Origin: Puniceicoccaceae bacterium
GTDB taxonomy: Bacteria; Verrucomicrobiota; Verrucomicrobiia; Opitutales; JAFGAQ01
Direction of reading: 5' to 3'
Assembly: GCA_028285755.1 (NCBI GenBank)
Contig: JANQOQ010000004.1
Coordinates: 134,720-198,719 of the forward strand
DNA: 64,000 bases
In this document: one piece after another, positions 1-64,000 of the stretch
Numbering within the stretch: the first letter of the stretch is position 1
How the letters are laid out: every line of letters begins with the position of its first letter
Program-made: the position numbers and the translations under genes
Notes under the pieces: model-generated
Seen by the model: the letters and a program-made list of their open reading frames with translations, nothing else
What the model was told of the DNA's origin: nothing
Database searches by the model: none

Positions 1-1586
1 TCCTTACGATCTTCCGGTGTAAAGCTGAGATCCTGGTTCAGACCATGCCGGATGTTATCACCATCGAGTATATAGGCTTTTTTACCAGCGGCTACTAGCT
101 TCGCCTCCAATACCTGAGCGATTGTCGACTTTCCGGAACCGCTTAAACCTGTCAACCAGAGTGTTTGCGGCGCATGCCCCATAAGCGTATTGCGCTCGTC
201 CCGGCTTACCTGGCCTTTTTCCCAATTAACATTACGCGGGCCTGAAACGGTCTTTTTCTCCTCAACCCTCTGACGGATAATCATCCCTGCAGCAAGTGTT
301 GCATTCGTGACGGTATCAATGAGGATGAACGACCCGGTTTTACGGTTTCGGCTGTAGTTATCAAAGCTGAAGGGACGGTGCGCAGTGAAGCCCACACGGC
401 CTATTTCGTTCATCTCAAGCTCAGTGCTGTCCTCGCGACCCAAATTATTGATATCAAAGCGATAGCGGACGCCATCCAGGGTGACCGGTACCGTTTGAGT
501 GGTCGTTTTCAACAAATAGTTTCTACCGGATTGCAGTGGGGTCTCATGCATCCAGACGACGGTTGCATCAAACCCGCTTTCCACGTGTGGACGGTTATTT
601 GGATGGCTTAAAACATCTCCACGGCTGATATCGACTTCTTCATCGGTAGTTACCGTAACTGCCATCGGTGCAAAGGCTTCCGGTATTTCGCCGTTGTAGG
701 TCTCAATGCTTTTGATTTTTGCCTTTTTGCCGGATGGATTGACGATCACGCTGTCACCTTTGCGCATAATGCCGGAAACAACGGTACCGGAAAATCCGCG
801 GAAATTCAGGTCAGGCCTCAATACGTACTGCACCGGGAAGCGAAGGTCGATCAAATTGCGGTCGGCACTGATTTCAATGGCCTCCAGGTAACTTAACAAA
901 GGTCGCCCATCAAACCAGTCCATATTTTCACTGCGGTCGACTACATTATCCCCCTTAAGTGCAGAGATGGGTAAAAAGTGGATATTAACGTCCTGGAATT
1001 TCGCCGCAAAGCTCAGATAGTCTTTACGGATTTTTTCAAAAACATCCTGATCGTAGTCCACCGCATCCATCTTGTTGACGGCAATAATAAGATGGCGAAT
1101 ACCGAGCAAACTCGCAATGAAGCTGTGGCGCTTCGTCTGCGGCATGACTCCATGCCGTGCATCAATTAACACAATGGCTACATCACAGTGGCTGGCTCCG
1201 GTGGCCATATTGCGCGTATATTGCTCATGCCCCGGCGCATCACAGATTATGAAACTACGCTTTTCTGTCGAGAAGTAGCGGTAGGCGACATCGATCGTAA
1301 TCCCCTGCTCACGCTCAGCCTTAAGCCCATCGGTCAGCAGTGCCGGATCGAAATCATCATTGGTCGTCCCGTGCACCTTGGAATCTTTCATCACCGCGGC
1401 CAGCTGATCCTCGTAGATCATCTGTGAATCGTAGAGCAGACGCCCGATCAATGTAGACTTACCATCATCCACACTTCCACAGGTCAGGAAGCGAAGCATG
1501 TCTTTTTCCTCGTGGCGTTTGAGGTAGGCTGAAATATCGGAGCGGATTAAATCCTGCTCCCTCACTTTATAATTCGTTTCAGACAT
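1..1586 (-). CDS. cysN: Bifunctional sulfate adenylyltransferase subunit 1 / adenylylsulfate kinase (CysNC); C-terminal end lies beyond the window edge
   Basis: Absent from the ORF track because it has no stop in the window. My own minus-strand translation from the ATG (complement of 1584-1586) gives [51 protein letters not shown] (GTPase G1), then ..[20 protein letters not shown]... Near the window edge it gives ..[16 protein letters not shown].. and ..[23 protein letters not shown] (APS-kinase P-loop and motif). It starts 11 nt downstream of cysD. Confidence 0.9.
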
Positions 1587-1597
1587 AGTCTTAATTA

Positions 1598-2506
1598 TTA
1601 GAAATAACCGTCTCGTTTTTTATCTTCCATGCTGGCACCCCCATCATAGTCGATCACTCTGCCCTGGCGCTCCGATGTCGTCGTCAGCAGCATTTCCTGA
1701 ACAATATCTTCCACGGATTCTGCTTCGGATTCTACTGCACCGGTTAGAGGATAGCAGCCAAGTGTGCGGAATCTTACCTTCTTCATTTCGGGCTTTTGGC
1801 CGGGCTCAAAGCGCATGCGATCATCATCTACCATGATCATCACACCGTCCCGCTCGACTACAGGCCTTTCCTTGGCAAAATAAAGAGGAACAATGGGAAT
1901 ATTCTCAATTTGAATATAGCGCCAGATATCGAGCTCAGTCCAGTCAGACATGGGAAATACCCGTATGGACTCCCCCTTGTTGATCTTGGTATTATATAAA
2001 TCCCAGAGCTCAGGTCGCTGGTTTTTAGGATCCCATTGGTGAAACTGATTGCGGAAGCTAAATACCCGCTCTTTGGCTCTCGATTTTTCCTCATCCCGAC
2101 GTGCACCCCCAAATGCCGCATCAAATTTATACTTGTTCAGCGCCATTTTCAGTGAATCCGTTTTCATAATTTGGGTATGTTTTTCCGTACCGAAATCAAA
2201 CGGATTCACCCCCGCTGCCCTGCCCTCTTCATTAATATGCACGATCAGATCAATGGCAGGATCGTCCGCGATCATCTGGCGAAATTTGTACATTTCCTGG
2301 AACTTCCAGGTTGTATCCACATGCAAAAGCGGGAATGGAATCTTTGCGGGATGAAAAGCTTTACGCGCCAAATGAAGGAGTACCGAAGAGTCCTTTCCGA
2401 TGCTGTAGAGCATAACCGGATTAGAAAACTCCGCAGCGACTTCACGCATGATATGGATGCTTTCAGCCTCAAGTTGCCTTAAGTGTGTGATATTGTAATC
2501 TGTCAT
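1598..2506 (-). CDS. cysD: Sulfate adenylyltransferase subunit 2 (CysD)
   Basis: 302-aa ORF. N-terminus [47 protein letters not shown] is the PAPS-reductase-fold CysD signature. Directly upstream of cysN. Confidence 0.95.
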
Positions 2507-2628
2507 CGTCGATTAATTAACTTGCTTGTGACAATAGGCTATTCAAGCCATTTGTGATCTTTATCAAGTAAAGAAGCGCAATAAAAAATATACTGATATG
2601 CGGTTACCCCGGATAAACAAAACTGCGC

Positions 2629-2693
2629 AAAAAAAAACATTCGGTGCTTTGAAAAGGTAACCTCCAATACCTCTAAATCCAAAGCACCGAATG
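2629..2693 (-). terminator. Rho-independent terminator-like element in the cysD leader (candidate attenuator, riboswitch expression platform, or 3' end of an unannotated sRNA)
   Basis: Perfect 14-bp inverted repeat: cattcggtgctttg (2638-2651) and caaagcaccgaatg (2680-2693). An inner 5-bp stem pairs aggta (2655-2659) with tacct (2668-2672). On the minus strand the hairpin is followed immediately by nine U (A-run 2629-2637 on plus). No U-tract follows it on the plus strand. It lies about 120 nt upstream of the cysD ATG. Confidence 0.6.
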
Positions 2694-2871
2694 CAAGAAG
2701 TTAAAAAGATAGGTAATGATGTATATTCTTTGCACTCGATTTCACTTTTCAATTTCTTTCTAAAATTGGGAATAAAGAAATCCGAACGATATCTAATTTT
2801 GATAAAATACTTAATTATTTCCGTTTTGCATTATTCTTGATGTTACAAAAGTCTGTGCTAATGATTTACTT

Positions 2872-3309
2872 ATGAGAAAGCGAATACTGGTCATAAACGG
2901 CCCCAATCTCGGACGTCTGGGTAAGCGCGAGCCGGAAATTTATGGTAGTACCACCTTGCAAGAGCTCGAAGAGCGGCTCATTGAGTATGGCAATTCGAAG
3001 GATACTGATGTCATTTGCTTTCAATCCAACCATGAAGGCCGGATAATCGATCGCCTGGAAAAAGCGGTCGATGAAGAAGTGAGTGGATGTATTTTAAATG
3101 CTGCTGCCCTAACCCATACCAGCGTAGCCCTTCTGGATGCCGTAAAAAGCTGCAACATCCCGACCGTCGAGCTCCATATCTCGAATATTCACAAACGCGA
3201 GGAATTCCGCAAAAAGAGTATCACCGCACCCGCTTGTGTTGCATCAATCTCAGGCATGGGTCTGCATGGTTACGAATACGCACTCGATTTCTTAATTAAG
3301 CAGAGCTAA
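2872..3309 (+). CDS. aroQ: 3-dehydroquinate dehydratase, type II
   Basis: 145 aa with ILVINGPNLGRLGKREPEIYG, HEG, ALTHTSVAL and ELHISNIHKREEFR blocks typical of type II dehydroquinase. Confidence 0.95.
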   Translation: MRKRILVINGPNLGRLGKREPEIYGSTTLQELEERLIEYGNSKDTDVICFQSNHEGRIIDRLEKAVDEEVSGCILNAAALTHTSVALLDAVKSCNIPTVELHISNIHKREEFRKKSITAPACVASISGMGLHGYEYALDFLIKQS

Positions 3310-3318
3310 ATTCGCTGA

Positions 3319-3735
3319 ATGAATAATAGTCCGCTACTGAAGAAGGCCTACGAATTCGCAAAAGAAGCCCGCTTGAGAGCCCATGCTCCCTACTCTGAAT
3401 TTAAAGTAGGTTGTTGCCTGAAACTCAGAAATTCGGATGAATTAATAGTCGGCTGCAATGTTGAAAACGCGAGTTACGGGCTGACGACGTGCGCAGAGCG
3501 CACCGCAATATTCAAAGCCATCGCAGAGCGAGGCACTATTGACCCTGAGTATTTGGTAGTGGTTACAGATGCAGACCCCCCTGCTCCTCCCTGCGGTCCC
3601 TGTCTGCAGGTCATGGCTGAATTTTGCCAGCCCCATTGCGAAATCTATTTGGCGAATCTTAAGGGGATACAGGAAAAACTATTGTTTAAGGAGTTACTTC
3701 CCAAGCCGTTCCACCTAAAATTTTGGAGTATCTGA
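3319..3735 (+). CDS. cdd: Cytidine deaminase
   Basis: 138 aa with the CAERTAIFKA and PCGPCLQVMAEF zinc-ligand motifs of the cytidine deaminase family. Confidence 0.85.
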   Translation: MNNSPLLKKAYEFAKEARLRAHAPYSEFKVGCCLKLRNSDELIVGCNVENASYGLTTCAERTAIFKAIAERGTIDPEYLVVVTDADPPAPPCGPCLQVMAEFCQPHCEIYLANLKGIQEKLLFKELLPKPFHLKFWSI

Positions 3736-3791
3736 TCCGATTTCAATGATAACTGCTTGAAGGTTGCTCTCAAACCGGTATAAGGATATAC

Positions 3792-4988
3792 ATGAGCTCA
3801 AACGATTCTATTACCCACCCATCCCGTCGATCATTTCTTAAAGGTTCCTTGGCTGTTGCTGGAGGAATTGCCACAGCAGGCGCTGTCAAAGCATCCGATA
3901 CTAGTCAAAAAACAAAATACAAACAACTTCCCGATGAATGGCGCAATAAGCAAAGCGGCATGACCTACCGCCGCCTTGGGCGCACCGGACTTATGGTTTC
4001 TGAAATGGTGATCGGAGGGAGTAGCAAAGTATCTAATTTTCCGGGCAAAACGGGCTTCTTTAAAGAAGCCATTGATAGTGGTGTTAACTACCTGGATACC
4101 GCAACCGCTTATGGACGAGGGCAGAGCGAAGAAGGATGGGGAGAGCTTTTTGAACAGGGCTATCGCGACAAGGTATTTATCGCTACGAAGATCAGCGGCT
4201 ACAATTCTTTTATAACCAACCTGTGTGACGAGCTCTACCAAAGTCTCTCAGCGGATAAGCAGGCAAAAGTAAATAAGATGGCTGAGGAACTGATCGCCGA
4301 ACGTGAAGTCACCAAACCGGGTTATTTTTTCAAGTTTTTCCGCTCGCACGGGAATGAAGTGGAAGGCGCATATCGCAATTATGTGGTGAGGCGTGAGTAT
4401 GGCTTCCAATCCAAGTGGAAGAAGATCGTCGAAGACAAAATGCGTGAATCGGTAGAAGCGAGCCTTACGCGTATGAAGACGGATCACATTGATGTTCTCC
4501 ATTTCCCGCACGGTTGCCGCATGCCGGAGGAGCTCATGGACGAAATCCACCTGGAAATGACAGAGAAGTTTAAAAAGGAGGGTAAAATTCGCTTCACTGG
4601 ATTTTCTTCGCATACCGACCAACCACGCGTTTTATACAAAGCTGCTGAGCTGGGTCATATTGATATGGCCATGGTTGCCTACAACATTGCCAACCAGGGA
4701 GCCATGGAACCCGCGATCGCGGCTGCGGTTAACGCAGGCATGGGCATCGTCGGCATGAAAGCGGCTGCCACGATCAGCCCGATTCAGGAAGGAATGGAGG
4801 TTCCCCAATGGCGTATTGAAAAGCTCAATACTGCGATTCCCGGCGACATGCCGCTCCCGGAAAAAGCCTACTTATGGGTCTTGCAGAACCCTAAGATAAG
4901 CGCCGTCATCTCTGAGATTAACGATGCAGACATGATGCGCCAGAATCTGGCGCTTATTGGGAAACGCGTGGAAATCAACCTCGTGTAA
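3792..4988 (+). CDS. Aldo/keto reductase with twin-arginine (Tat) signal peptide
   Basis: 398 aa. The N-terminus SRRSFLKGSLAVAGGIATAGAVKA is a Tat-type signal. MTYRRLGRTGLMVSEMVIGG.. and ..NYLDTATAYGRGQSEE.. are AKR family blocks. Confidence 0.8.
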   Translation: MSSNDSITHPSRRSFLKGSLAVAGGIATAGAVKASDTSQKTKYKQLPDEWRNKQSGMTYRRLGRTGLMVSEMVIGGSSKVSNFPGKTGFFKEAIDSGVNYLDTATAYGRGQSEEGWGELFEQGYRDKVFIATKISGYNSFITNLCDELYQSLSADKQAKVNKMAEELIAEREVTKPGYFFKFFRSHGNEVEGAYRNYVVRREYGFQSKWKKIVEDKMRESVEASLTRMKTDHIDVLHFPHGCRMPEELMDEIHLEMTEKFKKEGKIRFTGFSSHTDQPRVLYKAAELGHIDMAMVAYNIANQGAMEPAIAAAVNAGMGIVGMKAAATISPIQEGMEVPQWRIEKLNTAIPGDMPLPEKAYLWVLQNPKISAVISEINDADMMRQNLALIGKRVEINLV

Positions 4989-4990
4989 GC

Positions 4991-5794
4991 CTAATCAATG
5001 ATCGGCGCATTACCGCCGCTGTGGCTGATCGCCTGGTTTCCAGGCAACGGCAGCAACTCAATTTTTCTGAATTGAATCGGTGCGGTTTCGGCCTGGATGC
5101 TAATGTATCCGCCAGGCACGAGCTCTCCATCGTTAAACTGGGGTTTCTCATAAGTCATAACGACTTTACCATTAACACGGTGAATGACTTCCGCTGATCC
5201 ATGGATTTCCACCTCCACAGTGACCCACTGATCCCCAAAGAAATTTTCCGAAACGGAATTAGTGCAGTGGGGCTCATGGAGCTGCCCATTCATAACGACA
5301 TGGGTGTGAGGAGTGCAAAGATTAGCGGTCGTCCGAATTTTATCACCTAAACTTCCCAGAAGCTGAACTTCCAATGAAACGGGGAATTCCTGCTCTACCC
5401 GCATCGTCTCAGGTATCTGGCAATGAAGCATGAGTCCATTGTTACGAAATGCCCAGCCAGGCCCGCCTTTCACCTGCTCACCTACAAAGCGATACTCAGC
5501 ACGCAGTATGTAATGAGAAAAGGGGTTCTTATAAAAGAGATGCCCAAATTCACGCTTTATTTCATCCACCTCATCGTAAGACACTGTTAAATATCCATCC
5601 TCAACACGAAAAACATTCTTCCAGTTATAGCCTAGCGGGTATCCGTTGAATTTGGGAGTCCAGGCATCCAAATCCTCTCCATTGTATAACTGGATCCAGT
5701 CTTTTTTATGGTGCTTGGCGGATACTGAGAAGGCAGAAAATACGGCAAGTAAGATTAATACGGTTAAGGGTTTCAAAGGGGGTAATCGTTTCAT
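4991..5794 (-). CDS. Secreted DUF1080 / 3-keto-disaccharide hydrolase-like (concanavalin-type) domain protein
   Basis: 267 aa with signal peptide MKRLPPLKPLTVLILLAVFSAFSVSA. WKNVFRVEDGYLT.., ..HYILRAEYRF.., ..NNGLMLHCQ.. and C-terminal ..IQFRKIELLPL fit the DUF1080 pattern (family recalled from memory). Confidence 0.75.
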   Translation of the reverse strand: MKRLPPLKPLTVLILLAVFSAFSVSAKHHKKDWIQLYNGEDLDAWTPKFNGYPLGYNWKNVFRVEDGYLTVSYDEVDEIKREFGHLFYKNPFSHYILRAEYRFVGEQVKGGPGWAFRNNGLMLHCQIPETMRVEQEFPVSLEVQLLGSLGDKIRTTANLCTPHTHVVMNGQLHEPHCTNSVSENFFGDQWVTVEVEIHGSAEVIHRVNGKVVMTYEKPQFNDGELVPGGYISIQAETAPIQFRKIELLPLPGNQAISHSGGNAPIID

Positions 5795-5868
5795 AATGGT
5801 TCTGACTTGTAGACTCCTGATTGATTCAAATTTATTAAAGAGTCAACTTTAAGGCTATTGGGAAAACC

Positions 5869-6195
5869 TTAATCTACCTTGCAGTATATTTGATAGAGCA
5901 AACCCAGGATACTGCGAACATCATCCCGGGTGACTCTATAAAAAACTTGCTGATGATGCTTCCGGGTGCCCACCATACCCTCTGCACGCAATTTGGCCAG
6001 ATGTTGGGAGAGCGCAGACTGGCTTAAATCCAATTTTGACTGCAGCTCAGAAACCGACAACTCCTCTTCCATCAATAAATGACACAAAATCATGAGGCGC
6101 TGAGGATTACTGAGCGCATTTAGAGTAGCCGCCGCATTGCTGGCCTTATCCAGCATTTCATCGAGATTCAATTCAGAGGGAGATTCTACGGACAT
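5869..6195 (-). CDS. ArsR/SmtB-family winged-helix repressor, two-Cys SqrR/BigR-like (candidate persulfide sensor)
   Basis: 108 aa with HTH ELSVSELQSKLDLSQSALSQHLAKLRAEGMV. The only two cysteines are Cys38 (PQRLMILCHLL) and Cys105 (LLYQIYCKVD). There is no ELCVCDL-type metal site. Confidence 0.85.
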   Translation of the reverse strand: MSVESPSELNLDEMLDKASNAAATLNALSNPQRLMILCHLLMEEELSVSELQSKLDLSQSALSQHLAKLRAEGMVGTRKHHQQVFYRVTRDDVRSILGLLYQIYCKVD

Positions 6196-6211
6196 GATTT
6201 AAAGCTTTAAC

Positions 6212-6232
6212 TATATTAGAACTTTCTAAAAT
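6212..6232. promoter_or_regulatory. Candidate operator, copy 1 (dyad TTAGAA-ct-TTCTAA within TATATTAGAACTTTCTAAAAT)
   Basis: 6-2-6 inverted repeat at 6216-6229, 16 nt upstream of the ArsR-type gene start and about 100 nt upstream of the AlsD-like gene. It overlaps AT-rich -10-like hexamers (TAAAAT, TAATAT). 17/21 positions are identical to the site at 7168-7188. Confidence 0.45.
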
Positions 6233-6331
6233 AATATGCTTATGTCAATCCGTAATTAATTAAGTCGAATTTTTGGGTAACAGTCTTTAGAAAAAGAGCT
6301 ATTACTTCCAAATACCACTATTCTATCACTT

Positions 6332-7117
6332 ATGAAAAAATATTTCGTACACATTTGGGTCACAGTACTGACCTGCATCTATCTTCCTGCCGCTACAGTC
6401 ACCCAGTATTCAAGCTATGTGGGACTTCTTGAAAGACTTTTTGATGGTTTTGTGAGTATTGAGGATGCTATGAACTATGGAGATCATGGTATCGGAACCA
6501 CTCACGCATTAGACGGTGAAGTCATCATCATGGATGGAGAGATATACCGGATAAATTACGAGGGAGCAGTAGAGCGGATCAATCCCAGTGAGCTTACCCC
6601 ATACGTCACCCTTGCATTTACTCCCGAATCCGAGGCGATACCCTATAATCTACCTGCGGGCATAGCCTATGATCAGCTCGCAAATACCCTCCATAAACTG
6701 GATTCCATCGATCGCTTTGCGGAGAATCATGCGTATGCGGTGCGTATTGAGGGGAATTTCAAGTATTTAAAAGCACGTAGTGTTCCCAAGCAAACCAAGC
6801 CCTACCCTTCTCTGATCGAAATCGTGGAAAATCAATCTGTTTTTGAATTTCAGAATGAGAATTTTACCGTCATTGGCTTTTGGAACCCGGAATACGCTGC
6901 TGCCTTTAATCCGCCTAAATGGCATATCCATGGCATTAATCAAACGAGGGACGGCGGAGGACACATTCTTGATTTTATAACCGGGGATGACCTGAAGCTC
7001 TACCTTTGGAAAATGACCTCGCTTCAAATTCACCAGCCGGACACTTTAGAGTTTGAAAGCGCCGACCTAATGAAAGACCGTAGTGCAGACGTTCACCGCG
7101 TGAATAGGGATCAGTAA
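6332..7117 (+). CDS. Alpha-acetolactate decarboxylase family protein with N-terminal hydrophobic (signal/anchor-like) segment
   Basis: 261 aa. ..TQYSSYVGLLERLFDGFVSIEDAMNYGDHGIGTTHALDGEVIIMDGEIYRI.. and ..WHIHGINQTRDGGGHILDF.. match AlsD/BudA N-terminal and His-ligand blocks. The first 22 aa, MKKYFVHIWVTVLTCIYLPAAT, are hydrophobic. Confidence 0.8.
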   Translation: MKKYFVHIWVTVLTCIYLPAATVTQYSSYVGLLERLFDGFVSIEDAMNYGDHGIGTTHALDGEVIIMDGEIYRINYEGAVERINPSELTPYVTLAFTPESEAIPYNLPAGIAYDQLANTLHKLDSIDRFAENHAYAVRIEGNFKYLKARSVPKQTKPYPSLIEIVENQSVFEFQNENFTVIGFWNPEYAAAFNPPKWHIHGINQTRDGGGHILDFITGDDLKLYLWKMTSLQIHQPDTLEFESADLMKDRSADVHRVNRDQ

Positions 7118-7167
7118 ACGCTCCGCCTTTATATCTATAATTTATTAAGGATATTGGTTGACATCAT

Positions 7168-7188
7168 TATATTAGTATTTACTAAATT
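7168..7188. promoter_or_regulatory. Candidate operator, copy 2 (dyad TTAGTA-tt-TACTAA within TATATTAGTATTTACTAAATT), adjacent to a TTGACA -35-like hexamer
   Basis: 6-2-6 inverted repeat at 7172-7185. TTGACA lies at 7158-7163, 4 nt upstream of the 21-mer. The site ends 30 nt before the ATG of the 822-aa ORF. It is the same motif as 6212-6232, with a compensatory A/T to T/A swap that keeps the dyad. Confidence 0.45.
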
Positions 7189-7218
7189 AGATAAAACTAA
7201 TTTTTAAATCCAATTACC

Positions 7219-9687
7219 ATGATACAACCCAATTCAAAAGACTCTGAACATCGACTTGTGATCATTGGCGGTGTCGCCGGTGGGGCTTCTGCCGCCGCGC
7301 GTGCCCGCAGGCTTAATGAGCATGCCAAAATCACCCTTATTGAAAGAGGCCCGGATGTATCGTTCGCAAACTGCGGGTTGCCCTATTACATCGGGGGTGA
7401 AATCCAGGATCGTTCCCGGCTGGCCGTTCAAACACCGCAGAGTTTAATGAGTATGCTCAATATCGAGGTGCTCAATCTGACTGAAGCTACCGAGATTAAC
7501 CGGGAACATAAGCAGGTAAAAGTTCGTTATCTCGAAAGCAAGGATGAGGACACCCTGGAATATGACACTCTGATACTCGCTCCCGGTGCTGCCCCTCTGC
7601 GCCCTCCGCTTCCGGGAGTCGACCATAAGTTAGTATATACCCTGCGCAATCTACAGGATATGGACAGACTTAAGGAGAAAATAGAAACCGTTGACTCCAT
7701 TGTTATTGCTGGTGCGGGTTTCATTGGGCTCGAAGTAGCCGAACAGCTGGCGAATTTGGGCAAACAAGTAAGTGTGGTAGAGCTTCAGTCTCAGATTTTA
7801 CCGCAAGTAGACCCGGAAATTGCACGTCCAGCAGAAGAACGACTAACCGAAGAAGGGGTGAAACTGGTTTTAGGCGATGGTATCTCCCGCTTTGAAGACA
7901 AAGAAGGCTCGATCATTACCGAGTTGGCCTCAGGCAAACAAATCGAGAGTGGCATGGTTTTGCTTTCCATCGGCGTAAGGCCTGAGTCACAGCTTGCTAA
8001 AGAAGCAGGCCTGGAAATCGGTCCTCGGGGGCACATTGTAGTAGATGCCTATCAACAAACGTCGGACCCCGCTATCTATGCTGCGGGAGACGCTGTGCAA
8101 ACAATCGATGCCATTACCGGGCAGCCAACGGCGGTTCCGCTCGGTGGCCCCGCCAATCGCCAGGGTCGCACTGCAGCTGACCATATCTTTATGGGAGATC
8201 AGGCATTGCCCTACCCGGGCTCTTTGGGTACGGCAATCGTACGTGTATTTGATACGGTGATCGGGATTACCGGTTTTAGCGAAAAACGGCTCAAAGCGGC
8301 CAAGATGGATTACAAGACCACAACGGTCACAGCAACCGACCATGCCGGTTATTACCCCGGAGCCATGCAGATGACTCTCAAAATTGCCTGGAACCCGAAT
8401 GATGGGAAATTGCTTGGAGCACAGGCAGTCGGGGTGAACGGCATCGATAAACGCATCGATGTAATCGCAACTGCATTGCGTGCGGGAATGACGATTCAGG
8501 ACCTTTGCCATCTGGAGCTCGCCTATGCACCCCCATTCGGTGCTGCCAAGGATATCGTAAACATTGCCGGGTTTTCCGCCATGAATCTGGAAGACGAGCT
8601 CTATGACGCCGTCTATGAGCTACCGGATGCTGAAGCTGCTCAAATCGTGGATGTCCGCCCCCCGGAGTTGGCAACTATGAAACCCATCGAAGGCTCACGC
8701 AATATACCTTTTGCGAAACTCAGAGACCGTCTGAACGAGCTCGACCGCGAAAAGCCGGTTGTAACCGTATGTGCCCTGGGCAAAACCAGCTATTTCGCAT
8801 CTCGTGTACTCAATCAGGAAGGATTTAAAGCCCAGAGTCTTGTGGGTGGCATGACAGTGATGCCCACGAAGGAAACCAAAAATGACCCAACACCTATGCA
8901 AACCAACGATAAACCCAAAATAGAAAATCAGCCAAGTTCCATTTCCGCAGATAGTATCGTAAAACTGGATGCGACCGGACTCGCCTGCCCCGGACCCATC
9001 ATGCGCGTAAAGCAAAGCGTAGACCAGCTCGAAGCCGGACAGGTGCTCGAAGTGAGTGCAACGGACTCGGGCTTTATGAAGGATCTTCCAGCCTATGCGA
9101 AAAACGCAGGGCTCGAGTTGCTCGACATCTCTCGTGAAGCAGGAGTTATCACCGGTAAAGTTCGGAAGCTGGCTACTGAAAGCGTACCTGCTACCTCTGA
9201 CGAAGCATCTGCAAATAATGGAACAACCCTGGTCGTCTTCTCACAGGATATGGATAAGGCGCTCGCCTCTCTCGTGATTGCAAACGGTGCATTAGCGATG
9301 GGTAAAGAGGTCACCATGTTCTTCACCTTCTGGGGCCTGAATGTGCTGCGCAAGGAATCTGGAGCAACTCCAAAGGGCAAAAGCTTCATGGATCATATGT
9401 TTGGCTGGATGATGCCCAAGGGCATGGGTAAACTACCGCTCTCCAATATGCATATGGGCGGCATGGGCACGAAGATGATGAAGTGGCGCATGGCATCCAA
9501 GAATCTGCCGAATGTGCATGGCCTTATGCAATCTGCACGCGAACAGGGCGCACGTATGGTTGCGTGTTCGATGTCTATGGAAGCCATGGGCATCCGTCAG
9601 GAAGAACTGCTGGACGATATAGAAGTCGGAGGTGTGGCAGACTTTCTCGACGCTACCAACCACTCAAAGGCCAATCTGTTTGTCTAA
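7219..9687 (+). CDS. Four-domain fusion: CoA-disulfide-reductase-type FAD/NAD(P) oxidoreductase + rhodanese + TusA/SirA + DsrE/DsrF-like domain
   Basis: 822 aa. aa 1-450: LVIIGGVAGGASAAARA (FAD), SFANC52GLPYYIGG (CoADR/Nox redox Cys), IAGAGFIGLEVAE (NAD). aa ~470-548: rhodanese with VTVC518ALGKTS. aa ~578-650: LDATGLAC590PGPIMRVK (TusA CPxP). aa ~668-822: DsrE-like with MVAC783SMSMEAMG. Confidence 0.85.
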   Translation: MIQPNSKDSEHRLVIIGGVAGGASAAARARRLNEHAKITLIERGPDVSFANCGLPYYIGGEIQDRSRLAVQTPQSLMSMLNIEVLNLTEATEINREHKQVKVRYLESKDEDTLEYDTLILAPGAAPLRPPLPGVDHKLVYTLRNLQDMDRLKEKIETVDSIVIAGAGFIGLEVAEQLANLGKQVSVVELQSQILPQVDPEIARPAEERLTEEGVKLVLGDGISRFEDKEGSIITELASGKQIESGMVLLSIGVRPESQLAKEAGLEIGPRGHIVVDAYQQTSDPAIYAAGDAVQTIDAITGQPTAVPLGGPANRQGRTAADHIFMGDQALPYPGSLGTAIVRVFDTVIGITGFSEKRLKAAKMDYKTTTVTATDHAGYYPGAMQMTLKIAWNPNDGKLLGAQAVGVNGIDKRIDVIATALRAGMTIQDLCHLELAYAPPFGAAKDIVNIAGFSAMNLEDELYDAVYELPDAEAAQIVDVRPPELATMKPIEGSRNIPFAKLRDRLNELDREKPVVTVCALGKTSYFASRVLNQEGFKAQSLVGGMTVMPTKETKNDPTPMQTNDKPKIENQPSSISADSIVKLDATGLACPGPIMRVKQSVDQLEAGQVLEVSATDSGFMKDLPAYAKNAGLELLDISREAGVITGKVRKLATESVPATSDEASANNGTTLVVFSQDMDKALASLVIANGALAMGKEVTMFFTFWGLNVLRKESGATPKGKSFMDHMFGWMMPKGMGKLPLSNMHMGGMGTKMMKWRMASKNLPNVHGLMQSAREQGARMVACSMSMEAMGIRQEELLDDIEVGGVADFLDATNHSKANLFV

Positions 9688-9688
9688 A

Positions 9689-10741
9689 TCAGACCGGTAT
9701 TTCCTTGAGCCATTCCTGGTTTGAGAGATACCAGTCGGCTGTTTTTCGGAAGCCATCCTGAGGAGAAACCTGCGGGTGCCAATCGAGCAGGTTGCCCGCT
9801 TTTTGGATATCCGCATAGGTAACGAGCATGTCCGCCTTATGAAAGGGTTTATAATCGATCGTCGCCTTTTTTCCCAGCATGTCCTCAATCCATGCGATTA
9901 TCTGATTAATCGTAATCGGCTGGTTGCCACCGCCCAGGTTGATGATCTCGTAGCCCGTAGATTGCAGTGCCTTGATCGTACCTGCCGCGATGTCATCGAT
10001 ATAGGTAAAGTCGCGCGCCTGCTCTCCGTCCCCATACAGAGTAATGGGAGTACCCTCGTTTACCCACTTGATAAAACGGTAAGGAGCCATATCGGGGCGC
10101 CCTGCAGGCCCAAAAACTGTAAAATAGCGCAATACGGAAACATCGATGCCGTAGAGATGGTGGTAGGTGTAAGCCATCGCTTCAGCCGCCTTTTTGGTAG
10201 CCGCGTAGGGTGAGATCGGGGTGTTGACCGGCAGATCTTCCTTAAAAGGCATGGGTTGGCCCGCATAGAGGGATGAAGTCGATGCGAGCACAAACTTAGA
10301 GATCCCCCGTTTGCGCATAAACTCGAGCAGATTCAACGTACCGTCGGCATTGGTAGTCATGTAAATGTACGGATTTTCCATGCTGTACCGCACCCCTGCC
10401 CTCGCAGCGAGATTGATCACGGCATCCAGTTTTGCTTCTCCCAGGAATTGATCAATCGTTTGAAAATCCTCGATATCCGCTGTGAAATAAGAAAAATTAC
10501 CGGCATAAAAGGAAATCGGATCAGCCAATGTAGATTCTCTATAATTGAGAGAATTCAGTATTTCATTACTGGCACCTTGCTTCTCAGCCAACTGGTGCAA
10601 TCGATACTTTTTGAGCCTTACGTCATAGTAGTCGTTCAGGTTATCCACACCATATACAGAATGCCCCTGATCCATGAGCAACTCTGCGGTCTTGGACCCA
10701 ATAAAACCTCCGACTCCTGTTACGAGAATATTCATAAACAA
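9689..10741 (-). CDS. NAD-dependent nucleotide-sugar epimerase/dehydratase (UDP-glucuronate 4-epimerase-like)
   Basis: 350 aa. NILVTGVGGFIGS Rossmann motif, ..SPYAATKKAAE.. (YxxxK), and DNLNDYYDVRLK typical of the GalE/Cap1J-like subgroup. Confidence 0.8.
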   Translation of the reverse strand: MFMNILVTGVGGFIGSKTAELLMDQGHSVYGVDNLNDYYDVRLKKYRLHQLAEKQGASNEILNSLNYRESTLADPISFYAGNFSYFTADIEDFQTIDQFLGEAKLDAVINLAARAGVRYSMENPYIYMTTNADGTLNLLEFMRKRGISKFVLASTSSLYAGQPMPFKEDLPVNTPISPYAATKKAAEAMAYTYHHLYGIDVSVLRYFTVFGPAGRPDMAPYRFIKWVNEGTPITLYGDGEQARDFTYIDDIAAGTIKALQSTGYEIINLGGGNQPITINQIIAWIEDMLGKKATIDYKPFHKADMLVTYADIQKAGNLLDWHPQVSPQDGFRKTADWYLSNQEWLKEIPV

Positions 10742-10830
10742 AACGCTATCAAAAGCTTCTTACGACCCAGTGTGCAAGACTTTAGAAGCGATACACGCAT
10801 TATGCCTCTATCCGGTTCATCACATCGACA

Positions 10831-10859
10831 TTGACAACCCCTGATTAAGCAGGCATTAT
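10831..10859 (+). promoter_or_regulatory. Sigma-70-like promoter candidate (TTGACA-17-CATTAT) for the Lrp/AsnC gene
   Basis: TTGACA at 10831-10836, an exact 17-nt spacer, then CATTAT at 10854-10859. GAGGTG (10875-10880) sits 6 nt before the ATG at 10887. Confidence 0.4.
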
Positions 10860-10886
10860 CAAGTCTTTATGAATGAGGTGTTGCAC

Positions 10887-11351
10887 ATGATACTTGAGGG
10901 CGAAAAGCTCTCAACACGCCAGTTGCAAAGCCTGCTGGATTTCAATGATCAGCAGATCGTTGAGGAAGTCGCCAAACTCCAGCAGGAGGGCATTCTATTG
11001 GGTTGGCGGCCCATCGTAGACTCCGAAAAACTCGACTCCCAGCTCGTAAGGGCGGTCATCGAGATCAAGATAAGGCCCGAGCGCGAGGGCGGCTTTGACC
11101 GGCTGGCACTGCGTATTTCACGTTTTGATGAGGTAGAAAGCTGTTACCTCATGTCCGGTGCCTATGATTTGCTGGCCGTTGTAACCGGTAATAGTCTGCA
11201 TCAGGTTGCATCGTTCATCTCCGAAAGACTTTCAAGCATTGATGGGGTGCTTTCGACTGCAACCCATTTTATGTTGAGAGCGTACAAGGAGCAAGGCTTT
11301 CAGCTCATTACAACGGATACTGATCCGGATAAACCCGCAGTCAGCGCATAA
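10887..11351 (+). CDS. Lrp/AsnC-family transcriptional regulator
   Basis: HTH ..LSTRQLQSLLDFNDQQIVEEVAKLQQEGIL.. plus a C-terminal AsnC-type ligand domain (..VRAVIEIKIRPE..SCYLMSGAYDLLAVV..). I prefer the ATG at 10887 because it has an SD-like GAGGTG. The ORF track starts at 10869. Confidence 0.8.
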   Translation: MILEGEKLSTRQLQSLLDFNDQQIVEEVAKLQQEGILLGWRPIVDSEKLDSQLVRAVIEIKIRPEREGGFDRLALRISRFDEVESCYLMSGAYDLLAVVTGNSLHQVASFISERLSSIDGVLSTATHFMLRAYKEQGFQLITTDTDPDKPAVSA

Positions 11352-11411
11352 GCTTAATCAGAACGCTCAAAAGCTTCTGAAAAACATGTATTTTTTTAAC
11401 TCACTATAACT

Positions 11412-12578
11412 ATGTCACTCGATTCATCCAGATTTGTCGCTGACCATGTAGGGTCACTTCCTAAATCGGGAATCCGGGACTTTTTTGCCCTGGTTTCCCA
11501 GCGGCCAGACGCGATATCACTCGCCATCGGCGAGCCTGATTTCGTAACGCCCTGGCATATACGGGAAGCGGCGATCTTCGCACTGGAACGTGGGAAAACC
11601 AGTTATACCGATAATCTGGGCCTAATTAGACTGAGGCAGGAAATTTCAAGTTATGTTGAAGACTTTTTCGGAGTGCGATATGAGCCCCAAGACCAGGTGC
11701 TCGTAACCGTGGGAGTATCCGAGGCTCTGGATCTGGCATTGCGGGCACTCATCAATCCCGGGGATAAGGTGATGTATCACCAACCCTGCTATGTCTCTTA
11801 CAACCCAAGCATCAAGCTGGTTCATGCAACTGCCATCGGCGTTGCTGCAAAGTCCGAGAACGCTTTTTCTTTGGATATAGAGGATATTAAAGATGCCTGG
11901 GAACCGGGGGTAAAAGTATTTATCCTTAACTTTCCTACCAACCCCACCGGAGGAACTGCCGACAAGGCTCTGTTGCAGGAGATAGCCGAATTTGCAATCG
12001 AGAAGGATATGCTCATCATCAGTGATGAAATCTACTCGGAACTGACTTTTGAAGGTGAGCACACCAGCATCGCTACCCTACCCGGCATGGCTGAGCGTAC
12101 CATCCTGCTACATGGTTTTTCGAAAGCCTTTGCAATGACGGGCTTTCGCATCGGCTATGCATGCGGACCGGTTCCACTGATTGACGCCATGATGAAAGTG
12201 CACCAGTACAGCATGCTTTGTGCGCCGATTCTAAGTCAGGAAACAGCTATAGAAGCCCTTAAAAACGGAGCGCCCAGTGTGCGTGCAATGAGGTCTAAAT
12301 ACAAACGCCGACGGGATTTTCTGGTGGAGCGACTCAATGGTATGGGTATCCCCTGTCACCTGCCCAGGGGTAGCTTCTATGTGTTCCCGGATATCAGGCC
12401 TTCAGGCAAAAGCTCGAAGGATTTTGCGACTGGGCTTCTTGAATCCCAAAATGTGGCTCTGGTTCCCGGGACGGCATTTGGCGAAGATGGAGAGGGGTTT
12501 GTCCGCGCGAGCTTTGCCAGTAGTTATGATAACATCATAGAAGCCTGTAATCGCATCGAGCGCTACCTGCAGCACTGA
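11412..12578 (+). CDS. Class I/II pyridoxal-phosphate-dependent aminotransferase (aspartate/aromatic type)
   Basis: 388 aa with ..AIGEPDFVTP.., ..NFPTNPTGG.., ..HGFSKAFAMTGFRIGY.. (PLP-Lys) and ..VALVPGTAFG... The pairing with an AsnC regulator is common. Confidence 0.85.
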   Translation: MSLDSSRFVADHVGSLPKSGIRDFFALVSQRPDAISLAIGEPDFVTPWHIREAAIFALERGKTSYTDNLGLIRLRQEISSYVEDFFGVRYEPQDQVLVTVGVSEALDLALRALINPGDKVMYHQPCYVSYNPSIKLVHATAIGVAAKSENAFSLDIEDIKDAWEPGVKVFILNFPTNPTGGTADKALLQEIAEFAIEKDMLIISDEIYSELTFEGEHTSIATLPGMAERTILLHGFSKAFAMTGFRIGYACGPVPLIDAMMKVHQYSMLCAPILSQETAIEALKNGAPSVRAMRSKYKRRRDFLVERLNGMGIPCHLPRGSFYVFPDIRPSGKSSKDFATGLLESQNVALVPGTAFGEDGEGFVRASFASSYDNIIEACNRIERYLQH

Positions 12579-12596
12579 AAATCATGAAAAAGTTAG

Positions 12597-12633
12597 GCTA
12601 ATGCATTTGAAAAATGCATTTAGCTTAATTTAT
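12597..12633 (+). terminator. AT-rich hairpin followed by T-rich tract downstream of the aminotransferase (weak intrinsic terminator candidate)
   Basis: gct-aatgcattt (12597-12608) pairs with aaatgcatt-t-agc (12612-24): 12 bp with one bulge and loop gaa. It is followed by ttaatttat. The stem is mostly A/T. Confidence 0.4.
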
Positions 12634-12640
12634 ATAAAAC

Positions 12641-13114
12641 ATGGCTTATCCGAGTAAGTATCTGGTTGATGCATTAATGCAGGCTGCTGATAATCTGGAA
12701 TGTGGCAGTCGTTACATGTGGTCGCATATGGGGCATTGTAACTGCGGCCACCTTGCCCAGGTCTTGACTGGCCTTTCTGCTGAGGAAATTCATAAAAGTG
12801 CCATGAAGCGCGAGGGGGATTGGTCTGAACAAAGTGAGCATTACGAACCTTATTGCCCTACAACCGGCTTTCAATTAGACTACGTGATCGATTCATTGAT
12901 TGAGGCGAGTCTGCACCCCACAGATATTCGTGAGCTTGAGTATCTTTCAAACACCCAGGTATTGAAGCGATTGCCGGGGGGATTTCGCTACCTGCAAAGA
13001 AATCAAAGCGACCATGTCGTCTTATACCTGAGAACCTGGGCACAAATGCTTCAGGATAAACTGAATATTCAAAGTAGCGCACCCACCAGGAAAATAGCGG
13101 AAGTCGTAGCCTGA
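12641..13114 (+). CDS. Hypothetical protein with His/Cys cluster (HMGHCNCGH)
   Basis: 157-aa ORF. I recognise no family. MWSHMGHCNCGHLAQVL is a dense His/Cys motif. The ORF ends flush against the facing sigma-54 activator gene. Confidence 0.5.
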   Translation: MAYPSKYLVDALMQAADNLECGSRYMWSHMGHCNCGHLAQVLTGLSAEEIHKSAMKREGDWSEQSEHYEPYCPTTGFQLDYVIDSLIEASLHPTDIRELEYLSNTQVLKRLPGGFRYLQRNQSDHVVLYLRTWAQMLQDKLNIQSSAPTRKIAEVVA

Positions 13115-14650
13115 TCAGGTTTCGATATCGAATTCTTCGATTCGCTTACGCAGGGTTGATCGGCTGATTCCCAGGATTTCGGAAGCACGTAGTTGGTTGC
13201 CTTTATTTTCCTTAAGCGCCCTTAAAATAATTTCCTTCTCAATCGCCATCAAGAGCCCGCGATCATTCTCCTGGCGCAGGAGTTTATAGACGTGATCAAA
13301 GCTTGATGCCTTATCCATCGGAAACCCCAGCAAATCACCCGTCACTGTAGTGGGAGCAGACGGCTCATTTGAACTTGATTCGGACTTACGGTTATCCGCT
13401 GTCGTTTCCTTGGATTCTTTATCCGCTGGAATTTTTTTGTCATCCTTACTGGCTTTTTCATTCCCCCGGATTTCAGCCGGCAGGTCACTCTGCAAGATCA
13501 CATTACCCTGTGCGAGCACTGCGCTGTGCTGGATCGTGTTTTCCAATTCACGCACATTTCCTGGCCATTTATATGCCTTGAGCACATCCAGCGCTTGCGG
13601 CGACAATTGCTTAGGCGAGCTGTTGGATTTTGTTGCTAGCTTTTTGAGCAGAAAACTCGCAATAATCGGAATGTCTTCCATACGCTCCCTGAGCGGTGGC
13701 AACCGCAGTCGGAACACGTTCAAACGGTAAAATAAATCCTCCCGAAACTCCTTTTCGCCGACCATCGCCTCCAGGTCCTTATTTGTTGCCGCCAGTAAGC
13801 GAACATCCACCTTGATGGTTTCCGTACCCCCGACGCGTTGTACTTCGCCTTCCTGCAATACACGAAGCACTTTCGTTTGTGTGGAGAGTGTCATATCCCC
13901 GATTTCATCCAGGAAGATCGTACCTTTATCTGCCAGTTCAAATCGTCCTTTTTTCTGGGCAGTGGCCCCGGTAAACGAGCCTTTTTCATGGCCAAAGAGC
14001 TCACTCTCGATCAAATTCTCAGGGATGGCCGCACAATTGACAGCTACGAACGGGCCGCTTCCACGGTGACTGTGTCGATAGATACTGCGGGCTACCAATT
14101 CTTTACCGGTGCCGCTCTCACCCGTGATCATCACAGTTGCATCACTTGCGGCAACCTGACCAATTCGCTTAAAAACACCCCGCATCGACTCCGCAGAGCC
14201 TACAATGCCCTCTACATAATCATTGGAATCAATTCCGGGTAAAGCGTCCTGCTTCGCACTCACCAACTGCTGATTGGCCTGAAGTGCACCCGCTACAAGA
14301 TCCAGGATTTTCTTCAACTCGAAGGGCTTAACAATGTAATCAAATGCGCCAAACTTCATCGCCTCAATGGCAGTTTGAGTGGTCGAATAGGCGGTCATCA
14401 GGATCACCATGGAATCCGGAGCAATGTTGCGGAGATGCTGGAGTGCCTCAATCCCGCTGATCCCTTCCATGCGATTATCACAAATGATCACCGAGGGCTG
14501 CTCATCCTCTGCCATATTCACCCCTTCCTCACCACTTGCAGCGAGAATCACTTCATATTGTTGGGATTCGAGGACACGCTTTAGAGAATAACGAATCTCG
14601 GTATCATCGTCGATCACCAATACTTTTCCTTTAACTGGAATCGTGCTCAT
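13115..14650 (-). CDS. Sigma-54-dependent response regulator (NtrC family: REC + AAA+ + Fis-type HTH)
   Basis: 511 aa. REC has [21 protein letters not shown]+ has [30 protein letters not shown] and [11 protein letters not shown]-terminal HTH is [24 protein letters not shown] roughly 46-aa Lys/Ser/Glu-rich linker spans aa 395-440. Confidence 0.9.
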
Positions 14651-14664
14651 AAATGTTTAATCGA

Positions 14665-15474
14665 CTATAATGAAACAAACATTTGCAAGCGATCAAGCAA
14701 ATGGTTGAGGGAGTCGGCAAGAGGAACGTATCCGCGCATTCGAATATTGCCTTTGCCCACGAGCGCTAGATTATCGGCCTGGTTGCTCACGCTTACCCAT
14801 GCGGTTTCCAGGCTTTCATACTCCAGGTCTACAGTTCTCTGCGGATCGGCAACCGGCTTCTCTCTCGTGCAAATCAGATGTTCTTCAGTTAAATCGATGT
14901 AGAGTATCGGTTCTGCTATGCCTTTGATACGAATATGAACGCGGCCTCTCGATCCTGACAAAAACAGCTTATGGGTAAAGGTATCGAGCTTGATGAGCCC
15001 ATTAATGCCTGCACAGGCGGCGAACAAGGTGGCGATCACTTTAGGCTCTATTTGTGCGTGATTTAGAGATTCCAAAGATTCAACCTTCAATAGCTTTTGT
15101 ATATAGAGGAGCCTGCTCAGGAAACGGATCAATGCCGGGAAATTGCGGATTCCGCGCAGGCGTCCGGGTAACACACGCCTGTTTTCAAAAAAATTCACTA
15201 AACCCGTGGGGCTTTGAAAATGTATGCCGACCGCATTATTTACACCATGGTGTAATCGCTCAGGAAATTCACGATCAGGATGTAATGCAGTTAAGATATC
15301 AGAAGCGCTGAATAAGAGCGGTTGGCTAAAAGGCTGAAAGTTTCGATTCTGGATTCTCGAATGGGGATTACTCAGCTCCTTGAGTAATGACAGCAGGATC
15401 CAGGGGTAAAGTTGGCTTTTGAGGGTTAGGCTTGCCTGTGAATCAGCGCCCATTCTTTTGGTTATGCAACTCAA
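14665..15474 (-). CDS. Hypothetical protein, C-terminal SCP2/sterol-carrier-like region (tentative)
   Basis: 269-aa ORF. The C-terminal ..VDLEYESLETAWVSVSNQADNLALVGKGNIRMRGYVPLADSLNHLL.. resembles the SCP2 fold signature (..G.l.i.Gd...a..l..l.). The 5' end overlaps the upstream GT gene by 32 nt, or 11 nt if Met8 is the start. Confidence 0.5.
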   Translation of the reverse strand: MSCITKRMGADSQASLTLKSQLYPWILLSLLKELSNPHSRIQNRNFQPFSQPLLFSASDILTALHPDREFPERLHHGVNNAVGIHFQSPTGLVNFFENRRVLPGRLRGIRNFPALIRFLSRLLYIQKLLKVESLESLNHAQIEPKVIATLFAACAGINGLIKLDTFTHKLFLSGSRGRVHIRIKGIAEPILYIDLTEEHLICTREKPVADPQRTVDLEYESLETAWVSVSNQADNLALVGKGNIRMRGYVPLADSLNHLLDRLQMFVSL

Positions 15475-16609
15475 TCACTTTTTCGAGAATATTCAGGGGG
15501 GTATGCTGTGGCCTTACTTTCCTTAAATTGGCACGAATCTGCTTTAGCTCCTCGGGATCATCCATCCACCGTTTAATGATAACCGGTAGTTCACCTGCCC
15601 GACGGATGGAGCAACCCAAATTATGTTTCATACAGAAACGGATCGTAATGATCTCCTGCGGCATCAGCCCCCCTATCCCATTTGAAATGATCGGACAACC
15701 CAGATAGATGGCCTCGCTGGTGAGTCCCGTACCGGGGCGGGCCACCACTGCCGAAGCCGCCTGAAGTAGGATGTTCATGCGGTCATAATAGCGCAGGGGC
15801 TTAACGCGCATGGAAGGATGCTTACGGTCCCAAATATTAATTGCATCATAGACCAGATTATTACGCGCACAAAGGGCAACTACCTGAGGACGTATGCCCT
15901 GGCTGTATATAAACTCAAGCTTATCCAGGTGATTGTTCGCTCCGTTGGCTCCAGTCCCGAGGACCAAAATGAATTTGTCAGGATCCATATCGAGCTCCTC
16001 AGTGATAAATTTCACCCGTTCTTGCTCAGTCAACCGCTCATTATAAAAGGGAGGCTTGAGCAAAAATCCGCCGGTCCAGCTTTTGCTCTCATCCATGCCA
16101 AAGGTATTAGCGGCCTCAGCGGTTTCATCGACGGCTCCAATGAATAAATCGCTATCCGGATTTACCCACTGTCTACTAAAACCGTAACCGCCAAATAATT
16201 CGCCACAATAGGTGATACATACGACCTTGTCATCCCCCAGGGTTTGTCGGGCTATTTCAAAAAAACCATGATTTAAGTGCGGGTGCGTACTGATGACAAC
16301 GTCGGGCTTGTAAGCCTGGAGTGCATCTATGAAGTTTTGCCGGCCAAAAATACGCTTCGCCGCACCCAATAGTTTCATACGCTCTAAAAAGTTCCAATAT
16401 ATATGGTGCAGCCGGGGAGCCAGTCTCTGAATCCAGTTATACACTTCGACCCCAAAATTGTAGAGGGCGTGCGTACCCTCCAGGGTTTGGTGAATATTGA
16501 CCTCCATGTTGGATTTTTTACCCTCAGGAGTGTTTGACCAGTCTTCAAACGCCCGTGCCCGCATGTTGTGGCCCGTACCCGTACTGGATGTTAATATGAG
16601 AACTCTCAC
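15443..16609 (-). CDS. GT28-family glycosyltransferase (monogalactosyldiacylglycerol-synthase / UgtP-like)
   Basis: 388 aa with a GTG start. VLILTSSTGTGHNMRARA is the MGDG-synthase N-terminal motif. The C-terminal half ..ARPGTGLTSEAIYLGCPII.. is GT-B (Glyco_tran_28_C-like). Confidence 0.75.
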   Translation of the reverse strand: MRVLILTSSTGTGHNMRARAFEDWSNTPEGKKSNMEVNIHQTLEGTHALYNFGVEVYNWIQRLAPRLHHIYWNFLERMKLLGAAKRIFGRQNFIDALQAYKPDVVISTHPHLNHGFFEIARQTLGDDKVVCITYCGELFGGYGFSRQWVNPDSDLFIGAVDETAEAANTFGMDESKSWTGGFLLKPPFYNERLTEQERVKFITEELDMDPDKFILVLGTGANGANNHLDKLEFIYSQGIRPQVVALCARNNLVYDAINIWDRKHPSMRVKPLRYYDRMNILLQAASAVVARPGTGLTSEAIYLGCPIISNGIGGLMPQEIITIRFCMKHNLGCSIRRAGELPVIIKRWMDDPEELKQIRANLRKVRPQHTPLNILEKVIELHNQKNGR

Positions 16610-16695
16610 TACTTAATCGATCGTTTATCCGTAAAAATTTTGATATATGAAGAACTTCAACGCCTTGAGCAAGGAATACTTAGAAATATTACGTA

Positions 16696-16896
16696 TTAAG
16701 TTCGTTTCCTGTAATCTGTAGTCAACTCGCCTGCAAATCCCCAATTATCTTCATCTATCTCATCAATTACAATATGGATATGCTCAGGTTTCTTATCCAA
16801 ATGTTTAACCAGAGAATCTGTTATATCAGCTATTATCTTCTGCTTGATCTCTCGGGTAACTCCATTCCGGGTCACCTTTACATTTACATAGGGCAT
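16696..16896 (-). CDS. 4-oxalocrotonate tautomerase family protein
   Basis: 66 aa. MPYVNVKVTRNGVTREIKQKIIADITDSLVKHL has the catalytic Pro1 and typical tautomerase length and pattern. Confidence 0.8.
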   Translation of the reverse strand: MPYVNVKVTRNGVTREIKQKIIADITDSLVKHLDKKPEHIHIVIDEIDEDNWGFAGELTTDYRKRT

Positions 16897-16914
16897 GTTG
16901 GCAAAATGGTTGAA

Positions 16915-17232
16915 CTAGTTAAAGGATTTCCCACACCCGCAGGTTTCCTTGGCATTCGGATTTTTCACTTCAAAGCCCTTGCCTTGCAGACCATCGTCAA
17001 AATCAAGCACCGAACCCTGAATCAGTTGCATGCTATCGGGATCAATAATCACTTCACAATCATCCTTCAACACCCGGTGATCGTCACTAGCAGGGGAATC
17101 AAACTTCATACCATACTCCATGCCGGAACATCCTCCCTGGGAAACAAACACCCGCAGCCGTGCCGACTCATCGTCATGATGGTTCTGCAATTCCCTAATT
17201 TTCGCTACAGCCTGATCTGTAATCGTAACCAT
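16915..17232 (-). CDS. Iron-sulfur cluster insertion/assembly protein (HesB/IscA/ErpA family)
   Basis: 105 aa. ..VFVSQGGCSGMEYGMKFD.. and C-terminal ..CGCGKSFN carry the three conserved A-type carrier cysteines. Confidence 0.9.
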   Translation of the reverse strand: MVTITDQAVAKIRELQNHHDDESARLRVFVSQGGCSGMEYGMKFDSPASDDHRVLKDDCEVIIDPDSMQLIQGSVLDFDDGLQGKGFEVKNPNAKETCGCGKSFN

Positions 17233-17364
17233 AAATTACAAATCTAAGCATTCAGCATTTCAAATCAAGTGGTAAAAACGATTACCCCCTGATTGAAGCA
17301 AATTTCATGCAAATCATGTAAAGAAACTTGATTTATTAATATCCATCATACAACATCACCCACA

Positions 17365-18822
17365 ATGGCGCAAGGCTTACAACAGGTTCAAAAGCAAACT
17401 CAATCGATTGTTCTGGCACCCCAGCTCAGACAATCCCTCAAAATTTTGCAAGTACCGGCCGTTGAGTTAAGATCGACCATTCTCGAAGAGCTTCAAATCA
17501 ATCCGACCCTCGAAGAGCTACCCAATGATGGCGTCACTATAGACAGTATGTCATCAGATTCCAGTGAGAACAACAGCTCCGAGAGTAATGAAAACACCAA
17601 TGAGGAGCTCGATTTCAAAGAAGACTACGACATCTTCAACAAGCTCGATGAAGACTGGAAGGAATACTTCGCCCAGGAGAATGGGAATCGCGTCTACAGC
17701 TCGGAAGACGCCAAAAAACGCCAGCATTTTTTTGATTCACTCGTGAGCGAAAAGTCTCTCCAGGAGCATCTGACCTCTCAGGCAGAACTTACCGATACCA
17801 GCGAAGATGAGATGCGTGCGATCGAGTATTTCATCGGTTCTCTGGATAAACATGGCTTTTTAACCGACAGTCTCTCAGATATTTCGCTGAAGACCGGCAT
17901 CCCCTTTCGCGCAGTTCAAAGTGCCCATAAAATATTCCTGACATTCGATCCCAAGGGTATTGGCTGCTTTGATTTGCAAGACTGTCTTCTCTTTCAGCTC
18001 GAAAGTGAAGGCAAGAAAAAGGCGTTGGCCTACAAAATAGTCAAAGAACACTTTAAACTATTGCTTAGGAGACGCATCCCGGAAATTGCGCGTAAGACCT
18101 CTGCATCCATTTTTGAAACACAAAATGCCTTTGAGGAAATATCCGTTCTGGATCCATCCCCGGCAAGTAAGTTCTCGGAGGATACCAACCGGGTAATCGT
18201 TCCGGATGTCTCAGTAAAAAAGCGGGAGGATGAGTGGGAGATTACCCTCAACAATGAGCTGATCCCACGCCTGCGCATCAACAGTGCATATAAAGAAATG
18301 CTCGCCAAGGGCCGGATGAATTCAAAAGAGAAGGCCTACATTCAAGACAAGATGAGGTCAGGAAAATTTTTGATGAACTCCATCGAGCAACGGCAACAAA
18401 CAATCGAGAATATCACCCGCCAGCTTTTAAACTTTCAGCGGGATTTCTTCGAGCATGGGGTATCTGCCTTAAAACCACTGACCATGAGCCAGGTGGCAGA
18501 AATCGTCGGCGTGCATGAAACCACTGTCAGCCGAGCGATTGCCAACAAGTATATCGATACACCGCACGGGATCTTCGAGTTTAAGTATTTCTTTAATCCG
18601 GGATTACAATCCGGAGACGGTCAGAGCATTTCCAATAAAAGTGTTAAGGAGTCCATTGCCCTGATTATTGAAGGTGAAGACCCGGCAAAACCCCTCAGTG
18701 ACCAGGAAATTGTGCGCATCCTCGGCGAGCGTGATATCAAAATTGCTCGTCGAACCGTCGCCAAGTATCGTGAAGAGATGGGCATTTTGCCAACCAATCT
18801 ACGCAGGCGCTATCGTCACTAA
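17365..18822 (+). CDS. rpoN: RNA polymerase sigma-54 factor
   Basis: 485 aa. N-terminal Gln/Leu-rich region I (LAPQLRQSLKILQ), an acidic region II, an HTH, and the RpoN box ARRTVAKYREEMGI. Confidence 0.95.
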   Translation: MAQGLQQVQKQTQSIVLAPQLRQSLKILQVPAVELRSTILEELQINPTLEELPNDGVTIDSMSSDSSENNSSESNENTNEELDFKEDYDIFNKLDEDWKEYFAQENGNRVYSSEDAKKRQHFFDSLVSEKSLQEHLTSQAELTDTSEDEMRAIEYFIGSLDKHGFLTDSLSDISLKTGIPFRAVQSAHKIFLTFDPKGIGCFDLQDCLLFQLESEGKKKALAYKIVKEHFKLLLRRRIPEIARKTSASIFETQNAFEEISVLDPSPASKFSEDTNRVIVPDVSVKKREDEWEITLNNELIPRLRINSAYKEMLAKGRMNSKEKAYIQDKMRSGKFLMNSIEQRQQTIENITRQLLNFQRDFFEHGVSALKPLTMSQVAEIVGVHETTVSRAIANKYIDTPHGIFEFKYFFNPGLQSGDGQSISNKSVKESIALIIEGEDPAKPLSDQEIVRILGERDIKIARRTVAKYREEMGILPTNLRRRYRH

Positions 18823-18827
18823 GGCCG

Positions 18828-19517
18828 ATGCAGTCCCTTCTCTCTGATCATTTGGCAGACGATTACTGGCTGGTATTGGACTCGAGCGCACCCAGGCTCC
18901 AACTAAGCTTGTTTCAAGGAGAGCGCGTTATTGAATACAAGTGCGTGACCGGCGATGCCGTCGAACACCTTATTGAGAGCGTTACGGACTTACTTAAGAA
19001 CAACCGTGTAAGCATCAGCAATATTGATCATTTCGTATACTGTCAGGGACCGGGAAGCATACTGGGTATCCGTATTGCTGTCATGGCAATCAAAACGTGG
19101 GTAGCAGTCAAAAACCCCTCTAAACCGGCAAATGTATATAGCTATCATTCTTTGAGTGCCGCGCTTGTTCACTTATTAAATAAAACAAATACACAGAATC
19201 AGAAAGTAGCCGTTACTGCAGAATGGAAAAAAAACTACTGGAATGTAGCTGAATCTGAGGGCGATAACACACAGATTCAGGTTTGGGATACCCAAAAGCT
19301 ACTCGATTACCCGGATAAGCTATACTTGCTGCCCCAGAAAAAACTATGGACTTCACTGCCTATGGAGCTGCCCACGGTTGATTACAGTATTGAAATGCTC
19401 ACCCAGCCAGATTTCCGCCGGGCACTGCTTTCGCCTGCGGATGGCTGGCCCATCTATACACCGGAGGCTAAAAACTACGCAAAGTGGTCCGGTAAACGCC
19501 ACCGCAAGCAGGAATAA
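18828..19517 (+). CDS. tsaB: TsaB/YeaZ-like protein (tRNA t6A biosynthesis, peptidase M22 family, inactive paralogue type)
   Basis: 229 aa. ..LVLDSSAPRLQLSL.. and ..FVYCQGPGSILGIRIAVMAIKTW.. match the GPGSFTGLRIG block of TsaB. It starts 5 nt after rpoN. Confidence 0.6.
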   Translation: MQSLLSDHLADDYWLVLDSSAPRLQLSLFQGERVIEYKCVTGDAVEHLIESVTDLLKNNRVSISNIDHFVYCQGPGSILGIRIAVMAIKTWVAVKNPSKPANVYSYHSLSAALVHLLNKTNTQNQKVAVTAEWKKNYWNVAESEGDNTQIQVWDTQKLLDYPDKLYLLPQKKLWTSLPMELPTVDYSIEMLTQPDFRRALLSPADGWPIYTPEAKNYAKWSGKRHRKQE

Positions 19518-19740
19518 ATAAAAAAGAGACTTGATTCATCCGATTTTTAATAGTTAATTATTACACGATGGAGTTAAACAAGGTTGCTGTTTGTTGCGCC
19601 TAAATTCATTTCAAGCTACACCCAACACGCTTGAATCCTATTCTTAAACTTTACCAATCTTAGTTTTTTCGCATACGCGGGCCTCACTGCATTTGTATTA
19701 GCGATGCTCCGGTGTGTGAGTGACATGTATTAATATATAG

Positions 19741-20913
19741 ATGAGCGATCAGGATAAAAAACCTGAAAATCAGGAAGATGCTGCCAATAATAAGGTAGAA
19801 GTATCAGGCATTTTAGAAATCACGAGTGGCAAGACCGGTCAGTTATTGAATCCTGACCGCAATGGTAAGTCCTACCCGAGCGATCCCTTTGTTTCCAAAG
19901 AATTGATCCGGCGATTTAAACTCAAACAGGGGAATTTCATTGATGCAATCGCCCAACATGATGGGCGCTACCCAAACCCCAAAGTGCGGTACATCCAGAA
20001 AATCGATGGTCTGACTGTGGATGAACGCAAAAAGTGCATTCGCTTTAACGAGCTTACAACCATCACTCCGGATGAACAATTAAAGCTCGAAACCAAGGAC
20101 CACCGTATGACCAACCGGGTGATGGATTTATTCTGCCCGATAGGAAAAGGCCAGCGCGGACTCATCGTCGCCCCACCCCGTACCGGAAAGACGACCATGC
20201 TGCACGATATCGCAGCCGGTGTGCTCGAGAATAATCCGGAGTGTCATGTAATGGTATTGCTGGTAGACGAACGTCCTGAAGAAGTGACGGATTTCAAGCG
20301 TAGTGTACCCGCCGAGGTATTTGCTTCATCCAATGACGAGCCGATCGAAAACCATTTAAGAGTAGCTGAGCTTGCAATCGAGCGGGCGAAGCGACTCACC
20401 GAAGCACGCCGTGATGTTGTGCTGCTTATTGATTCCTTGACCCGCCTCTCACGCGCATTCAATTCAGCCAAAGGAGGAGGAGGCAGGACTATGACCGGTG
20501 GTCTGGATATACGCGCACTGGAAAAGCCGCGTCAGATCTTTTCATCCGCACGGCTTACCGAGGAAGCGGGAAGTTTGACCATCGTTGCAACTGCCCTGAT
20601 CGAAACCGGCAGTAAAATGGATGAGCTCATTTTCCAGGAATTTAAGGGCACCGGGAATATGGAAATTGTGCTTGATCGCAAGGTGGCAGAGTTGCGAATC
20701 TGGCCGGCAATTAACATAAATTCATCCGGTACAAGAAAGGAAGAACTGTTGCTCGAACATAGCACCCTTGAGAAGATTAAATTTTTCCGCCGCGCACTTG
20801 CACCTCAGAAACCGATTGATTCTGCGGAAAATCTGATTTCACGCATGGAACAGGCACCTACCAATCTTGCTTTCCTCAAATTACTCGACTTATCCGCGCG
20901 CGTGGCGCGCTAA
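19741..20913 (+). CDS. rho: Transcription termination factor Rho
   Basis: 390 aa. OB-fold RNA-binding N-terminus, ..DLFCPIGKGQRGLIVAPPRTGKTTMLHDIA.. (Walker A), ..VLLIDSLTRLSRA.. and ..GSLTIVATALIETGSKMD... Confidence 0.95.
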   Translation: MSDQDKKPENQEDAANNKVEVSGILEITSGKTGQLLNPDRNGKSYPSDPFVSKELIRRFKLKQGNFIDAIAQHDGRYPNPKVRYIQKIDGLTVDERKKCIRFNELTTITPDEQLKLETKDHRMTNRVMDLFCPIGKGQRGLIVAPPRTGKTTMLHDIAAGVLENNPECHVMVLLVDERPEEVTDFKRSVPAEVFASSNDEPIENHLRVAELAIERAKRLTEARRDVVLLIDSLTRLSRAFNSAKGGGGRTMTGGLDIRALEKPRQIFSSARLTEEAGSLTIVATALIETGSKMDELIFQEFKGTGNMEIVLDRKVAELRIWPAININSSGTRKEELLLEHSTLEKIKFFRRALAPQKPIDSAENLISRMEQAPTNLAFLKLLDLSARVAR

Positions 20914-20924
20914 TGGATTTTTTT
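20893..20924 (+). terminator. Intrinsic terminator candidate at the 3' end of rho
   Basis: tcc-gcgcgc (20893-20901) pairs with gcgcgc (20905-20910) and gga (20915-20917), with loop gtg and a 4-nt bulge taat. It is followed directly by T7 (20918-20924). The stem overlaps the last codons and stop of rho. Confidence 0.5.
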
Positions 20925-21078
20925 AAAATTGGCGTCTTGACAAGGCTAAATGGCCTAAGGTAAAACCCAACGCTTACCCGGAAATTCAAGTGCATCGCAT
21001 TCTGTATTTCTGAGTAACATCTGATTGTCACTCTAACCTAACAAACAGATACAGACTCATACTCTAGTTTACTGATTA

Positions 21079-22845
21079 ATGGAACACCCATTTGCTGAAC
21101 AGTGCCAGGATCTCGCTGCATCCATTTTGGCCAATAATCTGAGCGCCATCCAGGAAGATGGTACGGTTCTTCCGGTGGAAGGAGAATCTTCACGCCTGGA
21201 TGAACCGGGTCATGCTGCCCTGGCAATCGGTGAGTATTATAGAGCTACTGGAGAAGCAAAACTCGAGGGCTATGACTTGGTAGACCTAAGTGCCCGCTGC
21301 GTTACCAATCAGGCATTTACCGAGCAGGACACTGATAACGGTATCGCCTACACGGGTCTAGGTTTACTCTCTTTCGGCCCTTCCAAGGAGCGTAATCTCG
21401 TATGGGAGCGCCTGGTTGAGCAAACTCGCGAAAATTTGGATAAAATGCTGCTCCAGCGCAGTCGCTTTGCTCATGACCAACAGGCTTATAACATCGGTAA
21501 AGCAGTGACTCGCTTCAGTATGGGGCTTTCCAAAAAGGATGAGACGGGTAAGCTAATCGAGCGCTTTATCAGCTCTATTCAGGAGCATAGCAGCGCGGGT
21601 TTTGTAGATGCTTTGCCCGAACGTAGTATGGGAGGATGCTTCGACATATGGGGGATCAGCAGCTTTGTATTTATCAGGCAGGCACTACAACTACACAGTA
21701 ATATTCACCTGCGCGATCGCAAACTGCCTACTTTGCGCACCTACGCTGAGAAGTACGTAAAGATCATTCCTGATACGCTACGCATTGACGGCCTTGGCTG
21801 GAATACCGGGGAAGCAGCGGGTGCTTACGCACAAATGCATAGCATCAGCCTCGTGTTGCAGGCCATGCGTGATGAGTGGATTACCGAGGATAAAAAACCG
21901 ATCTTCCTGGATGCACTGCGCAAGCTCTTCTATTACTTCTTTGCAACGTATATCGATCAGGAGACCGGTTATCTTGTAATTCGTGATGCCGAGCGCTCAA
22001 CGATAACCCGGCATACGACCCGCATGGCTAACTTTGACGCCGCGCGCTACCTCAGCCAGTGGGCACGTCTTGCCAAGAGTATCCATGCATCGATCGATGA
22101 TGCGGCTTCCACCAAATCCCGCAGCACGGGCCGTTATATCATATTTGATAAATCCAACAAAAAAGAACAGGGCTTATTCATATACCATAATGCGAGCAAC
22201 GGCCTCGTCGTTCAACTGCCGCTCATCGCTCCCCGTGATACCAATAGCTGTGACAGCCTCGCATTCCCTCACTGTCCCGGTATTTTTGATTGGCCCGTAG
22301 AGCATTTTGTGCCGACTTTGCTGCCGGAACTGACCTTCAATGGCCAGAAGGTAATTCCTGCCTACTATGGAAAGCAATGCGTCACCGGTCTCGGTTTACG
22401 TAATTCTTTTTTCTTTAAATACGAACAACCCGAATTCATTTCAACCGAAGGGGAAATCGTATCGGGCATTGGAAATGTGAAGGTTAAGTGGACCTTTTTT
22501 GAGAACTCCATCCAAAGCGAATTTGTCTACATGGTGAACAATGTCACTCAGATGGATTCATTGGCCTACAATATCTGCCTGAGCGCTCCTCATTCCCGCT
22601 ATACCCTCGGAACTTCGCTTAAACTGGGGCCTGAAAGCCTCCGACCGACTGTTTTGAAAAACGACTTTCAGGCAGAATGGGCAGACAATGAGGTGGTATC
22701 GAACGATCCCAAATTTCGCTCTTACTTTGGAAAAATCCACTACGTACAGGTGCTTCGACGCAGCCACCCGCTAATCATGCGGCCCGGGATCCAATACAAA
22801 CTGGTGATCCAGTTTGAGCCGGACATCCAGTTTGTCGAAGAATAA
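21079..22845 (+). CDS. Hypothetical cytoplasmic protein (588 aa), no family recognised
   Basis: Long uninterrupted ORF with no signal peptide. The helix-rich N-terminal two-thirds and beta-rich C-terminal third suggest, by inference only, an alpha-toroid plus beta-sandwich layout as in some glycan lyases/hydrolases. Confidence 0.6.
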   Translation: MEHPFAEQCQDLAASILANNLSAIQEDGTVLPVEGESSRLDEPGHAALAIGEYYRATGEAKLEGYDLVDLSARCVTNQAFTEQDTDNGIAYTGLGLLSFGPSKERNLVWERLVEQTRENLDKMLLQRSRFAHDQQAYNIGKAVTRFSMGLSKKDETGKLIERFISSIQEHSSAGFVDALPERSMGGCFDIWGISSFVFIRQALQLHSNIHLRDRKLPTLRTYAEKYVKIIPDTLRIDGLGWNTGEAAGAYAQMHSISLVLQAMRDEWITEDKKPIFLDALRKLFYYFFATYIDQETGYLVIRDAERSTITRHTTRMANFDAARYLSQWARLAKSIHASIDDAASTKSRSTGRYIIFDKSNKKEQGLFIYHNASNGLVVQLPLIAPRDTNSCDSLAFPHCPGIFDWPVEHFVPTLLPELTFNGQKVIPAYYGKQCVTGLGLRNSFFFKYEQPEFISTEGEIVSGIGNVKVKWTFFENSIQSEFVYMVNNVTQMDSLAYNICLSAPHSRYTLGTSLKLGPESLRPTVLKNDFQAEWADNEVVSNDPKFRSYFGKIHYVQVLRRSHPLIMRPGIQYKLVIQFEPDIQFVEE

Positions 22846-22964
22846 TTGTGCACGATTCCTGCTAAGAAATAGCTTAAGTTATTTTTACATTTCACGATAA
22901 TTCATTGAGCGAGCACTACCAACGAGTGCGCGCGCAGTGATTTGTCCGAAAACAGAGATATATT

Positions 22965-23363
22965 GTGCCTTTAAAAATTACACTCAAACCGGATGAGAAG
23001 ATCTACATCAATGGAGCCTTGCTTACCAATGGAGATCACTCCACTACCCTTTTTGTGGAAAACAAAGTCCGACTGCTGAGGGAGAAGGAAATCATGACTC
23101 CCGACAAAGCGGACTCTGTCTGCAAAAACATCTACCTGGCCATCCAGATGATGTATTTTGAACCTCAGAACGTTCGCAAGTATCACCAAACCTACTGGAA
23201 TCTGGTGAGGCAACTCACTGAGGCTGCACCCAGTACCGCTGAGATGATCCACGATATCAGTGAGAAAATTTTGACTGAAGAGTATTACTCTGCGCTTAAG
23301 AAAACCAAAAAGCTTGTTGAATACGAGCAAACGCTAATGAACCATGCCAAAGCCGCCTTATAA
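22965..23363 (+). CDS. flbT: FlbT-family protein (flagellin translation repressor family)
   Basis: 132 aa with a GTG start. MPLKITLKPDEKIYINGALLTNGDHSTTLFVENKVRLLREKEIMTPDKADSVCKNIYLAIQMMYFEP is co-linear with the FlbT family N-terminal consensus (M.LK..LKPGE...INGAV..NG......N...ILREKDI). Confidence 0.8.
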   Translation: MPLKITLKPDEKIYINGALLTNGDHSTTLFVENKVRLLREKEIMTPDKADSVCKNIYLAIQMMYFEPQNVRKYHQTYWNLVRQLTEAAPSTAEMIHDISEKILTEEYYSALKKTKKLVEYEQTLMNHAKAAL

Positions 23364-23733
23364 CCCCTACGAAAAAACCCAAAAGGATACCTTGCCTGGG
23401 ATAGATATCGAGCTTACCGTGCTTGAAAAAGCTTCGGCCATGTTACGCCGCTGCCAGGAGAATTGGGTAGAAAACGAATTCGACCGATCTCTGGACGACG
23501 CACTGCGATACAATCAAAAGATCTGGGATGTGCTCCAAAACGATTGGCGTAGCAATGATTGCCAGCTTTCAAAATCTTTGCGCGAAAATCTGCTGAGCCT
23601 GGGTATGTTTATGCGCAAAACTTCACTGGATATCATGGCATACCCGGAAAAAGAGAAGCTCAATGCGCTCATCCAGGTAAACGAACACTTGGCTTCCGGA
23701 TTGAAAAACCAGAAACAGAACGTAAACGCCTAA
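23344..23733 (+). CDS. flaF: FlaF-family protein (flagellar biosynthesis regulator)
   Basis: 129 aa. ..ALRYNQKIWDVL.., ..CQLSKSLRENLLSLGMF.. and ..LIQVNEHLASGL.. align block-for-block with Caulobacter-type FlaF (ALHRNREVW.., NQLPDALRAQIISLGLW.., LIAVNRSIMEGL). It overlaps flbT by 20 nt. Confidence 0.7.
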   Translation: MPKPPYNPYEKTQKDTLPGIDIELTVLEKASAMLRRCQENWVENEFDRSLDDALRYNQKIWDVLQNDWRSNDCQLSKSLRENLLSLGMFMRKTSLDIMAYPEKEKLNALIQVNEHLASGLKNQKQNVNA

Positions 23734-23740
23734 AACGTGC

Positions 23741-24025
23741 GTGAGTCATCTGCGTTTAAACGAATTTGCCAGACAGTTACCTATCCAGGCCCTCTCACAT
23801 ACCTGGGACGCTACGACCGTCGATCTACAGAAGTTTGTAGGTTTGTTGCAGCAAGCACTTAAAGGTTTAGCGAACAACCCCTCGGCCATAGAGGAAGCGT
23901 CTGAAATATTATCTCATGTTAAATCCATCTTGGGGAGCCGCTCTCCCAGCTATTTGTATGATACTTTCCAAAGCTTCATTCTTCCCATTTTAGAACATTG
24001 GGAAAGTTTTGAAAAAGCAAATTAG
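23741..24025 (+). CDS. Hypothetical small protein (94 aa)
   Basis: ORF with a GTG start 7 nt after flaF. Predicted helical. No family recognised. Confidence 0.4.
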   Translation: MSHLRLNEFARQLPIQALSHTWDATTVDLQKFVGLLQQALKGLANNPSAIEEASEILSHVKSILGSRSPSYLYDTFQSFILPILEHWESFEKAN

Positions 24026-24081
24026 CGGACTAAAAGAGTCTTGATTTATGGAGATATTACGAGTGGAGTCACCTATTCAAT

Positions 24082-24612
24082 ATGGATAGAGCTACGCTAG
24101 CCCAACAAATCTACACAATTGCGAATATTCGCGGCGAATTTAAACTCCGCTCCGGCGCAACGAGCGATCAGTATTTTGATAAGTACCGCTTCGAGGCCCA
24201 GCCCACACTACTGAAAGCGATTGCCGAACACATGGCAGCGCTTGTACCCGCCGGCACCGAAGTCATAGCGGGACTGGAGATGGGCGGCATCCCGCTGGCC
24301 ACCATGCTATCGCAAATCACGCAAATCCCCACAGCCTTTATTCGCAAGGAAGCGAAGTCCTACGGCACCTGCCAATTTGCTGAGGGCACTGATATCCGGG
24401 GAAAAAAAGTTCTGATGATTGAGGATGTCGTAACATCCGGGGGCCAGGTGATTCTCTCTGCTACGGATCTTCGTAGCCTGGATGCAAAGTTAGGATGCGT
24501 ATTATGCGTGATTGACCGCGAACAGGGCGGACGTGAAAAAATCGCAAATGCAGATCTGGAATTAAAGGCACTTTTTACACGAACAGAGCTGGAAACGGCT
24601 GCCGGTATCTAA
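24082..24612 (+). CDS. pyrE: Orotate phosphoribosyltransferase
   Basis: 176 aa with ..GEFKLRSGATSDQYFDKYRF.. and the PRPP-binding ..VLMIEDVVTSGGQ... Confidence 0.9.
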   Translation: MDRATLAQQIYTIANIRGEFKLRSGATSDQYFDKYRFEAQPTLLKAIAEHMAALVPAGTEVIAGLEMGGIPLATMLSQITQIPTAFIRKEAKSYGTCQFAEGTDIRGKKVLMIEDVVTSGGQVILSATDLRSLDAKLGCVLCVIDREQGGREKIANADLELKALFTRTELETAAGI

Positions 24613-24718
24613 ACATTCGCGGTCTTTTGATAAAAATTCCGTAAAAAGCATCATTTTGAATGTAAACCAGGATTATAATGACGATTGCTAATACCCAAAC
24701 ACAAGTAGTATTAGCACG

Positions 24719-25213
24719 GTGCAAAAGATTCTCCATCAGAATACCCATTCTGAACTGAAGGTGGTAAACTTTCAGGATTGCCTTATTGTGACCCCTTCCA
24801 ATTGCGGCCAACTCCAGTTAGCGCGCTGGTTTTGTTCACTCTATCTTTCAGATCAGGACATGCCTGTATTTGCAGCGTTAGAAAATAGTGCCATAAACCC
24901 CTGGCTCGCCTACACGATGGAGGAGTATGATAATGAATTCGATAGTCGCACTCCTCCGACCCTGTTCGAATTGTATCCAAACCAAAGGCATTTTGAGCAA
25001 ATATTTGCACTGGGGCACATTGATACTTTTGAAAAACAACAACCTTTCTTTTCGACAATACGCTCCCTCTTCGGCAGTGATAGCAGTATCCGTCCTATTA
25101 ACGTCCATAATCCTGAGGACGTCATCCTCGGCACATCTGCCGAAATGCTCAAGGCCGCCAAGGAACTTCGGGATGAAATCGAACTGGAGATTGCCAAACT
25201 TGTGGAAATCTAA
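24719..25213 (+). CDS. Hypothetical protein (164 aa)
   Basis: ORF with a GTG start and no recognised family. The start is uncertain, since the next in-frame Met is about 48 codons in. Confidence 0.4.
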   Translation: MQKILHQNTHSELKVVNFQDCLIVTPSNCGQLQLARWFCSLYLSDQDMPVFAALENSAINPWLAYTMEEYDNEFDSRTPPTLFELYPNQRHFEQIFALGHIDTFEKQQPFFSTIRSLFGSDSSIRPINVHNPEDVILGTSAEMLKAAKELRDEIELEIAKLVEI

Positions 25214-25249
25214 TTGAAGCTCACCTTATATTTGTCTAGCCAATAGACA

Positions 25250-25927
25250 ATGGGAGCAATCAAGCATGTATTTTTCGATCTCGATGGAACGCTGGCAGAT
25301 CAATTCGTAGCCATTCACAAGGGCTTTAGCACCGTAGCAAGGGAATTTGGTTTTCCTGAGCCTACATTAAAAACGGTCATAAAGAGTGTTGGCGGCTCGA
25401 TCCCGCTTACTGCTGAACGGCTTTTTGGAGACCTGCTAAACGAATCCAAAAAAGAAGCATTTGTGAATGCCTATCGGGAATTGTTTCCCAGTATTATGTA
25501 TGAGGGGCTCGTGGCAATGCCAGGTGCCGCGTGGATCTTGGATGGCCTTGCGAAACAGGGAATAAGTTCTTCTGTTTTAACCAATAAGCATGGAGACTTT
25601 GCCAGGGCTGCATGTGACTTTCTTAAGTTAACACCCCTGTTAAAAGATATTGTAGGCACCCAGGACAGCCCTTATCGCAAACCCGAAAAAGGCATTGTGG
25701 ACTTTGCTATGCAGCGTGCTGATGCGCAGCCTGAGCATTCCTGTATGGTTGGCGATTCCCCCTTTGATGAAGCCACTGCAATATCTGGCAGTATGCCCTG
25801 CTATCTGGTCTCAACAGGATCGCATAGCCGTGAGCAGCTGGAAGATGAGTGCAACTCACCCATTTTTAAGGACTTCTATGAATTGGGAATCTCTGCTTTT
25901 GGCTTGCCCCAACCTACAGAAGCGTGA
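25250..25927 (+). CDS. HAD-superfamily hydrolase (phosphoglycolate-phosphatase-like)
   Basis: 225 aa. Motif I is FFDLDGTLAD, motif II SVLTNK, and motif IV MVGDSPFDEA. Confidence 0.8.
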   Translation: MGAIKHVFFDLDGTLADQFVAIHKGFSTVAREFGFPEPTLKTVIKSVGGSIPLTAERLFGDLLNESKKEAFVNAYRELFPSIMYEGLVAMPGAAWILDGLAKQGISSSVLTNKHGDFARAACDFLKLTPLLKDIVGTQDSPYRKPEKGIVDFAMQRADAQPEHSCMVGDSPFDEATAISGSMPCYLVSTGSHSREQLEDECNSPIFKDFYELGISAFGLPQPTEA

Positions 25928-26008
25928 AATGGAGCAGCCAACATGCTGTATTGAAGCCTCTTTCCAGAGAGTTGACCGATCAGCAAGATTGTCTGTAATT
26001 TAAAAAGT

Positions 26009-28201
26009 ATGCCCGATATCGAAAACTCCGAAAGCTTATCAGGTGTTCTTGAGAAAATTGTATATTACAACGAAGAGAATCATTATCTGATCGGCCAGCT
26101 CAAGGGAGGCGACGACAATAAAGATACGATTACCATAACGGGAAAGCTACCCGAAGTACAGTGTGGGGAAACCCTTGAGCTTAAAGGAAGTTGGACGAAT
26201 CACCCGAAATTCGGCACCCAATTCCAGGTAACGAGCTTTCGCTCCACCCTGCCGGCTTCTGTGTATGGCATACGCAAATATCTGGGCAGTGGACTCATAC
26301 CGGGCATTGGCAAAACCTATGCAAACAAGATTGTAGACCACTTTGGGGAGGCCACGTTAGATGTTATAAGCAACTACTCCAAACGCCTGAGAGAAGTCCC
26401 GGGAATTGGCAGAGAACGCGCAGCCTCCATCAAAAATGCCTGGGATGAGCAGCAGATATACCGGGAGGTCATGATATTCCTGCAGACCCACAATGTGAGC
26501 AACTCACAGTGCATTCGCCTGGTAAAAAAATATGGAGCCCGCACAATCCAGACACTCCGGGAAGATCCGTATGTATTGATACGTGATATCGATGGTATCG
26601 GCTTTCTCACCGCTGATAAAATTGCCCACAATCTGGGCATTCCCAGCAACTCGGATACAAGGATTAATGCTGGGCTCTATCATACGCTCAAGGAAGCCGG
26701 AGAAGAGGGGCATACGTGTCTGCCTTCAGAGTCACTCCTCAATAAAACGCAGGAATTGCTAAAGCTGGAGTCTGATGAAATCAAAACAAGCCTCGATGCG
26801 CTCCTGGCATCCCGGGAGCTTATCCGGGTAGAAGAGCAATTTGTCCAGTTGCCCCAACATGAAAGATCTGAACGAAGAATCGCCGAGAGCCTCTGGGGGA
26901 TCAATCAACATGCCAGTAGTCTGCCCCCCATTAAAAAAGATCTGGCGGTCGAATGGTTTGAAGAAAAGGCTGGGTTCCAATTGGCAGAGAGCCAGTCTCA
27001 AGCGATTCTCGAAGGCCTGTCGCATAAAGTTTCAATCATTACTGGAGGTCCCGGAACGGGTAAAACCACCTTGCTGAAGGGGCTCGTCAGTATACTCAAG
27101 GCCAAGAAAGTAAAGGTGCTGCTCGCCTCCCCTACTGGCCGGGCGGCCAAGCGGCTTGCCCAGGCCACCGGGGGCTACGCCCAAACCGTGCACCGTATGC
27201 TGGGCTACGACCCCGCGAAGGGTGGATTCCTCAACAACGAGAATAGTCCGCTAAACGCTGAGTATGTGATCGTTGATGAGGCCTCCATGCTGGATAGTTA
27301 CCTGGCATCTGCCTTATTTGCGGCCATCCCCTACCAGGCGCATTTGCTTTTGGTGGGTGACAGCGATCAGCTCCCATCTGTTGGCGCCGGTAATGTGCTG
27401 GCTGATCTCATTGCGTGCAAGTTATTCCGGGTCACCCGCCTGGAGTTTGTTTACCGGCAGAGCAAGGGCAGTGAGATATCCACGATCGCACACAGTGTAC
27501 TAAAGGGGGCTGTAAAGACGGGAGAGATCATTAATCAACCCGATCAGGTGCCGGATGGAGCGGAGTTTGTTTTTATAAAAACCCCTGACCCTGAAACGCT
27601 CCCCGACACCCTCACCCATTTAGTTAAAAACATATTACCTCAAAGATTACCTCCGGATTGGTTATCCGATTTGCAGGTCCTTGCCCCCTTACATCGTGGT
27701 ACTGCAGGAACTCAAAATTTAAATCAGGTAATGCAGGCAGCGCTAAACCCTCGTAAGGATAAAATATCTGCGGGGTATCAGGAGTTTCGAACGGGTGACC
27801 GCGTTATACAAATCCGCAACAACTATGATAAAAATGTATTCAATGGGGATGTGGGGCAAATCTCCGAATTGGATACTGAAAAGGGAGTGCTTAGCGTAGA
27901 TTTTGAGGGACGTATCATCGAATACAAGAAGAGTGAGCTCTACGAGTTGCAGCTCGCCTACACGATCAGTATTCATAAAAGCCAGGGCAGCGAATACCCA
28001 GTGGTTATCATCCCCTTACTTAAGCAACATTTCATCATGCTGGAACGGAATCTGGTCTATACAGGCATTACCCGGGGCAAAAAGTGCGTTATTTTGATCG
28101 GGCAGGTCGAGGCATTTGCAATGGCAGTGCGCAACAGAAAAACGCAGCTACGCTACACACAACTCGTATCACGACTTGAGGAGAAAATCCAGAGCGCTTA
28201 A
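26009..28201 (+). CDS. recD2: RecD2-type SF1B ATP-dependent DNA helicase
   Basis: 730 aa. N-terminal OB/HhH region (..IPGIGKTYANKIV..VPGIGRERA..), Walker A ITGGPGTGKTT, Walker B VIVDEASML, ..LLLVGDSDQLPSVGAG.. and ..TISIHKSQGSEYPVV... Confidence 0.9.
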   Translation: MPDIENSESLSGVLEKIVYYNEENHYLIGQLKGGDDNKDTITITGKLPEVQCGETLELKGSWTNHPKFGTQFQVTSFRSTLPASVYGIRKYLGSGLIPGIGKTYANKIVDHFGEATLDVISNYSKRLREVPGIGRERAASIKNAWDEQQIYREVMIFLQTHNVSNSQCIRLVKKYGARTIQTLREDPYVLIRDIDGIGFLTADKIAHNLGIPSNSDTRINAGLYHTLKEAGEEGHTCLPSESLLNKTQELLKLESDEIKTSLDALLASRELIRVEEQFVQLPQHERSERRIAESLWGINQHASSLPPIKKDLAVEWFEEKAGFQLAESQSQAILEGLSHKVSIITGGPGTGKTTLLKGLVSILKAKKVKVLLASPTGRAAKRLAQATGGYAQTVHRMLGYDPAKGGFLNNENSPLNAEYVIVDEASMLDSYLASALFAAIPYQAHLLLVGDSDQLPSVGAGNVLADLIACKLFRVTRLEFVYRQSKGSEISTIAHSVLKGAVKTGEIINQPDQVPDGAEFVFIKTPDPETLPDTLTHLVKNILPQRLPPDWLSDLQVLAPLHRGTAGTQNLNQVMQAALNPRKDKISAGYQEFRTGDRVIQIRNNYDKNVFNGDVGQISELDTEKGVLSVDFEGRIIEYKKSELYELQLAYTISIHKSQGSEYPVVIIPLLKQHFIMLERNLVYTGITRGKKCVILIGQVEAFAMAVRNRKTQLRYTQLVSRLEEKIQSA

Positions 28202-28899
28202 GCTTCAACCCATTGAGTACGCGTTAAGTTGATCGCATCCAATAAAACCGCTTTTGTAATTTTGCGGGGTGTATTCGCAAACGCGAGATAACGCATCACA
28301 GCGGAGAGTTCCAGGTAGTTTCCTGGCCAATCATAACTCAGTAAAAGCTCAACCGCTTCCTTATGTAAAGTATGCTTAGAGTAATTCCCTTTGAGGATCT
28401 TGTTTTCCTCCAAAATCTCCATGGCGAAGCTCGCCAAGTCTGCTTTGCGTAATTTCAATTCCGGCAGGATGAACAGAGACTTTTTGATAGTCTCTGAAAA
28501 GCGACTTGAAAAACCCTCGTTGTCCAGGTTTGGGTCAAAATCTCCAATATCGTAAAAGAACACGATTCCCGGCTCGATAAAAGATTGAATATGATCACAG
28601 ATTAGCTCCTGCTCCTCGAATTTAAGCTCTTTTGCGTTGATAATGATTGCAGGAGGCAGGGAACGCCCCTGCGGCAGTCCTAATGCCACTTGCAGGTGAT
28701 CCGCATTTAACAGGTATGCATCCATCTGTACCACTCTATCTACTCTGCCCGGTAAACTGGATGTATATTCACGAACCAGCAAATCCAGCTCTACCCCCTT
28801 CGGACCAGCGAGGAAAATATGCGGATACTCGCCACACATACTCAAAAACTGGCTTACGATCTCCTGAGAGTTTTTAGAGCTTTTGCAGAAATAATTCAT
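28198..28899 (-). CDS. Standalone degenerate sigma-54-activator-like AAA+ core (catalytic motifs lost)
   Basis: 233 aa, co-linear with the AAA+ core of the bona fide activator at 13115-14650. HIFLAGPKGVELDLLVREY aligns with [19 protein letters not shown] (Walker A Lys to Leu), and AIIINAKEL with TIFLDEIGD (Walker B lost). The GAFTGA segment is absent. SLFILPELKLRKADL aligns with [16 protein letters not shown], and LSYDWPGNYLELSAVM with [16 protein letters not shown] (sensor-II Arg to Leu). There is no REC and no HTH. Confidence 0.6.
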   Translation of the reverse strand: MNYFCKSSKNSQEIVSQFLSMCGEYPHIFLAGPKGVELDLLVREYTSSLPGRVDRVVQMDAYLLNADHLQVALGLPQGRSLPPAIIINAKELKFEEQELICDHIQSFIEPGIVFFYDIGDFDPNLDNEGFSSRFSETIKKSLFILPELKLRKADLASFAMEILEENKILKGNYSKHTLHKEAVELLLSYDWPGNYLELSAVMRYLAFANTPRKITKAVLLDAINLTRTQWVEA

Positions 28900-28938
28900 G
28901 TATATCCCTTATAGTCGGAATCTATATGAATTGGGAGA

Positions 28939-29844
28939 TCATTTTTGCAATAATTGCAATTGAATTAACAAAGGTCGATGATCACTCGCAATCATCGCTT
29001 CAGGATCATCAATGATCCTGGCGTTCAGCTTGAATCGGTTATGATTCACGAGTGAGGGGCTCATAAATACAAAATCGACCTGCTCCCACACGCGCTCTTT
29101 TTGATAATGATAGGTCCATGAATAACCCTGAGTATCAACAACCGGAAGCTCACGCAATAGGTCGTTTCCCGAAATCTGGGTGATTCTCCGATATGCGGCT
29201 GAGCCGAAACGGTCATTCAGATCTCCCATTAGCAGGAGCTCCCGGTCGGGCGTTTCAGTCAATAAATTGCGTATGTAATCGCGAATCGCCCTGGCCTCCT
29301 TCTCCCTGCGTTCAGCACTTTTGGGATCTTCCGGGTAGTCCGTGTAGCGGCTCTTTAAGTGCATTCCGAGCAAATCAATAGGTTGTGAACCCAATTGAGT
29401 TTTAATATGAAGCAAGCCCCGCTTTGCTGTCACTTTTTTACCCCGATAGCTAAAGTTGGGGAGGCGCACATCTACAACCTCAAACGGTAGCCTGGAAAGC
29501 GCCACGATCATGCGTTCCTTATCTTCGGCCTTCACCCAATGAGTGTATTCATACTTAATCCCTACCTTCGAGAGATCTCGCTGGATTTCATTTAAAAAGG
29601 GTTCTCCCCCGACTTCCTGAAGTATCAGTATATCGGGCGAATGCTGAGCAATGATCTGCCTGAAAGCAGCCTTGTCGCTTTCCGGCTTGGGATACCCTTG
29701 CCGGTATACTGCCTCGACCAAGCCATCCGATAGATTATAATTATGAATATTCCAGCAAAGTATTTCTAACGGCTGCTGATTCGCCTGCGCAAAACCAAGA
29801 AAAAGGTTAAAAAGTAAAGCACCGATTAACCCACGACTTTTCAT
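28939..29844 (-). CDS. Secreted endonuclease/exonuclease/phosphatase (EEP) family protein
   Basis: 301 aa with a signal peptide. It has ..LEILCWNIHNYN.., ..ILILQEV.., ..LLMGDLND.. and the C-terminal ..ASDHRPL.. EEP motifs. Confidence 0.85.
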   Translation of the reverse strand: MKSRGLIGALLFNLFLGFAQANQQPLEILCWNIHNYNLSDGLVEAVYRQGYPKPESDKAAFRQIIAQHSPDILILQEVGGEPFLNEIQRDLSKVGIKYEYTHWVKAEDKERMIVALSRLPFEVVDVRLPNFSYRGKKVTAKRGLLHIKTQLGSQPIDLLGMHLKSRYTDYPEDPKSAERREKEARAIRDYIRNLLTETPDRELLLMGDLNDRFGSAAYRRITQISGNDLLRELPVVDTQGYSWTYHYQKERVWEQVDFVFMSPSLVNHNRFKLNARIIDDPEAMIASDHRPLLIQLQLLQK

Positions 29845-29849
29845 GTGGT

Positions 29850-31136
29850 TCAGGCTTCTTCCATCATGCTGCTGTTCAAAGCGTCCTCACGCTCCAGCAA
29901 GGTAGGATGCGAATAATAAAAGCGACTGTAATACGGATGCGGCGTTAGGTTACTGAGGTTCTTCTCATGCAACTTGCGCAATGCCGATATTAATGGGCGC
30001 GGGCTGTTAATCATTGCGCTGGCAAATCCGTCGGCCTCGTATTCGTGCCTGCGTGACATATTATTACCCAAAGGGCCAAACCAAAATGTTATATAGCCTG
30101 AGAGGATTGTAAATAACAGCATAGCCGGCACAATCTGATAATTAATGCCGCCATCTGCTCCCAGATGGTAGGTAAACCCGAACGCCTCAATAAACCAGGG
30201 ACTTTGAGATAACCAACCGAGCAGTGCGAATGCACCTAGTCCAGTGAGCGCTGAGATGATGAGCATCTTAGGCACATGTCCCTTTTTGTAGTGACCAATC
30301 TCATGCGCAAGCACACCCTCCAATTCATCGGTCTCTAATTGCTCTATCAACGTATCAAATAACACAATTCTCCTGAATCTTCCAAAGCCTGTGAAGAACG
30401 CGTTGGAATGTGTAGAGCGTTTACTGCCATCCATCACCTGAATGGTTTTCGCATGGAATCCCGTCTTTACCGAGAGTGCTAGTAAACGCTTTTTCAGCTC
30501 ACCCTCTTCCATTGCTGAAAGTTTGTTAAACAAGGGCATAATGATCATCGGGTAGAGAATCACCATCAACAACTGAAATGCGAAGAAAGCAATGAACCCC
30601 CAAATCCACCAGGTTTTGGGAAACCAATTAAAAAAAGCCAATAAGAGGCACAAAAGCGGGTAGCCAATCAGGAATGTAAGCAACAAACCTTTAAATTTAT
30701 CCGATACCCAAAGGTTGATAGTGCTTTTGTTAAAGCCGTACTTGTTCTCCAGCCTGAATTGCTCCCACCATTCCATGGGCATAGAAAAGATACCGATCAG
30801 TATGGTAATGAGCATGAGCACTAAACTCTGCGCCCAGACAGCCCCCCCCAATAATCCTGTAAGCCCATCATACAACCAGGGAAGTATACCAAAACCCAGA
30901 AAGATGATTACCAAGGCAGTGTCTACTATCGATTCTATCTCTGCAAATCTGGATTTATCCAGCGAGTAATCGACCGATTTATCATAGGTTTCCTGGTTCA
31001 TAACCTCCTTAAATGCATCCGGTATGTTGCCGGATGAATTTTGGATATGCTTACGGTTCAAGCGGTTAAGCGTAAACTCTGTAAACCACTTGAGAATAAT
31101 CAGGAACCCGAATAGTATAGTGACACTGTTGATCAT
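29850..31136 (-). CDS. M48A (Ste24/CAAX-prenyl-protease-type) integral-membrane zinc metalloprotease
   Basis: 428 aa with multiple TM segments. HEIGHYKKGH is an HExxH motif, and the distal ..RRHEYEADGFA.. supplies the third ligand Glu. The N-terminal 5-helix region is typical of Ste24-like enzymes. Confidence 0.85.
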   Translation of the reverse strand: MINSVTILFGFLIILKWFTEFTLNRLNRKHIQNSSGNIPDAFKEVMNQETYDKSVDYSLDKSRFAEIESIVDTALVIIFLGFGILPWLYDGLTGLLGGAVWAQSLVLMLITILIGIFSMPMEWWEQFRLENKYGFNKSTINLWVSDKFKGLLLTFLIGYPLLCLLLAFFNWFPKTWWIWGFIAFFAFQLLMVILYPMIIMPLFNKLSAMEEGELKKRLLALSVKTGFHAKTIQVMDGSKRSTHSNAFFTGFGRFRRIVLFDTLIEQLETDELEGVLAHEIGHYKKGHVPKMLIISALTGLGAFALLGWLSQSPWFIEAFGFTYHLGADGGINYQIVPAMLLFTILSGYITFWFGPLGNNMSRRHEYEADGFASAMINSPRPLISALRKLHEKNLSNLTPHPYYSRFYYSHPTLLEREDALNSSMMEEA

Positions 31137-31243
31137 AGGGTGTATTCTATCACAAATATGATTGAAATCATTTTAACCTTCTCAAATTCGGATTTACGTT
31201 TATGGTAATCGTTCTGAGAAGCTAAAAGTAACGAATTAATTGA

Positions 31244-31486
31244 ATGTCAGAGCCAGACACAACTGAAAAACTGAATTTCGAGCAAGCTTTAGAGCAGCTC
31301 GAGAAAATCGTCGAGTCTTTGGAAAGCGGAGATACCCCTCTGGCAGAATTGGTAGATCGGTATGAACAAGGCACACGGCTTATAGCACACTGTCGTTCCA
31401 AACTCAACGATGCCGAAATACGCATCCAGAAAATTTCTGAGACGAAAGAAGGCGTTACAGTTGAAAATTTAGTGGTTGATAGCTAA
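31244..31486 (+). CDS. xseB: Exodeoxyribonuclease VII small subunit
   Basis: 80 aa. ..FEQALEQLEKIVESLESGDTPLAELVDRYEQGTRLIAHCRSKL.. is the XseB signature. Confidence 0.9.
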   Translation: MSEPDTTEKLNFEQALEQLEKIVESLESGDTPLAELVDRYEQGTRLIAHCRSKLNDAEIRIQKISETKEGVTVENLVVDS

Positions 31487-31517
31487 GCTAATACCGTTGT
31501 TGTAATTCAGTTAGATC

Positions 31518-33440
31518 ATGGCACTATTGTCTCAAATCCGTTCTCCGAAGGATGTTAAAGAACTCGATATTGATGAGTTAAAACGACTGGCTGCAGAGAT
31601 CCGGGAGGAAATCATAAACGTTACGTCTGTCAACGGCGGGCATCTGGGGCCGAATCTCGGGGTGGTTGAGCTAACACTCGCCCTTCATTATGTATTTGAT
31701 ACCCCCGAAGATAACTTTGTTTTTGATGTATCTCACCAGGGTTATGTGCATAAACTATTAACCGGCAGGCAGGGAGACGATTTTAAGAAGATCCGCATGA
31801 CTGACGGTTATAGTGGTTTTCTCGCGCGCGAAGAGAGTGAGCATGACTGCTACGGAGCCGGACATGCGGGCACGGCACTATCTGCCGCAGTAGGTATGGC
31901 GTATGCCCGGGATCAAAGAGGGGGTGATGAGCACGTTGTTGCCATCTGCGGGGATGCCGCATTTACCTGCGGGATCACTTTTGAGGCACTCAATAACATC
32001 TCTCAAAGCACAAAGCGGCTCATCATTATTCTCAATGATAATGAATGGTCGATCGATAAGAACGTAGGTGCAATCAGCGGGTATTTAAACCGGCTGCTTA
32101 CCAATCCAGTCTACAATAAGATCAATGAAGATTTGGCCCAGTTCGTGGAAAGGTTTCCCGGAGGTGTGAGTTTTCGCAAATCGGTTAGCAAGGCTAAGAA
32201 GGAAACCAAGGACATGTTTCTGGAATCCTCGCTTTTCGAGGAATTCGGCTTGCGCTACTTTGGACCCATCGATGGTCACGACCTCAAGAATTTAATTGCC
32301 TATTTGCAGTTTTGCAAAAAGCAGGACATGCCTGTCATCCTGCACGCCATCACTAAGAAGGGAAAAGGCTGCAATATAGCGCTGGATGAGCCTGAGAAAT
32401 TTCATGGCACCAGTCCGTTTGACCTTCAGACAGGAGGCTCTCGCAGCAAAGGCGGACCTACCCCACCCAAGTATCAGGATGTATTTGGCAAAGCCGTGCT
32501 TAAGCATGCCCAAAAGGACAAGCGAGTCATCGGTATAACCGGAGCCATGCCAAGTGGCACCGGGCTTTCACTGCTACGCGATAAATTGAACGCCCAATAC
32601 ATGGATGTAGGCATCGCCGAGGAGCATGCGGTATTATTCGCGGCCGGGGCGGCAACGAAAGGGCTTAAGCCCGTGTGCGCGATCTATTCCACATTTTTAC
32701 AACGCGCTTTTGATCCGGTAGTGCACGACGTCTGCCTGCAAAACCTGGATGTGCTTTTCTGCATGGACCGGGGTGGATTATCACCCAATGACGGCCCTAC
32801 TCACCACGGCATTTTTGATATTTCCTATTTGCGTTGCATCCCCAATACCATACTGATGCAGCCTGCAGATGAGGATGAGCTCTGTGATATGATAGCTACC
32901 GGACTCGATTTCGAAGGCCCGTGCTTCATAAGATATCCACGAGGCTCGGGTACAGGAGTGGCCATCAAAGATCAGCCGGAGCTCCTGCAGATTGGCACTG
33001 CACAAAAAGTGAAAGAGGGAACCGAGATTGTAATCTGGGCATTGGGCCCCATGCTCAAAAAAGCCAAGTTACTGGCTAATATGCTGGAATCTCAGTTTGC
33101 CGTTTCGGTGGCGGTTACGAATGCACGCTTTGCAAAACCTCTGGATTCTGAACTCCTGCTGGAACAATCGAAGAAAGCAAAACTGGTGGTTACTCTTGAA
33201 GACCATGTGATTTCCGGTGGATTTGGAACGGCCGTGATGGAGCAGCTTCAGGAGGCAGGTTACAGCACTGCGGTTTGCAGAATTGGCTGGCCGGATCAGT
33301 TTATACCGCATGCCTCGGACAACCAAACTCTGGAGAAGCAGTATGGGTTGGATGAAAACTCCATTTTTGACAAGGTCATCCATCACCCGGCACTTGTATC
33401 GATGAAGGAGCGGGAGTCGGAATCTGCAATTAGCATTTAA
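31518..33440 (+). CDS. dxs: 1-deoxy-D-xylulose-5-phosphate synthase
   Basis: 640 aa with ..GGHLGPNLGVVELTLALH.., ..GDAAFTCGITFEALNN..ILNDNEWSI.. (TPP motif) and ..DVGIAEEHAV... Confidence 0.97.
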   Translation: MALLSQIRSPKDVKELDIDELKRLAAEIREEIINVTSVNGGHLGPNLGVVELTLALHYVFDTPEDNFVFDVSHQGYVHKLLTGRQGDDFKKIRMTDGYSGFLAREESEHDCYGAGHAGTALSAAVGMAYARDQRGGDEHVVAICGDAAFTCGITFEALNNISQSTKRLIIILNDNEWSIDKNVGAISGYLNRLLTNPVYNKINEDLAQFVERFPGGVSFRKSVSKAKKETKDMFLESSLFEEFGLRYFGPIDGHDLKNLIAYLQFCKKQDMPVILHAITKKGKGCNIALDEPEKFHGTSPFDLQTGGSRSKGGPTPPKYQDVFGKAVLKHAQKDKRVIGITGAMPSGTGLSLLRDKLNAQYMDVGIAEEHAVLFAAGAATKGLKPVCAIYSTFLQRAFDPVVHDVCLQNLDVLFCMDRGGLSPNDGPTHHGIFDISYLRCIPNTILMQPADEDELCDMIATGLDFEGPCFIRYPRGSGTGVAIKDQPELLQIGTAQKVKEGTEIVIWALGPMLKKAKLLANMLESQFAVSVAVTNARFAKPLDSELLLEQSKKAKLVVTLEDHVISGGFGTAVMEQLQEAGYSTAVCRIGWPDQFIPHASDNQTLEKQYGLDENSIFDKVIHHPALVSMKERESESAISI

Positions 33441-33448
33441 CGGGTATT

Positions 33449-33985
33449 ATGGATGTCGGCCCCATTGCTGAAAATCCTGTATTATTACCGGTAAGTCTTC
33501 TGATCGGATTTATCCTGTTTCAGTGGATGCTTCAGCTCAGCTACCCACTCGTTGTATTGCTGCATGAACTTTGTCATGCAGTTCCCGCAGCAATATTACG
33601 CAAATCCAATATTGTAGTCCATTTGGGCAGAGCGCCCTACTCTAAGGAGATAAGACTGTTGAATTTAAGAATCAAGGCTAGCAAAACAGCGATTAGACAC
33701 GGATACACCGAGTATGCTCCGCCTCCTGGCTCTGCCTTCGAAGCCTGGTTCATTGTGGGCATTGCTCCTTTCGTGAATATCATGATTACAGCCATCGGGG
33801 TATATGGTTTTTTCCATTGGCAACTTCCACTATTAATCTGGTTTTTAGTTTTACCCTATTGGCTTGCTAATACCCGAGTTGCATTGTCATCGCTCTGGTT
33901 CAAACCGGTAAATCTGGGAACGATGGAAAACCCAAACTGGGCACAAAGCGATCTCCTGTATCTCATCCGCTTTAGAAAGTCCTGA
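33449..33985 (+). CDS. Small polytopic membrane protein with HExxH motif (DUF3267-like putative zinc metalloprotease)
   Basis: 178 aa with about 4 hydrophobic segments. LLHELCHAV is an HExxH placed at the end of TM1. It starts 8 nt after dxs. The family assignment is from memory and tentative. Confidence 0.55.
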   Translation: MDVGPIAENPVLLPVSLLIGFILFQWMLQLSYPLVVLLHELCHAVPAAILRKSNIVVHLGRAPYSKEIRLLNLRIKASKTAIRHGYTEYAPPPGSAFEAWFIVGIAPFVNIMITAIGVYGFFHWQLPLLIWFLVLPYWLANTRVALSSLWFKPVNLGTMENPNWAQSDLLYLIRFRKS

Positions 33986-34051
33986 CGCTCTCTGTAATTC
34001 GGTAAAGATAATCTCGAAATCACCGATAATAGAGTTGTTAAAGGCTTATAA

Positions 34052-34645
34052 ATGAAGAATCGCGGCAAATATGGAATGCGCTTTCGTGATCGCGTGCTCG
34101 TGATCGCATGCCTTGCACTTACCCTATTTCTCGGCGGCTGTGATTCTCATTCAGAGGCAGAGGACAATTTTTTTGGCGAGCCGGGAGAATGGTTTACGCT
34201 TAACGCCCAAAATCTTGGTTTTCGCATTGAGTTCCCCAAGAAACCTACGGAACGGGTGCAAAATTTTGATTCGGGGGGTGCTACCGCGACTGCCTACATG
34301 TATGGCTATAAGCACGTCGCCTTTGAATATGGTGTAACGGTTGTCAAACTTCCCAGGTTTCAGGTGGATAATAGCAGGCCCGAAGTCGTGTTGGAATACG
34401 CGGTACAGTCCCTGGTGCACGAAAAAGGGGGAAAACTGATCAGACAATATGATATTAACCTCAACGGTTATCCCGGACGCAGGGCTTACATCAATTATCC
34501 GGACTCCTTCCTGAAGGACGTACGACTGAATACCGTCATACTGTTGAGGAATAATCTGGTTTATCGGGTTACTACAGCAGGTCTCGGCAACGAAGAAGAG
34601 GTCAGCCAATTTCTAAATTCTTTCTCACTCACCCCATTGGGCTGA
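34052..34645 (+). CDS. Lipoprotein, function unknown
   Basis: 197 aa. The signal ends in the lipobox LTLFLGGC|D. No recognised catalytic motif. Confidence 0.6.
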   Translation: MKNRGKYGMRFRDRVLVIACLALTLFLGGCDSHSEAEDNFFGEPGEWFTLNAQNLGFRIEFPKKPTERVQNFDSGGATATAYMYGYKHVAFEYGVTVVKLPRFQVDNSRPEVVLEYAVQSLVHEKGGKLIRQYDINLNGYPGRRAYINYPDSFLKDVRLNTVILLRNNLVYRVTTAGLGNEEEVSQFLNSFSLTPLG

Positions 34646-34755
34646 ATTATAGAATGCATCGCTGTAGCTTATAAATAGCTGGCTGCATTAGACGGTGTGA
34701 TTTAATCTTGATTTCAGGCAATCTATAAGCGATTTTGATAATACCCGCCTCGATT

Positions 34756-37725
34756 ATGAATATTCGCATTCTCTCAATAACGATCTGGGTGCTTGTTTTC
34801 TCATTCTCATCTTCAAGTGCCGCAATAACAGATAAATCATCTCAAATTCAGGAATCATTAAATTCTGAACTGGAGATTAGGGCAGACAGCCCTGAAAATC
34901 GGAAAGCCCTGCTCGAGGCTTACATTAATGGTGATTCTGAAGCCCTCGTTAATCTGGAAGTGACAGCGCTTTATGAGACCGCATTACAGCAGAAAGCCCA
35001 AAAGGCTACTCCAAGTAGCCTACAGAAGAGCGGCGAGTTTGTAGGCACGCCCACCGACGAGCCTCTGTTTGGTGAGCTCTGGCATATCACCAACAATGGA
35101 AGTAATGGGGGTAAACGCGGTGAGGATATCAACGTATTGGCAGCCTGGGATCAGGGATATTCCGGTCAGAGTAAAATAATCGGCTTTATTGATTCAGCGG
35201 TGGAAGGCACCCACCCGGATTTAGGCAGTAACTACCGCTTTGATCTGAGTTTCGACTTTGCCGAAAATGATGATACCCCCTGGGAACCGGGAATAACCGA
35301 TAGCAGCGGCACTGCGGTGGCAGGATTAGCCGTGGCAGCCGATAATGATATTGGCATTATAGGAGTTGCCTACGAGGCTCACTTTACTTCTCTGCGCCTG
35401 CTCGAGCCTGCGGATACCGACAGTGCGAATGCCCCGCAGGTATTTACCCACGAAAATCAGAATATCGATATTTATAATATCGGCTTCGGTTATGATTCAA
35501 ACAGTATCAATTTCAAATCGTTGCCGGATGCCAGCCAAGCGGCAATCATGGAGGGCATCACCAATGGACGGGATGGACTTGGCTCCATCTATGTGGTTGC
35601 TGGGGGCAATGATCGGGGCAGAGATGCCATGACAAACTATTTTGCGCTCACAAGCTCACCCTATACTATTGCTGTAGGTTCAGTTGATAATACAGGTAAC
35701 GTTGCGGGTTTCAGTAACCCTGGCAGCACACTCTTTGTAAGTGCACCCAGCTCCGGCACCCTAGTGGGACTTACTACTACCGATGCAACGGCCGACAACG
35801 GCTATGTTTCCACCAACTATATCTCCGATTTTTCGGGAACCTCAGCTTCAGCATCCATGGTATCGGGTGTAATCGCGCTTATGCTGGAGGCAAACTCAGG
35901 TCTTTCGTGGAGAGACGTCCGGCATGTTTTGGCAAACACTGCTTTCCCCATTAATCCGGGTGATGAGGGCTGGCAAGAAAATGGTGCCGGGTTTTTCGTG
36001 AACCATGATTATGGGTTTGGGCGCGTAGATGCAACCGCAGCCATAGCCGGTGCCATGGCCTGGCAAAGTGTGGGTAACCTTGTCAATCTGGAATATACCA
36101 ACTCAGAGGCAGTCGTGATCCCCGATAATGACGAAACGGGAGTGACCAGCACCATTCAGGTAACTGAGAACATCATCCTCGAAAACGTAGAGATAACCGT
36201 TGTAAGTGACCACACTTACTGGGGAGATCTCATCATCCGCCTAAAATCACCCAGTGGGACTATAAGTGAGATAACACAAGCCAACTCTCTTAACAACAAT
36301 CAATACGGCGAGTGGACATTTAGCACGGTTTTTAATTGGGGTGAAGAATCAATCGGCGAATGGGAAATTTTTATTGAAGATGAATTCTCAAATGATACGG
36401 GATCTCTTAACTCATGGACCTTAAAATTAAGCGGCACTGAAATCACCGATACCACGAATCAACGGCCCGTTGCTGAAAATGATCTCGTAATTGTTCAGCG
36501 GGGCTCTGAGAATATTGTGGATATTTTCTCTAATGATTCCGAGCCTGACGGCGACCCCCTGAACCCAATTTCTTTTTACCAACCTGCATTTGGTACATTG
36601 GTTTACGATGCAGAGGGCAATCTGGTATATACTCCCAATGAAAACTTTGGCGGGGTAGATAGCTTTGGTTATACCCTTATGGATAGTCAGGGCAGTACAG
36701 ATAAGGCAATCGTTACGCTCAACGATGTCGTGCCCTTTGCGAATCAGGATCAGGTCGTCACCCAAATGAATACGAGTACGGAATTTGATCCTATATTTAA
36801 CGATGTGGATGTTAATGAAAATCAACTCTCCGTAGAAAGCATCGGAGATGCTGCCAATGGATCAGTAGCATTAAGCAACATCAACAATGATATCGTTTTT
36901 ACTCCAGATCAGGATTTCAGAGGGCACAATCAGTTTAATTACGTTGTAACCGATAATACCGATGGAACCGATACCGGACTGGTCAATGTATTCGTCACCG
37001 AGTCCGACGACTTTGCAGCACTCTTACCAGGATCCAATGAATATGTCATTACTCTCAGCAACGCGTTTACTCAAAATACAGGTTTCAGTTACGAATGCTG
37101 GTTTTACCCACTAGAGTATGCAGCACCGGACAGTGACTTCAGCTTCTTGTTTTCAAATAACTCAATAGCCATTGCCGTCATTAAGTCTCAATTTACCGAT
37201 GCCAATGCCAGGTCCCTCGTTCTACTGGCGATTACTGAGGATTTAGACGTAGTGGATTTCATAGCCCCTGCAGATATAATTGATCTCAATAAATGGCAGC
37301 ACCTCGCAGTGACTTATGCGCCCATAACCGGCTTTAAAATGTATTTGGATGGGGTTGAAGTAGCGTTAACACCAGGCTCCACGGAGACTTTGGATCCTGG
37401 AGCCTTGAACCGGGGAATCTTAGGCTTTATTGGTAATACTGGAGCACTAAGAACGGGATTTCGTGGTCTTGTCGATGATTTTCGCTATTGGGACATTAGT
37501 CGAACACAAGACCAAATCAATACTTCCATGAACGGCTTGGCAGACGAAGAATTAGGACCATTATCTCCATTACTGGCCTACTTCAAATTTGATGAAGGCA
37601 GAGAGATTTTTGTAAATGATATCTCCCGAGGAGGAGCCATTGCTAATCTCCGACTTGGTTTGTGGAGTCCCAAGGATGTTGATCTCATTCAGTATCAGGT
37701 AGATAACCTGCTGAATGCTCCCTAG
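34756..37725 (+). CDS. Secreted kexin/furin-like subtilase (S8 + P-domain) with two cadherin/Ig-like repeats and a C-terminal LamG domain; catalytic His replaced by Ser
   Basis: Numbering follows the ORF-track protein from TTG 34735. I prefer ATG 34756 (MNIRILSITIWVLVF..). The Asp motif is IIGFID153SAVEGTHPDL. The His-motif position reads ITDSS191GTAVAGLAVA, where furin has NRHGTRCAG. The oxyanion motif is VVAGGND and the Ser motif FSGTS370ASASMVSG. The P-domain is ..HTYWGDLIIRLKSPSGT..WTLKLSG. Two repeats follow (..VAENDLV..NDSEPDGDPL..). LamG is ..WQHLAVTY..LVDDFRYWD... Confidence 0.85.
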   Translation: MNIRILSITIWVLVFSFSSSSAAITDKSSQIQESLNSELEIRADSPENRKALLEAYINGDSEALVNLEVTALYETALQQKAQKATPSSLQKSGEFVGTPTDEPLFGELWHITNNGSNGGKRGEDINVLAAWDQGYSGQSKIIGFIDSAVEGTHPDLGSNYRFDLSFDFAENDDTPWEPGITDSSGTAVAGLAVAADNDIGIIGVAYEAHFTSLRLLEPADTDSANAPQVFTHENQNIDIYNIGFGYDSNSINFKSLPDASQAAIMEGITNGRDGLGSIYVVAGGNDRGRDAMTNYFALTSSPYTIAVGSVDNTGNVAGFSNPGSTLFVSAPSSGTLVGLTTTDATADNGYVSTNYISDFSGTSASASMVSGVIALMLEANSGLSWRDVRHVLANTAFPINPGDEGWQENGAGFFVNHDYGFGRVDATAAIAGAMAWQSVGNLVNLEYTNSEAVVIPDNDETGVTSTIQVTENIILENVEITVVSDHTYWGDLIIRLKSPSGTISEITQANSLNNNQYGEWTFSTVFNWGEESIGEWEIFIEDEFSNDTGSLNSWTLKLSGTEITDTTNQRPVAENDLVIVQRGSENIVDIFSNDSEPDGDPLNPISFYQPAFGTLVYDAEGNLVYTPNENFGGVDSFGYTLMDSQGSTDKAIVTLNDVVPFANQDQVVTQMNTSTEFDPIFNDVDVNENQLSVESIGDAANGSVALSNINNDIVFTPDQDFRGHNQFNYVVTDNTDGTDTGLVNVFVTESDDFAALLPGSNEYVITLSNAFTQNTGFSYECWFYPLEYAAPDSDFSFLFSNNSIAIAVIKSQFTDANARSLVLLAITEDLDVVDFIAPADIIDLNKWQHLAVTYAPITGFKMYLDGVEVALTPGSTETLDPGALNRGILGFIGNTGALRTGFRGLVDDFRYWDISRTQDQINTSMNGLADEELGPLSPLLAYFKFDEGREIFVNDISRGGAIANLRLGLWSPKDVDLIQYQVDNLLNAP

Positions 37726-37777
37726 TCTGCTGATTTCTGCATCGACCTTTGCGGCGGACTATTCATAAGTTCTGTAA

Positions 37778-38287
37778 ATGCAATGGATTCCTGATTTTGT
37801 AAGCTCTCCGACTTTCTGGGCGATGAGCGTGCTTTGGGTGTTTTTCATCGCGGGTTTCATATTAACGATCCTGCCGATTGCCCCCGGTAACTTCATCGTG
37901 CTCGGAGGGATCGTAATCCACAAGCTGTGGGTACCCTGCTATTCAGTCAGTTGGGAATTCATATTTATAATGCTCGGGCTATCCTTGTTAGCGATGGCGG
38001 GTGATTATGCACTCACCTATTTTGGTGCGAAAAAGTTTGGGGCTACGTGGCGAGGAGGTGTGGGCGCGATAGTAGGTGCGATTGCAGCCATTTTTATTCC
38101 TCCGCAGTTGCTTACACTGATTCTGGGTCCCTTGATTGGAGCTATCGTTTTTGAGCTTGTGGGAGGCCAGGAATGGAGAAAAGCGGGAAGAGCCGGTTTG
38201 GGCTCATTTCTGGGGGGCATCGCAGCCACACTTGCCAAAGTCATGCTTTCCGCTATCATGATTATAGGATTCTTTTTCTATAATTAA
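37778..38287 (+). CDS. DUF456-like small integral membrane protein
   Basis: 169 aa with four hydrophobic segments and Gly-rich helices (..GGVGAIVGAIAAIF..LGSFLGGIAATLAK..). The family is recalled from memory. Confidence 0.6.
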   Translation: MQWIPDFVSSPTFWAMSVLWVFFIAGFILTILPIAPGNFIVLGGIVIHKLWVPCYSVSWEFIFIMLGLSLLAMAGDYALTYFGAKKFGATWRGGVGAIVGAIAAIFIPPQLLTLILGPLIGAIVFELVGGQEWRKAGRAGLGSFLGGIAATLAKVMLSAIMIIGFFFYN

Positions 38288-38288
38288 G

Positions 38289-38966
38289 GTGGATCAACAA
38301 GTTACAGCTCATACAACCCCGCAAACCGTCGACTGGGGACTCACCCAATATCAGGAGGCTTTGGATAAGCAGCTCACTTATGTGCAGGAGCGTATCGCGA
38401 ATCAAAGAGCGGATACGCTGGTATTTAATGAGCATCATCCCGTCTACACAATGGGTAAACGCATCGGTACCGGCAACCATTTGATCTGGCAGGCGGAGCA
38501 GCTTAAGAAGGTGGGTATCGAAGTCGCAGAGACGAATCGTGGTGGTGATATCACCTATCACGGGCCGGGGCAGATTGTGGGTTACCCAATCATGAGCCTG
38601 CGAGGACGGAAGGATCTCCATGCTTACCTGCGCGATCTTGAGGAGGTCATCATTCAAACGCTCAAGAGTTACGGGCTGGACACGAGCCGCCGTGAAGGAA
38701 TGACCGGTATCTGGCTGGGCAACCGCAAAATCGCCGCAATCGGTGTAGCGGTTAAGCAATGGGTCACCTATCATGGCTTTGCGCTGAATGTACAGCCGAA
38801 TATGAGTCACTTTAATGGGATTGTGCCCTGTGGCCTGCATGGCACTGAGGTAACGTCTCTCAAGGAGGAATGCCAGCAGGAATTTGATATGGACGCAGTA
38901 AAGCGGGTATTAGAAGTTGAATTCTGGAAAATTTTCACACACTATGCCTCGTATGGTCAGAAATAA
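38289..38966 (+). CDS. lipB: Octanoyltransferase (lipoyl(octanoyl) transferase)
   Basis: 225 aa with a GTG start. It has ..EHHPVYTMGKR.., ..RGGDITYHGPGQIVGYPI.., ..KIAAIGV..HGFALNV.. and ..IVPCGL... Confidence 0.9.
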   Translation: MDQQVTAHTTPQTVDWGLTQYQEALDKQLTYVQERIANQRADTLVFNEHHPVYTMGKRIGTGNHLIWQAEQLKKVGIEVAETNRGGDITYHGPGQIVGYPIMSLRGRKDLHAYLRDLEEVIIQTLKSYGLDTSRREGMTGIWLGNRKIAAIGVAVKQWVTYHGFALNVQPNMSHFNGIVPCGLHGTEVTSLKEECQQEFDMDAVKRVLEVEFWKIFTHYASYGQK

Positions 38967-39834
38967 GCCCAACTGGTTGAAGGCAAAACTACCGACCGGC
39001 TCGAAGTATAAAGACGTTCGTAATCTGGTAGATAGCAATAAGTTACACACGGTGTGCCAGAGCGCACAGTGCCCGAATATGGGTGAATGCTGGTCCCGCG
39101 GGACGGCGACACTCATGATTTTGGGTAACATCTGTACGCGTGCCTGCCGCTTCTGCGCAATCCAGACCGGTAGGCCTACGGAACTTGACCTCGGCGAACC
39201 GGCACGCGTTGCCCTCGCCGTTCAAAAAATGAATTTAAAGCACTGTGTGGTTACTTCTGTAGCCCGCGATGACTTAAAGGACGGCGGCGCTTCGGTTTGG
39301 GCTGCCACCATTCGTGCTATTAAAAACTTAAACCCAAATACCGCAGTAGAGGTATTGACTCCTGATTTTCTGGGCCGTTTGCAGCATTTGGACACTGTAT
39401 TAGATGCAAATCCCGACATTTATAATCATAATATGGAGACGGTTAAGCGTCTGCAGCGTGCGATTCGCCGGACCGCTAATTATGAGCGCACCATTAAGGT
39501 GCTGCGACATTCGGCTGAGCGCGGATTTCCCACAAAATCAGGCATCATGCTCGGCATTGGCGAGCAGAAGGAAGAAGTCGAAGAGATTTTTAAAGATATG
39601 TATGAGGCTGGAGTGCGCATCCTGACTATCGGACAGTATTTACAACCTACGCCCGATCATGAGCCGATCGACCGCTGGGTGACTCCCGAAGAGTTTGCAT
39701 TTTGGAAAAAATGGTGCCTGGATCTCGGCTACGAAGTCGTTGAGTCCGGCCCCTTAGTCCGTTCATCCTACCATGCAGATGAGCAGTCTGACCGCTATTC
39801 ACGCAAAGATAGTGAACTTGCGGAAACCGCCTAA
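38944..39834 (+). CDS. lipA: Lipoyl synthase (radical SAM)
   Basis: ..KPNWLKAKLP.., CQSAQCPNMGECW (auxiliary cluster), CTRACRFCAI (radical-SAM CxxxCxxC) and ..SGIMLGIGE... I prefer ATG 38944. The ORF track starts at TTG 38917. Confidence 0.95.
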   Translation: MPRMVRNKPNWLKAKLPTGSKYKDVRNLVDSNKLHTVCQSAQCPNMGECWSRGTATLMILGNICTRACRFCAIQTGRPTELDLGEPARVALAVQKMNLKHCVVTSVARDDLKDGGASVWAATIRAIKNLNPNTAVEVLTPDFLGRLQHLDTVLDANPDIYNHNMETVKRLQRAIRRTANYERTIKVLRHSAERGFPTKSGIMLGIGEQKEEVEEIFKDMYEAGVRILTIGQYLQPTPDHEPIDRWVTPEEFAFWKKWCLDLGYEVVESGPLVRSSYHADEQSDRYSRKDSELAETA

Positions 39835-39870
39835 CTTACCCTTTTGTTCATAACCACAAATTGAATCATT

Positions 39871-41001
39871 GTGTCTATAAAAGATTCCACTAAGAGCTCC
39901 AAGGCCAAAAAATTCGTAACTTACGAAGAGGTTCTGGAGAGTACTACTGATTACAGCGAAGTTCCCGTTAATGCCAAATTGAGCGCAAAGGATAAACTGC
40001 ACCTATATCGCGAAATGATACGCATACGCAGGTTTGAGGAGCGCACCCTGAGGGTTTACCAGCAAGGGAAGATTGGTGGCTTTTTGCACCTCTATATCGG
40101 GCAGGAGTCCATTGCTGCTTCCTGTGCATCGCTCATGGGTGATAATGACCATATCATCACCGCCTACCGTGACCACGGCATCGGCCTGGCTGTTGGCATG
40201 AGCATGAATGAGTGTATGGCTGAGCTGCAGGGTAAATTTACCGGTTGCTCCAAGGGTAAGGGAGGTTCTATGCACTACTTTGCACCCGATAAGAACTACT
40301 GGGGCGGTCACGGTATCGTGGGGGGGCAAACCCCATTGGGTCTTGGCCTAGCATACGCATTGAAATATAAAGAGCTCGAAGGTTGCGCGCTGTGCTTATT
40401 GGGAGATGGGGCAGTAAATCAAGGAGCCTTTCATGAATCGCTCAATCTCGCATCGCTTTGGGACATCCCTGTTGTCTACGTCATTGAAAACAACGGTTAC
40501 TCCATGGGTACCAGTCAGGAGCGCTCATCGGCCGGCCAGGTATTGGCAAAACGTGCGGATGCCTACGAGATGAATTGGGATGCAGGCCACGGCAATGATG
40601 TATACGAAGTGCGCGCTAAGCTACATGATGCCATGGAGCTTGCACGCAAGAAACATAAGCCCAGCATTGTGGAGCTCATAACTTATCGCTATCGCGGGCA
40701 CTCCATGTCGGACCCTGATAAAACCTACCGCACAAAGGAAGAGATCGAAAATTATAAGAAGACCAAGGATCCTATCACCCTGTTTGAAGACCGTCTCAAG
40801 AAGGAGAAGGTGCTCGATGAGGATGCGATTAAGGCTATTCATAAGGAAGCGACTGAAGAGGCTGAAGCTTCAGCCCAGTTTGCAGATAACAGCCCATTTC
40901 CGCAACCCTCAGAAATCATGGACGACATTTACTGGGAAGCGGATAACCCGAATCAACGCAGCTCAGAGGGAAGCCTGTTTTTCGAAACCCTCGAATCCTA
41001 A
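39871..41001 (+). CDS. pdhA: Pyruvate (or acetoin) dehydrogenase E1 component, alpha subunit
   Basis: 376 aa with a GTG start. It has ..GFLHLYIGQE.., ..LGDGAVNQGAFHESLN.. (TPP GDG-N) and ..YRYRGHSMSDP... Confidence 0.9.
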   Translation: MSIKDSTKSSKAKKFVTYEEVLESTTDYSEVPVNAKLSAKDKLHLYREMIRIRRFEERTLRVYQQGKIGGFLHLYIGQESIAASCASLMGDNDHIITAYRDHGIGLAVGMSMNECMAELQGKFTGCSKGKGGSMHYFAPDKNYWGGHGIVGGQTPLGLGLAYALKYKELEGCALCLLGDGAVNQGAFHESLNLASLWDIPVVYVIENNGYSMGTSQERSSAGQVLAKRADAYEMNWDAGHGNDVYEVRAKLHDAMELARKKHKPSIVELITYRYRGHSMSDPDKTYRTKEEIENYKKTKDPITLFEDRLKKEKVLDEDAIKAIHKEATEEAEASAQFADNSPFPQPSEIMDDIYWEADNPNQRSSEGSLFFETLES

Positions 41002-41019
41002 CCAATTTATCTATTTACC

Positions 41020-41994
41020 ATGCGAAACATTACGTATCGTCAGGCATTAAATGAAGCCCTCGCCGAGGAATTGACGCGCGATGAAAACGTCGTGATCATC
41101 GGTGAGGAAGTCGCCCAATTTGATGGGGCCTATAAGGTGACCGAGGGCTTGCTCAAAAAATTTGGGGACAAGCGTGTCGTGGATGCACCGATCAGCGAAG
41201 CCGGTTTTATCGGCATGGGCATAGGCGCCTCTATGCTGGGCATTCGACCGGTGATGGAGCTCATGTTCTGGAGCTTTGCTTATGTCGCCTTTGACCAGAT
41301 CATCAATAACGCTGCCAATGTACGCTACATGTCAGGCGGATTGATTCACTGCCCGATCGTCGTGCGCGGTCCTGCCAATGGCGGCACTGCAGTGGGAGCA
41401 ACCCACTCACACACGCCCGAAAATTTCATTGCGAATACTCCCGGACTCAAGGCGGTATGCCCGGCCACGGCTTATGACGCCAAAGGCCTCATGAAGGCAT
41501 CCATCCGGGACAATGATCCGGTCATGTTTATGGAGAACACCATTCTCTACAATGAGAAATGGGATGTTCCTGAAGAGGAGTATGTGGTTCCCCTCGGGAA
41601 AGCGGATGTTAAAAAGGAAGGTAAGGATTTGACGATCATTGCTCACGGAAGGTCCGTAGTGATGAGCCTCAAAGCCGCTGAAATCCTGGATGAGAAACAC
41701 AACATCAATGCAGAGGTGGTAGATTTACGCTCCATCCGCCCCTTGGATGAAGAAACCATTCTGGAATCCGTGAAAAAGACGAATAACGTGGTGTTGGTTG
41801 AGGAGAACAAACCGTTCTGCGGAGTGGATGCACAGATCGCATCCATGATTCAGGAAAAGGCCTTTGACTATCTGGATTCGCCCATCAAGCGTGTCTCTGC
41901 GATTGACGCACCTGCTATCTACAGTATGCCTTTAGAAAAACTCCAGTTACCGGATGCTGAACGCATCGTAAACAAAGTGCTTAAAGCGATCTAA
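41020..41994 (+). CDS. pdhB: Pyruvate (or acetoin) dehydrogenase E1 component, beta subunit
   Basis: 324 aa with ..VIIGEEVAQFDGAYKVT.., ..RVVDAPISEAGF.. and ..VDLRSIRPLD... Confidence 0.92.
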   Translation: MRNITYRQALNEALAEELTRDENVVIIGEEVAQFDGAYKVTEGLLKKFGDKRVVDAPISEAGFIGMGIGASMLGIRPVMELMFWSFAYVAFDQIINNAANVRYMSGGLIHCPIVVRGPANGGTAVGATHSHTPENFIANTPGLKAVCPATAYDAKGLMKASIRDNDPVMFMENTILYNEKWDVPEEEYVVPLGKADVKKEGKDLTIIAHGRSVVMSLKAAEILDEKHNINAEVVDLRSIRPLDEETILESVKKTNNVVLVEENKPFCGVDAQIASMIQEKAFDYLDSPIKRVSAIDAPAIYSMPLEKLQLPDAERIVNKVLKAI

Positions 41995-42014
41995 CCCAAA
42001 CCTATTGCTATACT

Positions 42015-43349
42015 ATGGCTGAAATTATCGAAATGCCCAAGCTGAGCGACACTATGAGTGTCGGCACCATTGTTTCCTGGTTAAAGAAGGAAGGCGAAGC
42101 TGTCTCTTCCGGTGATATGATTGCTGAAATCGAAACAGATAAGGCTACCATGGAAATGGAGGTTTTCTCTGATGGAGTGCTTATTAAACAATACGCTAAA
42201 GCGGGCGACCAGGTAGCCGTGGGAGATCCTATCGCAGCGATTGGTGAAAAAGGCGAAGCCGCACCTGAAGTGGCCGCAGCTGCTCCTGCCACAGACACTG
42301 AACCCGAACCTGCGAAAGAGGAAAAAACCGCAGCTCCTGAGCCCGTAGCCGAAGCTCCGGCACCCAAGGTCGAGGCTGCCCCTGCTCCCGCACCTGCATC
42401 CGTAGAATCAAAAAGCGGAGAACGCATCAAGGCGTCCCCACTCGCCAAAAAGCTCGCGAGTGAAAAGAATGTAGATTTAAGCAGCATCCAGGGAACCGGT
42501 CCCGGAGGTAGAATTGTTAAGGCGGATATCATGGCTGCGCTCGAAGCGGGTACCGCTTCCGCACCAGTCGCGAGTGCCCCTGCGGCATCGTCGAGTGCAC
42601 CTATCCAGGTGCCGGATCTGCCATTGAGCGGTATGCCGATCACTGAGGATAAGGACGTGCCGGTATCCAACATGCGAACGGTCATCGCAAATCGACTGCT
42701 GCAATCGAAGACTGAGATCCCGCACTTCTATCTGGATATCGAGGTGGATATGGCTCCATTGATGGCTCTGCGTAAGAGTATCAATGCAAAAACCGCAGAG
42801 ATTCCACCCGAGCAAGGCGGAGTTAAGTTCTCGGTGAACGATTTTATATTAAAAGCATCTGTCGAAGCGCTACGCAAGGTGCCCGCTGCGAATAGCTCCT
42901 GGCAAGGTACCCATATCAAACAACAGGGGGCAGTCCATCTTGCATTTGCAGTCGCTTTGGATGATGGCTTGGTAACACCAACCATCAAGAACGCCCATTT
43001 GAAAGGGCTGCGGCAGATAAGCCTCGAAGCGAAATCACTGATCCAAAAAGCGCAAAGCAAGAAATTGAAACCGGACGAGATGACTGGTGGGACGTTTACC
43101 GTTACGAATCTCGGCATGTTTGGCATCTATAGTTTCTTTGGGATCATCAATCCCCCGAATGCAGCGATTCTTTCCGTGGGAGCTACTATCAAGAAACCGG
43201 TCGTGAATGCGAAGGGCGAAATTGTTCCCGGAGATCGCATGCACATAGGCATCAGTGGCGATCACCGTGCGATTGATGGCGCTGTGGGGGCACAGTATCT
43301 CTCAGCACTTAAGGAAGTGATTGAGAATCCAGCAATGATGCTGATCTAG
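42015..43349 (+). CDS. pdhC: Dihydrolipoamide acetyltransferase (E2), single lipoyl domain
   Basis: 444 aa. The lipoyl-Lys motif is ..IAEIETDKATMEME... An Ala/Pro/Glu-rich linker and an E3/E1-binding domain (..ASPLAKKLA..GTGPGGRIVKADI..) follow. The catalytic motif is ..SGDHRAIDGA... Confidence 0.9.
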   Translation: MAEIIEMPKLSDTMSVGTIVSWLKKEGEAVSSGDMIAEIETDKATMEMEVFSDGVLIKQYAKAGDQVAVGDPIAAIGEKGEAAPEVAAAAPATDTEPEPAKEEKTAAPEPVAEAPAPKVEAAPAPAPASVESKSGERIKASPLAKKLASEKNVDLSSIQGTGPGGRIVKADIMAALEAGTASAPVASAPAASSSAPIQVPDLPLSGMPITEDKDVPVSNMRTVIANRLLQSKTEIPHFYLDIEVDMAPLMALRKSINAKTAEIPPEQGGVKFSVNDFILKASVEALRKVPAANSSWQGTHIKQQGAVHLAFAVALDDGLVTPTIKNAHLKGLRQISLEAKSLIQKAQSKKLKPDEMTGGTFTVTNLGMFGIYSFFGIINPPNAAILSVGATIKKPVVNAKGEIVPGDRMHIGISGDHRAIDGAVGAQYLSALKEVIENPAMMLI

Positions 43350-44773
43350 CGGATAACCAAACCATCCACAATTTCCGGTTTTTCGTCGAGGTCTGTCCAC
43401 GCTTCGACGAAAGACTGCTCATCATAGGCAAAGCTCGGATCGATCTCTATTTTGATTGCCGGTAGACCAGTTTCATCCACAGCTATACTCTCCCCTGCCG
43501 CCAATAACCAGCGGGCAAACATTTTAAGCTGATCACGTTCGCAGGACTCCGGAGAATCGACCCCCTCGGCATTCTTGACCGGGCTAAAGTCGTCCTCGCG
43601 ATTGGCCTCAATCACGACTGGATTCTTTGCATGAGGCAGGGCATCAAATACAAACATCTCAAATTTGACCCCATTCGGTTCGCTTGGCTTTTCAGTGGTT
43701 CCTGCTGCGGTTAACTGAGGCACCTTTTTTACTGCCTTGTGGAAAGGCAGACTCTCGTTGGAGTCTTCTCCACCCATACGCTTAATAAAATCTACGTCAA
43801 ACATGTGGATGGCGACACTTCCAGCCTTGAAGCTGAGCTCTCCTTCTGCATCCGTCTGCTCCTGATATTCATCCGGCAGATCGCTGTATTCAACTACAAC
43901 CATATTATCCTGATACATGCAGAAGTGCCCTACCTTTTCCTTAGGATAGGCTTTCGGAATCATTTTGCTGCTCATTTCGGAGCCCTTTTGCACGTGAAAG
44001 CCAACAAAGTAAGGATCAATGAATTTCACAAGGGGATTATCCACCTGCCAATAGGATAGTATCTCTATTCCCTGATCTTTCATTAAATCAATGGAACCGC
44101 TGCGATTCAAAGCCCTGAGCGAACCCCCGTGCCCATCCGGACTCATTGCCACTTTCGATTTGGATTCCATGATCATTTTACCCTCAAAATCCACCGCAGG
44201 CATCAAACCCTGGGTAAATAATCGTACATTTTCATCTTTTAACCCAAAATATTGATGTTTTTTAAAGAAATCTTCGGTTTGCTGATGATTGACGAGGCTG
44301 GTCATTATGAACCAATAGAAGGGGCTGCCGTAAGCCTTTTCCGCATGTTTAAGCTTGGCGGCAAAGATTTCAAAGAGACTCGCCTTGGTAACGGGACTGA
44401 CCGGATAAGTACCTTTGGGGCCATTATAGCCTAACCGGGTGCCCTGCCCTCCAGCTACTGTAAATGCCGCTACCTTGCCGGATGCAAGTGCATCGTTGCC
44501 CAACTCACGAGCCTGTGCCCACAACATGGAATCGCCCCCTTTTTGATAGTGCGGAATATAGGGAGCGGGGCTCAATTGCGCATAGTCGATAGCTTCCTTG
44601 GATTCACTGAGCACATGGATATCTACCAGCTTTTTGATCTCCGCCAAGTCAATATTCTGAGCCTGCCCGAGTAGCTGTTGCCGAGAGCTGACATCCAGTG
44701 TGTCCCAGTATTCAAACACGTGACCTTGACCGTATTGCTCATAGTAATCGATCACTGATTGTAGGTTATCCAT
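43346..44773 (-). CDS. UDP-sugar pyrophosphorylase, UAP1/UDPGP (eukaryotic-type UDP-N-acetylhexosamine pyrophosphorylase) family
   Basis: 475 aa. ..AAFTVAGGQGTRLGYNGPKGTYPV.. is the UDPGP-family nucleotide-binding loop. Also ..SPDGHGG.. and ..LSYWQVDNPL... Confidence 0.8.
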   Translation of the reverse strand: MDNLQSVIDYYEQYGQGHVFEYWDTLDVSSRQQLLGQAQNIDLAEIKKLVDIHVLSESKEAIDYAQLSPAPYIPHYQKGGDSMLWAQARELGNDALASGKVAAFTVAGGQGTRLGYNGPKGTYPVSPVTKASLFEIFAAKLKHAEKAYGSPFYWFIMTSLVNHQQTEDFFKKHQYFGLKDENVRLFTQGLMPAVDFEGKMIMESKSKVAMSPDGHGGSLRALNRSGSIDLMKDQGIEILSYWQVDNPLVKFIDPYFVGFHVQKGSEMSSKMIPKAYPKEKVGHFCMYQDNMVVVEYSDLPDEYQEQTDAEGELSFKAGSVAIHMFDVDFIKRMGGEDSNESLPFHKAVKKVPQLTAAGTTEKPSEPNGVKFEMFVFDALPHAKNPVVIEANREDDFSPVKNAEGVDSPESCERDQLKMFARWLLAAGESIAVDETGLPAIKIEIDPSFAYDEQSFVEAWTDLDEKPEIVDGLVIR

Positions 44774-44808
44774 AATAATAGTTCGTTGATAGGTTAAAGA
44801 TGTAGTTT

Positions 44809-45114
44809 CTATTCCTCCTCCTCAAATCGAATAATATGCTCACCCGCCTTGATATAACTGAGCTTTTCACGGGCAACTCGTTCCAGGAATTCCGGATCTG
44901 TATTCAATTTGTGAAGAAAGGCCCGCTTGAGTTCAATTTGCTCCTGGGTATTCCCTACCATCGCTTGAGTTTCCTCCAGTTTCTGCTCCAGGAAAGCACG
45001 CTCACGATTCGTCGAAGGTATTAGGTAAAATGCAGTATAGCCTGTTAAAACCAGAAGGGCCAGTAAAGCCATCCATGAAATCACCACTCCGAACGTATTG
45101 AAGAATGATTTCAC
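44809..45114 (-). CDS. ftsB: Septum formation initiator family protein (FtsB/DivIC-like)
   Basis: 101 aa with a single N-terminal TM, then a coiled coil (..LEQKLEETQAMVGNTQEQIELKRAFLHKL..) and ..ERVAREKLSYIKAGE.. typical of FtsB/DivIC. Confidence 0.55.
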   Translation of the reverse strand: MKSFFNTFGVVISWMALLALLVLTGYTAFYLIPSTNRERAFLEQKLEETQAMVGNTQEQIELKRAFLHKLNTDPEFLERVAREKLSYIKAGEHIIRFEEEE

Positions 45115-45124
45115 TTTTTTAAAA

Positions 45125-45502
45125 TCAGATCAGGCCCTTGTAGGCATTCGGGCTCAACAGCTCTTCTGCCTGGCCCGGTTCGCTCATTTCTATTTTTACG
45201 AGCCAGCCTTCACCGTAAGGATCGGTATTAAGTGATTCCGGTGCGGATTCCAGGCTGCTGTTGACCTCAGAAATAGTCCCGCTAACCGGCATATATAAAT
45301 CGGATGCGGCCTTTACCGATTCTACAACTCCGAAAGCATCGCCTTTGTTATAAGTCGTGCCCACCTCGGGCAGCTCCACAAAAGTAACATCTCCCAGGCT
45401 TTCCTGCGCGAAATCAGTAATGCCCACAGTTCCGATTGAGCCATCAGCAGCAATCCATTCGTGATCCTGAGTATATTTCAGTTCTTCTCTTATCTCACTC
45501 AT
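45125..45502 (-). CDS. gcvH: Glycine cleavage system H protein
   Basis: 125 aa. ..YTQDHEWI.., ..VGITDFAQ..LGDV.. and the lipoyl-Lys motif ..VESVKAASDLY... Confidence 0.95.
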   Translation of the reverse strand: MSEIREELKYTQDHEWIAADGSIGTVGITDFAQESLGDVTFVELPEVGTTYNKGDAFGVVESVKAASDLYMPVSGTISEVNSSLESAPESLNTDPYGEGWLVKIEMSEPGQAEELLSPNAYKGLI

Positions 45503-45567
45503 AAAACTTTATTCGTTAGTTTGTGTATTCGAATAAATCAACATCGTTTCCAACGAGCACTCAATTT

Positions 45568-46683
45568 TCACTTAGTCAGATGCAACGGGGGTCTGGTGAT
45601 TTTCAAATCCAAGGATTTTCCCCTAAGCTCTACGGTAAGCCCCTCAGGCGTCGTCGATACATCATCCAATATCAGAGAGCCAATCGCTCCACCGGTAATC
45701 GGTGAATAGGTGCCGGAAAGTACGCGCCCTACTACACTATCGCCCTGATAAACGGACTCTCCCTGTCTAGCGATTCGGCGATCTTCAATCTTATAAAAAT
45801 GAACCACCTTGCGAGGATAAGACGTTTTCAGGTCAGAGAGTGAAGATTTCCCCCGAAAATCATCTGCTTTATTGAGCTTTACGGTCCAGCCCAGTCCTGC
45901 CCGTATAGGGTCTATCTCTGAATCGATTTCATGCCCATAGAGTGGATAACCCGCTTCGAGCCTCAGGCTGTCCCGGCAGCCCAGGCCACAATAGAAATCC
46001 TCGAGTTCCAGCTCCTGTGCCCGTTCATCCAGTGCATTCAATACGCTTTCTGCGGTATTGGCAGGAATGTAGATTTCAAAGCCATCTTCACCGGTATAAC
46101 CGGTTCGTGATAGGATTACCTCAACTCCTGCTAGTTCTGTCTCGATATGCGCGAAACGCCCTAAATCATCCAGAGTGGATTGCTGTAATGGCAGCAAAAA
46201 CTCAGCCGCCATCGGCCCCTGCAATGCCAATAGCGCGTAATCTTCGGATACATTGCTGAGATCCACTTCAAAGTTAGTAGCATGTTGCTGCATCCATGCA
46301 AAATCCTTATCGCAATTGCTGGCATTTACACAGAGCAGATATTTGTGAGGCTCAAGCGCATATACGATTAAGTCATCGACAACCCCGCCATCTTCATAAC
46401 ACATCATCGTGTATTTAGAGTTTCCGGGTGCCAGATTCGTGAAATCGTTTGTAAGCAGGTAATTCAGGTAATCGATACTACCCTCCCCAGTTACGATGAT
46501 TTCGCCCATATGCGAGACATCAAAAAGCCCCACTCGCTTGCGCACAGCCTCGTGCTCCTTGATGATACTGGTAAACTGAACAGGCATATTCCAACCCGCA
46601 AAATCCACAAACCGGGCACCTTTTTGCTCATAAAAACTTTGCAGGGGAATCGATTTTAGGTCTGACATACTTCTTAAAGACAA
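45568..46683 (-). CDS. gcvT: Glycine cleavage system T protein (aminomethyltransferase)
   Basis: 371 aa with ..GARFVDFAGWNMPVQF.., ..VGLFDVSHMGEI.., ..LALQGP.. and ..SRTGYTGEDGFEI... Confidence 0.95.
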   Translation of the reverse strand: MSLRSMSDLKSIPLQSFYEQKGARFVDFAGWNMPVQFTSIIKEHEAVRKRVGLFDVSHMGEIIVTGEGSIDYLNYLLTNDFTNLAPGNSKYTMMCYEDGGVVDDLIVYALEPHKYLLCVNASNCDKDFAWMQQHATNFEVDLSNVSEDYALLALQGPMAAEFLLPLQQSTLDDLGRFAHIETELAGVEVILSRTGYTGEDGFEIYIPANTAESVLNALDERAQELELEDFYCGLGCRDSLRLEAGYPLYGHEIDSEIDPIRAGLGWTVKLNKADDFRGKSSLSDLKTSYPRKVVHFYKIEDRRIARQGESVYQGDSVVGRVLSGTYSPITGGAIGSLILDDVSTTPEGLTVELRGKSLDLKITRPPLHLTK

Positions 46684-46738
46684 CTCATATTAGTTGTCGT
46701 CTTAGCTATCAAACTCTTTTGAAATGATTATTTAATCA

Positions 46739-47362
46739 ATGAAATTTGTAATTTTAGCATCATTACCGATTATCACAGCGCTCATTGGCTGGTTTACCAA
46801 CTGGGTAGCCATCCGCATGCTATTCCGCCCGCGAAAACCATTGAATATACTGGGCATCAAATGGCAGGGCCTGATCCCGCGGCGACAGGAGGATTTAGCG
46901 GAGCAGATTGCAGATATTGTAGAGTCTGAGATTCTCCAGCAACACACGATCACGCAAGCCATTGAGCAGATCGACTTTGAGCCCGAACTCAAAAAGATGA
47001 TCGATCGGCTTATCGATGCGAAGCTCAAGGATCACCTCGCGACCATCCCCTTTGTCGGTAATTTCATTAATGACTCTACACTCAGCACCATTAAAAATCT
47101 CGCTTACAAGAGCATTCAGGAAGAAGTGCCCGGCATGGTGCAGAATATTTCCAGCGATCTGGAATCACGCATCCAAATCCGAGCAATGGTCAAAAAACGC
47201 ATGGATGAGCTCGATCTCGATAAACTGGAGGAAATCGTGAAGCGCGTCGCCAGCAAGGAATTTCGCCGTATCGAGCAGCTCGGTGCCGTCCTCGGTTTCA
47301 TTGTTGGGCTCCTGCAGCTCGCAATAATTGTGTTTTGGGAATATTACGAAGGCACCCTTTAA
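46739..47362 (+). CDS. DUF445-family membrane protein
   Basis: 207 aa. ..PIITALIGWFTNWVAIRMLFRPRKP..QGLIPRRQEDLAEQI.. matches the DUF445 N-terminal pattern (recalled from memory). Confidence 0.65.
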   Translation: MKFVILASLPIITALIGWFTNWVAIRMLFRPRKPLNILGIKWQGLIPRRQEDLAEQIADIVESEILQQHTITQAIEQIDFEPELKKMIDRLIDAKLKDHLATIPFVGNFINDSTLSTIKNLAYKSIQEEVPGMVQNISSDLESRIQIRAMVKKRMDELDLDKLEEIVKRVASKEFRRIEQLGAVLGFIVGLLQLAIIVFWEYYEGTL

Positions 47363-47368
47363 CGGGTA

Positions 47369-49180
47369 TTACTTCAGCAAGCCAAGATTGCGGAGGCCTT
47401 GTAGGTTTGCAGTGAGGATGCCTTCGACATCGACGCCGTGGACGTGACCCAGTACACCGAATTCACCTTCGTAGCCCATTTCGAGGAGGATATTCATCAT
47501 TTTCCGCTCCAGGTAGCCTTCACCCAAAGTTAAAATCTTAGGGCCCTCGCTGCGCATCCCATTGATATTCACTGCATAGAGGTGCGGTAGCATCGCTTCG
47601 GCGATTTCCTTGTAGTCAGCCAATTGATCGTGGGCGTGGTGAAAGTTGTAGACGATGCCGATCTCCCGCTCTGGCAACGCTTCGATGATGCGAACCTGAT
47701 TGCGTGGGTCCCCAAACCAACCGCCATGATTGTAGAGACCCAATTTTAACCCCAAATCATTGGCACGTCCTGCAACATAGTCCAAAAATTCAACAGATTT
47801 TTTGAGTGACTGCCCTTCATCCAGGTCTGCGAAAAAGTTATCGTTGAAGCTGATCCAGAGCTCTCCCGTGTATCCGGTCTCTTCAACGATCTGGAATAAG
47901 CGCTCATTGGGCTCATTCAATCCCTCGACGGTATCGTAGCGCCCGTCAAACCACATCCACACGGAGTTGACATTCACGCCCGCCTCCTTGGCTAGCTGCA
48001 GCTCCCGTGCAGTATCCTCAAGATCCTTGACCCGCCAATCGTAGGCATAAGTGTCAAAACCCAGGCCCTTAAGCATTTCAATGCGTGCTTCCGGGCTGCG
48101 CTGCGGCTCATCAAAGGGCACCACACACCAGGCGAAGTAGCGATCCATCGGTAGAGGTGCATCTGAGAATAGAGGGGGACGCACCATGTATTCCTCTACA
48201 ATCGCCCTCATCTCTTCAGGCGTGGTATTCAGAATCACACGATGATGCAATGGATTAGCCGCATTTAAATTCCAGCGGAGAAAACTCTGCTCATCATCGC
48301 GATACTCCATCGCACCACTGGAATCAAAGGAAAACCACTCACCCTCTCCCACTGCTGCAGCGATCAGCGCTATTTGATCCCAGCTATTGCGCTCGTTTTT
48401 CTCTGGGTTAAACCAATCCAGCCAAACCCGGTAGGAACGTCTAACCGGGTTGATCTCATCATACTTTGCGAGGAGCTCATTGCCTGTTTCAATATCATTA
48501 CCCGCTGGCGATAGATAAAACGGTGCCGGCCACTTCTCCAGCAGCTCGCCCACAAAATCACGCATACCGTTCGCACCAAAATTCCAATCCCGATACCAGT
48601 AATCCAGACTATTCTCCGGGCTACCCAGCACAGCCATGCCCATCGCAAACCAGCTCTTCACCTTTTCCTCGATCAGGGGACCGTGGCCCCGGTCGAGCAA
48701 ATGCCACAGGGCAATGGGGTGACCCACTGTCACGATAACGATATCGTCGTGTGTTCTCATAAGATCGACATACACGTCGATCATATCCTCAGCCTGATCA
48801 GCTGTTAGGATGTCATGCCCGTAGCGCTTCTGGTCCAGTGCGACCTCACGGACATATTGCACCTCCCCGTCACCTACATCCGTTTCCCGGCTTACACCGA
48901 TGCGAATATCCGGCCTGCCGTAGTAGGTATTGATCGCATCCAAGGCACCAGCTCCATAGCGGTTATGGCTGGTATCGGTACGGGAGCTGTGAATGGTAGC
49001 GAGTATCTCGATCAGGCCATCGTCCGCGAGCTTATGCAATACGGCGAGCGCACCTGCATCGTCACAATCCGAGCCGATATCAGTGTCGAAGATGACCTTT
49101 ATCTTTGCCTGGGCTATCCCGGCAAAGCTGAAAATCGCAATGAGTACAAAGCAGTAAGAGAATCTAAGTAAGGGGAACAT
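47369..49180 (-). CDS. Secreted fusion protein: inosine-uridine-preferring nucleoside-hydrolase-like domain + xylose-isomerase-like TIM-barrel domain
   Basis: 603 aa with signal peptide MFPLLRFSYCFVLIAIFSFAGIAQA. The N-domain has VIFDTDIGSDCDDAGALAVLHKL (IUNH Asp cluster). The C-domain has ..LGLKLGLYNHGGWFG.., ..IVYNFHHAHDQ.. and ..AVNINGM.. (sugar-phosphate isomerase/epimerase TIM-barrel pattern). Confidence 0.7.
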   Translation of the reverse strand: MFPLLRFSYCFVLIAIFSFAGIAQAKIKVIFDTDIGSDCDDAGALAVLHKLADDGLIEILATIHSSRTDTSHNRYGAGALDAINTYYGRPDIRIGVSRETDVGDGEVQYVREVALDQKRYGHDILTADQAEDMIDVYVDLMRTHDDIVIVTVGHPIALWHLLDRGHGPLIEEKVKSWFAMGMAVLGSPENSLDYWYRDWNFGANGMRDFVGELLEKWPAPFYLSPAGNDIETGNELLAKYDEINPVRRSYRVWLDWFNPEKNERNSWDQIALIAAAVGEGEWFSFDSSGAMEYRDDEQSFLRWNLNAANPLHHRVILNTTPEEMRAIVEEYMVRPPLFSDAPLPMDRYFAWCVVPFDEPQRSPEARIEMLKGLGFDTYAYDWRVKDLEDTARELQLAKEAGVNVNSVWMWFDGRYDTVEGLNEPNERLFQIVEETGYTGELWISFNDNFFADLDEGQSLKKSVEFLDYVAGRANDLGLKLGLYNHGGWFGDPRNQVRIIEALPEREIGIVYNFHHAHDQLADYKEIAEAMLPHLYAVNINGMRSEGPKILTLGEGYLERKMMNILLEMGYEGEFGVLGHVHGVDVEGILTANLQGLRNLGLLK

Positions 49181-49230
49181 ACCCCCTTACCATGTGACTT
49201 TTGCCAACGCCGACAAATCCAAACTACCAT

Positions 49231-50259
49231 TTAAGAGCGGATTTTCTGCTCCCACTTCCAGGCAGAGCGGAGGGCGTCTTCCAGCGTGAGCTGGGATTTC
49301 CAGCCGAGCACGTCATTGGCATAGCGGGTATCCGCCCAGACCTGCTCGATGTCCCCCTCGCGTCGCCCTACGATCTCGTAGTTGAGCTTTTGGCCGGAGA
49401 CTTTTTCAAAGGTCTGGATTACCTCAAGCACGGAAGTGCCGGTCCCTGTGCCCAGGTTAAATACTTCGTAAGCGTCGTTGTTCTTGTTTTCAACCAGACG
49501 TGACACTGCGATCACGTGCGCCTTCGCAAGATCCACTACGTGGATGTAGTCGCGGATACACGAACCGTCGGGAGTATTGTAGTCGTCCCCAAAAACCTTG
49601 AGCTTATCGCGCAGGCCAATGGCCGTCTGCGTTACGAAGGGTACCAGATTTGCCGGCACTCCTGTAGGAAGCTCACCGATCAAGGCGCTCTCATGGGCCC
49701 CGATGGGGTTGAAATAGCGCAGTGCAATGCCCTTGAGTTGTGGATTCGCCTTCAGGGTATCGCGCATGATCTCTTCAGAAATCTGCTTGGTATTTCCGTA
49801 GGGGGATTCCGCAGGTTGGATGGGGGCCTGCTCAGTCACCGGTAGCTCATCAGGCTGACCGTACACGGTACAGGAGGACGAAAATACCAGATTGAGAATA
49901 TCGTACTTGATCATCTGCTCCATGATCAGGATGAGTGAGAGCAGGTTGTTGCGATAATAGAGCAGCGGATTTTCCACTGACTCGCCCACTGCCTTGCTGG
50001 CTGCAAAGTGAATGATGCCCGAGAGATCATTGTATTTTTCGAAAAAGGCCTCAACCTCGCTGGCAACCGCGAAGTCCACCTGCTCATGGATAACCTCCAC
50101 TCCGGTAATTTCCTTTATGCCCTCGAATACCTGGGACTCGGAATTTGAATAATTGTCGGCGGCGATGACCTCATAGCCTGCATTGATTAGCTCCACAGCG
50201 GTGTGTGAGCCTATGTAGCCTGCTCCTCCCGCCACTAAAATTTTAGGTTGGTTACTCAT
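49231..50259 (-). CDS. galE: UDP-glucose 4-epimerase
   Basis: ..KILVAGGAGYIGSHT.., ..SSSCTVYG.., ..SPYGNTKQISE.. (YxxxK) and ..DGSCIRDYIHVVDLA... I prefer the ATG at 50259 (MSNQPKILVAGG). The ORF track starts at TTG 50298. Confidence 0.9.
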   Translation of the reverse strand: MSNQPKILVAGGAGYIGSHTAVELINAGYEVIAADNYSNSESQVFEGIKEITGVEVIHEQVDFAVASEVEAFFEKYNDLSGIIHFAASKAVGESVENPLLYYRNNLLSLILIMEQMIKYDILNLVFSSSCTVYGQPDELPVTEQAPIQPAESPYGNTKQISEEIMRDTLKANPQLKGIALRYFNPIGAHESALIGELPTGVPANLVPFVTQTAIGLRDKLKVFGDDYNTPDGSCIRDYIHVVDLAKAHVIAVSRLVENKNNDAYEVFNLGTGTGTSVLEVIQTFEKVSGQKLNYEIVGRREGDIEQVWADTRYANDVLGWKSQLTLEDALRSAWKWEQKIRS

Positions 50260-50377
50260 CTCGCTTGAGTTTAAAAGCAAAGAGTCAGATTCAGGCAAGC
50301 CAAGTCTGCGAAATCGGTTTGAATTTTAGCGGATTCTCGATCCTAATAATAACATTCATTCAATTTCCTTTACCGCT

Positions 50378-51649
50378 ATGAAACCTAAAGCCTCTCTTTT
50401 TCTTCTTATCGCAATACTCATCTTATTGCTTTCATCTCTTTCTTATGGAGATACTTACGAAACACCCCCTGTATTCCAAGCAACCGATATACTTCCGCAC
50501 GAGTTGCTGAGCAGTGAATACCATACGGTTGCGGATGAAGTGGAAATCTATAGATACGGCTACCTGTTCAGTATGCAGACCGAGGCCGGCACTGAGTTGG
50601 TGCTCGGAGAAGACTTATTGCAGAAGCGCGTGCAGGAAGCAGCGGCAATTGCCCGGCTCGATGGGGTCACTAAGACGGAAGCCTTTATCACATCGCTGAC
50701 CGAAGCTGCCAAGAGCCCCTTATACAGCGCTTTGGGAGTGGTCACCCGCCCTGTATCGACCATCAAGGGCCTACCTGAAGGCGCTACCCGCTACCTACAG
50801 GGGAAGCTATTTCGCGTACGCCAAACAATCGGCACCGTTAAAGAGAAGACCGAAGAAATTACCGATGATTCCTACGAGCTAAATACCGAAGAAACCCTGG
50901 ATGAAGCTACAGTCAAAGCGCGAGAGCTGGCCCGTTCTCAAATCGGCTACAACGATGCCAAGCGGCAGTGGGCGAAGCGTTTGAATGTAGACCCCTACTC
51001 CACAAATCCCGCCCTCATACGTGTTTTGGACCGGGTGGCAGTAGCAAGCAGTTTAGGCTCATTTGCGGTGGACTATTACATGCCGGGCAATGATGTGCTG
51101 GGCTACATCAATCAGGCGGAATCCCTGGTCTGGGATGCATCGCCCGATGAGATACGCAGTCGTAATGATAAGGAGCTGCGCAGCCTCGGGATCAGCAGTG
51201 ATCTGATTGAGGCATTTCATGATCACGCCCTTTATTACCTTTCAGATAAGATCACCATCGTCGAATCCATGAAAACCCTCATGGAACTGCGGGGACTTGA
51301 GGACTTATTGCTGGTCGTTCTGGGCGCGGAAGATCCCTATGAAACCGCACTCATCTTAAAGACCCTAAAGATGTTGACCCTCTATCATGAAGAAAGATCA
51401 GAACTCGATGCTATCGTTATTGAGGGCGGGATGATTGCTGCCGTAGAGCCTGGCGGGCGTCTTGTTTTCCCCTTGGCAATCGACTACCTGTTCTGGACAG
51501 ACCTGGCTGAACAGATCGCTGATGAACTGCAGGATAAGTATCCGCTTAAGTTGCTCATGCTTTCAGGGCAAATCAGCGATCGTGCGAGTCGTGAGCTTGC
51601 CGACCGCTTTTGGGTGGTCTACTCAAACAGCCTGGAGTTTTTGGAATAG
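50378..51649 (+). CDS. Hypothetical secreted protein (423 aa)
   Basis: Signal peptide MKPKASLFLLIAILILLLSSLSYG. The remainder is helix-rich. No family recognised. Confidence 0.55.
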   Translation: MKPKASLFLLIAILILLLSSLSYGDTYETPPVFQATDILPHELLSSEYHTVADEVEIYRYGYLFSMQTEAGTELVLGEDLLQKRVQEAAAIARLDGVTKTEAFITSLTEAAKSPLYSALGVVTRPVSTIKGLPEGATRYLQGKLFRVRQTIGTVKEKTEEITDDSYELNTEETLDEATVKARELARSQIGYNDAKRQWAKRLNVDPYSTNPALIRVLDRVAVASSLGSFAVDYYMPGNDVLGYINQAESLVWDASPDEIRSRNDKELRSLGISSDLIEAFHDHALYYLSDKITIVESMKTLMELRGLEDLLLVVLGAEDPYETALILKTLKMLTLYHEERSELDAIVIEGGMIAAVEPGGRLVFPLAIDYLFWTDLAEQIADELQDKYPLKLLMLSGQISDRASRELADRFWVVYSNSLEFLE

Positions 51650-51709
51650 TCCGAAAATCGCTGGATAATCGCCGGTTGCATTCTGTATCGGCGTATGTAG
51701 CTTTAAAGT

Positions 51710-52798
51710 ATGGAGAAGATTCTCGTAGGCCTTTCCGGGGGTGTTGATAGCTCAGTGGCTGCTTTGTTATTGAAGCAGCAGGGCTATGATGTGTCCGCCG
51801 CCTACATCAAAACGTGGTCGAATGAAACGGAGGTATTTGCCGACTGCCCGGGGCAGGAGGATATCGACTACGCACAAGCGGTTTGCAAGCAACTGGATAT
51901 TCCCTTTGAGGTGGTCAATCTGGTGGAGACCTACTACGAACGTATCGTACAATACATGGTGGATGGCTACCAGCGCGGCGTCACCCCCAACCCCGATATC
52001 ATGTGCAATCGTGAGATCAAATTCGGTGCGTTTCTGGACTACGCTTTGGGTGAGGGCTTTACTCAGGTGGCAACCGGCCACTACTGCCAGAAAGTGACTG
52101 CCGAGGATGGCTTGGAATACATCGCAGAGGGGGCAGATGGGAACAAGGACCAATCCTACTTCCTTGCGATGGTTACGCCGGAGCAGCTCAAGCACGCGCG
52201 CTTTCCCATCGGTCACCTTGAAAAAAGCAAAGTGCGCGAAATCGCTCAGGCAAATGACCTGCCCAATGCCGCCCGCAAGGACAGCCAGGGCATCTGCTTT
52301 CTGGGTAAGGTGAAGATCAATGAGTTTCTGGCTCATTACATACCGGATAAGCCCGGCACTATCGTAAAGCACGACGGCACCGTGCTGGGTGAGCATAAGG
52401 GTCTGCACCGCTACACCATTGGGCAGCGCAAGGGAATCGGAATACCCAGTAACAGCGATTTTAATGCCTACGTTGTGGTCGCCAAGCGACTGGAAAGCAA
52501 TGAGCTGGTCGTTGCCTTTGATTCCGAAGATGCTGAAGGGCTCTACACGGAAAGCCTGATTATCCAGGATCACTCATACGTTACAAAGCCCTTTATTCAT
52601 AACGGAGTGCAACTCGCGCGCCCCCGGTACCGTGATCCGAAGCAAGTATTGAGCGGCATTGAGGATATGGGAGGCGGCACTTATCGTGTGCACTTTGCAG
52701 TGCCTCAACGTGCCCTGGCGAATGGGCAAATATTGGCTTTCTATGAAGAAGACCGCCTGTTGGGCGGAGGATTCATGCTAAACCAGGGCCTTAATTAG
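51710..52798 (+). CDS. mnmA: tRNA-specific 2-thiouridylase
   Basis: 362 aa. PP-loop ..[13 protein letters not shown].., ..[12 protein letters not shown].., ..ATGHY.. and ..KDQSYFL... Confidence 0.95.
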
Positions 52799-54511
52799 CT
52801 CCATATCCACAGGAACCGTAGCGAGCGACTCTTCCATCGTAGAGTAGCCCTCCCGTACCTTGAGCATACTGTCCTGGTGCAGTGTTTTCATGCCGTTTGA
52901 CATTGCGATACGCTTAATCTCAGCCGTCTCACGACCCTCGTTGATGGCACGTACGAGTTCCTCGGTAGTCAACATGAGTTCGTGAATCCCGATTCGTCCC
53001 TTGTAGCCGCCATTGGCTGCATTCGGCCCGGAGAAAGCATTGGCCCGATACACCTGCCCTACCCAACCAAGTGCCCGATCCAGTATCTCCGCCTCGTTGC
53101 CCTCCGGAGTATAAGGCTCTTTGGAAATTTTGCACACGCGGCGCATCAATCGCTGTGCACATACACAGAGCAGAGAGGCCGATATCATAAAGGGCTCGAT
53201 CTCCATATCCGTGAGGCGGGCTACCGCACTGGGCGCATCATTCGTGTGAAGTGTGGAAAAGAGCAAGTGCCCGGTGAGCGCTGCCTCAACGGCGATCCGT
53301 GCCGTTTCGATATCACGCACCTCACCCACGAGTATGATATCCGGGTCCTGCCGCAGGAAAGCACGCAGCGCAGTCGCAAAGGTCAGCCCTATCTTGCGGT
53401 TCATCTGCACCTGGCAAAGCCCGGGCAAGGTGTATTCGATGGGGTCCTCTGCGGTGCGGATGTTGATCTCAGGCCGGTTGATTTCATTGAGGGCTGAGTA
53501 AAGGGTCATGGATTTACCCGAACCGGTCGGCCCACAGTGCAAAATCATGCCGTAAGGACGTTGAATCACATCCCGATACTTTTCTAAATTTCCGTCGGAA
53601 AACCCAAGATCCGTGAGCGGCAATGTACTTTTCTGCTTATCGAGAATACGCATCACTACCCCTTCCCCGTGATTGAGCGGTGCAGTGGCAATCCGCAGAT
53701 CAATATCCAGACCCTTGCGGTTAAACTGCTTATAAACAATACGCCCATCCTGCGGGATCCGCTTCTCAGCGATATCCAGATTCGACATGACCTTATAACG
53801 TGCCAAGAGTGAGTTACAAACCTTGGGGGGAATTTTAAGTTTCTCCTTACAAATACCATCGATCCGGATACGCACACGGGCTTCTTTTTCAAAGGGTTCG
53901 ATGTGGATATCACTCGCACCCGAGTAATAAGCATCCTCTACAATACGATTGGCCAACAGGATGATCGGCGCGGATTCCTCGTCGTTGATATCATCATCAT
54001 CGATTTTATCATCGAGGTCATACTCCATCCCAAGCTTGTCGACTACATCCCCAAAGCCAATGGGAACCTGTGCTTCTTTCGGATCGACCAGCTTTTCGGT
54101 GATATCCCGCTCAAGCGCCAGCAGCACATGGACCTTCATCTTGGTCTTCAGCTGAATGCGATTGGTAAGCTGTAGCTTAAACGGGCTATCCAGAGCGATG
54201 ATCAGATGGTCGCCGGCACTCCCAATGGGCAATACCTTGTTCTCGATGCAGAAATCCTTATCCAGCTTTTCGAACGTAAATTCATCCGGCAGGAAGGATT
54301 TAGCATTAAACGGCGTAAGCTCAAAAGCACGGGCACGAGCTAGCAGCAACTGGTTTTCATCCACGCGATATTCATCCATGAGGAGCTTTTCGATGGCTTC
54401 TCCGGTGAGCTCAGCTTCCGAGCGTAAAATCACATCTGCGGCCGATTCCTGCAGAACCTGCAGGTTAACCAATTCCTGCACAATGCGAGACTGTATTCTT
54501 CCTAAAGGCAC
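52778..54511 (-). CDS. GspE/PilB-family type II secretion / type IV pilus assembly ATPase (orphan)
   Basis: 577 aa. An N-terminal T2SSE_N-like domain, Walker A ..[16 protein letters not shown].., ..RTAEDPIEY.., Walker B ..[11 protein letters not shown].. and His box ..[13 protein letters not shown]... The usual tetra-Cys zinc motif is not present. Confidence 0.9.
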
Positions 54512-54587
54512 AAACTAATGATGATTTTCTAATGGAGCGAATTGTAAAAGTCCAGAAAAGGACAACTGAAATGTAAAAATAATGGCA

Positions 54588-55703
54588 TTACGCGGCTATT
54601 TTGGGCAGTTGAATGACTGCTGTAGTGCCATGATTGCTGGTATCTTCACTTTTCGCTTTCGACTCAAAGTGCATATCTCCGCCATAGCTCATGACTAACT
54701 TTTTAACCAGACTGAGCCCGTAACCGGTGCTTTCCTCATTCAATGTGCCTGCTCTGCGAGTTACCTTACGGGGTTCAAAAATGATAGGCAACATATACTG
54801 AGGAATACCCATACCCTTATCCCTAACCTTGAGGATCGTTTCATTCTCGGTATCCTCCGTATAGATTTCCACCTCAGAATCCGGGTATGAATACTTCAGC
54901 GCATTACTAATAATATTGCTCAAGAATATCTGTATGAATGAAGTTTTATCCACCTTTACCTGAATGCCTTCGGATACCCGGTTGATGAGCTTCACATTCT
55001 TATCGGTGAAAGCGGTCTCCCAGGATGCCAATACTTCCTGAATAAGCTCCAGCAAATCGTAAGTTTCCAAGTCAAGCTTAGCCATTTCCTGCTCAAGAAG
55101 ACCTTTCTTACGCACGAGCTCAATGGTGTTCAGGCATTTTTGGAGCGAATTTGCGACATTGGGTGCCACCATCTCGACTATGGTGTCACCGTCCTCCAAT
55201 AATTCCATTAAACCCCGACATGCCACAAGCGGGTTTCGCAAGTCGTGAGTAAGGATATGAATCAACTCGTGTTGTTCTATGATTTTACGCCGAATGCTTT
55301 CAGCATGATCGAGTGCCCTGAGCTGCGTATTTACCCGGGCATTTAATTCTGCGGTTTTAAAGGGTTTGGTAATATAATCGACCGCACCTGCTGCAAATGC
55401 CTCAGTCATGGCGTCGATCTCTTCAGTGGCCGTTAAAAATATGACTGGGATTTCGCGGTATCTCACATCTTCCTTTAGTAGTTTGAGCACTTCAATACCA
55501 TCCATGCCCGGCATTTTGAAATCGAGGAGGATGAGATCGGGGTAGTCAATTTCGACTAATTGCAAAGCCTGTTCGCCACTGGTCGCCTGAATGATCTTAT
55601 GCCCCATTTTAGTAATAATCTTCTCTAAAACCCGCTGATTAAAGGCAATATCGTCCACGATCAAAATACGTCGTCGAATTTTTTCGAGTTCTTGTTCTAT
55701 CAT
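54588..55703 (-). CDS. Cytoplasmic hybrid response-regulator/histidine kinase (REC + HisKA + HATPase_c)
   Basis: 371 aa. REC has ..ILIVDDI..DLILLDFKMPGMDG..KPF... The H-box is ..ILTHDLRNPL... The ATPase blocks are ..NIISNALKYS.., ..VRDKGMGIP.. and ..STGYGLSL... No TM or sensor domain. Confidence 0.85.
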   Translation of the reverse strand: MIEQELEKIRRRILIVDDIAFNQRVLEKIITKMGHKIIQATSGEQALQLVEIDYPDLILLDFKMPGMDGIEVLKLLKEDVRYREIPVIFLTATEEIDAMTEAFAAGAVDYITKPFKTAELNARVNTQLRALDHAESIRRKIIEQHELIHILTHDLRNPLVACRGLMELLEDGDTIVEMVAPNVANSLQKCLNTIELVRKKGLLEQEMAKLDLETYDLLELIQEVLASWETAFTDKNVKLINRVSEGIQVKVDKTSFIQIFLSNIISNALKYSYPDSEVEIYTEDTENETILKVRDKGMGIPQYMLPIIFEPRKVTRRAGTLNEESTGYGLSLVKKLVMSYGGDMHFESKAKSEDTSNHGTTAVIQLPKIAA

Positions 55704-55773
55704 ATGAGTTTTTAAGTTTACAATTAATGGCTAACCTCCAATGTAAATCGGTAAATTTGCCCTATACATTAGC

Positions 55774-56166
55774 ATGGGAAATCAAATTAATAAAATTCCT
55801 CAATCAGTGCTTATCATTGATGATAGCGATTCCTATCGTCTGCTCTACGAAACACTCCTGCGGAGCATTGGAGTAAGCAATATTGATGAAGCCCAGGATG
55901 GTATCGTTGGATATCGGAAATTCGTGATGGGGGAGTTTGATTTGGTGATATTGGCCTATCAGTTACCCCGTAAAAGTGGGCTGGATACCTTACGTGAAAT
56001 CAAGGGGACAACCATGAGTGCAAAAATCATAGTATTGACTGCTGAAAATGACAAAGAGACTGTATTAAATTCAATACGTGCCGGTGCCGATTACTACATC
56101 CAAAAAGATCTCCCCGTTAAAGAGCTTAAAAAGAAGCTCGTAGAGGTATTTAACAAGATCCTTTGA
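55774..56166 (+). CDS. Single-domain CheY-like receiver with Ala at the phospho-acceptor position (pseudo-receiver)
   Basis: 130 aa. ..VLIIDDSDS.. keeps the acidic pair. ..FDLVILA61YQLPRKSG.. aligns with CheY FGFVISD57WNMPNMDG, so Asp is replaced by Ala (GCC, 55954-55956). ..IVLTAEND.. keeps the Thr and ..YYIQKDL.. keeps the Lys. Confidence 0.8.
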   Translation: MGNQINKIPQSVLIIDDSDSYRLLYETLLRSIGVSNIDEAQDGIVGYRKFVMGEFDLVILAYQLPRKSGLDTLREIKGTTMSAKIIVLTAENDKETVLNSIRAGADYYIQKDLPVKELKKKLVEVFNKIL

Positions 56167-56326
56167 GGGATAGCCTCCTGATTGGTTTTGCATTTAGGAA
56201 TATTCTCGTGAATTTCATCTAAATGTTGCCAATACCCTAGAAATTATCATTATTATAATAGGCACGTTAATATAATTGTTTTACCTGAATCCAATTTATT
56301 CCCGTTAGGGTATACATCTATAAATT

Positions 56327-56806
56327 ATGAAAACGTTATTAGCACTCGTTTTAGTACCACTTTTGTTTACTGCTCTCAGCGCAGACACCTCTGAAAAAGA
56401 AAACGCTCCCACATTGGTCGTAGAACTGGATGGCTTTGGGTTCCGTGGGGATCTCACATGGATCCAGTTTGAAAAGGGAATGAAAAGAGCGTTTGAAGAG
56501 AAAGGGGTTCCCTATGAACTCGATTTTAAGCGTTTTCCGGTACGCGACTATAAAGGAAATCCTGCTTTGGAGATCCGCTTGAATCAGTGGAGAAAACATG
56601 TAGGCGGGATCCGGCAAATCAATTTCTGGCTTACGCACGTATCTAGCAACGGTGAGAAAACCGAGTTGGATATCGTTCACTATCAGGATGTTCCATTTGA
56701 TGTGAGTACTCTGCAGCTCGAAAGAAACCTGGAAAATGAAGCTTATGAGGCATCCAAATTAATGCTCGAACGCATCGAGGAGCGTATCTCATTAGCTGCG
56801 CTATAA
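56327..56806 (+). CDS. Hypothetical secreted protein (159 aa)
   Basis: Signal peptide MKTLLALVLVPLLFTALSA. No family recognised. Confidence 0.5.
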   Translation: MKTLLALVLVPLLFTALSADTSEKENAPTLVVELDGFGFRGDLTWIQFEKGMKRAFEEKGVPYELDFKRFPVRDYKGNPALEIRLNQWRKHVGGIRQINFWLTHVSSNGEKTELDIVHYQDVPFDVSTLQLERNLENEAYEASKLMLERIEERISLAAL

Positions 56807-56863
56807 CCGGGTTTTACAGTTAACTGATTGCCCCTTTTAATGGGCATATAATCGACCTAGCTT

Positions 56864-56883
56864 ATCGGGGTTCTTACCCCGAT
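56864..56883 (+). other. GC-rich 8-bp hairpin ending at the base before the start codon of the DUF1080-sulfatase operon
   Basis: atcggggt (56864-56871) pairs with accccgat (56876-56883), loop tctt. The ATG is at 56884-56886. No U-tract follows on either strand. Confidence 0.5.
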
Positions 56884-57627
56884 ATGAAAAAATCACTATT
56901 CACACTACTATTAGCGTTTAGTTGCCTCCACTGGAGCCACGCCGAAAAAGTAGCACTTTTTAACGGCAAAGATCTCGACGGATGGTATGTAGTCATCCGC
57001 GACCAGGGCAAAGTTCTCAATCAAGATATATTCAAGGCTTCCGGTGATACTATTCATGTATATCCCACTCAGGTAGACGGTTCCAATCAGCCGTTTGCAG
57101 GATTAATTACCAAAGAGAGCTACAGCCACTATAAACTGACATTGGAATATAAATGGGGTGAGGCTAAATTTGAACCACGCTATGAGCGCGTGCGGGATGC
57201 CGGCATCATGTATCACCTTTTTGGTGACGAGATCATCTGGCCAAATTCCCTTGAATGCCAAATCCAGGAAGGGGATACTGGGGATGTCTGGCTGGTGGGT
57301 GCTCAGGCAGAGTCCCGGGTGCAATCCGTCATACGCAACTACTCCCCCAATGGTGATTTGGTAACCCGGGGCGGCGAGGGGGCGCGTTTTGCCCGATTCC
57401 ACCGAGGGTACTATTGGGAAAAACCCGGCTGGAATCAGATAGAACTGATCGTTGAAGGCGATGATTCCAGGTTCTATGTCAACGGTAAGCTCGTCAACGA
57501 GATCATTGACGCACGGTATCCAACGGAGTCCGGCTCCTGGAGGCCATTGACCCAGGGCAAAATACTGCTGCAAGCCGAAGGCGCGGAAATCTTCTATCGC
57601 AATATCTACCTCGAATCTTTGAAATAA
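56884..57627 (+). CDS. Secreted DUF1080 / 3-keto-disaccharide hydrolase-like domain protein
   Basis: 247 aa with a signal peptide. ..LFNGKDLDGWYVV.., ..HYKLTLEYKWG.., ..DAGIMYH.., ..ECQIQEGDTGDVW.. and the C-terminal ..IFYRNIYLESL fit the DUF1080 pattern. Confidence 0.75.
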   Translation: MKKSLFTLLLAFSCLHWSHAEKVALFNGKDLDGWYVVIRDQGKVLNQDIFKASGDTIHVYPTQVDGSNQPFAGLITKESYSHYKLTLEYKWGEAKFEPRYERVRDAGIMYHLFGDEIIWPNSLECQIQEGDTGDVWLVGAQAESRVQSVIRNYSPNGDLVTRGGEGARFARFHRGYYWEKPGWNQIELIVEGDDSRFYVNGKLVNEIIDARYPTESGSWRPLTQGKILLQAEGAEIFYRNIYLESLK

Positions 57628-57632
57628 TACCC

Positions 57633-59252
57633 ATGCAGACGCGTCTACCCCTCCTCTTAAGCCTACTCGCTTTTTTTATATCCTTCACTTACCATGCGAT
57701 CGCTCAGTCTCCCCATTCAGAACGTCCAAATATCATTCTGGTATTGGTCGATGATATGGGTTATTCAGACCTGGGATGCTACGGAAGTGAGATTAAAACA
57801 CCTCATCTCGACACGCTTGCATCGGGGGGTATCCGTTTTAAACAATTCTATAATACCGCACGTTGCTGCCCTACGCGGGCATCCCTGTTGACCGGCCTTT
57901 ACCAGCACCAAACCGGTATTGGGCTTATGACTTCGGGCGGTCGCTGGGACTTTGACTTTGGCGTAGAGGGTTATCGGGGACAGTTAAACCGCAGATGTAT
58001 AACCCTTGCGGAAATTCTCAGACGTGAAGGCTACCACACATACATGACCGGCAAATGGCATCTGGGCGGAAATGATCCGGATGATCTGCCACTCCAGCGG
58101 GGTTTCGACCGGTATTTTGGAACTCCGGCGGGAGCCTCCAGTTTTTTTAAACCGCAGGGCAATCAAAGTCTCTACATGGGAAATGATCGTTTACCCCCGC
58201 CTGATCCGACCACTTTTTACACCACCGACGCATACACCGATTATGCAATCGAGTTCATTGAGGAAAACCCGGCTGGTGAGCCTTTTTTCCTTTATCTTGC
58301 ATACAATGCACCGCATTGGCCTCTCCACGCTAAACAATCGGATATCGAGAAATATGTAGGCAAATACAAGGTAGGCTGGGATCAGCTTCGGAATGCACGT
58401 CTCACGCGCCAGAAGGAGCTCGGCATGATACCCGAAGGCTTTGAGATGTCTCCCCGGGATGAGCGCGTCCGCCCGTGGACGGAGGTTGATAAAGCACAGA
58501 AGATAGAATCCGACTATCGCATGGCGGTATATGCGGCACAAGTCGACTGTGTGGACCAGAACATGGGCAAGCTCATTGCTTTCCTCAAAGAGCGCGGAGA
58601 GTATGAAAATACGTTGATTCTATTTCTATCCGATAATGGAGCATCCCCCGAGCCGCACAATGAATTCGGCGGCCAAACTATCGCGGATATTAATGACCCC
58701 AATAACGGCGGCATCGTGTCCTACGGCATCGGTTGGGCAAATCTATCCAATACGCCCTACCCGCTCTACAAACGACATGCGGAGGAAGGCGGTATTCGCA
58801 CATCCTTCATCGCCCACTGGCCAGCCGGTATCAATGAAGACTTAGTCGGAACATGGATTAGTGGCACAGGCCACATTCTGGATGTGATGCCTACGGTCGT
58901 TGAGATTACTGGTGCTCATTACCCAACGATGCACAAGGGCTCCAGTATTTACCCGATGGAGGGGCATTCGCTTACCCCCTATTTTAGCAAAGGAAAGCGA
59001 CACTTTCAGCCCACCTACTTTTTTGAACATACTGACAATTGCGGGATTCGTCACGGCAACTGGAAAATGGTAAGTCGCTTTGGGGAATTCGACTGGAAAC
59101 TCTACAAACTTGAGAGCGACCCCATCGAACAAGTAAATATCGCGGCGAAACATCCCGACATCGTCTCAGAGCTGGCAGCAGCCTGGCATACCTGGGCAGC
59201 CCGCGTAGGTGCTACCCCCAAAGGCACGCGCACTGAAAACAGCTATCGTTAA
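57633..59252 (+). CDS. Arylsulfatase (Cys-type formylglycine sulfatase)
   Basis: 539 aa with a signal peptide. ..PNIILVLVDDMGYSDLGCYG.., ..ARCCPTRASLLTG.. (CxPxR) and ..LFLSDNGAS... Confidence 0.9.
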   Translation: MQTRLPLLLSLLAFFISFTYHAIAQSPHSERPNIILVLVDDMGYSDLGCYGSEIKTPHLDTLASGGIRFKQFYNTARCCPTRASLLTGLYQHQTGIGLMTSGGRWDFDFGVEGYRGQLNRRCITLAEILRREGYHTYMTGKWHLGGNDPDDLPLQRGFDRYFGTPAGASSFFKPQGNQSLYMGNDRLPPPDPTTFYTTDAYTDYAIEFIEENPAGEPFFLYLAYNAPHWPLHAKQSDIEKYVGKYKVGWDQLRNARLTRQKELGMIPEGFEMSPRDERVRPWTEVDKAQKIESDYRMAVYAAQVDCVDQNMGKLIAFLKERGEYENTLILFLSDNGASPEPHNEFGGQTIADINDPNNGGIVSYGIGWANLSNTPYPLYKRHAEEGGIRTSFIAHWPAGINEDLVGTWISGTGHILDVMPTVVEITGAHYPTMHKGSSIYPMEGHSLTPYFSKGKRHFQPTYFFEHTDNCGIRHGNWKMVSRFGEFDWKLYKLESDPIEQVNIAAKHPDIVSELAAAWHTWAARVGATPKGTRTENSYR

Positions 59253-59258
59253 TTCTTT

Positions 59259-60857
59259 ATGAAGCATTTTTTGATTTGGGCAGTTGGAGCTTTTCTGACT
59301 ACGTCTTCTCTATTCGGGAATAAGGCACAACCGAATTTTCTATTCATCGCGGTAGACGATCTGAATGTTTACAACACAGTACTCGGGGATCACCCATCCA
59401 GTTTCCTCACTAAAATTTATCCGGACGACTCTCTCCGCAAAGACGTCGTAAAAAGACTCACTCCGAATATCCAACGCTTATCGGACCTGGGGCTTACCTT
59501 TAATAACGCATTCTGCCCCTACCCGCTCTGTGGCCCATCCCGCACTGCGTTGCTGACCGGGGTTCCGCCCCATGTTTCCGGCTACTACGAGCACGACCGG
59601 CATTTTCGCGCGTATCAGACGCTGACCAAAACGATTACCTTACCCGAGTTCCTCAAAAAGAACGGATACTACACAGCCGGTATTGGCAAAGTATTTCATA
59701 AGGGGCGATCTTATCTGGATCGAGGATACTTCTCGGATTGGCCTGACCAGCTATACTCCTGGTCGGATTGGGTTGAAGCGAATTCAGGCACCGGCCGCAC
59801 TGCCGGCTCAAGCGTTCCATTCGAAGAGAAGCGCTCGAAATACTGGGATCAGCAAGGACGATCCCCAACCAACTTTACAAGATTTGGAGTCACTAATCTA
59901 CCTCAGGAAGAGAGTAATGACTACGAGAACGCACGATTCATAGCTGATTTAATGGTAAATAGGAAAGCCACTATCGTGGATATACAGCGGGAAAAGCGAA
60001 CTCTAAAGCTGCCCGAAAATACTCCCTATTTCCTGGCATGCGGCCTGTTTGCTCCCCATTTGCCATTTGTAGCTCAGCAGGAATATTTTGACCTTTTTCC
60101 CCAAGATGAAATGGCAATCGGGGATGAACTCCTGAATTGGATCCAGGAAGACCTCAAAGACCTTTCGCAAACCGCTCAGAACATGACAAGTAACACCCAC
60201 TTCAGTCGGCTCCTCAAATTTGGAAAAACCCTGGATGGTACCGGCGGTGATATCAACGCCTGGAAAGCCTATTTTCAAGCCTACCTGGCGACCATTGCCT
60301 ACAGTGATCACAATATCGGGATGCTCGTGGACGCCATCGAAGAGAATCCACAGCGTGAGAATACGATTGTATTTCTCTGGAGCGACCACGGATATCACCT
60401 GGGGGATAAAAACCGCTCTGGCAAAACCACACTGTGGGAAGCTGCTAATCACAGCAATCTGATCATTTATCACCCCGCATTAGAAGGGGCTAATCGGGGA
60501 TTAAGGACAGATGCTACCGTGAGCCTGCAGGACATCTACCCAACCATTGTAGCGCTTGCGGGATTAGAGCGCCCGGCACATATCTACGGTTTTAATCTTA
60601 AGCCCATTCTTAAAGATCCAGATATCGATTGGCCTCATGCGGTGCTCAATACCAATGGAGAAGGCAACCACTCCCTGAGAACACAGAACTATCGATACAT
60701 CCGCTTTAAGAACGGAGATCAGGAGCTCTACGCTCTTAAAAAGGACCCGCTCGAATATGACAACCTGGCAAACCTAGAAAAATACCAGGATATGCTCGAG
60801 CAGTTCAGCAGGCAATTGGATCAGCGGCTGGCGATGGGTCCTCGCGATTTCAAATGA
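59259..60857 (+). CDS. Sulfatase (Cys-type formylglycine sulfatase)
   Basis: 532 aa with a signal peptide. ..PNFLFIAVDDLN.., ..PLCGPSRTALLTG.. (CxPxR) and ..FLWSDHGYHLG... Confidence 0.85.
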   Translation: MKHFLIWAVGAFLTTSSLFGNKAQPNFLFIAVDDLNVYNTVLGDHPSSFLTKIYPDDSLRKDVVKRLTPNIQRLSDLGLTFNNAFCPYPLCGPSRTALLTGVPPHVSGYYEHDRHFRAYQTLTKTITLPEFLKKNGYYTAGIGKVFHKGRSYLDRGYFSDWPDQLYSWSDWVEANSGTGRTAGSSVPFEEKRSKYWDQQGRSPTNFTRFGVTNLPQEESNDYENARFIADLMVNRKATIVDIQREKRTLKLPENTPYFLACGLFAPHLPFVAQQEYFDLFPQDEMAIGDELLNWIQEDLKDLSQTAQNMTSNTHFSRLLKFGKTLDGTGGDINAWKAYFQAYLATIAYSDHNIGMLVDAIEENPQRENTIVFLWSDHGYHLGDKNRSGKTTLWEAANHSNLIIYHPALEGANRGLRTDATVSLQDIYPTIVALAGLERPAHIYGFNLKPILKDPDIDWPHAVLNTNGEGNHSLRTQNYRYIRFKNGDQELYALKKDPLEYDNLANLEKYQDMLEQFSRQLDQRLAMGPRDFK

Positions 60858-60863
60858 CTTCAT

Positions 60864-60894
60864 CTTTTGTTTACAAATAAAAGAGTTTGTTTTT
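60864..60894 (+). terminator. Weak intrinsic terminator candidate after the sulfatase operon
   Basis: cttttgtt (60864-60871) pairs with aataaaag (60876-60883), including one G-U pair. It is followed by agTTTgTTTTT (60884-60894). The stem is AT-rich. Confidence 0.4.
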
Positions 60895-60923
60895 GAATCC
60901 AATTTTGTTTAATAAATTATTTC

Positions 60924-61472
60924 ATGACTGTTATAGAACGCAATGCGATTGAAATGGCTCAATCGTTGGTCCTGCGCTCAGGCTTCCCCATTGGTGAAGC
61001 TGAGCTTAAGACATTACAAACCAATGACTTTGGCCTCAATAATTTTGAACATGAGGGCTTTGTATTTACCGACCTTCTGCGCACCCCTTTTGTGAGAATG
61101 ACACTTATGGTGTTCCTACCCGGGCAAACCCTCCCCCAACATAAACACCCTCCCCACGAGGACTCACCGGGCAAGGAGGAATCCGTGCGCACGCTCTGGG
61201 GGCAATTCAAAGTATATGTAGAAGGAGATTCTCACAGGCAGGATTTAGTGTTTCCTGAATCCAAGGAACCCTACTATACCGCGCGCAAAGAAACGGTGCT
61301 CGAAGTCAATGAACAATTCTCAGTACCTCCGGATACTGCACACTGGTTTCAGGCCGGGCCTGAAGGTGCAGTCGTACTTGCAGTTCAAAACCGGGTCAAC
61401 GAGGACTACAATCAATTCTACGATCCCCAGAGCACTGGGTGCCCGATCCCGCAGAACAATATCCAGGACTGA
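60924..61472 (+). CDS. Cupin-fold sugar isomerase-like protein (D-lyxose/D-mannose isomerase family, tentative)
   Basis: 182 aa. ..LPGQTLPQHKHPPHEDSPGKEESVRTLWGQFKVYVEGD.. resembles the metal-binding block of YdaE-type D-lyxose isomerases (..H.HP......GK.E.F....G...L.V.G.). Recalled from memory. Confidence 0.55.
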   Translation: MTVIERNAIEMAQSLVLRSGFPIGEAELKTLQTNDFGLNNFEHEGFVFTDLLRTPFVRMTLMVFLPGQTLPQHKHPPHEDSPGKEESVRTLWGQFKVYVEGDSHRQDLVFPESKEPYYTARKETVLEVNEQFSVPPDTAHWFQAGPEGAVVLAVQNRVNEDYNQFYDPQSTGCPIPQNNIQD

Positions 61473-61478
61473 TTAGTT

Positions 61479-61787
61479 ATGCTGCATGTGGTTGCTTTTA
61501 TCGACTTTGAAGCAGAACGGCTTAACGATCTAAAGGAAATCTACCAAAATTTCACACCTAGAGTGCGTGAGGAACCCGGCTGCATTCAATATACCCCTAC
61601 CTTGGATTTCGATACTGAGCTACCGAATCAAATCAGAGATAGTTCTCAGATTACAGTTACCGAAATTTGGGAAGATTATAAGGCGTTCCAGACTCATTTA
61701 AAGGCCCCCCATGTGATCGAGTTTCGCAAACAGATTCAGGGGATCGTTAAGCAGGTAAACGTGAAGGTCCTGCAACCGATTACTTAG
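61479..61787 (+). CDS. ABM (antibiotic biosynthesis monooxygenase-like) ferredoxin-fold domain protein
   Basis: 102 aa. ..REEPGCIQYTP.. and ..ITVTEIWEDYKAFQTHLKAPHV.. match the ABM pattern. Confidence 0.6.
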   Translation: MLHVVAFIDFEAERLNDLKEIYQNFTPRVREEPGCIQYTPTLDFDTELPNQIRDSSQITVTEIWEDYKAFQTHLKAPHVIEFRKQIQGIVKQVNVKVLQPIT

Positions 61788-62436
61788 CCGAATTTTCAGC
61801 TTCCATTCGCTCTTCAATGGTTCGAATGGTCATACTCAAGTGATAATCCATGGCATCTGAAGCTGCCTTGGCATCGCGCTTTGCTATGGCATCGATGATG
61901 CGGATATGCTCGTCATAGGTTTGTTGAGGCAGCCTGAGCAGGCCATACTGGAGCGTTGTCTTTAGGACACTGCCCACCATGGGCACACTATTGATCACCG
62001 AATTCCCGGAACCCTCCAATATGCGATTGTGAAAAACATGATCCGCATGCTGATACTCCCGAACATTAATCGCATCTTTATTATTTTCAAAGGGCTTAAA
62101 TATCGCATAAAGCTCTTCGATCTCAGTTTCCGTCATTCGCTCAGCAGCAAGCCCGGAACACATCGCCTCGACGCAACATCTCAATTGAAAAGCATCCCGG
62201 AGTTCCAGTGTGCTCATCTTTCGCACATACATCCCCCTGCGTGGGATACTGACTACGAGCATATCTCCTTCAAGCAGTTGCAACGCCCTCAATAATGGAG
62301 TGCGGCTCACACCGAGTTTCGCTGCGAGCTCTTCCTGGGTTAGCTTCTCACCTGGCAAAAGCTCACCTTCGAGTATCATATCGCGCACTTTATTATACAG
62401 CTCGCGAATCAAATCGTCACTCTTAACTTTGGGCAT
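61780..62436 (-). CDS. GntR-family transcriptional regulator (FadR/FCD subfamily)
   Basis: 218 aa. The wHTH is ..GEKLTQEELAAKLGVSRTPLLRALQLLEGDMLV... The C-terminal helical FCD-type domain has His residues (..HADHVFH..). Confidence 0.85.
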   Translation of the reverse strand: MPKVKSDDLIRELYNKVRDMILEGELLPGEKLTQEELAAKLGVSRTPLLRALQLLEGDMLVVSIPRRGMYVRKMSTLELRDAFQLRCCVEAMCSGLAAERMTETEIEELYAIFKPFENNKDAINVREYQHADHVFHNRILEGSGNSVINSVPMVGSVLKTTLQYGLLRLPQQTYDEHIRIIDAIAKRDAKAASDAMDYHLSMTIRTIEERMEAENSAK

Positions 62437-62461
62437 TTAACAACACATTCTTCCTCGAACT

Positions 62462-63421
62462 TTAAAGACGGTAGATTTCCGTTTTTACCATCTCCATGAG
62501 CTCCAGGCTTTTCTCCTGTGCCATTAAGTCCAGAAATGCCTGACGGTCAAGCCTTTCAATGAGCTCCCATAGCGCATTTGCAAATTCAGTATGCTTCTGA
62601 AAATAACCTACGCGATCGAATATTCGTGGACTGGCATCGGTCGTAAAGTGCTTATCATAGCCCAGCTCCTTGGCGTAAAACAGCATCTCGGCAAAATGCA
62701 GGAAATGGCGTGATCCTGAAGAGAGGTCCCAGTCATGGCGCGCATCGTTGTCATTAATATGGATGTAATAGCCAAAACCAGAATCCGCAATCTGCATGAG
62801 CGAACGTGCAGGATTCTCGCCCGCATACATACTATGCCCGAAGTCTAGCGTCACACCCGTTGCGGGATTACCAATGTCTTTAAGCAACAGCAATGCTGCA
62901 GCTGTAGTATCAATGGTACAATGCACACGGGTTTCATTAAACTTAGGCTCTACATAGAGGGGAATATGTGGCTTATAGTCCGCAGCTTCTCCAAAAGTCT
63001 CTACTGTGTTCTTCCAGGCATCCGAATAATTCACCTGAAACAGGTGGTCGTAGCCATCGGATAGTGGGCAGCAGGTCACCAGCGGCGCACCTACCGTTTC
63101 CGCAAAATCCTTCGCCTGCTTGATGTAGCTAACGGCCTGATCCCGAATCTCCTTACTGGGGCGACTCAAAGCACCCGGGACAAATATCTCTTCCTTTTTG
63201 ATGTTTACGTTGATCGCAGCGAACTCAAGCCCGAGAGAACCCATCCACTCCATTGTTTCCATACTTTCGCCGGTTTCATAAGGGTAGATCATTTCAATCC
63301 CCTTGAATGATTCTACCTGGGCAGCGAGTTTGAGTTTTTCAAACGTATTTGCGGGACTTTGATAACTCGAGAAGCGATCCTGGCTCTGACCCAGAAAGGC
63401 GATGATGATTCCTTGTTTCAT
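62462..63421 (-). CDS. Xylose-isomerase-like TIM-barrel protein (sugar phosphate isomerase/epimerase)
   Basis: 319 aa with ..PLYVEPKFNE.., ..GVTLDFGHSMYAGE.. and ..YYIHINDND.., the metal-ligand pattern of the AP-endonuclease-2/xylose-isomerase TIM-barrel family. Confidence 0.75.
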   Translation of the reverse strand: MKQGIIIAFLGQSQDRFSSYQSPANTFEKLKLAAQVESFKGIEMIYPYETGESMETMEWMGSLGLEFAAINVNIKKEEIFVPGALSRPSKEIRDQAVSYIKQAKDFAETVGAPLVTCCPLSDGYDHLFQVNYSDAWKNTVETFGEAADYKPHIPLYVEPKFNETRVHCTIDTTAAALLLLKDIGNPATGVTLDFGHSMYAGENPARSLMQIADSGFGYYIHINDNDARHDWDLSSGSRHFLHFAEMLFYAKELGYDKHFTTDASPRIFDRVGYFQKHTEFANALWELIERLDRQAFLDLMAQEKSLELMEMVKTEIYRL

Positions 63422-63453
63422 AATAGAGTATTAGGGTATAACAGCAATTGGGG

Positions 63454-64000
63454 TTAATTCAGTTTTGCTTGCACTTCATCCGCAAGAGTGCCCAGGATCA
63501 GACAACAGGAGCATGCTCCGGCATCCAGGACCCCCCGGGATCGTTCACCCAGGCGGCTGGAGCGGCCAAGCTTTGAGACTAAATCTTTTGTAGAGTCTTT
63601 ACCCGCCTCCGCAGCCTGCTTCATTTGATTGAGTGCGGTATCGAAATCGTGCGAATTATCAACCGAGGACTGCAGGGATTCAACGGCAGGCACCAGGCAA
63701 TCCATTAATGTTTTGTCTCCGGGTTTTGCGGGCGAAATTTTACTGATAGCGTCTCTCGCTGACACAATCATCTCCGTAAAGTCAGACAAGCCGATTTGCT
63801 CCTTATCGGAGACAGACTCAGCCATCGCCTTAAAAAACATTCCGTAAAGGGGCCCCATGGAGCCTCCTATTTTCATCATGAGCGTATTCGAGAGCTTCTT
63901 CAGATTTGAAGCCATATCACCCTCCTGCCCACTCAGTGCTTCAGCGGCCAGGTTGAACCCTTTTGCCATGTTGATCCCATGATCTCCGTCGCCAATCGCT
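63454..64000 (-). CDS. dhaL: Dihydroxyacetone kinase L subunit (DAK2 domain), N-terminus beyond the window edge
   Basis: The ORF track starts at Met 63969, but the frame stays open to the edge. My translation of 63970-63999 gives ..AIGDGDHGIN before MAKGF, which is the DhaL DGDHG motif. Downstream are ..GGSMGPLYG.. and ..RSSRLGERS..DAGA... Confidence 0.8.
   Translation of the reverse strand, partial: AIGDGDHGINMAKGFNLAAEALSGQEGDMASNLKKLSNTLMMKIGGSMGPLYGMFFKAMAESVSDKEQIGLSDFTEMIVSARDAISKISPAKPGDKTLMDCLVPAVESLQSSVDNSHDFDTALNQMKQAAEAGKDSTKDLVSKLGRSSRLGERSRGVLDAGACSCCLILGTLADEVQAKLN

Follow-up and report, generated by a model that had tools for sequence, protein, structure and literature searches.

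Genes and features of the aroQ–cysD spacer

The window (the whole stretch of 64,000 nucleotides analysed here) opens in a sulfate-activation operon on the minus strand, in which cysNC starts 12 nt past the stop codon of cysD. A spacer of 365 bp (2507–2871) separates cysD from the divergently read aroQ, behind which lies cdd. The spacer holds a terminator hairpin on the cysD strand that an initial annotation, made from the same DNA, had described as an orphan with aroQ divergent from it. This description stands: the gene identities are confirmed, and no minus-strand gene was found between aroQ and the hairpin. The features of the locus are listed below, with their state in L169, a 1,239-bp Tara Oceans scaffold that carries the start of cysD, a complete spacer and aroQ.

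3–1586, minus strand: cysNC (NF004035, 800 bits), running off the start of the window
1598–2506, minus strand: cysD, sulfate adenylyltransferase subunit 2 (NF009214, 520 bits), with its ATG at 2506
2507–2611, minus strand: cysD-proximal region, 89% identical to L169, with TTGAAT at 2546–2541
2612–2628, minus strand: 17-nt segment past the U-run, GCGCAGTTTTGTTTATC, invariant in L169
2629–2637, minus strand: U9 tract directly abutting the stem; U8 in L169
2638–2693, minus strand: terminator hairpin, made of a 14-bp stem with two extra pairs, a 4-nt bulge, a 6-bp inner stem and the loop UUGGAGGU
2694–2720, minus strand: C/U-rich single-stranded segment AUCAUUACCUAUCUUUUUAACUUCUUG, 27 nt, without substitutions in L169 and unpaired in both the MFE and the centroid structure
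2629–2720, minus strand: putative small RNA of ~92 nt, its 5' end placed from the onset of conservation and the promoter-like hexamers
2725–2752, minus strand: promoter-like TTGAAA (2752–2747), 16-nt spacer and AAGAAT (2730–2725), 9/12 matches, with a predicted start near 2718
2752–2781, minus strand: AT-rich hairpin atttcttt/aaagaaat, at chance level and outside the element
2872–3309, plus strand: aroQ, divergent from the hairpin element
3319–3735, plus strand: cdd

Read directly on the minus strand, CATTCGGTGCTTTG (2693–2680) pairs with CAAAGCACCGAATG (2651–2638) in a perfect 14-bp stem followed by U9, exactly as annotated. RNAfold lengthens this stem by a G.U and an A-U pair and closes the loop with an inner stem, GAGGUA/UACCUU, which is therefore present as had been noticed, with 6 bp instead of the 5 first counted. 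Only 7 of the 14 pairs of the core are G-C, although stems of intrinsic terminators are typically G+C-rich. The 56-nt hairpin folds at −30.0 kcal/mol, compared with −9.7 ± 2.5 kcal/mol for its shuffles (z = −8.23; none of 200 shuffles as good). Its stem is the longest perfect inverted repeat of the 64 kb (arms at most 60 nt apart), and two scans covering every T-run on either strand ranked the 2638–2693 site first, by far, among hairpins followed by a T-run; few of the other candidates have the textbook form, and all are far weaker. A consensus terminator scan missed this hairpin because it allows loops of 8 nt at most. The two features that define an intrinsic terminator, a stable stem-loop and a U-tract directly 3' of the stem, are both present in 2629–2693, and the end of the U-run lies 122 nt from the cysD ATG. 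The initial claim of a strong Rho-independent terminator about 120 nt upstream of cysD is thus borne out on both counts.

Textbook intrinsic terminators are rare across the window as a whole (1–64000), and in the source genome most termination may occur by other means.

The invariant loop and bulge (2653–2672, minus strand) hold GGA/GGAGG motifs, within UUGGAGGU in the loop and GGAUUUAGAGG at the bulge, which resemble Shine–Dalgarno or CsrA-type GGA motifs. Directly past the terminator, a second stem, GCGCAGU/AUUGCGC (2576–2628, minus strand), can form from 7 bp around a 39-nt loop and is followed by UUCUUUACUU. It folds at −11.7 kcal/mol (z = −1.1). In L169 its arms are unchanged and its loop carries 4 substitutions, a pattern that is not statistically significant.

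A further hairpin had been annotated in the AT-rich part of the leader, at 2752–2781. Its coordinates were right, but it does not qualify as a leader structure: it folds at −4.4 kcal/mol (z = −0.36), a stability that 66 of 200 shuffles reach, and a substitution in its arm in L169 (2780 T>A) costs it a pair. We regard it as no more than is expected by chance in AT-rich DNA.

An invariant block and the cysD loci of relatives

By using an AroQ search, we identified L169, whose AroQ protein is 88% identical to that of the window and which is the only relative found to share the aroQ–cysD junction. Coding identity between the two sequences is 86% in aroQ and 91% in cysD, and 9 of 27 third codon positions in aroQ and 9 of 35 in cysD differ (about 26–33%). 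The spacer is 76% identical over 2871–2753, where a 5-nt stretch upstream of 2752 has been replaced, 87.5% identical in the promoter region (2752–2721) and 89% identical in the downstream leader (2611–2507). Between these flanks, the 109 nt from 2720 to 2612 show zero substitutions and one T fewer in the homopolymer (T9 vs T8), the first difference downstream of the block being at 2611; the scaffold also has an N10 gap at the equivalent of about 2761, outside the block. Permutation of the spacer's differences produced identical stretches of 109 nt or longer in 4 of 200,000 trials; counting the T indel as a difference too shortens the observed stretch to 83 nt, a length reached or exceeded in 183 of 200,000. 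This pattern shows purifying selection, at the sequence level, on exactly the 2720–2612 block. Because the loop, the bulge and the unpaired 5' segment are all invariant, the constraint bears on the RNA or DNA sequence and extends beyond the stem that termination needs. As there are only two sequences and they are identical in the block, they offer no covariation, and constraint on structure is inseparable from constraint on sequence. Within the block, the 27-nt AUCAUUACCUAUCUUUUUAACUUCUUG segment is a candidate seed or protein-binding segment, and GCGCAGTTTTGTTTATC could either be sequence distal to the terminator or mark where the control region of cysD begins. We conclude, from the hairpin and from this comparison, that the terminator at 2638–2693 is real, orphan and under selection, its termination activity being predicted. 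A terminator with these properties needs an explanation.

Homology searches did not extend the family. Blastn and nhmmer searches with the 365-nt leader matched L169 only, as did a blastn search with the 109-nt block and a covariance model built from it. The covariance search covered 596 kb of the relatives' cysD and aroQ loci, and it returned no further copy in the window plus 92 loci. A repeat element (REP/MITE-like) should have several copies, whereas neither the arm nor the block was found a second time in the 64 kb or among 169 related loci; a hairpin scan of viral contigs gave 0 matches. A literature search yielded nothing pertinent on a cysDN-linked small RNA or on small RNAs of Verrucomicrobia. 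The RNA of the element thus matches no described family, although orphan-terminator small RNAs and terminated leaders are well-known kinds of object.

The best CysD matches (86–88% identity) come from MAGs labelled Opitutales, Puniceicoccaceae (Verrucomicrobiota), which have neither the junction nor the element; by search, the closest CysD is 88% identical in genome contigs and 79% in metagenome contigs. One contig (L081) encodes a CysD with 94% identity and includes only 35 nt of upstream sequence. Conservation of the hairpin in relatives, on which the initial annotation had made its proposal depend, is accordingly partial: the hairpin is kept in L169 and absent where CysD is 86–88% identical. 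In four of the related loci (L082–L085), an S24-peptidase-like gene lies co-directionally upstream of cysD, and in three of them (L082, L084 and L085) its canonical terminator, GAGAACGGTTTC..GAAACCGTTC-T7/8, is found 130–150 nt before the cysD ATG. Like that of the window, this terminator is a hairpin with T7–8 on the same strand, at that distance from cysD, but throughout L082–L088 it ends a protein-coding gene, and its GAGAACGGTTTC stem is unrelated to the element. L086 and L087 have a DUF2061 gene between the terminator of the S24-type gene and cysD, the ORF ahead of cysD in L001 (491 aa) is divergent, and the AroQ relatives L170–L172 (66–74% identity) keep aroQ-cdd with other upstream neighbours. 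Since all of these loci (L001, L082–L088, L170–L172) have other neighbours, the aroQ–cysD junction is recent and lineage-specific.

These loci also bear on where transcription of cysD starts. In L082, L084 and L085, the terminator of the upstream gene stands just before cysD, which must therefore use a proximal promoter there, and L082, L084, L086 and L087 share TTGAAC/TTGATT at about −42 with a −10-like hexamer at about −18. In the window, TTGAAT (2546–2541) stands 40 nt before the start codon of cysD and is possibly part of cysD's own promoter; no clear sigma-70 promoter for cysD could be pinned down downstream of the terminator in the window. Neither the window nor the relatives have a Shine–Dalgarno-like run before cysD. 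Taken together, the terminators of L082, L084 and L085, the shared −42/−18 motifs, the TTGAAT at −40 and the lack of a Shine–Dalgarno run argue that cysDN of the window probably uses its own proximal promoter.

The −35/−10-like motifs of the relatives stop about 10 nt before the cysD ATG, which suggests that the cysD mRNA of this group may be near-leaderless. Behind their S24-peptidase-like gene, which encodes 126 aa, come ~115 nt of conserved, structured 3' sequence (with a TGACGG..CCGTCA hairpin) and then the terminator GAGAACGGTTTC-N4-GAAACCGTTC-T7/8 (L082 2236–2390; L084/L085 2258–2400; also in L086 and L087); this region may represent a 3'-UTR element or a separate small RNA. Several relatives also have, between cysD and cysNC, a 122–124-aa gene of the 23S_rRNA_IVP/bAvd-like four-helix-bundle type (L082 3463–3837; L084/L085 3461–3829; L001 3946–4320), which the window lacks.

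A candidate small RNA and the competing explanations

The TTGAAA-16-AAGAAT site is the sole promoter-like site on the minus strand of the spacer, and the invariant block begins 4–5 nt past its −10-like hexamer. L169 keeps both hexamers and differs at 2738 and 2731, in the 16-nt spacer, and at 2723 and 2721, past the −10 but before the block; the chance that four substitutions spare both hexamers is about 0.15. In an 8-kb scan, promoter-like matches were fewer than in shuffles (7 vs 13.3). We take this as weak evidence that the site is the promoter of the element. When folded (−32.5 kcal/mol, z = −7.4), the 92-nt RNA that it would produce leaves a 26-nt 5' tail unpaired ahead of the hairpin, and this one dominant structure accounts for 53% of the ensemble. 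No conserved ORF crosses the block in any of the three minus frames or in a plus-strand 49-aa ORF, which is truncated in L169, and the T8/T9 difference shifts the frame of every ORF that crosses the U-run; the block therefore appears non-coding.

From these elements we propose the following scheme. The sigma-70-like promoter at 2752–2725 would start transcription near 2718–2720 and give a transcript with a 26–27-nt unstructured C/U-rich 5' segment, the stable hairpin 2693–2638 and a U9 tail, at which RNA polymerase would terminate. The product would be a non-coding RNA of ~92 nt, forming an independent transcription unit on the cysD strand, while cysDN would be transcribed from its own promoter in the 122 nt between the terminator and cysD. 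The reading that we favour, with about an even chance of being correct, is a small RNA gene of ~92 nt that is restricted to this lineage and has its own promoter. Of the options raised by the initial annotation, that of an unannotated small RNA ending at the terminator is the best fit to the conservation pattern, the transcript itself being a prediction. Conservation above the neutral level is confined to the putative transcript except that it overshoots the U-run, and these 17 invariant nt are not explained by an RNA that ends at the terminator. The link with sulfur is one of location only, and no convincing partner for the tail was found among the 58 gene starts in the window.

The strongest competitor, which we nevertheless consider doubtful, is attenuation in cis. 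cysDN would then be transcribed from the 2752–2725 promoter, and the terminator would stop most transcripts 122 nt before cysD unless read-through is allowed by a factor, a trans-acting RNA-binding antiterminator protein or an RNA, that would, when sulfur is limiting, bind the 27-nt segment, the 5' arm or both. The short RNA ending at the terminator would in that case be a by-product that might have another function in trans. The element is indeed directly upstream of cysDN and co-directional with it, and the invariance of both the single-stranded segment beside the 5' arm and the 17 nt past the U-run is what would be expected if the RNA continues; that no clear sigma-70 promoter was found for cysD downstream speaks in the same sense. 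However, this would be an extremely strong terminator, with no competing antiterminator fold within the conserved RNA. When the 3' arm was blocked, the best alternative fold reached −39.9 kcal/mol compared with −51.3 kcal/mol, that is, 11 kcal/mol weaker. In this fold the beginning of the 5' arm, TTCTTGCATTCG (2700–2689), is paired with 2738–2726, a partner that lies upstream of the predicted start and outside the block and has 2 substitutions in L169, and we rejected this weak helix as an antiterminator. Folding of the full leader by RNAfold also pairs the tail with positions −24 to −13 of cysD and its AUG, which would suit attenuation, but the energy of the duplex between the tail and the cysD initiation region (−10.8 kcal/mol) is at the genomic background, equalled by 205 of 2326 random 55-nt windows (9%). 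Among the 58 gene starts the best tail duplexes range from −12.3 to −10.7 kcal/mol, and cysD comes third; its side of the pairing is altered in L169 (2527 A>T) and missing in L081. Base-pairing between the tail and the start region of cysD, whether long-range or in trans, was thus discarded as neither above background nor conserved. Finally, the CysD relatives manage with a proximal promoter, and a cysD without a Shine–Dalgarno run is compatible with a very short leader. Of the attenuator that had initially been put forward, the forms based on a leader peptide or on alternative folds are unsupported for lack of a conserved ORF and of a competing fold, and what is left is the trans-factor form, to which the above doubt applies. 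A fuller version, a new sulfur-responsive cysDN attenuator of marine Verrucomicrobiota in which the factor reads the 27-nt segment and the GGAGG loop and the 92-nt RNA is perhaps trans-acting, is more tentative still.

That the element makes no functional RNA at all is unlikely in our view. It might be a constitutive insulator against stray minus-strand transcription antisense to aroQ-cdd, or a protein-binding DNA site serving the divergent promoters. Such a role would suit a junction that is lineage-specific and was made by rearrangement. It would also suit the relatives, in which the terminator of an upstream gene stands just before cysD or before the intervening DUF2061 gene, and it would accommodate an invariance that continues beyond the U-run. 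Yet a stem and a U-run would suffice for an insulator, whereas here invariance also extends to the loop (8 nt), the bulge (4 nt) and the 27-nt segment, against a divergence of about 10–25% in the flanks. We know of no DNA-site architecture composed of 14-bp arms 28 bp apart followed by A9/T9, which counts against a protein-binding site. A decaying relic of a lost gene's terminator is excluded, because no other part of the spacer is as well conserved as the block, which is not what decay would leave.

A metabolite riboswitch, with the hairpin as expression platform and SAM, cysteine, APS/PAPS or a similar ligand, was another of the initial suggestions and is now very improbable. Its location upstream of a sulfur-assimilation operon is what one would expect, and the whole leader folds somewhat better than its shuffles (z = −2.7), but this excess comes from the terminator. 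From the promoter-like site to the hairpin (2694–2752), the sequence is in fact less structured than its shuffles (z = +1.3), and the 27 conserved, unstructured nt ahead of the hairpin leave no room for an aptamer. Further upstream, beyond 2752, the sequence is only 76% identical in L169 and includes the 5-nt replacement. Searches of Rfam 15 gave no match at E ≤ 10 in 2300–3100, for T-boxes or any other family, and none at the gathering score across the window (cmscan); this agrees with the initial remark that no core of a known sulfur riboswitch could be recognised. The structure also lacks an antiterminator alternative, and the covariance model of the block matches no other cysD or aroQ locus in the 596 kb of relatives. 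Least credible of all is ribosome-mediated attenuation through a Cys-rich leader peptide, for which one might invoke a 62-aa TTG ORF (2752–2564) that has 4 Cys codons in the window, two of them (TGC ATT CGG TGC) inside the 5' arm of the terminator, but which starts at a TTG without a clear ribosome-binding site, runs through the terminator, unlike known leader peptides, has its downstream frame shifted by the T8/T9 difference and is broken in L169 by a stop at codon 10 (TAT>TAA), so that this explanation is refuted unless L169 is misassembled there.

Relation to known RNA elements

Base-pairing or protein-binding small RNAs of bacteria combine a single-stranded seed with a Rho-independent terminator and a long U-tail, and the enterobacterial Hfq-dependent RNAs RyhB, MicA and SgrS, in which the seed is at the 5' end, are examples. 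The candidate small RNA resembles this type in its length of ~90 nt, its own promoter-like site, its conserved unstructured 5' segment, its lack of an ORF and its strong terminator hairpin with at least 8 U, and also in the way it came to light, through the classical signature of an orphan terminator and intergenic conservation. It differs in being unrelated to any Rfam family, by sequence or by covariance model, and in being known from two genomes only, as a predicted RNA of an uncultured marine Opitutales/Puniceicoccaceae-like verrucomicrobium.

SreA and SreB of Listeria are short riboswitch-derived RNAs that arise from premature termination of leaders and act in trans. Similarly, early termination of the Shiga-toxin transcript releases a short RNA from its 5' leader (PMC7547250). 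The locus studied here shares with these systems a strong terminator soon after a promoter, co-directional with and upstream of an operon, and the terminated product of 2720–2629 could likewise be the functional molecule. On the other hand, those leaders carry a defined sensor (an aptamer or a site for an antiterminator protein), of which none is detectable in the element of the window, and cysD of the window probably has its own proximal promoter. RNA-based control of a sulfur operon has a precedent in ubiG-mccBA of Clostridium acetobutylicum, where an S-box, a T-box and an antisense RNA are involved (PMC2566862). The likeness lies in a terminator-based RNA element beside genes of sulfur metabolism; the window differs in having no S-box or T-box match and no convergent promoters, and in belonging to a different phylum.

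The locus thus provides a concrete and sharply bounded candidate of ~92 nt beside a sulfate-activation operon, with a signature of purifying selection. If expressed, the candidate would be among the first small RNAs defined in this group, and it could reveal how sulfur assimilation is adjusted in these abundant marine bacteria, which degrade polysaccharides; should it prove to be an attenuator instead, this would be a non-riboswitch, factor-dependent one. Either reading is a prediction from two sequences. To our knowledge, almost nothing is known of RNA-based regulation in Verrucomicrobiota, especially in the uncultured marine Opitutales/Puniceicoccaceae.

At 3 kb from cysDN, the window also encodes an ArsR/SmtB-family regulator (5869–6195, minus strand), whose best partial match is the model of the sulfite-sensing BigR, with a score of 92 bits, under the cutoff of 155 bits; this regulator could be relevant to sulfur sensing.

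Follow-up and report, generated by a model that had tools for sequence, protein, structure and literature searches.

A candidate reactive-sulfur response locus with a HlyU/BigR-type ArsR regulator and a four-domain CoADR-rhodanese-TusA-DsrE enzyme

Described relatives of the two proteins

Intraprotomer bridging by a tri- or tetrasulfide has been demonstrated for the ArsR-family regulators HlyU, BigR, and SqrR. BigR of Xylella, Agrobacterium, and Acinetobacter and SqrR of Rhodobacter capsulatus are persulfide-sensing repressors encoded beside a sulfide- or persulfide-metabolizing gene, their targets being Blh/PDO or SQR. HlyU of Vibrio cholerae and V. vulnificus (PDB 4k2e, 3jth) activates toxin genes by relief of silencing, and its gene does not lie beside sulfur enzymes. 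It belongs to ‘SSN cluster 4’, a group of ArsR persulfide sensors defined by a cysteine pair in α2 and α5; with persulfides, HlyU forms a tetrasulfide and releases its DNA, which is not so with H2O2 (PMC10509353).

On the enzyme side, the solved proteins Npsr, CoADR-RHD, and CoAPR (PDB 3nta, 3icr, 8a56) end after a rhodanese domain, and CoAPR is controlled by the CsoR-family protein CstR rather than by an ArsR protein (PMC9405070). Proteins of the CstA type, which comprise rhodanese, TusA, and DsrE domains, stand alone without a reductase. All of these domains occur together in Pcar_0429 of Pelobacter carbinolicus, described in 2012, for which a persulfide relay from rhodanese to TusA to DsrE with NADH/FAD reduction, the mechanism also envisaged for the present enzyme, was proposed (PMC3543383). 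They also occur in BF638R_0572 of Bacteroides fragilis, the subject of a genetic study in 2018: the neighbouring MarR-type repressor BmoR binds its promoter, mutation of bmoR derepresses it 50-fold, and loss of both genes increases sensitivity to diamide, from which the authors propose a CoA-based role in general thiol/disulfide balance (PMC6158253). The four-domain enzyme family is widespread and previously described. The sequence-only reading of the locus had named no biochemical work on this architecture, which, as these two publications show, is not new and has been studied; we found no enzymology of it.

Regulator and enzyme at the locus

The locus lies in a 64 kb stretch of DNA from a Puniceicoccaceae bacterium (hereafter the window) and consists of two or three genes amid housekeeping genes (Table 1). 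The regulator and the enzyme had been reported as neighbours about 1 kb apart. The distance holds (the gap between the two reading frames is 1,023 bp), as does every other feature seen in the sequence, the coordinates of both reading frames included, but an acetolactate-decarboxylase-like (alsD-like) gene, unmentioned before, is placed between them.

Table 1. Features of the locus, in window coordinates
Feature	Position	Strand	Details
ArsR-family regulator gene	5869..6195	-	108 aa, HlyU/BigR/SqrR two-cysteine clade; HTH_5 E = 4.8e-13; codons of Cys38 (6082-6084) and Cys105 (5881-5883)
Candidate operator O1	6216..6229	.	TTAGAACTTTCTAA, TTAG-N6-CTAA palindrome
alsD-like gene	6332..7117	+	261 aa; PF03306 E = 6e-59
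TTGACA hexamer, tentative -35 of fusion gene	7158..7163	+	perfect match, read from sequence
Candidate tandem operator O2	7172..7200	.	TTAGTATTTACTAA (7172-7185), one A, TTAGATAAAACTAA (7187-7200)
Four-domain enzyme (fusion) gene	7219..9687	+	822 aa; Pfam, PDB relatives, cysteine and linker conservation, CstA-type alignment
CoADR-type flavoprotein	7252-8571	+	Cys52 codon 7372-7374
Rhodanese domain	8608-8856	+	Cys518 codon 8770-8772
TusA domain	8962-9168	+	Cys590 codon 8986-8988
DsrE_2 domain	9223-9681	+	Cys783 codon 9565-9567

As first read, the translated regulator contains exactly two cysteines, Cys38 (..MILCHLL..) and Cys105 (..YQIYCKVD), and lacks a CXC metal motif. All of its 120 nearest homologs retain both residues, which align unambiguously with the two cysteines of HlyU, BigR, and SqrR, the very pair that defines cluster 4. 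The earlier label ‘SqrR/BigR-like’ holds for the cysteine pair and the shared fold; the closest relative, however, is HlyU. The best solved match is the V. cholerae protein (E = 4.6e-26), and the top solved relatives comprise HlyU proteins, NolR, BigR, YgaV, and SqrR. Identity is 50% to HlyU (48-50% over the two Vibrio proteins), 40% to BigR, and 36% to SqrR, and the recognition helix SQSALSQHLA-LR is common to the regulator and HlyU. Membership in the NCBIfam BigR equivalog fell below its cutoff (92.3 versus 155 bits). In contrast to HlyU, the present regulator is found in a non-Vibrio host and is encoded near a sulfur-enzyme gene, an arrangement that follows the logic of BigR and SqrR, except that the candidate target is a reductase-relay fusion.

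The four domains predicted for the enzyme were recovered by Pfam in the expected order, all above gathering scores: Pyr_redox_2 (residues 12-297) with Pyr_redox_dim (341-441), Rhodanese (464-546), TusA (582-650), and DrsE_2 (669-821). The four cysteines proposed as sulfur carriers, Cys52, Cys518, Cys590, and Cys783, lie in the motifs given for them earlier and are invariant in 120/120 close homologs and largely kept across 43 divergent representatives; a fifth, Cys430, varies among the same 120 proteins, and the linkers 547-581 and 651-668 are unconserved. The proposed fusion of CoAPR-like and CstA-like parts is borne out at the level of sequence. Full-length alignments of residues 12-546 were obtained with E. 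faecalis CoAPR, B. anthracis CoADR-RHD, and, at E = 2.6e-146, Shewanella Npsr, the E values ranging from 1e-133 to 1e-146. Cys52 and Cys518 fall on the cysteines of the SFANCGLPY motif and the rhodanese loop of Npsr, whereas the window protein continues for about 275 more residues with TusA and DsrE_2. The remaining comparison, with the CstA type, was made through a Staphylococcaceae Rhd-TusA-DsrE protein that stands alone (P0309 of Jeotgalicoccus); it aligns from end to end with residues 476-822 (39% identity, E = 3e-80), and all three cysteines are matched. Pcar_0429 and BF638R_0572 are likened to the window protein by domain architecture, and the boundaries of the latter (CoADR 14-440, Rhd 462-540, TusA 589-657, DsrE 671-825) are near those found here.

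At least 586 metagenomic relatives of the four-domain enzyme were found, and a small ArsR, MarR, or CsoR-type regulator adjoins the fusion gene in about half of 80 metagenomic loci. The nearest homologs come from Verrucomicrobiota; in the related Verrucomicrobiota genomes that we examined, the fusion gene is always accompanied by another ArsR subtype that lacks the α2/α5 pair. Because a cluster-4 (HlyU/BigR-type) regulator was found at 0 of about 87 other distinct fusion loci, the pairing of such a sensor with the four-domain enzyme is the only new element of this locus.

Candidate operators

The adjacent palindromes alluded to earlier are copies of a single motif, TTAG-N6-CTAA. O1 lies 20 nt upstream of the regulator start codon, in the 136 bp between the regulator and the divergent alsD-like gene. 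A weak promoter-like match on the plus strand (TTAACT-17-AATAAT, 6207-6235; a consensus match only) has O1 in its spacer. O2 ends 18 nt before the ATG of the fusion gene. It has the same tandem layout and the same core as the V. cholerae hlyO operator, TTAATTCAGACTAA-A-TTAGTTCAAA (methods of PMC10509353).

The two intergenic regions, 237 bp in all, contain three copies, where composition-matched shuffles predict about 0.009; three copies were reached in 0 of 200,000 such shuffles. The whole window contains four, versus 0.66 expected, three of them in these two regions. At the four independent loci of close regulator homologs (L012/L013, L014, L015, and L016), the motif occurs exactly once each, at the regulator promoter. 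Loci L001 to L011 have zero copies, and 684 kb of other fusion loci hold nine, a background of about 1.3 per 100 kb, with none upstream of a fusion gene. The presence of the motif at both promoters here, and at the promoter of every close homolog examined, supports direct control of the enzyme gene by the regulator, and these candidate operators tie the two genes together.

Directly upstream of O2 is the TTGACA hexamer, whose assignment as a -35 element is tentative because a promoter scan called no complete sigma-70-type promoter upstream of the fusion gene. The placement of the O2 sites, downstream of this hexamer and ahead of a sulfur-enzyme start codon, suggests repression. As HlyU is described as an activator, repression is here an assumption from operator position. 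Local control by a repressor would be shared with B. fragilis, although BmoR is a MarR-type protein encoded downstream in the BF638R_0572 operon and the present regulator belongs to the cluster-4 ArsR proteins, is encoded divergently, and has a defined candidate operator.

Proposed response and competing readings

We consider it probable that regulator, candidate operators, and enzyme form a persulfide/polysulfide response unit, and the sequence evidence supports the earlier reading to that effect. The reduced regulator dimer would bind O1 at its own promoter and O2, which would cover promoter and leader of the enzyme gene, and so repress transcription. When sulfane sulfur accumulates, Cys38 (α2) and Cys105 (α5) of one protomer would become bridged by a tri- or tetrasulfide, and the bridged regulator would leave the DNA, allowing the enzyme to be made. 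The latter may be regarded as a NAD(P)H- and FAD-dependent persulfide reductase of the Npsr/CoAPR type and a CstA-type relay with one rhodanese domain in common. Sulfane sulfur would be taken up as persulfides on DsrE Cys783 and TusA Cys590, cross the flexible linkers to rhodanese Cys518, and finally be reduced to H2S at the flavoprotein Cys52/FAD site, probably via a CoA mixed disulfide. Counted against this proposal are the neighbours of the regulator's closest homologs, which are YgaP-like-TM and RND/MMPL efflux genes and not sulfur enzymes. Further points against it are the below-cutoff scores for the BigR and CoA-disulfide reductase equivalogs, the activator role described for HlyU, the other ArsR subtype beside the fusion gene in the related Verrucomicrobiota examined, the absence of a cluster-4 regulator from the other fusion loci sampled, and the outcome of the promoter scan.

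A reading that we regard as unlikely is that the locus serves general thiol/disulfide (oxidative) stress. The enzyme would then mainly maintain CoA, or a different low-molecular-weight thiol, in reduced form, while the regulator would sense oxidants or disulfide stress and not persulfides specifically. The diamide sensitivity of the B. fragilis double mutant and the CoA-based role proposed from it fit this explanation (PMC6158253); being the only genetic phenotype reported for the enzyme family, and read as thiol/disulfide balance, it also counts against the persulfide reading. The best NCBIfam match of the N-terminal half is CoA-disulfide reductase, and at three other loci (L001, L080, and L095) a thioredoxin gene comes directly before the fusion gene. 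However, at 436.5 bits the match to that equivalog falls short of the cutoff of 578.8 bits, Npsr and CoAPR, which are the nearest solved enzymes, reduce persulfides, and HlyU, to which the regulator is closest among characterized proteins, reacts with persulfides and not with H2O2 or GSSG (PMC10509353). Moreover, three sulfur-carrier domains with strongly conserved cysteines would be superfluous to a plain disulfide reductase.

It is rather improbable that the enzyme is a sulfur-delivery relay, in which TusA and DsrE would pass sulfane sulfur to biosynthetic or oxidative acceptors and the flavoprotein would load or unload the relay with no release of H2S. In oxidative pathways, donation of sulfur by TusA and DsrE proteins is well established (PMC11094781, PMC4175335), at one other locus (L011) the fusion gene is followed 2-4 kb downstream by a Pyr_redox_2-DsrC-DrsE_2 cluster, and five representatives without the flavoprotein redox cysteine retain the relay cysteines. 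Within the subfamily of the window protein, however, that redox cysteine is invariant, and acceptor genes (dsrC, sHdr, tRNA-thiolation, Moco) do not adjoin the fusion gene in the window.

A respiratory or dissimilatory sulfur/polysulfide reductase, working for energy metabolism and not detoxification, appears very unlikely. Such a function was proposed for Npsr, the Shewanella loihica NADH-dependent persulfide reductase that is the best solved match, and for Pcar_0429 as a candidate terminal S0 reductase (PMC3543383), and Desulfococcaceae as well as metagenomes from anaerobic digesters and sediments contain homologs. Yet Verrucomicrobiota that do not respire sulfur and gut metagenomes commonly carry the family too, membrane or electron-transport partners do not adjoin the gene in the window, and a dedicated stress-type sensor in so small a locus fits detoxification better. 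Least probable of all is coincidental adjacency, with the regulator controlling no more than itself and perhaps the divergent alsD-like gene, and the fusion gene under separate control: the unrelated intervening gene, the other neighbours of the regulator's homologs, and the absence of this regulator type from every other sampled fusion locus are set against two tandem copies of a clade-specific motif just upstream of the fusion gene, the shuffle result, and the low motif background.

The alsD-like gene itself may be a member of the regulon under the favoured persulfide response. A sequence scan found no terminator-like site between it and the fusion gene. Its product has a hydrophobic segment at the N-terminus and scores 180.7 against TIGR01252, for which the cutoff is 180.65.

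A two-cysteine regulator and its candidate operators

The 108-aa regulator contains the winged helix-turn-helix fold of the ArsR type (about 100-120 aa): it passes the Pfam cutoffs for HTH_5 (E = 4.8e-13) and HTH_20 (E = 4.3e-9) and scores 83.5 bits against NF033788 (cutoff 55). Cys38 and Cys105 are its only cysteines, as the sequence-only reading had described, and it has no metal site: the translated alpha3 region, EELSVSELQSKL, is devoid of the CXC metalloid site, and alpha5 is devoid of metal ligands. The closest relatives of known structure are the HlyU proteins of Vibrio cholerae (E = 4.6e-26) and V. vulnificus, NolR, Xylella BigR (7.8e-18), E. coli YgaV, and R. capsulatus SqrR (1e-15), with identities of 50% to V. 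cholerae HlyU, 40% to BigR, and 36% to SqrR. Taking C41/C107 of SqrR and C38 and the C-terminal cysteine of HlyU as the reference sensing positions, Cys38 (alpha2) and Cys105 (alpha5) share alignment columns with both cysteines of HlyU, BigR, and SqrR, columns in which the non-sensor NolR has Asp and Gly. Both residues are retained in 120 of the 120 nearest database homologs.

The expected match with the SqrR/BigR cysteine pair was thus obtained, and it extends to HlyU. By sequence, the regulator is a member of the HlyU/BigR/SqrR/YgaV clade (SSN cluster 4), nearest to HlyU. The earlier label "SqrR/BigR-like" is correct for the clade, but not in the sense of a BigR ortholog, as the BigR equivalog model NF040642 scores 92.3 bits, below its 155-bit cutoff. 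The ArsR persulfide sensors of cluster 4 are defined by the alpha2/alpha5 cysteine pair, and HlyU forms a tetrasulfide and comes off its DNA when exposed to persulfides, whereas H2O2 and GSSG have no such effect (PMC10509353). The recognition helix SQSALSQHLA-LR is common to HlyU and the regulator.

The regulator and the 822-aa enzyme are encoded at the positions first read for them, divergently and 1,023 bp apart. The gap holds an acetolactate-decarboxylase-like (alsD-like) gene that the earlier reading did not mention, and both intergenic regions flanking this gene contain the palindrome TTAG-N6-CTAA, once in the candidate operator O1 and in tandem in O2. The motif occurs four times in the 64-kb window, against 0.66 expected; the fourth copy, at 60480, falls inside the coding sequence of a sulfatase, and we treat it as a chance occurrence. 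Composition-matched shuffling of the two intergenic regions (25% G+C) yielded a mean of 0.009 copies; three copies never arose in 200,000 shuffles. The loci of the regulator's closest homologs (L012/L013, L014, L015, and L016, four independent cases) have one motif each per roughly 10 kb, located at the regulator's own divergent promoter and usually in the form ACTAA-A-TTAG-N6-CTAA. By comparison, eleven loci of fusion genes from relatives (L001-L011), which have other regulator types or none, contain zero copies, and 684 kb of metagenomic fusion loci contain nine, none of them upstream of a fusion gene. One of the latter, in L053, was considered as an operator and rejected, as it falls inside a truncated gene. 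The unit-A-unit layout of O2 is also that of the hlyO operator (TATAAATTAATTCAGACTAAATTAGTTCAAA; PMC10509353). On the basis of the motif counts, the shuffles, the conservation in homolog loci, the recognition helix shared with HlyU, and the hlyO layout, the regulator likely binds its candidate operator directly at the enzyme gene.

The promoters are less clear. The promoter/terminator scan gave no complete sigma-70 promoter and no promoter-like site upstream of the fusion gene, and it found three promoter-like sites versus 5.8 in shuffles, so that all promoter assignments are tentative. A weak promoter-like match on the plus strand has O1 in its spacer. As no complete sigma-70 promoter was called at O2, repression is read from the position of the operator only.

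The nearest homologs of the regulator are all divergent from a YgaP-like-TM (PF11127) gene, which is followed by RND or MMPL transporter genes. This arrangement suggests a conserved HlyU-type regulon for a membrane/efflux system in environmental bacteria.

Features of the window and of related loci (L001-L011, fusion genes of relatives; L012-L016, closest homologs of the regulator; L017-L096, metagenomic fusion loci)
Feature	Position	Strand	Remarks
ArsR-family regulator gene	5869-6195	minus	108 aa
Candidate operator O1, TTAGAACTTTCTAA	6216-6229		20 nt from regulator start codon
alsD-like gene	6332-7117	plus	261 aa; PF03306 E = 6e-59; TIGR01252 just at cutoff
Perfect TTGACA	7158-7163		precedes O2 tandem site; tentative
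Candidate tandem operator O2, TTAGTATTTACTAA-A-TTAGATAAAACTAA	7172-7200		ends 18 nt ahead of enzyme ATG
Four-domain enzyme gene	7219-9687	plus	822 aa
Enzyme, Pyr_redox_2	residues 12-297		Pfam, above gathering cutoff
Enzyme, Pyr_redox_dim	residues 341-441		Pfam, above gathering cutoff
Enzyme, Rhodanese	residues 464-546		Pfam, above gathering cutoff
Enzyme, TusA	residues 582-650		Pfam, above gathering cutoff
Enzyme, DrsE_2	residues 669-821		Pfam, above gathering cutoff
588-aa ORF	21079-22845		no Pfam match
Flagellar regulators FlbT/FlaF	22965-23733
Two tandem sulfatase genes	57633-60857
ArsR genes upstream of fusion	L002 5648-5959; L005 5616-5960; L007 4629-4973; L008 4602-4922; L010 4648-4974; L011 4630-4935	same as fusion	27-80 bp before fusion
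Thioredoxin genes	L001 5582-5935; L080 3566-3934; L095 3392-3715		directly upstream of fusion, in the regulator's place; WCGPC in L001
Third ArsR subtype	L029, L038, L044, L048, L054, L055, L057, L060, L061, L064, L091		directly upstream of fusion; L060 downstream
Regulator homolog and divergent small YgaP-like-TM gene	L012 4706-5354; L014 3102-3752; L015 4685-5288; L016 4695-5342		one TTAG-N6-CTAA between the two

The four-domain enzyme and its family

All domains proposed for the enzyme were recovered with Pfam models, and in the predicted order. Residues 12-546 align over the full length with Shewanella loihica Npsr (3nta, E = 2.6e-146), Bacillus anthracis CoADR-RHD (3icr), and the CoA-persulfide reductase of Enterococcus faecalis (8a56), and Cys52 of the SFANCGLPY motif and Cys518 of the rhodanese loop align with the matching cysteines of Npsr. 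As in CoADR-RHD, Npsr, and CoAPR, a class I pyridine nucleotide-disulfide oxidoreductase with a single redox cysteine is fused to a rhodanese domain with a catalytic cysteine. Biochemically, such enzymes use NAD(P)H to reduce CoA persulfide or polysulfide and bind CoA tightly. Judged by its sequence, the enzyme is related to CoADR but is not a canonical CoADR; the CoA-disulfide reductase equivalog TIGR03385 scores 436.5 bits, below the 578.8 cutoff.

A 359-aa protein of Jeotgalicoccus (Staphylococcaceae; P0309), in which Rhd-TusA-DrsE_2 stand alone, aligns end-to-end with residues 476-822 at 39% identity (E = 3e-80), and the rhodanese, TusA, and DsrE cysteines are all matched. The enzyme has the rhodanese-TusA-DsrE order and the one conserved cysteine per domain of the CstA type, the comparison having been made with P0309. 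From the two alignments, the enzyme can be described as a CoAPR/Npsr-type reductase and a CstA-type relay with one rhodanese domain in common, which bears out, at the level of sequence, the earlier proposal of fused CoAPR-like and CstA-like parts.

The four candidate carrier cysteines noticed on the one chain (Cys52, Cys518, Cys590, and Cys783) are invariant across all 120 close homologs, and Cys430 is variable. Essentially no conservation is seen in the linkers at residues 547-581 and 651-668, in keeping with flexible tethers. In an alignment of the enzyme with 43 divergent representatives drawn from 50%-identity clusters, Cys783 is present in 44/44 sequences, Cys518 and Cys590 in 43/44 each, and Cys52 in 38/44, while the TusA and DrsE_2 domains are found in all 44, the flavoprotein domain in 43, and the rhodanese domain in 40. 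Five representatives with all four domains at full length (P0267, P0276, P0279, P0318, and P0315) have A, S, P, or N at the Cys52 position and keep the rhodanese, TusA, and DsrE cysteines. They may form a subfamily with different chemistry, or their N-termini may be misaligned.

All of the 120 database matches listed (56-63% identity, about 800-850 aa) contain Pyr_redox_2, TusA, and DrsE_2, nearly all of them also rhodanese, and their sole annotation name is 'FAD-dependent oxidoreductase'. They come from Coraliomargarita, Cerasicoccus, Puniceicoccaceae, Sulfuriroseicoccus, Desulfococcaceae, and others, the nearest among them being from Puniceicoccaceae/Verrucomicrobiota (63% identity). A search with the TusA-DsrE tail gave 243 representatives at E < 1e-30; the top 150 of these include about 42 full-length fusions. 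The metagenome scan confirmed at least 586 relatives, some in human-gut assemblies, and the family forms dozens of clusters at 50% identity; a search of genome contigs with the single protein gave only one distant locus, from Victivallaceae. One fusion-cluster member (P0407, 864 aa, in the cluster of P0244) is from the EukProt dataset of Chlorochromonas danica, and could be due to contamination or horizontal transfer.

The sequence-only reading knew of no biochemical work on this architecture. Two examples have been described, and the data on the family amount to one genome-based proposal and one genetic study. Pcar_0429 of Pelobacter carbinolicus (2012) has the identical four-domain set, and was proposed to carry out a rhodanese to TusA to DsrE persulfide relay that is reduced by NADH via FAD, possibly as a terminal S0 reductase (PMC3543383). 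BF638R_0572 of Bacteroides fragilis (2018) has nearly the same domain boundaries as the 822-aa enzyme; it is derepressed 50-fold without the MarR-type regulator BmoR, which binds the operon promoter (PMC6158253). The family is thus widespread, and earlier papers cover its architecture, its proposed mechanism, and its repression by a regulator encoded nearby. Published enzymology or assays on the four-domain form were not found in our literature search.

Regulators beside other fusion genes

In six of the seven homolog contexts looked up, all from Verrucomicrobiota, a same-strand ArsR gene lies immediately upstream of the fusion gene, and the other neighbours all differ. These ArsR proteins were rejected as orthologs of the window's regulator, as neither sensing position holds a cysteine in them. 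The one model that they match is the generic ArsR/SmtB model, and their alpha5 has a conserved HFC(H/D), within R(H/L)FC(H/D)xF. This subtype may be an uncharacterised class of thiol-based sensors dedicated to the enzyme.

Among the small genes adjoining the fusion in the 80 metagenomic loci, about 15 encode ArsR and about eight MarR proteins upstream, and about 14 encode MarR-type proteins downstream, the arrangement seen in B. fragilis, for a total of about 22 MarR-type neighbours. In this survey, the enzyme family generally has a small regulator encoded beside it. Two of these loci have an upstream CsoR-family neighbour (PF02583, Trns_repr_metal); as this family includes the persulfide sensor CstR, such neighbours would, by analogy, be independent support for a persulfide link. 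A thioredoxin gene is the neighbour in two metagenomic loci and in the Victivallaceae locus L001, which hints at a thioredoxin partner for the fusion enzyme and agrees with a reported connection to trxP in B. fragilis. Many of the metagenomic ArsR neighbours belong to a third subtype, HPxRLCIV ... (G/S)xCNV ... xxC(L/M), with the alpha2 cysteine position shifted by two residues and two cysteines in alpha3; it is possible that this is another redox or sulfur sensor. Neither a cluster-4 ArsR with the alpha2/alpha5 pair nor the operator motif was found beside a fusion gene in the 80 metagenomic loci, and among about 88 distinct loci the HlyU-type sensor with its operator is seen only in the window.

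In Verrucomicrobiaceae N1E253 (L011, 9394-11525), genes for Pyr_redox_2 (422 aa), DsrC (104 aa), and DrsE_2 (164 aa) proteins are clustered 2-4 kb downstream of the fusion gene. This cluster could be a split, related sulfur-relay system.

A proposed mechanism and its alternatives

What is new here is modest. The locus is not a new kind of system; it is a case in which an HlyU-type persulfide sensor with a well-defined candidate operator is recruited to the four-domain enzyme. The sequence shows the family membership of the two proteins, the conservation of their cysteines, and the placement of the operators; what the signal is, whether the regulator represses, which way sulfur flows, and what chemistry takes place are inferred from homology. 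In its reduced form the regulator would act as repressor of both its own gene and that of the enzyme, and the position of O1 in a promoter-like spacer makes the alsD-like gene a possible third target. Sulfane sulfur would bridge Cys38 and Cys105 within one protomer as a tri- or tetrasulfide, the regulator would leave the DNA, and the enzyme would be made. The DsrE and TusA cysteines might then capture sulfane sulfur and pass it to Cys518 of the rhodanese domain, from where it would be reduced to H2S at the Cys52/FAD site with NAD(P)H. We regard this combination of a persulfide-released repressor and a persulfide-reducing relay enzyme as the probable one, with some reservation, and as far as sequence analysis reaches it agrees with the persulfide unit first envisaged.

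General thiol/disulfide homeostasis, the reading given to the B. fragilis enzyme, where a double mutant is diamide-sensitive (PMC6158253), is unlikely for a gene preceded by a candidate operator of a regulator whose nearest relative responds to persulfides and not to H2O2 or GSSG. We find it rather improbable that the protein is a sulfur-delivery relay. Npsr is the best match of known structure for the flavoprotein-rhodanese half, and together with the Pelobacter proposal it could point to dissimilatory sulfur reduction, a role that seems very unlikely under an HlyU-type sensor. That the regulator and the enzyme gene are adjacent by coincidence, as their pairing in a single locus and the intervening alsD-like gene might suggest, is hard to credit given the tandem motif just ahead of the enzyme gene.

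If persulfide does release the regulator and the enzyme does reduce persulfides, the entire family, and with it the B. fragilis enzyme now placed under oxidative stress, could be assigned a function, and HlyU-type regulators would extend beyond virulence control. A broader reading, which we put forward tentatively and hold to be somewhat doubtful, is that in the lineage of the window an HlyU-type, persulfide-specific sensor and its operator replaced the usual ArsR subtype, the locus being natural genetic evidence for sulfane sulfur as the substrate and signal of the family and the enzyme a self-contained machine for persulfide capture and reduction. Sulfane sulfur, rather than the general oxidative stress inferred in B. 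fragilis, would then be the physiological substrate and signal of a large fusion family, and the shared rhodanese domain would be the hinge joining the CstA-type relay to the CoAPR-type reductase. In any case, the locus ties the family to a sensor class of well-defined chemistry, and is a good experimental entry point to its function.

The alsD-like gene adjoins the same operator-bearing divergent promoter region. In its product, the N-terminal segment MKKYFVHIWVTVLTCIYLPAATV is hydrophobic and the WHIHG...GGHILD motif is intact; the window has no acetolactate synthase gene near it. Clustering at 90% identity leaves each of the three proteins of the locus as a singleton. An Rfam scan of the whole 64-kb window gave zero matches at the gathering threshold. 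The remaining genes of the window are for housekeeping and polysaccharide degradation, among them PAPS reductase, a sigma-54 activator, RpoN, Rho, FlbT/FlaF, RecD2, DXP synthase, and two sulfatases. The sulfatases and a 3-keto-disaccharide hydrolase fit a marine, polysaccharide-degrading, Verrucomicrobiota-like organism.

Follow-up and report, generated by a model that had tools for sequence, protein, structure and literature searches.

Probable operator sites of an HlyU/NolR-like ArsR regulator beside a sulfur-transfer fusion gene in a Puniceicoccaceae bacterium

A 21-bp sequence that occurs twice in a 64-kb stretch of Puniceicoccaceae DNA (the window, meaning the whole stretch analysed) is very probably a binding site of the ArsR-family regulator encoded beside it, and it belongs to a kind of operator that is already known. 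A third site overlaps the second 21-mer. It is likely that the three dyads (O1, and the overlapping O2a and O2b, together at 7168-7205; Table 1) are operators for homodimers of the adjacent ArsR, which would exclude RNA polymerase from the promoter at O2a/O2b and respond to persulfide as the inducer. The predicted local regulon comprises the regulator itself, the gene of an 822-aa protein in which a CoADR-like flavoprotein is fused to rhodanese, TusA and DsrE domains, and possibly an AlsD-like gene (alpha-acetolactate decarboxylase family). This is a confident predicted operator assignment for an uncharacterised regulator in what appears to be a poorly studied lineage, with Opitutales and Puniceicoccaceae genomes as its nearest relatives; current understanding of ArsR-family persulfide sensors is unchanged by it.

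Table 1. Genes, candidate operators and putative promoter hexamers (positions in the window)
Feature	Position	Strand	Remarks
ArsR/SmtB-family regulator gene, 108 aa	5869..6195	-	Pfam HTH_5, E=4.8e-13
Candidate operator O1	6212-6232	.	TATATTAGAACTTTCTAAAAT; single dyad; core TTAG 6216-6219 / CTAA 6226-6229; exact core match
TTGACA hexamer	6243..6248	-	arsR sense strand; within the 17-nt element TTGACAT-N4-ATATTA, common to the 822-aa promoter region
AlsD-like gene	6332..7117	+	Pfam PF03306, E=6.2e-59
TTGACA, -35-like, 822-aa gene	7158..7163	+	followed by TAAATT (7183-7188) after a 19-nt spacer
Candidate operator O2a	7168-7188	.	TATATTAGTATTTACTAAATT; core TTAG 7172-7175 / CTAA 7182-7185; exact core match
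Candidate operator O2b	7182-7205	.	core TTAG 7187-7190 / CTAA 7197-7200; exact match
822-aa CoADR-like flavoprotein, rhodanese, TusA and DsrE fusion gene	7219..9687	+	Pfam Pyr_redox_2, Rhodanese, TusA, DrsE_2

The sites and their specificity in the window

O1 occupies the divergent intergenic region between arsR and the AlsD-like gene, 16 nt from the ATG of the minus-strand regulator gene (6195) and 99 nt from the AlsD-like ORF (6332). O2a begins 4 nt past a TTGACA hexamer and ends 30 nt before the 822-aa ORF (7219). These positions and distances, the placement of the hexamer, the identity of the two 21-mers at 17 of 21 positions and the 6-2-6 dyad in each are all as the original prediction had them; the differences fall at positions 9, 11, 14 and 20. 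The same prediction had found no third copy, which is wrong. O2b, with the core sequence TTAG-ATAAAA-CTAA, is offset by 15 bp from O2a, which it overlaps at the junction CTAAATTAG, and its end lies 18 nt from the ATG at 7219. The core common to all three sites is the dyad TTAG-N6-CTAA. A degenerate second site beside O1 is mismatched at three of eight core positions and is not claimed.

With up to three mismatches allowed, the degenerate 21-mer has two matches in the 64-kb window, O1 and O2a, against a mean of 0.02 in shuffled sequence, and none of 100 shuffles gave two. A scoring matrix was built from 44 distinct foreign sites only, with the window's own sites left out. It ranks O2a as the best site of the window (28.3 bits), followed by O1 (27.1 bits) and O2b (26.7 bits), and the next best reaches 8.5 bits; the frequent occurrence in AT-rich DNA that the original prediction had set against itself is thus not seen in the window. 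A fourth exact core (60480-60493), situated inside an ORF and flanked by GC-rich sequence, reaches only 4.9 bits and seems to be a chance occurrence.

One strand of the earlier argument concerned a compensatory change between the two 21-mers, taken as the mark of a dimeric operator and not of chance. The change itself is real: the mirror-partner positions 9 and 14 change from A to T and from T to A. Its supposed excess over chance is not. Simulations with four random substitutions yield a compensated symmetric change in about 10% of cases, so that the argument carries little weight. Among 44 homologous sites, 11 have complementary bases at the same pair of positions (13.6 expected), with no covariation, and O2b has A..A at this pair, so the dyad change is not kept there. 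Compensatory covariation is compatible with chance on these three counts and has been rejected as operator evidence. The operator reading is supported, but not by this change: the probable assignment to a dimeric winged-helix ArsR regulator draws on regulator-linked conservation and on the published NolR and HlyU operators.

The promoter elements are putative, and the hexamers at both genes are weak. Sense-strand elements common to the two regulatory regions include TTGACAT-N4-ATATTA and, before the ATG, TTTAAATC; the inverted repeat I1 (6232-6248 and 7158-7174) is 82% complementary. At arsR, 19 nt separate TTGACA and TTAG, and the hexamer is not followed by a good -10 element. In a consensus scan a promoter-like TTAACT-17-AATAAT (6207-6235) brackets O1; the scan gives three promoter-like sites against 3.8 expected, none of which uses either TTGACA.

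The regulator, its homologues and the candidate targets

The regulator belongs to the ArsR/SmtB winged-helix fold (NF033788, 83.5 bits against a cut-off of 55). Its best solved relative is Vibrio cholerae HlyU (4k2e, E=4.6e-26), followed by NolR, BigR, YgaV and SqrR, and the window ArsR, HlyU and NolR have one and the same recognition helix, LSQSALSQHL. Two cysteines, C38 in alpha-2 and C105 in the C-terminal helix, do not vary among 43 homologues and correspond in alignment to the HlyU cysteines (ILC and YC). With the BigR equivalog of NCBIfam (NF040642) the protein scores 92.3 bits, under the cut-off of 155, which places it outside that equivalog. It is best described as an HlyU/NolR-like two-cysteine ArsR that is probably akin to the persulfide sensors HlyU, BigR and SqrR. 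In HlyU the two cysteines become linked by polysulfide bridges, with loss of DNA binding (PMC10509353), and persulfide-specific release from DNA through such a bridge is reported for both HlyU and SqrR (PMC10509353; bioRxiv 10.1101/2020.03.22.001966).

Conservation was assessed in 80 genomes or loci that encode homologues of the window regulator. Exact cores number 39 in the 21.7 kb upstream of the 80 homologous regulator genes and 7 in the 575 kb elsewhere, a density 138-fold higher directly upstream of the regulator; the background in unrelated loci is 8 cores in 557 kb. An exact site lies upstream at 33 of the 80 loci, and a site with at most one mismatch at 43, so either the motif is not universal in the clade or the remaining regulators are not the first genes of their operons. 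The core with the same flanks (ATATATTAG...CTAAAT) stands directly upstream of regulator homologues in Alphaproteobacteria, Gammaproteobacteria and Verrucomicrobiota. Of the 23 close pairs of sites, 16 are offset by exactly 15 bp; such pairs are present at 16 of the 80 loci. At 12 sites in these loci TTGAC lies 11-12 nt ahead of TTAG on the sense strand of the regulator, and there the TAAATT of the junction falls at a 17-nt spacer. The neighbours of the homologous regulators include genes for MBL-fold hydrolases, YeeE-type sulfur transport, TauE and DUF6691.

The 822-aa fusion gene is the probable target of the regulator. Its product has a CoADR-like domain with an active-site cysteine, and a rhodanese cysteine; 26 homologues without exception retain three catalytic-type cysteines, C52 (SFANCG), C518 and C590. 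The score with the CoADR equivalog TIGR03385 (436.5) is under the cut-off of 578.8, so the protein is termed CoADR-like and not an equivalog, and its activity is predicted. The fusion architecture is widespread in Verrucomicrobiota. A metagenome scan with the single 822-aa protein gave no matches, and a scan with an alignment gave 80 loci, none of which has the motif at the fusion-gene promoter. The closest orthologues are accompanied by an ArsR of another subfamily, with a palindrome of its own; it is thus the regulator, and not the target, that the operator follows. Conservation upstream of orthologues, proposed earlier as a check, is therefore found at the regulator homologues and is absent at the orthologues of the 822-aa gene.

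The AlsD-like gene sits between the two operator regions, and its place in the regulon is uncertain. Its product scores 180.7 with TIGR01252, for which the cut-off is 180.65. The gene was also considered as a conserved member of the module and rejected, its homologues lying in unrelated contexts and none occurring among 164 regulator or fusion loci.

Proposed mechanism and alternative explanations

Binding by the regulator, its action as a repressor and not as an activator, the seating of two dimers on the double site, the promoter elements and the nature of the inducer are inferred from these observations. In the proposed mechanism, the reduced (dithiol) dimer would place its two alpha-4 helices (LSQSALSQHL) into successive major grooves and read TTAG and CTAA, at a centre-to-centre distance of 10 bp. 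With a single dimer on its own promoter region, the regulator would control its own gene and possibly the divergent AlsD-like gene as well. At the 822-aa promoter, two dimers would bind at a 15-bp offset, which is about 1.4 helical turns and would thus set them on roughly opposite faces of the DNA. They would span the region from just past TTGACA, over the -10-like TAAATT, and on to a point about 18 nt short of the ATG, and by covering this promoter stretch would exclude RNA polymerase. Sulfane sulfur (persulfide or polysulfide) would bridge C38 and C105, DNA affinity would fall, and the CoADR-rhodanese-TusA-DsrE enzyme, a predicted handler of persulfide sulfur, would be derepressed.

It is scarcely conceivable that the sites resemble one another by chance within AT-rich intergenic DNA, or that the dyads work at the RNA level, as hairpins of the transcripts. 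The intergenic regions are indeed AT-rich (35-41% GC), and the bare core TTAG-N6-CTAA has 4 matches in the window where 0.66 are expected, a count that 1 of 100 shuffles also reached. However, a gap of about 18 bits separates the three sites from all others in the matrix scores, and the cross-genome enrichment is as large as stated above. The hairpins are weak by prediction (-2.6 to -4.5 kcal/mol, z -1.0 to -2.2) and Rfam has no family matching the intergenic regions, on which grounds the RNA-level reading was rejected. The two 21-mers could also be alike through common descent from a duplicated promoter region, or because both hold AT-rich elements of the -10 type, without selection for a transcription factor site. 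The common elements beyond the 21-mer fit this view, and TATATT and TAAATT look like -10 boxes. It is nonetheless very improbable: this core, flanks included, reappears upstream of regulator homologues from distant phyla, which makes shared descent of the intergenic DNA implausible, and the G and C of TTAG and CTAA fall outside the -10 consensus. The constancy of that G and C is not itself evidence, because those bases defined the site collection.

A regulator bound at these sites might instead activate or anti-silence, in the manner of Vibrio HlyU. That protein, the closest solved relative, turns on hlyA by displacing H-NS (PMC10509353), but in the window only 16-30 nt separate the sites from start codons, and the sites directly follow or cover -35/-10-like elements, a position that points to promoter occlusion. 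Moreover, the homologues reside in sulfur loci that resemble the bigR operon, for which repression has been described (PMC5823870); activation is quite improbable on this evidence. The signal is a separate matter. With regulator and operators as proposed, a peroxide, another thiol oxidant or a NolR-like unknown ligand could take the place of persulfide, and such a reading is compatible with the BigR equivalog score under its cut-off and with the oxidant sensing formerly proposed for HlyU (PMC4330345). NolR, moreover, shares the helix yet has neither the cysteines nor a known inducer (PMC8960804), so helix identity leaves the signal unfixed. A non-persulfide signal is still rather unlikely, given that both sensing cysteines are invariant, that persulfides, but not H2O2, react with HlyU, which has this pair too (PMC10509353), and that the target is a rhodanese/TusA/DsrE sulfur-transfer fusion.

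A broader proposal is tentative, and we give it slightly less than even confidence. The TTAG-N6-CTAA dyad, often as a 15-bp-offset pair, may be a cross-phylum promoter-operator cassette of the ArsR clade with the LSQSALSQHL helix, the Vibrio virulence activator HlyU and rhizobial NolR included, in which the junction would supply TAAATT as the -10 element; here it would have been redeployed onto the CoADR-rhodanese-TusA-DsrE gene. If so, the locus would show cleanly, in a natural setting, how one regulator displaces another while the target stays the same, since in sister lineages this gene is controlled by another ArsR subfamily with another palindrome. The 80-genome comparison connects the NolR and HlyU operators, which have been described separately in the literature, and supports the view that the clade as a whole shares one dyad and repeatedly uses it as a double site with a 15-bp offset. 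The shared dyad could aid regulon prediction for HlyU-like regulators.

Comparison with known systems

All three window sites fit the NolR/HlyU type of operator in sequence, and a regulator with the matching helix is encoded nearby. The Sinorhizobium NolR consensus, in the form in which PMC8960804 quotes it from Lee et al. 2014, is (A/T)TTAG-N9-A(T/A), and a NolR-DNA crystal structure is available (4ON0). Against that quoted form the window sites read ATTAG-N9-AA, ATTAG-N9-AA and ATTAG-N9-AT. NolR differs in its lack of cysteines and of a known inducer and in its control of nodulation genes (PMC8960804), and the window sites are fully dyadic (TTAG-N6-CTAA), one of them double. For Vibrio HlyU, with sites at V. 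parahaemolyticus exsBA and V. cholerae hlyA, the half-sites are ATATTAG/CTAATAT (PMC10325908), and the V. cholerae footprint contains ATTAA-TTCAGA-CTAAATTAG (PMC4330345). These half-sites equal the window flank TATATTAG plus the core, and helix and cysteine pair are the same. In contrast to the window sites, which overlap putative core promoters and adjoin sulfur-transfer genes, HlyU sites are far upstream and serve activation by counter-silencing of H-NS; the V. parahaemolyticus repeats are 14 nt apart, whereas those of the window are separated by 6.

SqrR and Escherichia coli YgaV share with the window system the superfamily, the cysteine-pair chemistry, a 16-bp dyad geometry and repressor sites over promoter elements (bioRxiv 10.64898/2026.05.15.721447; PMC9774250). 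The sqr box of Rhodobacter capsulatus SqrR is ATTC-N8-GAAT (bioRxiv 10.64898/2026.05.15.721447), and it is not matched by the window sites, which read ATTA-N8-TAAA/T or TAAT: position +/-5 is C/G in SqrR and A/T in the window, which adds G/C at +/-4. BigR of Xylella and Agrobacterium is a two-cysteine, sulfide/persulfide-responsive ArsR repressor of sulfur-detoxification genes (PMC5823870). As in bigR operons, many homologues of the window regulator lie beside MBL-fold, YeeE and TauE genes. Unlike the window regulator, Xylella BigR has the helix IGQPTLSQQL, and the candidate target here is the CoADR-rhodanese-TusA-DsrE fusion and not Blh. An AT-rich palindromic "BigR box", reportedly described by Barbosa and Benedetti in 2007, is said to overlap a -10 region. 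Outside the ArsR family, CstR, which controls CoA-persulfide reductase and the cst operons of Firmicutes, is a CsoR-family, non-winged-helix protein with unrelated operators, but it too is a persulfide-sensing repressor set over a CoADR-rhodanese-type enzyme and TusA/DsrE carriers (bioRxiv 10.1101/2021.07.25.453692).

Three dyads and their specificity

The module of arsR, an AlsD-like gene, and an 822-aa gene carries three dyads with the core TTAG-N6-CTAA, which are predicted operators of an ArsR-family regulator with two cysteines and the HlyU/NolR recognition helix. A single site lies at the promoter region of arsR itself; the other two overlap each other and lie at the gene for the sulfur-transfer enzyme. 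The original prediction described O1 and O2a, and its positions, neighbors, and distances agree with the re-read sequence; its statement that no third copy exists is contradicted by O2b.

Features of the module and related sites in the window
Feature	Position	Strand	Description
ArsR-type gene	5869-6195	minus	Pfam HTH_5
Promoter-like TTAACT-17-AATAAT	6207-6235		for AlsD-like gene; brackets O1
O1, 21-mer TATATTAGAACTTTCTAAAAT	6212-6232		16 nt from arsR ATG; 99 nt before AlsD-like ORF
AlsD-like ORF	6332-7117		alpha-acetolactate decarboxylase family
O2a, 21-mer TATATTAGTATTTACTAAATT	7168-7188		4 nt past TTGACA (7158-7163); 30 nt before 822-aa ORF
O2b, third copy	7187-7200 (core)		TTAG 7187-7190, spacer ATAAAA, CTAA 7197-7200; exact core; 26.7 bits
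822-aa ORF	7219-9687		CoA-disulfide-reductase-like flavoprotein, rhodanese, TusA, and DsrE fusion
Fourth exact core ATTAGAAGGGGCTAAT	60480-60493		inside 532-aa ORF 59259-60857; 4.9 bits

A degenerate 21-mer fitting both original copies matches only those two in 64 kb with up to three mismatches, versus a mean of 0.02 matches in shuffled windows (0 of 100 shuffles gave two). A position matrix trained on 44 distinct foreign sites, with the window sites left out, scores 28.3 bits at 7167-7190, 27.1 at 6211-6234, and 26.7 at 7182-7205, versus 8.5 for the next best, which speaks, within the window, against the possible objection that the motif is frequent in AT-rich DNA. The fourth core is probably a chance occurrence: shuffles expect 0.66 bare cores per window, it is within coding sequence, its flanks and spacer are GC-rich, and its matrix score is low.

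Positions 9, 11, 14, and 20 distinguish the two 21-mers, and the symmetric change at mirror pair 9/14 (A to T, T to A), the key argument of the original prediction, is present. However, it is not counted as evidence for an operator: four random substitutions drawn from local base composition give a compensated symmetric double change in 9.6% of simulations; the pair is complementary in 11 of 44 homologous sites, where independence would give 13.6; A stands at both positions in the third window site; and the NolR consensus leaves both positions unspecified, within its N9. No covariation occurs at other spacer pairs in the 44 sites. The dyad of importance is TTAG/CTAA with its A/T flanks, and the inner six bases look unconstrained apart from AT-richness. 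The observation was correct and careful and its interpretation holds, although this argument for it fails.

Distribution among homologous loci

Regulator homologues 44-59% identical were sampled at 80 loci of species-representative genomes, comprising Alpha- and Gammaproteobacteria and two Verrucomicrobiota (an Opitutales and a Puniceicoccaceae genome) whose homologues rank among the closest to the window regulator. In the 21.7 kb that lie no more than 250 bp upstream of regulator genes there are 39 exact cores, versus 7 in the remaining 575 kb, a 138-fold ratio in density. An upstream site is exact in 33 of the 80 loci (43 with at most one mismatch), and the flanks, ATATATTAG-N6-CTAAATTAG, are those of the window; a second, unrelated set (84 loci, 557 kb) contains 8 exact cores, in agreement with the background rate. 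Given this enrichment, the background rate, and the matrix scores, the motif is specific rather than a generic AT-rich feature, and goes with this regulator clade.

The second and third window sites overlap via the junction CTAAATTAG at an offset of 15 bp, which is exact in 16 of 23 close site pairs, spread over 16 different loci among the 80; this paired layout is a family feature. With about 1.4 helical turns in 15 bp, two dimers could occupy roughly opposite faces. At the Puniceicoccaceae comparison locus L037, the regulator gene and a divergent gene flank three consecutive overlapping dyads (TTTAGatttatCTAATTTAGaagttaCTTATATTAGtattttCTAATTTA; 700-760).

Comparison of the loci finds the site conserved before regulator homologues but at none of the fusion-gene promoters (0 of 84 loci); these 84 loci also lack the AlsD-like gene and a window-type regulator at comparable identity. 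In all four of the closest named orthologues of the 822-aa protein (Puniceicoccaceae 5H, Verrucomicrobiota JB022, Coraliomargarita akajimensis, and Cerasicoccus maritimus; 57-63% identity), an ArsR-family gene lies immediately upstream on the same strand, encoding a protein 29% identical to the window regulator, with the helix LAQPTVSQH and without C38. A palindrome unlike the window dyad, ATCGTATAT...ATATACGAT, precedes that gene directly after CTTGACA (L081:3591-3628, L082:3578-3615, L083:3598-3630, and L084:3622-3650 in the comparison loci). This looks like a second, apparently uncharacterized regulator-operator pair for the same fusion target. Given the other ArsR protein, the other palindrome, and the missing window-type dyads, the predicted operator tracks the regulator, not the target, and the window's combination is unusual among the sampled genomes.

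C52, C518, and C590 of the 822-aa protein are invariant in 26 homologues. Antisense to the 5' part of its CoADR-like coding region (minus strand, 7268-7400) is a sub-threshold Rfam match to the Vibrio antisense RNA AS7 (47.4 bits versus a gathering score of 90, E=1.8e-07), probably conserved coding sequence and not an RNA gene. The AlsD-like protein is barely at the TIGR01252 cut-off (180.7 versus 180.65), and its hydrophobic N-terminus (MKKYFVHIWVTVLTCIYLPAA) suggests export. Its homologues, 49-55% identical in Opitutales, other Verrucomicrobiota, and Bdellovibrionaceae metagenome-assembled genomes and 37% in Victivallales, have unrelated contexts (beside purL, sulfatase, or DJ-1/PfpI).

Promoter context and mode of action

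At 12 homologous sites TTGAC begins 11-12 nt before TTAG on the regulator-sense strand, so that TAAATT of the junction CTAAATTAG falls exactly 17 nt after TTGACA, at the spacing expected of a -10 element. The promoter region of the 822-aa gene is laid out alike (TTGACA 7158-7163, TAAATT 7183-7188) with a spacer two bases longer, and its double operator reaches to 18 nt before the ATG. Such a placement favors repression by occlusion, on consensus-level promoter evidence. A generic promoter scan returned three promoter-like sites versus 3.8 expected, and used neither TTGACA. The arsR sense-strand TTGACA (6248-6243) is 19 nt from TTAG, and no convincing -10 was seen after it. Both arsR and the 822-aa gene carry TTGACAT-N4-ATATTA and, before the ATG, TTTAAATC on their respective sense strands, the operator core being displaced by 5 bp between them; segments 6232-6248 and 7158-7174, a 17-nt inverted repeat (82% complementary), supply the first of these elements. 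No intrinsic-terminator-like site was detected from the end of the AlsD-like gene to the start of the 822-aa gene (7118-7218), so read-through into the 822-aa gene from an upstream promoter may occur.

Other readings fare less well. Matrix scores and enrichment exclude a chance origin, and a function at the RNA level is unlikely, as predicted folding of the dyads is weak (-2.6 to -4.5 kcal/mol, z -1.0 to -2.2) and the intergenic regions match no Rfam family. A HlyU-like activator role, while possible, is disfavored by where the sites lie. The most likely mechanism is a persulfide-responsive repressor, with the inducer assigned by analogy: the regulator's C38 and C105, invariant among 43 aligned homologues, align with the sensing cysteine pair of HlyU, which responds to persulfide, not peroxide (PMC10509353), and the genes beside homologous regulators include those for MBL-fold hydrolases, YeeE-type sulfur-transport proteins, TauE sulfite exporters, and DUF6691, as in bigR-type operons for sulfide detoxification (PMC5823870).

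Relation to known regulators and operators

The closest solved relatives of the regulator are V. cholerae HlyU (E=4.6e-26), then other HlyUs, NolR, BigR, YgaV, and SqrR. The regulator is not named BigR here, as the NCBIfam BigR equivalog model gives 92 bits against a cut-off of 155. The recognition helix LSQSALSQHL is the same in the regulator, HlyU, and NolR; that of Xylella BigR is different. Enrichment, site scores, and the helix and operators shared with NolR and HlyU support the operator reading of the original prediction. Points of wider but modest weight are an operator common to the whole clade, the double site with its 15-bp offset, and the exchange of regulators at the fusion gene.

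The kind is already known: canonical dyad operators of an ArsR-family two-cysteine regulator. The NolR consensus (A/T)TTAG-N9-A(T/A), after Lee et al. 2014 with the NolR-DNA crystal structure, is matched by all three window sites in the form excerpted from PMC8960804. The footprinted V. cholerae HlyU site (...AAATTAATTCAGACTAAATTAGTTCAAATT; PMC4330345, PMC10509353), placed in the window register, reads ATTAA-N6-CTAAATTAG, the core with one mismatch and the junction motif present. The SqrR target ATTC-N8-GAAT (bioRxiv 10.64898/2026.05.15.721447) shares the 16-bp geometry of the window sites but differs at the specificity base, and an identity as sqr boxes is therefore rejected.
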